Program-made: the position numbers and the translations under genes | Notes under the pieces: model-generated | Seen by the model: the letters and a program-made list of their open reading frames with translations, nothing else | Database searches by the model: none | What the model was told of the DNA's origin: nothing | Source of the DNA: Azolla caroliniana | Taxonomy: Eukaryota > Plantae > Polypodiophyta | Length of the DNA: 22,191 nt | Assembly (NCBI GenBank): GCA_043228905.1 | Contig: JBHGNT010000507.1 | Coordinates: forward strand, 1-22,191 | Direction: 5' to 3' | Shown: piece by piece, positions 1-22,191 of the stretch | Layout of the letters: each line of letters begins with the position of its first letter | How positions within the stretch are numbered: the first letter of the stretch is position 1

Positions 1-119
1 AGGCACTGCGAGCACCTGCAGTCCAGAGGTAGGCATCATATTCCTTCTATTAGGTTTTGGTTTTTATTAGGTATCATATTCTTTCTATTAGGTTTAGGGT
101 TGCTTCTAATAGGTACCAT

Positions 120-900
120 AAATGTGTGTATGATTAAATACATGTATGTGTGTATGATTCAATACATTTGTGTGTGTATGTGTATGATTAAATACATGTA
201 TGTGTGTGTATGATTGAATACATTTCTGTGTGTGTATGATTGAATACATTTCTGTGTGTGTATGATTGAATACATTTCTGTGTGTGATGGGTTTAGGGTT
301 ACATGTATGTGTGTATTTAAGATCTTCTTTGGGCTGTGAATGTGTGTGTTTGTTGTATGATTGAATACATTTATTTGGGAATGTGCGTGTATACATGTGT
401 ATGATTGAATACATTTCTGTGTGTGTATGATTGAATACATGTATGTGTGTATGATTGAATACATTTGTGTGTGTGATGGTTGAATACATGTATGTGTGTA
501 TTTAAGATCTTCTTTGGGCTGTGAATGTGTGTGTTTGTTGTATGATTGAATACATTTATTTGGGAATGTGTGTGTATACATGTGTATGATTGAATACATT
601 TGTGTGTGTGATGGTTGAATACATGTATGTGTGTATTTAAGATCTTCTTTGGGCTGTGAATGTGTGTGTTTGTTGTATGATGAATACATTTATTTGGGAA
701 TGTGTGTGTATACATGTGTATGATTGAATACATGTATTTGTGTATTTTAGATCTTCCATGGGCTGCGAATGTGTGTGCATGTGTATGATTGAATACATGT
801 TTGTGTGTATTTAAGATCTTCTATAGGCTGTGATTTAATACATGTATGTGTGCATTTAAGATCTCCCATGGGCTGTGTATGATTGAATACATGTATGATT
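120..900. repeat. Tandem minisatellite with core (TG)nTATGATTGAATACAT and higher-order blocks containing TTTAAGATCTTCTTTGGGCTGTGAATG
   Basis: Many visible copies of GTATGATTGAATACAT; longer blocks recur near 315, 500, 635, 745, 810 and 855. This array explains the His/Thr-rich minus-strand ORFs at 106-733. Confidence 0.95.
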
Positions 901-907
901 TTGATTT

Positions 908-973
908 TGCCAACATTTGAATGTCATTTAAATGCCAACATTTGAATGTCATTTAAATGCCAACATTTGAATG
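908..973. repeat. 25-bp tandem repeat TGCCAACATTTGAATGTCATTTAAA, about 2.6 copies
   Basis: Seen directly; a further partial copy (ACATTTGAATGTCA) lies near 1024. Confidence 0.9.
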
Positions 974-1125
974 CTTGAATTTGCCCATGTGATTCATGCA
1001 GTATTGGGCTCTTTTTTATGCCCACATTTGAATGTCAAATCTAAAATTTTGTATACATTCTTTGCGTTTTTTCTCCCTAAATAATAGTAATGTAATGAAT
1101 GCCTTTCTAAAAATGTTTTGTACAG

Positions 1126-3143
1126 ATGGCTAGTCGGTCCAAGATCTTCATAGACTTTGATGCAGATTGGGGTGAAACAATACCCTATGAAGGGAGGTAT
1201 GGCATGAATCATTTCTCTACTTTATATTGTGTATAAATAATAATGTTTGTGTGCTAACTTGAATGTTGGTTTAGGGTTTATGTAAGAAAGGGTGTTAGGT
1301 GCCCCAAATCCAATGATACGGAGGCTGAAAACATCATTACTCAAGACTCGAGCATGGATACGAACCCCATGCATGACGTGGGTCCAGGTGTTGAAGATAT
1401 CAAAGTAAATGGTGAGTTTATGTCCATTCTTATAATCATTATTGATGTAAGCATATTTTGGGTTTTTCTAATGCAAATGTGACACCATTGTTGTAGTGGA
1501 CCCTATGTCCCTCTTCAAGTGTGGAAGAGACTCAACAGGTATCAAATGTCGCACCTGTATTGTGGGAGATTCGTGTAGAAAAGAGGGGAGATGGTTTCGA
1601 AAAAAAGCGGACATGGAGGCCCATTTACAGAAGGCACATGGCATCCATGTAATACTGCCTCGGGGGCTAAAGATAGACGAAGAAGAGCAATCGACCTCCA
1701 TGAGGAGTACAGCCACATCATTCTTCAGCGAATACGAAAGACAACGATCAATAAATCGTTTTTTGGATCCGGAGCTCAAGTATAATAGATCACGCCAATC
1801 ACACATGAGGAAGTTGAGGACAAGAGCAATAAAAATCTTCAAAGCCACTCCGGACTCACTTCGAACATGCAAGGAGGCTGATTTCATTGCTCAATTCGTT
1901 AGCCAACAAATGGCCAGGTATGACGAGGGAAAGGAGCATAGGATGGCAAAAGTGAGGTTGAAGATTGCGGATGCGTCTAAAGATTATGTAAGTATGGTTT
2001 ATGATTTTGTGTGCATCTTATGTGAGTTTAAAACTTATGATTATGTGTGAATCTTATGTATGAATTGTAGTGTAAGAGTCATGGAATTCCCATACCAAAG
2101 GATGAGGCACATGTCGAGATCGATGGTGGTCAAGACCAACTGTCAGAATCGACAATGCAACAAGCAAGGAGGCCGAAAATCCAAATCCGCAGGAAAGAAG
2201 TGGACCCATGTAATTTGGAGTTCATTACATCATCTGACACAGATGAGGATGCAGACATTGGGATTGTCTTTGTTGGTCCAGGGACAATCTCGAAAACATG
2301 GGATAACTCTGCAAGAAATAAGTTCACCAGGTATGTTGTTATGCTGGGGGCATGATATCAATAGTTAACATCATGTTTGTTTAGTAGTTACTAATCTAGC
2401 CTAATAAACAGGTATCAGGTGGCATGCCGACGACTGGATGTAGCAGTCTTCTTGTCGGAGATACAACTATGTTCGTTGATCACAGTAGGGGAGATGGCAT
2501 CCACATGGATGATAACCCTCTTCCATTTATGGATGGAGTACTCGCTGCCCCCCGAGATCAACAAGCGGTTTCATATTGTGGATCCGCTATGGGTACAACT
2601 AGAAGGCCAAGGCGATAAGGTCAAAGACGTACTCACTCGTGTTCCTGAAAGGGATTATGTCTTCATTCCAATATTGAACGCAGGGCATTGGGTGCTTTGG
2701 TTGAAGATGCGACAAACTCCTACGGGTCTCGATGCCAAGGTGAGGAGCCCAATTATATTTTGTGATCCACTAAATATTCATCCGACTACCAGGGTGCGGA
2801 CATTGGGTGATTTGGCTATACGACATATCTCGAGTCGGACACATGACCATTGCATCATCAACAACGGGCAATTCCATGAATTGCGTATCCCAACCCAACC
2901 TAATGGGACCGATTGTGGGTATTACGTGATGCAAACTATTCGCATGTTGGTCGAGGAGTTGATTCAAGGATTTGAGTCCGATCAATTTGTAAGTATTTAT
3001 GAGATTTGAATTTGAGCATTTGTTTTTGTTTTTGTTGATGGCATCTTCAATTGTAGGGTAAGGAGCAATGGTTTGGATTCGAAGACGTGGAGCTCCTTCG
3101 GAAAATCATGGCAAAATGGGCACGAAGGACTTTGGGCATATGA
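1126..3143 (+). CDS. C2H2 zinc finger plus ULP1/peptidase C48 (SUMO-protease-like) protein, 532 aa, 6 exons, transposon-borne
   Basis: Exons 1126-1196, 1299-1411, 1497-1987, 2071-2330, 2412-2988 and 3057-3143 all have GT-AG junctions with compatible phases (1599 nt, no internal stop). C48 motifs: YVFIPILNAGHWVL (His), IIFCDPL (Asp), PTQPNGTDCGYYVM (Gln, Cys) and C-terminal WFGFEDVELLRK. CRTC...F-x5-M-x2-H-x4-H finger in exon 3. The ATG directly follows a CAG acceptor, so an upstream exon is possible. Confidence 0.85.
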
Positions 3144-3154
3144 CTACGTGGAGT

Positions 3155-3577
3155 CATTTTGCAATGGTTGTATATGACTCAATGTAAATCATTTTGGTTG
3201 TATATGAATCTCATTTTGGTTGTAGATGACTCAATGTAAATTGCAATGGTTGTAGATGACTCAATGTAAATCATTTTGGTTGTATATGAATCTCATTTTG
3301 GTTGTAGATGACTCAATGTAAATCATTTTGGTTGTAGATGACTCAATGTAAATCATTTTGGTTGTATATGACTCAATGTAAATCATTTTGGTTGTATATG
3401 AATCTCATATTGGTTGAATATGAATCAATTTTTGAATCTCATTTTGGTTGTATATGAATCTCATCTTGGTTGAATATGAATCAATTTTTGAATGGCATTT
3501 TGGTTGTATATGAATCTCATTTTGGTTGTGTATGAATCTCATTTTGGTTGTATATGAAAATCATTTTGGTTGTATAT
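3155..3577. repeat. Tandem minisatellite with core CATTTTGGTTGTA(T/G)ATGA, immediately 3' of the ULP1 gene
   Basis: More than a dozen copies with two alternating spacers (CTCAATGTAAAT and ATCT), beginning about 12 bp after the TGA at 3143. Confidence 0.95.
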
Positions 3578-3659
3578 TGGAATTGTTTTGGGTGTCAAAA
3601 GAATAAAACTAATAGCTTATTGACAAGTAGTCACGGCAATGGTTTTTGAGAAAGGCCAA

Positions 3660-3852
3660 GAAAGAGTAAGTATATAGAAAGAGTGTTGTAATCAAAGAAT
3701 GTTGTTGTAGAAAGAGTAAGTATATAGAAAGAGTGCTTCGGTCCTTGTTGTAAACAATACGAAAGACATAACAAGACTCAATGTCAATCTTATTCAAAGA
3801 CATAACAAGACTCGATGTCAATCTTCTTCAAAGACATAACAAGACTCAATGT
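3660..3852. repeat. Short local tandem duplications: GAAAGAGTAAGTATATAGAAAGAGTG x2 and AAAGACATAACAAGACTC(A/G)ATG x3
   Basis: Copies seen near 3660 and 3710, and near 3762, 3796 and 3829. Confidence 0.85.
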
Positions 3853-3861
3853 GATTAGTGT

Positions 3862-4253
3862 GGAGCTCGACTCATTCATGTTCATTAAAAAAGGGAGCCC
3901 CACTCATTAAAAAGGGAGCCCGACTCTAGTAAAAAGGGAGCCCGACTGATCAATGTGGAGCCCGACTCATTCTTGTTCATTAAAAAAGGGAGCCCCACTC
4001 ATTAAAAAGGGAGCCCGACTCTGGTAAAAGGGAGCCCGACTGATTAATGTGGAGCCAGACTCATTCTTGTTCATTAAAAAAGGGAGCCCCACTCATTAAA
4101 AAGGGAGCCCGACTTTGGTAAAAAGGGAGCCCGACTCATTCATGTTCATTAAAAAAGGGAGCCCCATTCATTAAAAAGGGAGCCCGACTCTGGTAAAAAG
4201 GGAGCCCGACTGATAATGTGGAGCCCGACTCATTAAAAAAGGGAGCCCGACAC
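3862..4253 (+). repeat. Array of 17 GGAGCCCGACTC-type 12-mers with A-tract spacers (higher-order unit ~95 bp)
   Basis: Motif starts at 3862, 3894, 3915, 3937, 3957, 3989, 4010, 4031, 4051, 4083, 4104, 4126, 4158, 4179, 4201, 4220 and 4242. Confidence 0.95.
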
Positions 4254-4422
4254 AGTAATAGGGAAGTGCCCAACTACGTGTAATGATGGCGTCTCAACAG
4301 TCATATTAACGACTACAGTAAATTAATTCACCAAATTCAGTAGCATGCACTAAGAGTCTTCCCATCATTCCCAATTAACCCATTCCCTTCCTTAATAGTC
4401 TATTAATCACTCGCACTCATAT

Positions 4423-4708
4423 CATTCACTCTCATTCTCGATCGTTAATCTACTCCATTCATGTGAATTATTTGAATTCATTCACTTGAATTCATTTGAT
4501 TTCATTCACTTCATTCACCTCAATCATTGGCATTCTTGATCATATTGTATTTGATTTCATTTGATCATATTGTAGGCCATTTGATTTCATTCACTCTCAT
4601 TCTCGATCATTAATCTACTCCATTCATGTGAATTATTTGAATTCATTCACTTGAATTCATTTGATTTCATTCACCTCAATCATTGGCATTCTTGATCATA
4701 TTGTATTT
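4423..4708. repeat. Direct duplication of a ~120-130 bp CATT/TTCA-rich segment directly upstream of the transposase ATG
   Basis: CATTCACTCTCATTCTCGATC(G/A)TTAATCTACTCCATTCATGTGAATTATTTGAATTC...CTTGATCATATTGTATTTG occurs at ~4423-4553 and again at ~4588-4709. Confidence 0.9.
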
Positions 4709-4711
4709 GCT

Positions 4712-7621
4712 ATGGAGAGCACAATGCATCATGGTGTCTTCGCCATGTCAGAAGATGAATTGGAGGATACGTCATGGTCATCCAATGCATCCGAGGACGA
4801 ATTGGAGGATCCTTTTGAGTCATCAGATTCCGATCGTGAGGATGAGGCGGTCGATCCCTTCATGTATTGTTCCCCCAGGTATTTTGCATTTTCAAGAGGT
4901 ACGTATAATTTGATGATTAAAGATTTATTGGGACAAGTTAAGGTAACATTGGAAGCATTACGTGATGTCGCAAGGGGAGCACCTCTTTCACTTCATGCAT
5001 GGAGGCGCATGAAGAGTCGTCTCATTCTCAGGTTTGAGAGTGCAATTTACCTTAAAGCATCACCTAATCTTCAAGTCTTATACGTCGAGAAATGGAGGGA
5101 AGTAGTATTAGCGTCACATGGTGACACATCCCATCACACGTTTTCAAAGACTCTTAAAGAGTTAAAGCTAGTTTATGCGACTGATGTACGTGATTATGGC
5201 ATCCCACCGGAGTACGTGAAAGCACTCATTACAAGTTGTGGTTGCCAAACGGTATCGAAGGTCGACTCGATAGAAGGTTTGGGATCAAGCATGGCCAAAT
5301 ATAACAAGACCCTACCCATAGAAGTGATCAAGGTAGAAACCCACCAATTAGACGATGCGCTCACGGATTTGCAAACCAAGTACCACACACGTTTAAGGAA
5401 AGGAGTCAAGAAGGGTATGCGTGTGACTAGGTATAGTTGCCATCGTGCTGGGACATCTCGACTTGCGTCTAATTCCACTCGACGACACAGGTGCACACCC
5501 CGATGTGGGTGCACATTCCATGTGGATGTTAGAATCAATAATGATGTTGACATTGAGACACTTACCATTTCAATATATGGACCTCACAGTGGTCATGTAC
5601 CATGTAGTAGGTCGGATGTGTACCATTTGCCAGTACACCCCAATGTCATAAGTTGTTGCAAAGATGACCTATTTGATGTTGGGTGTGCAAGGCATGTGGC
5701 ACGAATGAGCATGCGTAAGGAAGCATATCATAAGTCCAAGGCTAGTCCATTAGAGCTTGTTACCTATCGGTTCTTTATGATACCAAAGGAGGTCCATAAC
5801 ATGGCAAATAGGTTAAAAATCGGGAGTGTCATGACTAAGGTTGATTGGGCTTTGATGATGCAAGATGCCTATGCACTCCGAGATCTTGGGAAAGTGGCTC
5901 ATGTTCAACCCTACTTGACTGGTGAACCAGGATCTCCCCCCATACAACCATTTATCTTGATACTTCAAGATCAATGGATGTTGGAAATGTGTGAGCGGTT
6001 GACCCTAAACAACTCTTGGGCAATCGACTCGACATTTAAAACAAACCAATTCGGGCTACCATTATATGCAGCAGTTGCCCCCAACGCCATGGGAATTGGG
6101 ATCCCATTATGGTACATGCTTTGTAGTTCTGATAAGGGATCAAACCATGAGCAAGTGGCATTAGAAACTTGTTTGAGAGTCATATTCGCAAGGATGCCCA
6201 TGGTGAGGCCAAATGCGATAGTGATCGATAAATGTTGGACATCATATAATGCCATAACTAATGTGGTTGCAACAGACCGTCAATCTTGGATTGTTGTAAA
6301 TGGGCAACGGTCCCAAACACATTGTCGACTTTTGTTGTGTCAGTTTCACGCCAAAAAGTCATGGGTGGACAACTTGTTGCCAAAAGTAAGTGCAAATGAG
6401 AGAATCCATCTTTATCAACGAATGTGCCAACTGATGCAATGCATTACTGAATCATCATTCAATGCAATGTGTGAGGAGTTAAAGTTAGAATATGTGGACA
6501 AGCCCGGTGTTTGGCAATATATAGAAGGAGGATGGTGTGGCTTGACATGTGTGTGGAGGAAACTCTGGCCCAAGTTTGGTAGAATGTTCAACTATGGACA
6601 CGTTGACACTACCAATATTGTGGAAAGACATTGGCAGTTTATCAAGTATACTACCTTGAGGGGAAGAATAAACCGATCAATTACCGACCTTCTGCATGTC
6701 TTAATCGGGGATAGTGAAACTGGCACTTGCATAGGAGGAACGGTAATAGAGTGGTACAAGCAACGACAAGAAATATGTGAGAGTGGTCGGTTTGCACCCC
6801 GTGCGAATTGTAGGGATCAAAGGTCCCGACTTAAAGAAGCGGAGAGAATATTGGAAAGGTATGTCGACAATACTTCCACAATTGAAATTGTCGACGAGGC
6901 CCGATATTGGTTTAGAATCTTGAGCATGACGACTCCCACTCTATGGTATAATGTCTCACTCCAATGCTCATATTGTGATTGCCAAGACATTGTGAGTAAA
7001 TGTAAGCATTTACTAGGTATCCGAATGATTATTGAGAGGCATATGCCACATTTATGTGGCTCATTGCCTTTTATAGATCACGCGACCCAAATGCGAATGG
7101 ACCATAATACAGAAATAGAAGTGGAGGCAGAGGTAGAGCAAGTAGAGGAGACAAACCCCACAATATCCGAGATTGAATCATTCAAGTCCAAAATACAAAC
7201 GGTCATGAAAGCACTTCAATGTCTCGAGCAAGGGTTAGGAACCTTCGATCGTGCAACTATTGTCGAAGGTATACAAACATTGGAAGATGTGGCTGAGAAG
7301 GTGTATCGCGTTGGTGCACCAAAATCAACCAATAAAGAAGATGGTAGATCAATAAGTCGCAACCAACAAATCGGTGCCAAAAGAAGTGCAACAATAGACA
7401 TCTCGCAAGAACTTATTGGCAGCTCCCCAAACACTTCCAAATCCCACTCCGGAAAACTACAAAGAGGTGCTAGTCGGGCTAGGAGGAGATTGCCATTGGT
7501 TGACCATGAGAAGGTTCGGTGTTTGCGTTGTGATGGCTTGACCTTGACTTCAAGGGACTCAAATGTTACATGCTGTAAAAATTGTGGTTGCATCTTGCAA
7601 TCATCCCGACATGAGCCATAA
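4712..7621 (+). CDS. MULE/MuDRA-type DDE transposase with SWIM zinc finger, 969 aa, intronless
   Basis: First in-frame ATG of the 986-aa ORF is at 4712. Motifs (numbered on the 986-aa ORF): AIDSTFKTNQFGLPL (D456), IVIDK (D523), LLCQFH (CxxH), TTNIVERHW (E655), SWIM CDC-x6-CKH (772-783), WRKY/GCM1/FAR1-like RYSCHRAG...RCGC...HSGH (257-312), C-terminal CLRC...CKNC. Confidence 0.93.
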   Translation: MESTMHHGVFAMSEDELEDTSWSSNASEDELEDPFESSDSDREDEAVDPFMYCSPRYFAFSRGTYNLMIKDLLGQVKVTLEALRDVARGAPLSLHAWRRMKSRLILRFESAIYLKASPNLQVLYVEKWREVVLASHGDTSHHTFSKTLKELKLVYATDVRDYGIPPEYVKALITSCGCQTVSKVDSIEGLGSSMAKYNKTLPIEVIKVETHQLDDALTDLQTKYHTRLRKGVKKGMRVTRYSCHRAGTSRLASNSTRRHRCTPRCGCTFHVDVRINNDVDIETLTISIYGPHSGHVPCSRSDVYHLPVHPNVISCCKDDLFDVGCARHVARMSMRKEAYHKSKASPLELVTYRFFMIPKEVHNMANRLKIGSVMTKVDWALMMQDAYALRDLGKVAHVQPYLTGEPGSPPIQPFILILQDQWMLEMCERLTLNNSWAIDSTFKTNQFGLPLYAAVAPNAMGIGIPLWYMLCSSDKGSNHEQVALETCLRVIFARMPMVRPNAIVIDKCWTSYNAITNVVATDRQSWIVVNGQRSQTHCRLLLCQFHAKKSWVDNLLPKVSANERIHLYQRMCQLMQCITESSFNAMCEELKLEYVDKPGVWQYIEGGWCGLTCVWRKLWPKFGRMFNYGHVDTTNIVERHWQFIKYTTLRGRINRSITDLLHVLIGDSETGTCIGGTVIEWYKQRQEICESGRFAPRANCRDQRSRLKEAERILERYVDNTSTIEIVDEARYWFRILSMTTPTLWYNVSLQCSYCDCQDIVSKCKHLLGIRMIIERHMPHLCGSLPFIDHATQMRMDHNTEIEVEAEVEQVEETNPTISEIESFKSKIQTVMKALQCLEQGLGTFDRATIVEGIQTLEDVAEKVYRVGAPKSTNKEDGRSISRNQQIGAKRSATIDISQELIGSSPNTSKSHSGKLQRGASRARRRLPLVDHEKVRCLRCDGLTLTSRDSNVTCCKNCGCILQSSRHEP

Positions 7622-7806
7622 TCTTAATATGTAACGTGTATATTCATATTTCATTTTAGGGTTGTCAACATTTGACATTTTAATATTTTATGTAAGACTT
7701 GTTATTTGAATCTTTAGGTTTTGTTGAGAAATTTTATGATCAGTTTCATGGCAAATATTTGTTGTACACTTACAATTTTGTGGAGTTTTTGATGTTTGTT
7801 GCTACA

Positions 7807-7983
7807 GAGTCGGGCTCCTTTTGACAGAGTCGGGCTCCTTCTTACTGATGTGATCTGACAGCGGGGCTCCTTCTGACAGAGTCGGGCTCCCTCTTGCATA
7901 GGCTGTCTGACAGCGGGGCTCCTTTTTGACAGAGTCGGGCTCCCTGTGGCAGAGTCGGGCTCCTTTTCGCAGAGTCGGGCTCC
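7807..7983 (-). repeat. Subterminal array of 8 GAGTCGGGCTCC-type 12-mers (reverse complement of the 3862-4253 motif)
   Basis: Copies start at 7807, 7827, 7859, 7879, 7911, 7932, 7952 and 7972. Confidence 0.95.
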
Positions 7984-8121
7984 TTCTGACAGACGTTGTC
8001 AGCTTTTTATCCATCTTGGACGGTGGAGATCGAACGCGCCATCAGCGATGTGACCTGCACCGTCCCTCTCCGCGATTCCCTCACTTGCCCTCTTTAATAT
8101 TTGGTAGCAGTTAGTCACGAG

Positions 8122-8228
8122 CATACATCACACATCACACATCATACATCATAACATCATACATCATAACATCATACATATATACATACACACATGCATG
8201 CATGCATGCATGCATGTATGTATGTATG
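8122..8228. repeat. Compound simple repeat (CATCA/CATA)n-(ATGC)n-(TATG)n upstream of the host gene
   Basis: Seen directly between the element end and the ATG at 8276. Confidence 0.85.
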
Positions 8229-8275
8229 ACATGTGTTGTGTCAAGTCAAAGGCTCTGATCCACAGAGCCAGAGAC

Positions 8276-11200
8276 ATGGCTTCCGCCATGGCACCTTCAT
8301 CCCTCTTCTCTTCTTCTTCTTCTGCCCTTTCGTTCCACCCTTACCTGCGTGTCTTTGGTTGCAGAAATACCCTCAGGATCGGCATTAGCAGACCAACCAT
8401 CTTTGTTGTAAATGCATTAGCCAAGCAACAACCATCTCGACAAAATACTGCGAAGCCGTCTTCTTCTTCGAAAAGACCTGCAGATCTCCAGAGAGGAGGA
8501 GGAGGAGGAGGAGGAAAAGGAGGAGGAGGAGATGATGATCGATATCGAAACAGGAATAGTAGCAATAAGAACGTTAGCAGTAGAAACCAGAATAGTCGTA
8601 GTAGTGGTAATAGTGATAGAGGTACTGCTGGCTATGGGTATGGCGGTGGTGGGAACGTAAAAAGAGAACAGAGCTTGAAACGAGAACAGTTATACAGAGG
8701 TGGAAGCAAAACCAGTAGAAATTATGTTGAAGAAGTAGTAGACGAAGAAGAAGAAGAAGAAGATGATGATGATGAAGATGACGATGATGACTACGACGAT
8801 GATATTGATGAAGATGACGATGATGAGGCATATGAGTTTGATCCTGAGTCTTTGCTTCTTCCTCGGCCACCTGCAGGATTCATCCTTGATAGAGATGGCA
8901 CCACTGTCTCTCTCATGGCTCCTCCGAATAAACGAATCACTACCATTGTAGGCTCTTTTCCAATATTTGCCTTCTCCATTACTGGTTATTCTGGTTCTGG
9001 TTGTTTTTTAACGTTATAAAATACAACGTTTGCTCGGCATTAGAGTTTTTACTTTTAATAGAATATTGTGTTTCATTATATTCGGGTTCACTGTGTTTAT
9101 GCTGTATTAGGTTTTTTACAGTGGCAAAGTCCAATTTTTGTATTACGGCATTTAGTGCTACGAAATGCTATGGTCGATCTGCTAGGGTTTTCACTGCCAC
9201 AAAAATGCCATATTAGTCCGATTAGGGTCTATTGCTAAGAAAAGTCTAGTGTTCAAATCTCTGTAAAGGTTTTAATGAAGTTTTTTTTACAGCTGTAAAA
9301 TACCATGTCTATTCTATGTAAGGATGGACTGTTACAAAATACCATTCAAAGACTTTGTTATGGTTCTGGATTAGGTTTTTACTGCTAACAAGCTTCCAGT
9401 GTTCAACTCTATGCAAAGGTTTGGATTGGGTTTTTACTGCTACAAAATTCCATTTTTATTCGAACCAAGGTTTAACTGTTAAATAATACCATGTTTATTA
9501 GATGTGGCTTACCTTCACAAATTACCTTCTTGGTCCTGTACTAAGATTTTTCAGTCACAAAATATCTTTGCAAAAGTGTCTGGATTAGGGTTTGTTGCTG
9601 CAAACGTTCTCATTATGGTTTTTATCACTACGAAAACTGCAGATTTCATTAGAGATTCTGGCCAGGATTTTTACTTTTTACAATCCATTCCTTTTTATTT
9701 ATCGCAGGTTGATCCTGCAACCAAATTGCCTCTGGATTGCCTCATAAGACGAGTTTTCTCGAGCATCGATGCCAGACAGTGCTTTCTTCTCTGCCCTCTT
9801 GACACGTGAGTCTATCTTAAATCCATTATTTTATACTATTGTGGAATTATTCCTGCCATATGTCATCTGGCGCTAAATGACTAAGATAATTCTCTGATGT
9901 TAATAACGATATGGATTATCTCAGTCCAGTGCAAATACTAAGAATCAATGGAGAAGATAAAGTTCTGAAGGAGGTTTGTATCATTCCCATCAGATGGTCA
10001 ACTCAATTGATTTATAATAAAAAATTAGTCTGAATGATTTCTCATCTAATGGATATTATTTCGTGATCCTTGTGGATATTACAGATTACAGATGAGGAGT
10101 TGGAGGACATTTTTCCTACTGCATCATACGAACTAGCAAAGAGGCGCCTGCATCTAACCTTTAGCGGGTAATTATGCTGATATCTTTCAAAGCATGATTT
10201 TGCATTATCAACTTTAAACTCTTATATTTGCTTACTAAAACAGTGTTTAAGGTAAGGCCATTCTTCCAATTACCAATAATGTGTTCACAATTACAAATCA
10301 ACAGGTGTTTGTTGTTTGTGTATCTTTCTAAGTGCTCAACTATGTATATGATCTACTATCCCCTGGGGAAATTGAACTTTATCCAAAAGCCTCAATCTTC
10401 TGAATGTGGTTGACATCCTCTCAATGTTGTTGCAATGAACCATGGGATTACAGACTTTCTCATTCAAACATGAATTTTCATAAATATTCAACATATAAGA
10501 GAGAAGTCATAACAAATAAACTTACGCAAATATATAGCATTACGAATATCACAAAAATATCTTTTATCCTTGTACGCTTCCTAGAAGAACTGTACTGGAT
10601 TGAAGAAAAGGTTTAGTCTAAGTCTTAATATATCGAGTCTTTTAGAGGAGAAACTGTGGTATTTAAATATATGAACATTCCTTGATCATCTAGAATTCCA
10701 AGTTTTGAAGGCTTTCAAATGTTTTCTAAAATAACTATGTAGTATGGGCCGCATGATGATTATGTAGACTATGCTTTGGTTTCCATTTCTTTCTTTGCTA
10801 TGTTTCCAAATGTTCAGGTCTTGAGGGCAAACTAGATATGTTTTGGGGTTGGGACATCTTCAATATACTATCAATTATTTTCTAAAATAAAATCTTTCTG
10901 CATAATAGATATCCAAAATGTTATAGAAGAGTTGTTTTTATTGAAATTGGACACAAGGAATGAGGGTTGCTAACTTGTTGCAATGACATGCAGCTATTGC
11001 TTGACTTTGCGAGGTGGCTTTTGTTACTCAGAGAACGATCTAATGGATGTTAATACAGGTTTTGCTACGCATGATGTCTCTTTACGTGAATTTCTTTGCA
11101 CAATTTTTATGCCAATATTTGTACATGTGAAATTTGAATCAACACTATGATGATTGTGTTTCAGTATATGGTGGAAGTGGTGACCACTCTTTACATGAAG

Positions 11201-11861
11201 GTGTTGAAGTCACTAGCTTCAGGATGGTATTGAATGTGTTCATCTTCATATATAATCAGTAAAGTACTAGAATGCAAGGAACTAAACAGGGGTATATCTG
11301 AGTTTGATCTCGTGTTTTTCAGAACGATTCTGAATATCTCGTTTACTCGCCCTTCGACCCACTTATGTTTGTAGCATATAAGGTAGAAACAAAAATTGTA
11401 TATCAAATTATTTTTCTTTGGAATTTGATGTCATTCATTACACTGGGTGAAAGGAGTGAAAATAAGTGTATCATGTCAATTCGCAATCTATTTGATATTG
11501 TTGTTACTGTGGTTCCATTGCAGGATGAGGATACAGGGGAGTTGATTATTGCTGATGATGTAAATATCTTAGCACTTTTACTATTCTGTTTTATAATGTA
11601 GAAAGTGCTTGTCAAAATCTATGTTTGAATCATCAATTCCTGGAGTCTCTACAGGATTTGCTGGAGGATGAAGCTGTCCTTGATGCAATCGATGAAGAAA
11701 AAGAATTCCAAGCATATGTGGTATGTTTCTCTGAAGGTATCTCACTCAGCTTTCTCTCAGGCAATAATGGCTAACTTCCTGGACTTTTTGTTCATCAGGA
11801 TGAGGAGATTGCAATGAAGGAAAGTTTAGATGAAGAAGCTGAGTTTGATGAAGATAATTAA
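8276..11861 (+). CDS. Predicted chloroplast-targeted DUF3727-like protein (cyanobacterial/plant family), 417 aa, 10 exons
   Basis: Exons 8276-8947, 9708-9805, 9925-9973, 10085-10167, 10994-11058, 11165-11226, 11323-11382, 11524-11559, 11655-11720 and 11799-11861; all GT-AG, phases compatible, 1254 nt. Ser-rich transit-peptide-like N-terminus (MASAMAPSSLFSSSSS), then Gly-rich and acidic tracts. Core LLCPLDTPVQIL...EELEDIFPTASYELAKRRLHL...LTLRG...YLVYSPFDPLMFVA recalled as DUF3727-like; the family name is less certain than the gene model. Confidence 0.85.
9100..9640. repeat. Degenerate tandem repeat in intron 1 of the DUF3727-like gene
   Basis: Recurrent GGATTAGG(G)TTTTTACTGCTACAAAA(T)ACCAT-like units near 9107, 9183, 9281, 9366, 9422 and 9579; AGTGTTCAA...AAAGGTTT near 9248 and 9398. 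Confidence 0.6.
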
Positions 11862-12076
11862 CAATTATTTGATGAGATGTATGGGTGTATGATATGCTGC
11901 TTAACATTGATCCTCTTGCAAGGAATTCGGACAATTGATGACATCTGGCAGATGTCAAAAACTTTGACAGCATTTTAAGAAAGCAATGGAGGGTTCCCCA
12001 TCATGCCAATGTGAAGCTAGCCTGTTATGGCTTGATACTCTGGAAATGTCTCAGATAGTTTGTCTATTCGACATTC

Positions 12077-12130
12077 TAACAAACATCAATAGCAGCATTT
12101 CAATAACAAACATCAATAGCAGCATTTCAA
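12077..12130. repeat. Perfect 27-bp tandem duplication TAACAAACATCAATAGCAGCATTTCAA
   Basis: Copies at 12077-12103 and 12104-12130. Confidence 0.9.
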
Positions 12131-13685
12131 GAAAGTTACACAGAATCAGTTCTTCATAAGTCCCATTCCTAAACTTCAAATGTCAATGATGGTTTCAGTT
12201 TCCAACATTTCAATAAACTGTTGTGATGGAAACAATGGAGGGCCCCTCATCATGTCTAATTCAAAGCCATGCTATTTTGGAACAGTGCAAACCATAGGCT
12301 TGTTGATAGTCTTGAAATGTTTCAGGCAATCTATTAGTACTTATGGTGGCTTCTTGTGTGATGAGTGTCTCTCAAAAAAATTGGTTAGATGCTTCAATTA
12401 TTCAATATACCGATTCATGAGTAACAATTTATCAATGCTCTCGTGGTCTTTCTCTCTATAAAAGAACTGGATAAAATAAGCTACACCATAATTAGGTACG
12501 TATGAAAACTACATGAATAACCAGATTGCAAAGATGAAGCTACGAAATTGGATTTTCAACACATCACATGTTCTTTTTCCATGTCAATCTCTAATTAGAT
12601 GCTGACATGCAAGTGGAGAACGGTCAAATACAAATACAAAAAATCCAAACCATTATCACCTACTTCCAGTTGGTCCTCCACAGAGCTTCAATAAAGATTA
12701 AGGAAGAACATTTTCAACTGATATAAACAAAGTTGTTCTGCCATAACTCTTCTGGTTTGAAGTAGTTTTCAACACATTAGATTGTTCTACACTTGGAAAT
12801 TCGTGATTATAAATAACAATGTCGCATGATAACCACTTGAGGGTTAATACAATCTCAATCTCTCTATGGATTGTCATTATAAACAAACGTGCACACACCA
12901 AACACTGATAACCTTACACAAGGATATCCTCATCAACCACTCAAGCTAACATATTTTTAAAGGAACAACATATTTAGTTAGCACCTTTTCTCAAGTGAAT
13001 GAACACCAATCCACAAATTAAACTAGTACAAAGCTCTACAGCAGAATAATTTGTGGTTACTTCACATAGAGCATAGCGTGAACATATATAAGTAAAATAC
13101 AGAAATCTGATAGTGCTGTCTTGATTCCAGAACTGTCAAAAGAATGATAAGTACACATGCAATATTAAACGTTTACACGTACACATTAGGCATTCAAAGC
13201 ATAAGAAAATTGTGCCATGTATGCCTTCAATCAATACAGTTTACATAAATGCATATACTCACATTATATCCATTTTCTGTCATTCTATCCCTCTTACTTG
13301 GTACATCATATAAAAACAGTATAAAATAATAAAAATACTGGAACCATCTTTCCTCACGTTCTTTCCTTCTGATTACATAAAGGCAGCAGACTAAATTTGT
13401 CCATCTTGTCCCTTATTTCTCTGGAATGTGAGGAAAAATATTTAGTCCATCAAGCTCCAGTAAATTTAAGAAAGAACCAAATACTATAATAGAGTGCATA
13501 TAAATTGACCTAGCACTTTCATCCAGCATTATGCGAGGCTTGGAAGAAGTACAAGAATACTTACTTGCAAAATAACTACAGATGCAAGAATATAGTGTCC
13601 TAAGCAGCTCTTAAACTTTTTTGAATATCTTCAACTGTATCCCAAGAATTATGACCACAAGTTGTTCTCATAAATTTTGATCTTC

Positions 13686-19284
<5,599 letters not shown>

Positions 19285-19303
19285 TATCACTAAATTCGAA
19301 GAC

Positions 19304-19312
19304 TTAGGGTTT
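19304..19312 (-). promoter_or_regulatory. Telo-box AAACCCTAA about 20 bp upstream of the Rab ATG; possible site II element (TGGGCT) at 19576-19581
   Basis: TTAGGGTTT on the + strand. The telo-box/site II pairing is a known feature of plant housekeeping promoters, but these motifs are short and can occur by chance. Confidence 0.4.
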
Positions 19313-22191
19313 CAGATCCGTCCGTTTGGGAGAGGATGCGCAGAGAAACCTCGATAACCCGAGGAGGTATCGATCTGAGTCTTATTTTGGTATTGTTGTG
19401 AACGATGGAAGAATGGTAACAAGAACCAAAAATACATAATTCATTCGTTTCATATTGGGTGGCATAATATGCAACAATAATAAGTTTTGCGTTTATTATA
19501 TGAACTTTGAAGTTTGAACCTTGTGTTGCCATTGGTTGGGGTCATCATGTCCGCAAGACCAGTAAGTTGGCCAGTTGGGCTCGGGCTCCACCACGGCCAT
19601 TCTGCTTCTTCCCGATAGATGGGTCTCGGTTTGTTTGGGATCTAATGAAGACATGTCTCGAGATTCAAGATAAGATGCATAGTGTGCAATAAAACCTAAC
19701 CATTTGCCGGTTTTTAGCCACCTTGCATTTGTGGAAGGAGTTTTCTGAGCAAGAACAAAAGCCATCAAATGTGATAGATCATTTAAGTATTTTGAGAAAC
19801 CATTCATGTCGCGAGCTTTAGAATGTTATTAGGCTATTAAACACAAAGATGTTTAGGACTATGTTCAACCCAATCATTCTTGAAACTAGGGTTGTGGTCT
19901 CTTCGATCTTTGGAAGTCCTTCCATGAAGATTTGAACTTCTATGGATTTGACTTTTCTAATTCATAAAACGCTACCTTATCTAATAAGTCGTACAACATA
20001 AGAGATTGCATGGTTCTTACGCATTATCCTTTTACCTTGATAATTTGAAGCCTTTCATATATTGTCACTTCGTTTATCAAGTGACTTCCAAACACTAAAA
20101 CTATAGTAATATATCATACTAGAGATTTGTATTCTTACGTCTAGGAAACAATGATCGTATAATTTCATACACTCAACAACTATTTAATGCCATCAAATAA
20201 TAATAAACTTGCAATATTATTACACTCCAAAGTTTAATGTTGATTCATAGCCATGAATCAACCTGTGTATCATGATCTACTATTCACCATTGCATTGATC
20301 GACTACATTTACTTTTGTATTCTAGAATATCATTCATTTATGGATGTAGTTCCCATTATTATTCATATATCATTAGCATTAGCCCAACATATTGTTAGTA
20401 GGTATAATAGTCTATTATACTTGTGTTTGTGTTTATATCAATAGTTCTTTCTTTCATTCGTTATTTGACATGTATATTCATGTGTGGGATGAAGGAGATT
20501 GAAAGACAAAACACTTCTGATTGTATTTAAGGAGTATATTAATCACACAAAGTTTTGGACATTTTTCCACGAAATGTCAACATTTTTTAGTATAAACTTG
20601 AGATTTTCTTGTCAAGGTTTTGCATATTAGCTAGATATAGTCATTTTGGGGAGAACGGTTCCATACAATGTTTCTTGTTGTCAATGTTGTACTTACAAAG
20701 TTTTGCATACCTACACTAGCACAATAAGGTGTAGGGCAATATAGTTCTATACAATATTTGACATATGCGAGGCTCTGTATACTCAGTAATGTGCTTTAGC
20801 AAGCAAGGCTTTGTGTAACTACCTATAACCCATCTTGACTCGGTGTATGATTTTATACAATGTTAAATGTTATTGAGATTCTACATCTGAAGTTTTGCAT
20901 GCTCACAAACATTCACATTGTTGAGCTCCTACATGTGAGGCTCGACATACCTAAGTTAGAAGATTACGGTTCCATACAATGCTCAACATTATTGAGCTTA
21001 TATAGATTACGTTTTTTTTATGTTTAACCATGTGTAATGGAATTAGGGATCATGTTTTCCCCAAACATTTAACATTATCAAGATATGCTCCACCAAGATG
21101 GCTTTTTCCGCCCCCCGTCGTGGAAGGACACTGCACGAGGGCTTCCGCTACTACACATGTTGATTGAACCCAATATATTTTATTATATGGATTCTTTGTA
21201 GCCTTTGGGCATCTTTTTGTTAATACCAAGGTGAATATTGACTTCTTCTTCGTGTTAAACACCTTTAACATTATCAAGTTAAGCTTTGACATACCTAACA
21301 ATGTATAATGGAGTTTGGAAAGTTATAGCATCCAATAGTGTTGAACAAGATCAAACTTCTGCATACTACTTGGGAAAGCAAGGAAGTAACCATGGTCCCC
21401 TAGTTGCAACACCCATAACCCTTGCACGCAAAATCGTTGTCCTCCGATGTGTAGGGAATCATAACACCAAGGTCGGTCTTATAAATCTAGCCCTTAATGT
21501 TTGAGGAACCACGATGCCAAATGTTGTAAAGACAAGCATTTGGTTTTCATCTAAGCAATGAATGTTAGCGCAAGTTTTTTGCTAATGCGTTGTGTGTGAG
21601 TGAGGACATTGCTATATTTTGTCTAGGTTTCAAGCTTATGCTAAAAGTTGAACCTCGCCACCAAATGCTTAGCCATTGATTAGTCCTAGTCTGTTTCTAA
21701 CAATAAGTTCTTCCCATTTTCAATCATAAATGTGAAACACGTGACGATTCAATTCTAGGGAGGAAATCATGTTGCCATATCAAGATTAACATTGCATAAC
21801 GTTATACTTGCCTTGTTGGGTCGAGTCACATCATACTTACATGGATGCACCGACATGATGGCCCTTCTCATTTGAGATTTTTAAGAGCCCTCTAGGATAA
21901 AGGTGACCACATTATGTCAGAGTATTGTCCTACACATCTAATGTGATCAACTTCAAAAATGATTTGGAGAAATTTGACTACCACAAGCCTTGACCACCCA
22001 ACCTTCGTCACAAATGCATAACTCAAGCAATTGAGGAGAGTGACATAAGTAAAGTAGATGATGTTTTATATATTCATACAACATGTTGCATTAGGGGAGG
22101 GGGGAATCACTAATCATTACTTTAAGTTGTATGCCATTCACAACTATAAGTTGTGATGTGTACATGCAAGCATCACTTGTTTGTAGTAGTT

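What the first reader, a model, noticed from the sequence alone, without database searches (positions are those of the whole stretch)
1..8092. Apparently intact two-gene Mutator element with a possible counter-silencing module: ZnF-SUMO protease, transposase and private repeat arrays
Seen: both genes are uninterrupted and keep their catalytic residues, and every non-coding interval is filled with an element-specific tandem array (120-900, 3155-3577, 3862-4253, 7807-7983). Established: ULP1-like passengers occur in plant MULEs (Arabidopsis Kaonashi, VANDAL vanB), VANDAL VANC proteins bind short motifs arrayed in their own element's non-coding DNA to counter silencing, and SUMO pathways contribute to transposon silencing. 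Inference: this may be a young autonomous family in which a DNA-binding deSUMOylase is recruited to the element's own arrays.
Basis: partly seen in the sequence, partly recalled or inferred. Interest (0 to 1): 0.8.

Follow-up and report, generated by a model that had tools for sequence, protein, structure and literature searches.

The report
Two-gene fern-type Mutator transposon, motif arrays
The window holds most of an intact, recently active Mutator-like transposon that carries a SUMO-protease-like gene next to its transposase. A short DNA motif private to each subfamily is stacked in arrays in front of the transposase gene and at the element's end, so a known angiosperm theme now turns up in a different form in a fern-like genome.

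Summary
Window 1-8125 is the right-hand ~8.1 kb of a TIR-bearing Mutator-like element whose left end lies off the window.

- **Genes.** A six-exon gene (540 codons) encodes a Zn-module/helical/C48 (Ulp1) protease with the catalytic H, D, Q and C. A single-exon 969-aa transposase keeps D439, D506, E638, CxxH and SWIM. Both evolve under purifying selection (omega about 0.3 and 0.25).
- **Relatives.** Contigs from plant-associated assemblies include two complete elements with 152-155 bp TIRs enclosing the same two genes. At least five different insertion sites are 98-99.8% identical, so the family moved recently.
Arrays 3862-4253 and 7807-7983 carry the same motif, GGAGCCCGAC, in opposite orientation. 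Complete relatives have a third array at the left end. The motif differs between subfamilies while the TIRs stay conserved.
- **Untested.** Whether the protease binds these arrays and counters silencing. The transposase has its own fast-evolving WRKY-like DNA-binding domain, and one subfamily copy (L003) has arrays but no protease gene.
- **Context.** Ulp1-carrying MULEs and VANC motif arrays are known in angiosperms. Here the TIRs, the N-terminal domain and the fern-like host are different.

Verdict: a new variant of a known kind, of moderate interest.

The parts
1..28 (+). Probable end of a non-coding first exon (5' UTR) of the protease gene. The left TIR, left subterminal array and promoter lie off the window.
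   Evidence: GT donor after position 28. Complete relatives L002 and L005 have TIR, array, a short exon and a long intron ending just before the ATG. There is no RNA evidence.
29..1125 (+). Probable 5'-UTR intron holding tandem arrays at 122-897 (unit about 26 bp, with 135/185-bp higher-order units) and 908-974 (25 bp x 2.6).
   Evidence: TRF. An AG acceptor lies directly before the ATG at 1126. The same arrangement is seen in L002 and L005.
1126..3143 (+). Protease gene, coding exons 1126-1196, 1275-1411, 1497-1987, 2071-2330, 2412-2988 and 3057-3143 (540 codons plus stop). Exon 3 encodes a C-x5-C-x15-H-x4-H Zn module, an acidic linker and a helical bundle. Exon 5 encodes the C48/Ulp1 catalytic domain.
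   Evidence: Splice sites and phases. Exon-by-exon conservation in L002, L004 and L011. Pfam C48. Alignment to 1EUV. dN/dS 0.32. Zn ligands nearly invariant in 17 relatives. AF2 model with pLDDT 81.
3159..3577 (+). Tandem array downstream of the protease gene (22/30/56/82/112-bp periods, unit like TCATTTTGGTTGTATATGAATC).
   Evidence: TRF. Shared with L001 and L013. No counterpart was found by TRF in L002 or L005.
3762..3852 (+). 34-bp x 2.7 tandem repeat.
   Evidence: TRF. Also present in L001.
3852..4258 (+). Internal motif array in front of the transposase gene. It holds 17 copies (up to 2 mismatches) of GGAGCCCGAC, all on the + strand, spaced 19-22 or 32 bp apart.
   Evidence: Arrays of a different motif sit at the same position in L002 (3713-4193) and L005 (4358-4534).
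4452..4683 (+). 24/56-bp tandem array just upstream of the transposase start codon.
   Evidence: TRF. L011 has a 21-bp array of a different sequence at the matching position, 4858-5178.
4712..7621 (+). Transposase gene, a single ORF of 969 aa. It has a variable N-terminus, a WRKY/FAR1-like Zn domain (about residues 240-296), a DDE core (D439, D506, E638, C543xxH546), a SWIM finger (C755, C757, C764, H766) and a variable C-terminus with a CxxC...CxxC ribbon.
7804..7993 (-). Right subterminal motif array. It holds 8 copies (up to 2 mismatches) of GGAGCCCGAC on the - strand, spaced 20-21 or 32 bp apart.
8004..8125 (-). Right terminal inverted repeat (about 122 bp) with an internal 10-bp inverted pair (8019-8028 and 8055-8064). 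The terminus reads ...ACGAGCATA.
   Evidence: Homology with L001, L002, L039 and the left ends of L002-L005 and L011 ends here.
8126..8233 (.). Flanking CATA/CATG-type microsatellite. It is not part of the element but recurs at family insertion sites.
   Evidence: TRF. Similar flanks occur in L001, L039, L006, L007, L008 and L011, and at the left flank of L004.

Best explanation
**What it is (shown).** Window 1-8125 is the right-hand ~8.1 kb of an autonomous, TIR-bearing Mutator-like element. The family was seen only in fern proteomes (Adiantum) and in related plant DNA from environmental assemblies. The element encodes two proteins. One is a DDE transposase with a WRKY/FAR1-like N-terminal Zn domain and a SWIM finger. 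The other is an accessory protein made of a small C2H2-like Zn module, a helical bundle and a catalytically complete C48/Ulp1 protease domain.

**Ends and arrays (shown).** The ~120-155 bp TIRs are conserved across subfamilies. Inside the TIRs, a GC-rich 11-13-mer is stacked in arrays at three places: left subterminal (+), directly upstream of the transposase gene (+) and right subterminal (-). The motif differs by subfamily: GGGAGCCCGAC here, GGTCGCCCAAC, CCTAACCCGGG and AGTAGCCCGGC in relatives. The three arrays share only the core motif. Spacer sequences differ.

**Mechanism (inferred).** The TIRs are probably the common transposase substrate. The arrays are probably binding platforms for an element-encoded, fast-evolving DNA-binding module. 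They would give each subfamily private recognition of its own ends and of the promoters of its genes.

**Which protein binds (not decided by the data).**
- Transposase N-terminal domain: about 0.45.
- Zn module of the protease, acting like En/Spm TnpA or VANDAL VANC: about 0.3.
- Both, or a host factor: the remainder.

**Role of the protease.** Selection keeps it as an active cysteine protease. The likeliest role, by family membership only, is removal of SUMO from the transposase or from host chromatin or silencing factors.
For: - **Gene integrity and catalytic residues:**
- **Purifying selection:** transposase omega is 0.19-0.25 in six pairs. Protease omega is 0.27-0.36 in three pairs, and both other copies keep open frames.
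- **Complete relatives:** both genes lie inside TIRs in L002 (111-265 / 7858-8012, 93.5% identical) and L005 (668-819 / 8202-8353, 91%).
- **Recent mobility:** L004-L010 encode an identical 975-aa transposase. They are 97.8-99.8% identical in DNA yet have at least five different flanks.
- **Three-array layout with subfamily-specific motifs:**
- **Internal array is not a copy of the left end:** only the short core motif is shared.
- **No TIR next to the internal array:** so the transposase module is not a nested element.
- **TIRs conserved while arrays differ:**
- **Both candidate DNA-binding regions diverge fastest.** The transposase N-terminal and WRKY-like regions are 46-59% identical between subfamilies against 86-90% for the core. 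The protease exon 3 is 45-48% identical.
- **Zn ligands:** C20, C26, H42 and H47 are invariant or nearly so in 17 relatives down to about 20% identity. More distant members carry an AT-hook-like GRP motif right after them.
- **Spacing:** site spacings in both window arrays fall only at 19-22 or 32 bp, about 2 and 3 helical turns.
Against: - No binding, expression, methylation or protease assay exists for any member. Every functional step is inference.
- The window lacks the left end, so this copy's completeness, TIR identity and age cannot be measured.
- No clean 9-11 bp target-site duplication could be read at L002 or L005.
- The helical phasing seen in the window does not hold in L002 or L005, where periods are 18, 28, 31 and 40 bp.
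- The Zn module has no Pfam zinc-finger hit and no significant Foldseek match in PDB (best E = 0.36).
- The related contigs are short metagenome assemblies. They may collapse or mix copies; L013 looks mosaic.
Confidence: 0.6

Rival explanations
1. The Zn-module/Ulp1 protein itself binds the element's private arrays and removes SUMO from silencing factors there. That would keep the element unmethylated and expressed, a fern-lineage analogue of VANC/KIU anti-silencing.
For: - The accessory gene is linked to the transposase, intact and under selection. Its Zn-module exon is the most constrained (omega 0.18) within the subfamily, yet only 45-48% identical between subfamilies with different motifs.
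- The Zn ligands are conserved family-wide, and distant members add an AT-hook-like GRP motif.
- In complete relatives arrays sit upstream of both genes, and there are arrays in an intron, as for VANC21 targets (PMC5735166).
- The TIRs are conserved while the arrays turn over.
- In En/Spm, the accessory protein TnpA, not the catalytic transposase, binds the subterminal motif arrays and can reactivate silenced elements (own knowledge).
- L002 and L011 differ at two putative recognition-helix positions of the finger, and their predominant motif differs by one base. This is a lead, not a test.
Against: - L003 carries TIR, its own motif array and an intact transposase but no protease gene.
- The transposase has an equally fast-evolving DNA-binding domain.
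- There is no VANC/DUF1985 or PMD domain, no Pfam zinc-finger hit and no structural match to a DNA-binding fold.
- There are no methylation, small-RNA or binding data.
- CpG observed/expected (0.62 in the element, 0.40 in the flank) is uninformative.
Confidence: 0.22
2. The arrays are by-products of replication slippage in non-coding DNA and have no sequence-specific function. The Ulp1 gene is a captured passenger that hitch-hikes with the transposase.
For: - Several arrays (122-897, 3159-3577, 4452-4683) have no conserved counterpart in sequence in other subfamilies, and some are absent there.
- TE non-coding DNA is prone to tandem duplication.
- Captured Ulp1 fragments are common in plant MULEs (PMC13317346, PMC2528002).
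Against: - The GC-rich motif is kept at three separate places with different spacers. It shows strict strand polarity (+, +, -) in three subfamilies, and it changes at all three places together.
- The protease gene keeps all its exons, splice sites and catalytic residues, and omega is about 0.3 across copies and subfamilies.
- The same domain architecture exists in Adiantum.
Confidence: 0.1
3. The two genes are domesticated host genes (FAR1/MUSTANG-like plus a host ULP), not a mobile element.
For: Both are intact and under purifying selection.
Against: - TIRs enclose both genes in L002 and L005.
- Many near-identical copies sit in different flanks.
- Dozens of full-length and fragmentary copies exist per subfamily.
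Confidence: 0.02

Closest known systems
Kaonashi (KI/KIU) MULEs and Ulp1-carrying VANDALs of Arabidopsis and other eudicots; Ulp1-containing MULEs of melon, rice and grapevine (Hoen 2006 and van Leeuwen 2007 as cited in PMC13317346; PMC2528002)
   Same: A Mutator-superfamily element carrying a C48/Ulp1 protease domain on an accessory gene beside the transposase gene. The family is multi-copy, and the Ulp1 part is conserved rather than decaying.
   Different: - The angiosperm elements are described as non-TIR MULEs with three genes, and the Ulp1 domain sits on a VANC-type gene (PMC13317346). Here there are long TIRs, two genes, no DUF1985/VANC domain and a different N-terminal Zn/helical domain found only in fern-type sequences.
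- The review dates the angiosperm capture to the monocot-eudicot split.
- Whether the fern Ulp1 comes from a shared or an independent capture was not tested.
VANDAL21/VANDAL6 VANC anti-silencing system (PMC5735166, PMC10398659)
   Same: Short motifs (8-9 bp there, 11-13 bp here) are stacked in same-orientation tandem arrays in non-coding parts: upstream of the transposase gene and in introns of accessory genes. The motifs differ between related subfamilies and evolve by tandem-repeat turnover.
   Different: - VANC is reported as dicot-specific and related to MAIN/PMD proteins (PMC13547354). No such protein is encoded here.
- Hypomethylation activity is demonstrated for VANC and untested here.
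- Here the motif also forms inverted subterminal arrays next to conserved TIRs.
MuDR of maize (mudrA transposase plus mudrB accessory gene, ~200 bp TIRs)
   Same: A two-gene autonomous Mutator element with long TIRs. The accessory protein is needed alongside the transposase. MURA-MURB interaction maps to the variable N-terminus of the transposase (PMC12973397).
   Different: - In MuDR the two genes are convergent and transcribed from the TIRs (own knowledge). Here they are tandem, each with its own upstream region.
- MURB has no protease domain.
- MURA binds a site within the TIR rather than subterminal motif arrays (own knowledge).
En/Spm (CACTA) subterminal 12-bp TnpA-binding motifs (own knowledge)
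   Same: Many copies of a short motif lie in subterminal arrays of both ends, overlapping the promoter. An element-encoded non-catalytic protein binds them, brings the ends together and can reverse epigenetic silencing.
   Different: It belongs to a different superfamily (no MULE domain, short 13-bp TIRs, 3-bp TSD), and its accessory protein has no protease domain.

Membership tests
Mutator / MULE superfamily | MULE-type DDE transposase (Pfam PF10551) with D, D, E and the C/DxxH motif | tested here: met
   PF10551 scores E = 2e-9, 38.2 bits against a cut-off of 27.6. D439, D506, E638, C543 and H546 are invariant in nine relatives.
Mutator / MULE superfamily | Long terminal inverted repeats (about 100 bp or more) | tested here: met
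   TIRs of 155 bp in L002 and 152 bp in L005 enclose both genes. The window shows only the right TIR, 8004-8125, which aligns to them.
Mutator / MULE superfamily | 9-11 bp target-site duplication | tested here: inconclusive
   The flanks of L002 and L005 show no clean duplication. Both left ends abut another element's right end, and most flanks are CATA-type microsatellite. The window lacks its left end.
Mutator / MULE superfamily | N-terminal WRKY-GCM1/FAR1-type Zn DNA-binding domain and C-terminal SWIM finger | tested here: inconclusive
   The Pfam FAR1 hit is only a weak trace (E = 0.043, below cut-off), and no SWIM model is reported. However, C243, C267, H292 and H295, and the CxCx6CxH residues C755/C757/C764/H766, are invariant.
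C48 / Ulp1-SENP cysteine proteases | C48 fold with the catalytic His, Asp and Cys and the oxyanion Gln | tested here: met
   PF02902 scores 36.7 bits against a cut-off of 20.7. H (GHW), D (CDPL), Q (TQPNG) and C (DCG) align with the matching residues of yeast Ulp1, 1EUV. They are conserved in L002, L004 and L011.
C48 / Ulp1-SENP cysteine proteases | Cleaves SUMO rather than another ubiquitin-like protein | not testable with these tools
   This needs an enzyme assay. Some C48 members act on other modifiers.
VANDAL / KI-MULE (VANA-VANB-VANC) elements | VANC-type protein (DUF1985, PMD/MAIN-like fold) | tested here: not met
   No such Pfam hit on any protease exon or ORF at E <= 0.1. The profile search of the N-domain found only fern-type relatives. 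Foldseek against PDB gave no significant match.
VANDAL / KI-MULE (VANA-VANB-VANC) elements | Lack of TIRs (non-TIR MULE) | tested here: not met
   This family has conserved 120-155 bp TIRs.
VANDAL / KI-MULE (VANA-VANB-VANC) elements | Subfamily-specific short motifs arrayed in one orientation in non-coding DNA | tested here: met
VANDAL / KI-MULE (VANA-VANB-VANC) elements | The accessory protein binds the motifs and causes loss of DNA methylation | not testable with these tools
   This needs ChIP/DAP-seq and methylomes.
C2H2 zinc finger | Match to a curated C2H2 model, or a beta-beta-alpha fold with Cys2His2 ligands | tested here: inconclusive
   - No Pfam zinc-finger hit.
- The pattern C-x5-C-x15-H-x4-H is nearly invariant in 17 relatives.
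- The AF2 model shows a beta-hairpin, a short helix and a helix carrying both His (pLDDT about 80).
- The best Foldseek hit is a 43-residue archaeal ribosomal protein at E = 0.36.

The most novel reading that the evidence does not exclude
Ferns harbour an anti-silencing system that evolved independently of VANC. In it, a C2H2-like Zn module tethers a Ulp1 deSUMOylase to phased arrays of a subfamily-private motif at the element's promoters and ends. The protease would locally strip SUMO from host silencing machinery, and motif plus finger would co-evolve so that each subfamily protects only itself.
Probability: 0.15. Interest if true: 0.85.

Novelty: new variant of a known kind. Interest (0 to 1): 0.55.

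Why it matters
Ulp1 domains recur on accessory genes of active plant DNA transposons (PMC12973397, PMC13317346), but nobody knows what the protease does there. The only characterised sequence-specific anti-silencing system, VANC, is regarded as dicot-specific (PMC13547354).

This family offers a clean, apparently active test case outside seed plants, with several useful properties:
- two intact genes;
- conserved TIRs;
- a short, easily synthesised motif that differs between otherwise similar subfamilies;
- natural variants with and without the protease gene.

That makes two questions directly testable by swapping motifs and domains between subfamilies: which protein reads the arrays, and what the protease is for. 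If the protease proves to be array-tethered, SUMO removal would be a second, convergent route to transposon self-protection.

Tried and rejected
- **Nested-element idea.** I asked whether the transposase module between the two inverted arrays is a separate element. Rejected: there is no TIR-like sequence near 3600-3860 in the window or next to the internal arrays of L002 and L005.
- **Internal array as a duplicated left end.** Rejected: only the core motif is shared.
- **Target-site duplication.** I read the flanks of L002 and L005 and found no clean 9-11 bp repeat.
- **Left end of the window's subfamily.**
  - Contigs of this subfamily break at the arrays (L001 starts in array 3353-3577; L013 and L014 cover only the protease gene).
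BLAST of the window against them matched only L039, a right end attached to an unrelated interior.
- **Linkage in named ferns.** Adiantum loci came back without DNA.
  - One A. nelumboides transposase has a C48 gene 1.5 kb downstream on the opposite strand.
  - Another A. nelumboides transposase locus lists no neighbouring gene.
  - Two A. capillus-veneris protease loci show no annotated transposase nearby.
  - This is inconclusive, because TE genes are often left unannotated.
- **N-terminal domain of the protease.** The word search, the full profile search and Foldseek against PDB gave no relative outside this fern-type family and no significant fold match.
- **CpG decay as a proxy for methylation history.** Uninformative. 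The G-to-A motif variant of L011 is strand-asymmetric (13 A-type against 2 T-type), so it is not simple deamination.
- **Literature gap.** Sasaki et al. 2022 (EMBO J), the key paper on Ulp1-VANC diversification, is not held. I used a 2026 review's account of it.
- **Spliced model.** All searches, folds and dN/dS counts were done exon by exon, by reference, and split codons were dropped.
- **Human sequence.** None of the contigs looked human.

Full report
**1. What is in the window**

The sequence is eukaryotic and plant-like.
- It has GT-AG introns of 67-85 bp.
- Rab2-type GTPase exons lie on the minus strand at about 15.9-19.3 kb.
- The only named relatives of the element's proteins are from the ferns Adiantum nelumboides and A. 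capillus-veneris.

The organism itself was not determined. Nothing suggested human DNA.

**2. The observation**

Tandem Repeats Finder confirms arrays at 122-897, 3159-3577, 3852-4258 and 7804-7993. It adds smaller arrays at 908-974, 3762-3852 and 4452-4683.

*Transposase.* It is one open frame, 4712-7621, of 969 aa.
- It has a Pfam MULE hit above threshold.
- D439, D506, E638, the C543xxH546 motif and a CxCx6CxH SWIM finger are invariant in nine relatives down to 37% identity.
- Conserved Cys and His residues mark a WRKY/FAR1-like N-terminal domain.

*Protease gene.* It has six coding exons: 1126-1196, 1275-1411, 1497-1987, 2071-2330, 2412-2988 and 3057-3143.
- All splice sites are GT-AG. The phases fit, giving 540 codons plus stop.
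- Every exon is conserved in frame in three other subfamily representatives.
- Exon 5 is a C48 domain at 36.7 bits against a cut-off of 20.7.
- Its His, Asp, Gln and Cys align with the catalytic residues of yeast Ulp1.

All searches and counts were made exon by exon.

**3. Boundaries**

- Homology with other copies ends at about 8125 (...ACGAGCATA), not 8092.
- The last ~122 bp (8004-8125) is the right TIR. It aligns with the left and right ends of relatives.
- The window starts inside the element.
- By comparison with the complete relatives L002 and L005, position 1 lies in a short non-coding first exon. The 122-897 array lies in a 5'-UTR intron that ends at the ATG. This rests on splice-site consensus only.
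- The left TIR and whatever lies next to it are missing from the window.

**4. Relatives**

The word search found four close subfamilies (98, 74, 73 and 69% transposase identity) and more distant ones (46-47%), all in ENA plant-associated assemblies. It also found Adiantum proteins at 32-49% local identity.

Each 90% cluster holds 3-42 distinct sequences, both full-length and fragmentary.

*Complete elements.*
- L002 has TIRs at 111-265 and 7858-8012 (93.5% identical).
- L005 has TIRs at 668-819 and 8202-8353 (91%).
- Both enclose the protease gene followed by the transposase gene.

*Recent mobility.* L004-L010 encode the same 975-aa transposase and are 97.8-99.8% identical in DNA. They have at least five different flanks, so that subfamily moved recently.

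*The window's own subfamily.* It is represented by:
- L001 (95.8% DNA identity, different right flank);
- L013 and L014 (protease gene only);
- L039 and L002:1-107 (right ends only).

**5. Selection**

| Gene or region | Comparison | dS | omega |
|---|---|---|---|
| Transposase | six pairs | 0.04 to about 1.1 | 0.19-0.25 |
| Protease, whole | window vs L014 | 0.21 | 0.32 |
| Protease, Zn-module exon | window vs L014 | | 0.18 |
| Protease, C48 exon | window vs L014 | | 0.31 |

L013 and L014 have no stops or frameshifts in the exons they cover. The refutation criterion 'evolves neutrally' is therefore not met.

**6. The arrays: the main new point**

*Same motif, opposite orientation.* The arrays at 3852-4258 and 7804-7993 are the same motif, GGAGCCCGAC (with flanks: GGGAGCCCGACTC).
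- There are 16 copies on the + strand and 6 on the - strand at up to one mismatch, against 0.22 expected in the window.
- Among the first 14 related loci, only L001, from the same subfamily, has this motif.

*Three-array layout.* In the complete relatives the analogous motif sits in three arrays: left subterminal (+), directly upstream of the transposase gene (+) and right subterminal (-).

*Motif by subfamily.*

| Locus | Motif |
|---|---|
| window, L001 | GGGAGCCCGAC |
| L002 | GGTCGCCCAAC |
| L011 | mostly GGTCACCCAAC, in all three arrays |
| L004, L005 | CCTAACCCGGG |
| L003 | AGTAGCCCGGC |

An RCCC core is common to all of them.

*Evidence that the motif itself matters.*
- The arrays within one element share only the core, not the spacers.
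- No TIR accompanies the internal array.
- The TIRs are conserved across all subfamilies.
- In the window all 23 spacings between neighbouring sites are 19-22 or 32 bp, about two and three helical turns.
- That phasing is not seen in L002 or L005.

I read this as selection on the motif, as a binding site for a rapidly evolving element-encoded DNA-binding module.

**7. Which protein reads the arrays?**

Both candidates diverge fastest exactly where they might contact DNA.
- The transposase N-terminal and WRKY-like regions are 46-59% identical between subfamilies, against 86-90% for the catalytic core.
- Protease exon 3 is 45-48% identical between subfamilies.

*The protease's N-domain.*
- It has a C-x5-C-x15-H-x4-H pattern that is invariant or nearly so in 17 relatives.
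- In distant, Adiantum-type members an AT-hook-like GRP motif follows it. That motif is absent in the window's subfamily.
- AlphaFold (pLDDT 81) gives a beta-hairpin/helix module, an acidic disordered linker and a confident helical bundle.
- Foldseek finds nothing significant in PDB.
- Pfam finds neither a zinc finger nor a VANC/DUF1985 domain.
- A profile search of 1.8 billion representatives found the domain in only 87 clusters. The members that carry names are Adiantum proteins, and P0168 has the same N-domain plus C48 architecture.

*Against the protease as sole reader.* L003 has TIR, its own array and an intact transposase but no protease gene. The direct arrays flanking the protease gene would make such a deletion easy.

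I cannot decide between the two proteins. I put the transposase domain slightly ahead.

**8. Comparison with what is known**

- Ulp1 domains on MULE accessory genes are known in Arabidopsis (Kaonashi/KIU), melon, rice and grapevine (PMC13317346, PMC2528002).
- Peptidase_C48 is a recurrent accessory domain in active plant TIR transposons (PMC12973397).
- VANC proteins of VANDALs bind short motifs arrayed in non-coding DNA, and those motifs turn over by tandem-repeat evolution (PMC5735166).
- VANC is regarded as dicot-specific and MAIN-related (PMC13547354).

The present family shares the theme, but four things differ:
- it has long conserved TIRs;
- it has two genes rather than three;
- its N-terminal domain is different;
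- its host appears to be a fern.

The inverted subterminal arrays recall En/Spm TnpA sites (own knowledge). It is a MULE by the tests I could run. It is not a VANDAL/KI-MULE, because two of that group's defining features were tested and not met.

**9. Verdict**

- Supported: a linked, selected, recently active two-gene MULE with private arrays.
- Open: a DNA-tethered deSUMOylase that counters silencing. I rate it at about 0.15-0.25.

Novelty: a new variant of a known kind.

Noticed in passing
window 8126-8233; L001 ~4260-4330; L039 3190-3252; L006 ~6953-6992; L007 ~7205-7244; L008 ~7058-7097; L011 8857-8936; L004 1434-1494: Almost every right terminus of this family, and the left flank of L004, abuts a CATA/GTAT-type microsatellite. 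Either the element prefers such repeats as a target, or its terminal ...GCATACAT seeds them. This may also hide the target-site duplication.
   Followed up: partly
L002 1-107 and L005 ~620-662: In both complete relatives the left terminus is directly preceded by the right end of another family member, in tail-to-head order. The one in L002 is 91.6% identical to the window's right TIR.
   Followed up: partly
L003 2427-6278 (and L003 20-1513): This is a one-gene version of the element: left TIR, its own motif array (AGTAGCCCGGC) and an intact 955-aa transposase, with no protease gene. Its left terminus resembles the right-end type (GCTCGTGAC). Upstream lies an inverted fragment of a different MULE transposase (36% identity).
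   Followed up: partly
L039 1-3252: Two motif copies, a right TIR and a CATA microsatellite are attached to an AT-rich interior unrelated to the transposase. This is a candidate non-autonomous relative or a truncated copy.
   Followed up: partly
L013 vs window 1699-3852: L013 is identical to the window in the introns and in exons 3 (part), 4 (one change) and 6, but has 19 substitutions within exon 5. It is either a recombinant or gene-converted copy, or a chimeric metagenome assembly.
   Followed up: no
window 8198-9019 (+): An ORF starts about 150 bp beyond the element's right end. It has a Ser/Ala-rich N-terminus and Gly-rich and Asp/Glu-rich low-complexity stretches. The element therefore sits just upstream of a probable host gene. 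L001 and L009 also have host-like genes a few hundred bp beyond their right ends.
   Followed up: no
window ~15937-19290 (-): Exons of a Rab2-type small GTPase, for example 18736-18927 and 15937-16116, lie in AT-rich introns. An (AG)22 microsatellite sits at 19177-19221.
   Followed up: no
L002 742-1000; L011 1811-2321; window ~92-102 and ~288-300: Plant telomere-type repeats (TTTAGGG, telobox-like AAACCCTA) recur in the putative 5'-UTR intron of the protease gene in the L002/L011 subfamily. The window has only two TTTAGGGTT traces.
   Followed up: partly
protein alignment A4 (relatives P0153-P0195): In the distant, Adiantum-type members the Zn module is followed at once by a basic GRP (AT-hook-like) motif. 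The window's subfamily has PRGLKI there instead.
   Followed up: no
window 8019-8028 and 8055-8064: The TIR holds an internal 10-bp inverted pair (GACGGTGGAG ... CTGCACCGTC) that is conserved in all subfamilies.
   Followed up: no

Follow-up and report, generated by a model that had tools for sequence, protein, structure and literature searches.

Motif arrays in a fern Mutator-like element as likely docking sites for a protein of the element

Introduction

The window analysed here, a stretch of 22,191 nucleotides from the fern Azolla caroliniana (contig JBHGNT010000507.1), contains a transposase gene bracketed by two inverted arrays of the same 12-mer, GGAGCCCGACTC, whose copies recur at regular distances. 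Why is one motif maintained on both sides of the gene, and does its spacing reflect a protein bound along one face of the DNA helix? The window comprises most of a fern Mutator-like element (MULE). The arrays are most likely docking sites for a protein of that element, which would be a design of a known kind.

Layout and ends of the element

Within the window, the ULP gene is followed by the internal array, the transposase gene, the right array and the outer TIR, and the left end lies off the window. The following features were identified:

1126..3161, + strand: ULP (Peptidase_C48) gene of the element (Pfam, tblastx synteny, alignments)
1126-1196, 1496-2050, 2060-2368, 2419-3009 and 3054-3161, + strand: putative exons of the ULP gene
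3862..4253, + strand: internal (left) array, 17 copies of GGAGCCCGACTC with A-rich spacers
4254..4711, + strand: region presumed to act as transposase promoter, with the 5' UTR
4300-4311: block GTCATATTAACG, common to L002, within the presumed promoter region
4452-4683: family-specific short tandem repeat, within the presumed promoter region
4712..7621, + strand: MULE transposase gene, single ORF of 969 aa (Pfam MULE, E = 2e-9)
5402-5599, + strand: putative N-terminal WRKY/FAR1-type zinc finger, aa 231-296 (alignment, fold search)
about 6017-6277, + strand: MULE catalytic domain (Pfam MULE)
about 6965-7021, + strand: SWIM-like CxC...CxH motif
7807..7983, - strand: right subterminal array, 8 copies with TGTCA-containing spacers, partly in a 52-bp unit (20+32)
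7984..8122, - strand: outer non-repetitive part of the right TIR, 139 bp, with the element terminus ...GTCACGAGC at 8122

The transposase is matched by Pfam PF10551 (E = 2e-9, 38 bits against a cutoff of 27.6), and its homologues are all MULE-domain proteins. Its C-terminal tail is Cys-rich. At the N-terminus, the Pfam FAR1 model stays under its cutoff (E = 0.026), and the top Foldseek matches of the finger model (AFT2, AtWRKY18, AtWRKY1 and GCM) are weak (E = 0.05-0.3, model pLDDT 64). The C/H ligands of the zinc finger are conserved in the alignment. Identity between families is 82-87% in the transposase core and only 49-60% in the zinc-finger region.

The splice sites of the ULP gene were read by eye, and its exons were searched singly. 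Peptidase_C48 was detected on 2419-3009 (E = 5e-9), with E values of 5e-9 to 2e-10 for PF02902 in three families, and the window gene is syntenic by tblastx with the ULP genes of L002 and L007. A finger-like C-x5-C...H-x4-H motif is conserved in the second exon, and the alignment shows that the His (GHWVLW), Asp and Cys (DCG) of the protease are retained. No other protein of the element diverges as much as ULP (47-56% identity between families). Scanning the ULP exons and other ORFs with Pfam for a VANC-type protein gave Peptidase_C48 only, although small or spliced genes could be missed in this way. No Pfam matches were obtained for nine other ORFs of the window, and no sequence of human, viral or toxin-related appearance was noticed in it. 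A scan of the window for promoters and terminators of bacterial type found nothing; its bacterial models are irrelevant for plant sequence.

The terminus at 8122 was set by 13 insertions with different flanks. The right outer TIR is 98% identical to L001, with divergence starting beyond the terminus, and is homologous to the TIRs of L002, L003 and L004/L007. The right array adjoins this 139-bp outer TIR and is thus subterminal, as had been proposed from the window alone. The left array had been called internal, and this view is upheld because the ULP gene precedes it in all copies of three families. The presence of the motif at the true left end, a check suggested at the outset, was found in loci L060 and L022, where it lies beside the TIR. 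The left end of this family consists of the TIR, six + strand copies and then a TATA box, and the 32/20 unit of the right array reappears as a mirror image at the L060 left end. The left-terminal array is situated 10-25 bp upstream of a conserved TATAAAAACC box preceding the ULP gene, and TATAAAAACC is also found after the left arrays of L002 and L007.

Neither the left TIR nor the left array was found inside the window, and the left end of the window copy lies a few hundred bp before position 1. The full element would probably measure ~9-10 kb and be arranged as TIR, array (+), ULP gene, array (+), transposase gene, array (-) and TIR. Complete elements have TIRs of 124-128 bp that are 95% identical. 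Those of L002 are located at 127-254 and 7873-7996 (95% identical), and L007 also has both TIRs. No matching flanks that would represent an 8-11 bp target-site duplication were found at the complete elements L002 and L007, whose contigs are metagenome assemblies and may join different copies, nor were such duplications found among the insertions with different flanks.

Composition of the motif arrays

A motif search reproduced the 17 forward copies on the left and the 8 reverse copies on the right that the original prediction had listed. With ≤2 mismatches, 17 left matches and 6 exact right matches are obtained, and 8 right copies are reached when 3 mismatches are allowed; the right array contains 6 exact GGAGCCCGACTC copies and 2 degenerate ones (GGAGCCCCGCTG, at 7859 and 7911). 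For the window, 24 matches to GGAGCCCGACTC were found against 0.26 expected from shuffles, and none of the 100 shuffles reached 24. The motif is GC-rich, with one CpG. The start-to-start distances agree with those first given, both on the left (32,21,22,20,32,21,21,20,32,21,22,32,21,22,19,22) and on the right (20,32,20,32,21,20,20). The final left copy stops 458 bp short of the ATG at 4712, where a gap of ~460 bp had been reported. The spacers differ between the sides, as had also been noticed, being A-rich and of the ATTAAAAAG type on the left and of the TGTCAGAA type on the right. Because of this difference, inverted pairing between the arrays is weak. An RNA hairpin pairing the two inverted arrays is ruled out, the best inverted pair being 35 nt at 86%.

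The same non-coding regions are also occupied by several unrelated tandem repeats.

Arrays in related copies and sister families

Three sister families, whose transposases are 69-74% identical, have arrays at equivalent positions and orientations, each built from its own variant 11-13-mer. The motif of L002, GGTCGCCCAACC, occurs 13 times (+) at the left end, 14 times (+) in the internal array and 5 times (-) at the right end. For L007, the motif CCTAACCCGGG is present in 10, 8 and 10 copies at the left end, in the internal array and at the right end, respectively. The L005 motif is GTAGCCCGGCTC. Motif columns hold ~2 bits per position compared to 0.1-1 bit at flanking positions, so the spacers are not as conserved as the motif: across families, the motif is kept and the spacers vary. 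GGAGCCCGACTC itself persists in a subfamily that shares no more than 72-76% identity with the window in its arrays and TIR. Since the motif is conserved and the spacers are not, since the positions are kept and since the motif recurs at the true left end, the arrays appear to be selected, family-specific binding sites. The idea of a selected protein-binding site is thereby strengthened by the recurrence of arrays with different motifs in three sister families.

The number of copies is far less constant. L001, L032 and L054, which belong to the family of the window, have an internal array of only 4-5 motifs compared to 17 in the window. Among copies that are 98% identical, the internal motif number ranges from about 5 to 17 and that of the right array from 6 to 8.

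In the L003 family, the interval from the left TIR to the transposase lacks a ULP gene and contains a 15-copy array. In L003, L005 and L063, the array comes directly after the left TIR and is followed by the transposase. The array begins with five terminal-type units (TGACA spacers, 32,20,32,20) and continues with units of the A-rich internal type. A ULP gene may be present downstream of the transposase in the L003 family, as the contigs end 270-490 bp past the transposase stop; the L063 contig, too, stops short of the right end of this family. In the transposase tree, L003, L004 and (L002 + window) form an unresolved three-way split, and therefore ULP gain and loss cannot be ordered. A C48 gene adjoins the transposase in a distant Adiantum relative; the Adiantum sequences are 38-41% relatives. 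L014 and L015, the outgroup contigs, are fragmentary and show no comparable arrays.

Spacing of the motifs

Strict helical phasing is not supported in the form originally proposed. The regular series of the window is one amplified 4-motif unit, and other copies have 4-5 motifs only. Tandem Repeats Finder identified a 95-bp higher-order unit in the left array (32+21+22+20; 3.1 copies, 94% match) and a 52-bp unit in the right array (20+32). The 95-bp unit was amplified about 3.5 times, and the 16 left-hand spacings therefore do not count as independent. In a subfamily whose transposase is 98% identical, the spacings are 24, 39, 44, 20 and 24, and whole arrays are spaced at 18 or 28 bp in sister families. 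The raw window spacings give R(10.5) = 0.89. With duplicated units removed, R(10.5) is 0.62 for the window family and 0.38 for the three other families (jitter-control P = 0.0003). Spacings of 18, 24, 26 and 28 bp are common across families, and L013 taken by itself shows no phasing. Across families, multiples of 10.5 bp are only loosely preferred (R = 0.38-0.40), which lends helical phasing weak support. The apparent helical spacing of the window arrays comes mostly from the copying of one repeat block. Arrays would expand and contract through tandem duplication of higher-order units, and such duplication, more than selection for helical phase, would have yielded the regular spacing of the window copy.

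Proposed function and alternative explanations

In the main model, which is given a probability of roughly 0.55, the arrays are family-specific protein-binding repeats of a fern MULE that would serve both the ends and gene regulation. The transposase itself is most likely the binder, presumably via its putative N-terminal zinc finger of the WRKY/FAR1 type, which evolves fast. At the terminal arrays, several molecules of transposase would bind, leading to pairing and cutting of the ends in a Muta1-like manner. The 12-bp subterminal repeats of Muta1 increase transposase binding, cleavage and excision (PMC5499845). The internal array, which has the same orientation as the left-terminal array, may be a regulatory platform where a bound element-encoded protein activates the transposase promoter or prevents silencing. 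An equivalent regulatory role for the ULP gene might be played by the left-terminal array ahead of the TATAAAAACC box. Looping between the arrays, put forward at the outset, would be a further candidate mechanism. In AtMu1c, the transposase binds its own TIRs and trans-activates cognate copies (bioRxiv 10.64898/2026.08.24.746577). The L003 family, which keeps a 15-copy array though the ULP gene is absent between the left TIR and the transposase, is in favor of this model. Finger and motif similarity are not cleanly matched. Finger identity is 59% between the window and L003 families, with 10/12 motif positions in common, and 77% between the L004 and L003 families, with 9/12 in common.

On divergence alone (47-56% identity, finger-like motif), the ULP protein would be an equally plausible binder. 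It might combine its zinc finger and deSUMOylase activity to bind the family's own non-coding arrays and remove silencing marks, as a fern counterpart of VANC/KIU, which seems possible but unlikely. Like VANC targets, the motifs are dense, in one orientation and non-coding, including upstream of the transposase gene, and they vary between related families and change by tandem duplication (PMC5735166). An Ulp1 domain is present in some VANC genes (PMC13317346), and the most divergent protein of the fern element carries both the C-x5-C...H-x4-H motif and intact catalytic residues. However, a VANC-type domain was not detected in the ULP exons, and the terminal arrays belong to the TIRs and mirror each other, as would be expected of transposase sites. 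The 15-copy array of the L003 family, with no ULP between TIR and transposase, also speaks against the ULP protein as binder, as do the long TIRs, since VANDALs are described as non-TIR MULEs (PMC13317346). It is rather improbable that ferns have independently evolved a sequence-specific anti-silencing system from the arrays and the ULP zinc-finger protein. If they had, a deSUMOylating protease would be recruited by its own finger to family-specific arrays before both genes. Such a system would parallel VANC/KIU, yet in a TIR-MULE, and would be far older than the proposed angiosperm Ulp1 capture.

The internal array had also been suggested to be a relic end. It could be a former or alternative left end, either through insertion of a ULP module into the left subterminal array of an ancestor with the transposase only, which would have stranded the inner half, or as the end of a shorter transposase-only unit, but the odds for this seem rather long. 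The suggestion has a genuine parallel, as the upstream array of the L003 family is the left subterminal array: in L003, L005 and L063, the left TIR leads into an array of terminal-type, then internal-type units and on to the transposase, and the post-array sequence is homologous to that past the internal arrays of other families. At the internal array of the window and its ULP-carrying relatives (L001, L002 and L007), however, a remnant of the outer TIR is absent. Moreover, all copies of the window family keep homologous sequence upstream of this array, and loss of the ULP gene by recombination between two direct arrays would lead to an identical structure. The C48 gene beside the transposase of the distant Adiantum relative also speaks against a former left end, and the three-way split of the tree does not favor one. 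As for the arrays being fast-evolving minisatellites without sequence-specific function, with regular spacing as a by-product of unit duplication, this is very unlikely. The 95-bp and 52-bp units do account for most of the regular spacing, copy number is unstable, and other unrelated tandem repeats share these non-coding regions. Nevertheless, one motif persists in three separate arrays whose spacers are unrelated, and even in the subfamily with arrays and TIR only 72-76% identical. Array positions and orientations are conserved over four families despite the change of motif, and 24 matches stand against 0.26 by chance.

Comparison with known systems

Family-specific protein-binding repeats, the preferred reading, have their closest parallels in several described transposons. 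Muta1, a MULE of Aedes aegypti, likewise belongs to the Mutator superfamily and has a 12-bp motif repeated many times, inverted, at both ends. The role of its repeat copy number (PMC5499845) may be the one proposed here for the terminal arrays. In contrast to the fern element, nine repeats 3-4 bp apart and a 10-bp terminal motif make up the entire 145-bp TIR of Muta1. The fern arrays start 139 bp inside the terminus, beyond a unique outer TIR, and have spacers of 8-20 bp; the fern element also has a third array in its interior and carries ULP as a second gene. A foldback structure of the Muta1 type, i.e., a TIR built of packed repeats adjoining a short terminal motif, was not found in the fern element.

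VANDAL21 and VANDAL6 of Arabidopsis are multi-gene MULEs as well, with dense non-coding motifs in one orientation, also upstream of the transposase gene; the motifs differ among related families, and units are gained or lost by tandem duplication (PMC5735166, PMC10398659). Unlike the VANDALs, the fern element has no detected VANC-type protein, has long TIRs and carries arrays that are also part of its ends. The VANDAL motif is YAGTATTAY, whereas the fern motif is GC-rich with a CpG, and the hosts are a crucifer and a fern.

The TnpA motif of En/Spm (CACTA) is 12 bp long and subterminal. Such subterminal short motifs double as promoter-proximal sites for a self-regulating element protein, a dual use that the fern arrays would resemble. 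En/Spm differs by its superfamily, its CACTA ends and its separate TnpA and TnpD proteins. TnpA regulatory systems are covered elsewhere (bioRxiv 10.64898/2026.08.24.746577). AtMu1, unlike the fern element, lacks an internal array.

A Peptidase_C48 gene within a MULE, with catalytic residues kept, is also known from the ULP-carrying MULEs (Kaonashi/KIU). A review places the capture of ULP by non-TIR MULEs at the monocot/eudicot split (PMC13317346). Unlike these non-TIR elements, the fern element is a TIR-MULE in a fern lineage. As in the MULEs described by Ferguson and Jiang (2012, PMC3310237), which have multiple or internal TIRs, end-derived sequence is repeated internally, but the fern element repeats only the motif array inside and not the outer TIR.

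Conclusions

For annotation, the motif and the TIR mark the ends of the element. The end arrays carry a TGTCA co-motif and the promoter-side array does not, and this distinction allows a test of whether transposition and self-regulation depend on one and the same protein. The known range of MULEs that carry ULP together with family-specific motif arrays now includes ferns. The locus is a clean natural experiment on the evolution of a transposon DNA-recognition code: four sister families have almost the same catalytic core and resemble one another in the outer TIR, but the 11-13-bp motif has been replaced in all arrays together.

Genes and motif arrays of the element

The element contains a gene for an Ulp1-type protease (ULP) and a Mutator-like element (MULE) transposase gene, the latter lying between two motif arrays. 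The features are as follows:

1126-3161: ULP gene, spliced (PF02902)
3862-4253, + strand: left (internal) array, 17 motifs
4712-7621: MULE transposase, 969-aa ORF (PF10551, E = 2e-9)
7807-7983, - strand: right array, 8 motifs
7984-8122: outer terminal inverted repeat (TIR), 139 bp, non-repetitive, outside the right array

With at most 2 mismatches allowed, the 12-mer GGAGCCCGACTC matches the + strand 17 times in the left array, and 6 exact copies are found on the - strand in the right array; the chance expectation in shuffled sequence is 0.26 matches on average. The right array reaches 8 motifs when two degenerate copies (GGAGCCCCGCTG) are counted as well. The motif count confirms the 17 forward and 8 reverse copies of the original prediction, whose start-to-start distances were matched exactly. 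The spacers are also unlike, as had been noted: A-rich in the left array and of the TGTCAGAA type in the right. The last left-array motif ends 458 bp before the transposase ATG (4712).

The transposase carries a weak FAR1/WRKY-type zinc finger (residues 231-296), a SWIM-like motif and a Cys-rich tail. Its nearest named relatives are found in the fern Adiantum nelumboides (38-47% identity), and closer ones (69-98%) occur on contigs of ENA metagenome assemblies evidently holding plant DNA. The ULP exons were searched singly, not as one joined protein; the catalytic residues are conserved, and exon 2 contains a C-x5-C...H-x4-H motif. The region 1-1125 looks like the end of a 5' exon followed by a repeat-filled ULP intron. 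Four further tandem-repeat blocks occupy non-coding DNA of the element (122-900, 3165-3577, 3762-3852 and 4452-4683), with a 26-bp unit within the presumed first ULP intron, 22-bp (TCATTTTGGTTGTATATGAATC) and 34-bp units between the ULP gene and the internal array, and a 24/56-bp unit immediately 5' of the transposase ATG, where the sister families have other repeats.

The capture of Ulp1 by non-TIR MULEs has been dated to the monocot/eudicot split (review, PMC13317346). The ULP gene at 1126-3161 belongs to a fern-lineage TIR-MULE; set against that date, the association is either older or due to a separate, independent capture.

Ends of the element and insertion sites

L001, a copy inserted elsewhere and 98% identical, matches the window to about 8128 and diverges beyond (L-numbers denote related loci outside the window, all of them on short metagenome contigs in which different copies may be joined). 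Moreover, 13 of 13 right ends with different flanks terminate at ...GTCACGAGC, window position 8122. As the terminus is fixed there and the 139-bp outer TIR lies beyond the right array, this array is subterminal, as had been proposed.

Neither a left TIR nor a left-terminal array was found in the window. Metagenome contigs were scanned for the motif plus TGTCA, and 2 of the 16 contigs with at least two motif copies (L060 and L022) include the window family's left end. There, a TIR of roughly 140 bp is followed by six + motifs (spacing 12, 32, 20, 32 and 20), a TATAAAAACC box and, about 1.3 kb on, ULP exon 1, which is 93% and 89% identical, respectively, to window 1114-1277. The motif is therefore also present at the true left end, next to the TIR. 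Judging by this layout, the window copy should begin a few hundred bases upstream of position 1. A 52-bp (32+20) unit is common to the left and right terminal arrays, in mirror image. No target-site duplication could be shown for the copies.

Of 13 insertions whose flanks differ, about 11 have an (ATAC)n/(GTAT)n-like microsatellite directly outside the right terminus (window 8123-8230, L001, L033, L035, L036, L037, L047, L048, L051, L053 and L058), and the flanks of the L005 and L007 families look similar. This suggests that such repeats are preferred as targets or are made at insertion sites. In the window and L001 alike, an ATG is found only about 110-150 bp downstream of the right end (ORFs at 8276-9019 and from 4372 onward, respectively), opening a Ser-rich, transit-peptide-like N-terminus. 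The host genes differ between the two copies; that of the window has a long acidic tract derived from triplet repeats (8493-8826). Insertion near ATGs fits the known preference of Mutator for gene 5' ends. Furthermore, two contigs (L002 1-130; L054 3856-4110) both cover one and the same tail-to-head junction, at which a window-family right end abuts an L002-family left end within a few bases.

Conservation of the motif among families

Three sister families share the same plan with a different motif word.

Arrays of the sister families (transposase identity to the window in brackets)
L002 (74%), complete 7.9-kb element, TIRs 95% identical: GGTCGCCCAACC; left end 13 (+), ULP-transposase interval 14 (+), right end 5 (-)
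L007, of the L004 family (70-73%): CCTAACCCGGG; three arrays at matching positions, with 10, 8 and 10 copies
L003, L005 and L063 (69-70%): GTAGCCCGGCTC; one array of 10-15 copies that adjoins the left TIR and precedes the transposase; no ULP gene occurs in this interval

The family motifs are point-mutated variants of one another with a CCC(G/A) core. In every array, the information content is about 2 bits in the motif columns and 0.1-1 bit in the flanks. L013 has a transposase 98% identical to that of the window and retains the motif, while its arrays and TIR are just 72-76% identical and its spacers and spacing differ. Retention of the motif amid such divergence is the pattern that a binding site under selection yields. 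The L013 pattern and the conservation of the motif relative to its flanks rule out that the arrays are, in the main, a neutral minisatellite.

Compared with window 3852-8123, L013 is a mosaic, with nucleotides 93% identical over 4195-7819 (the transposase gene), suggesting recombination or ends that evolve much faster than the gene. Degenerate motifs in L002, L007 and L005 mostly show CG to CA or TG changes (GGTCACCCAACC, CCTAACCCAGG, GTAGCCCAGCTC); this signature of methyl-CpG decay hints that the arrays may be methylated at times.

Terminal and internal arrays can be told apart. A TGTCA/TGACA co-motif occurs in the terminal-array spacers of all families and 0-1 times in internal arrays, and it may mark an array as an 'end'.

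TGTCA/TGACA counts in terminal arrays
Window right array, 7807-7983: 6
L060 left array, 1424-1560: 5
L007 right array, 7951-8220: 12
L005, first five units, 2574-2680: 3

In three families, a conserved TATAAAAACC(C)TG box lies within 10-25 bp after the left-terminal array (L002 594-603; L007 1043-1052; L060 1573-1585; L022, reverse, about 1375) and probably serves the ULP gene as a TIR-borne promoter. After the internal arrays comes a block that the families share in part (GTCATATTAACG in the window and in L002), and beyond it a short repeat, different in each family, in the presumed 5' UTR.

Spacing of the motifs

The left array consists of 3.1 copies of a 95-bp unit (32+21+22+20) at 94% identity, plus a partial unit, and the right array includes a 52-bp unit (Tandem Repeats Finder). 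Other window-family copies have only 4-5 internal motifs (e.g., 20, 32, 22, 22) and 6-8 right-hand ones. The long regular series of the window thus goes back to repeated copying of one short series. The Rayleigh statistic R for phase clustering (period 10.5 bp) is 0.89 for the raw window series, 0.62 for the window family when each duplicated unit is counted once, and 0.38 for the three other families. For the latter, a +/-5 bp jitter control gave P = 0.0003 (P = 0.035 for spacings over 25 bp only), values which are optimistic because neighbouring units in an array are still related by duplication.

Two spacing classes, near 20 and near 32, are seen in the terminal arrays of every family and suggest that the geometry is constrained to some degree. 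Counterexamples are 18, 18, 24, 18 (L002 right), 28, 28, 28 (L007 internal), 24, 39, 44, 20, 24 (L013, window family) and the 12-bp spacing in L060. In our reading, spacings of about 2 and 3 turns would be loosely preferred, and the motifs are not strictly phased. Selection for one helix face was not demonstrated.

Candidate binding proteins and origin of the internal array

The transposase is the favoured candidate binder of the arrays, with a probability of roughly 0.55. Between families, its core is 82-87% identical and its zinc-finger region only 49-60%. The closest matches to a model of this region (pLDDT 64 overall and 75-88 in its core) are DNA-binding domains, those of AFT2, AtWRKY18, AtWRKY1 and GCM, and they are weak (E = 0.05-0.3). 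Finger identity and motif similarity show no clean correlation. The ULP protein has a finger-like motif of its own and is more divergent (47-56% identity); it is a less likely binder and ranks below the transposase. The L003 family retains an array without an upstream ULP gene. However, a ULP gene could sit downstream in this family, since the contigs end 270-490 bp past the transposase stop, before any right array. After this stop, the family has a 20-bp AAATTTGTAACTTTGGTCTG-type array in place of the inverted motif array (L003 3444-3751; L063 3540-3860), so the right part of the element is organised differently.

The internal array had also been proposed as a relic end of a transposase-only element. 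The L003-family structure is what such an ancestor would lead one to expect; recombination between two direct arrays, deleting the ULP gene, would account for it equally well. No outer-TIR remnant was found beside any internal array compared. The transposase tree is an unresolved three-way split, and in a distant Adiantum relative a C48 gene adjoins the transposase.

Comparison with known systems

Related features have been described in other MULEs. The mosquito element Muta1 has nine subterminal repeats of 12 bp at each end, and these enhance transposase binding as well as cleavage and excision (PMC5499845). In VANDAL21 and VANDAL6, motifs of a single orientation form arrays in non-coding DNA, among other places ahead of the transposase gene; these motifs are family-specific, change through tandem duplication and serve as binding sites of the anti-silencing protein VANC (PMC5735166, PMC10398659). 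AtMu1c encodes a transposase that binds the TIRs of the element and activates cognate copies in trans (bioRxiv 10.64898/2026.08.24.746577). ULP-carrying MULEs are known in angiosperms. According to a review (PMC13317346), some VANC genes have an Ulp1 domain. The fern element combines such features in a new arrangement: its outer TIRs are unique, and besides the terminal arrays it has a third array on the promoter side, which lacks the terminal co-motif.
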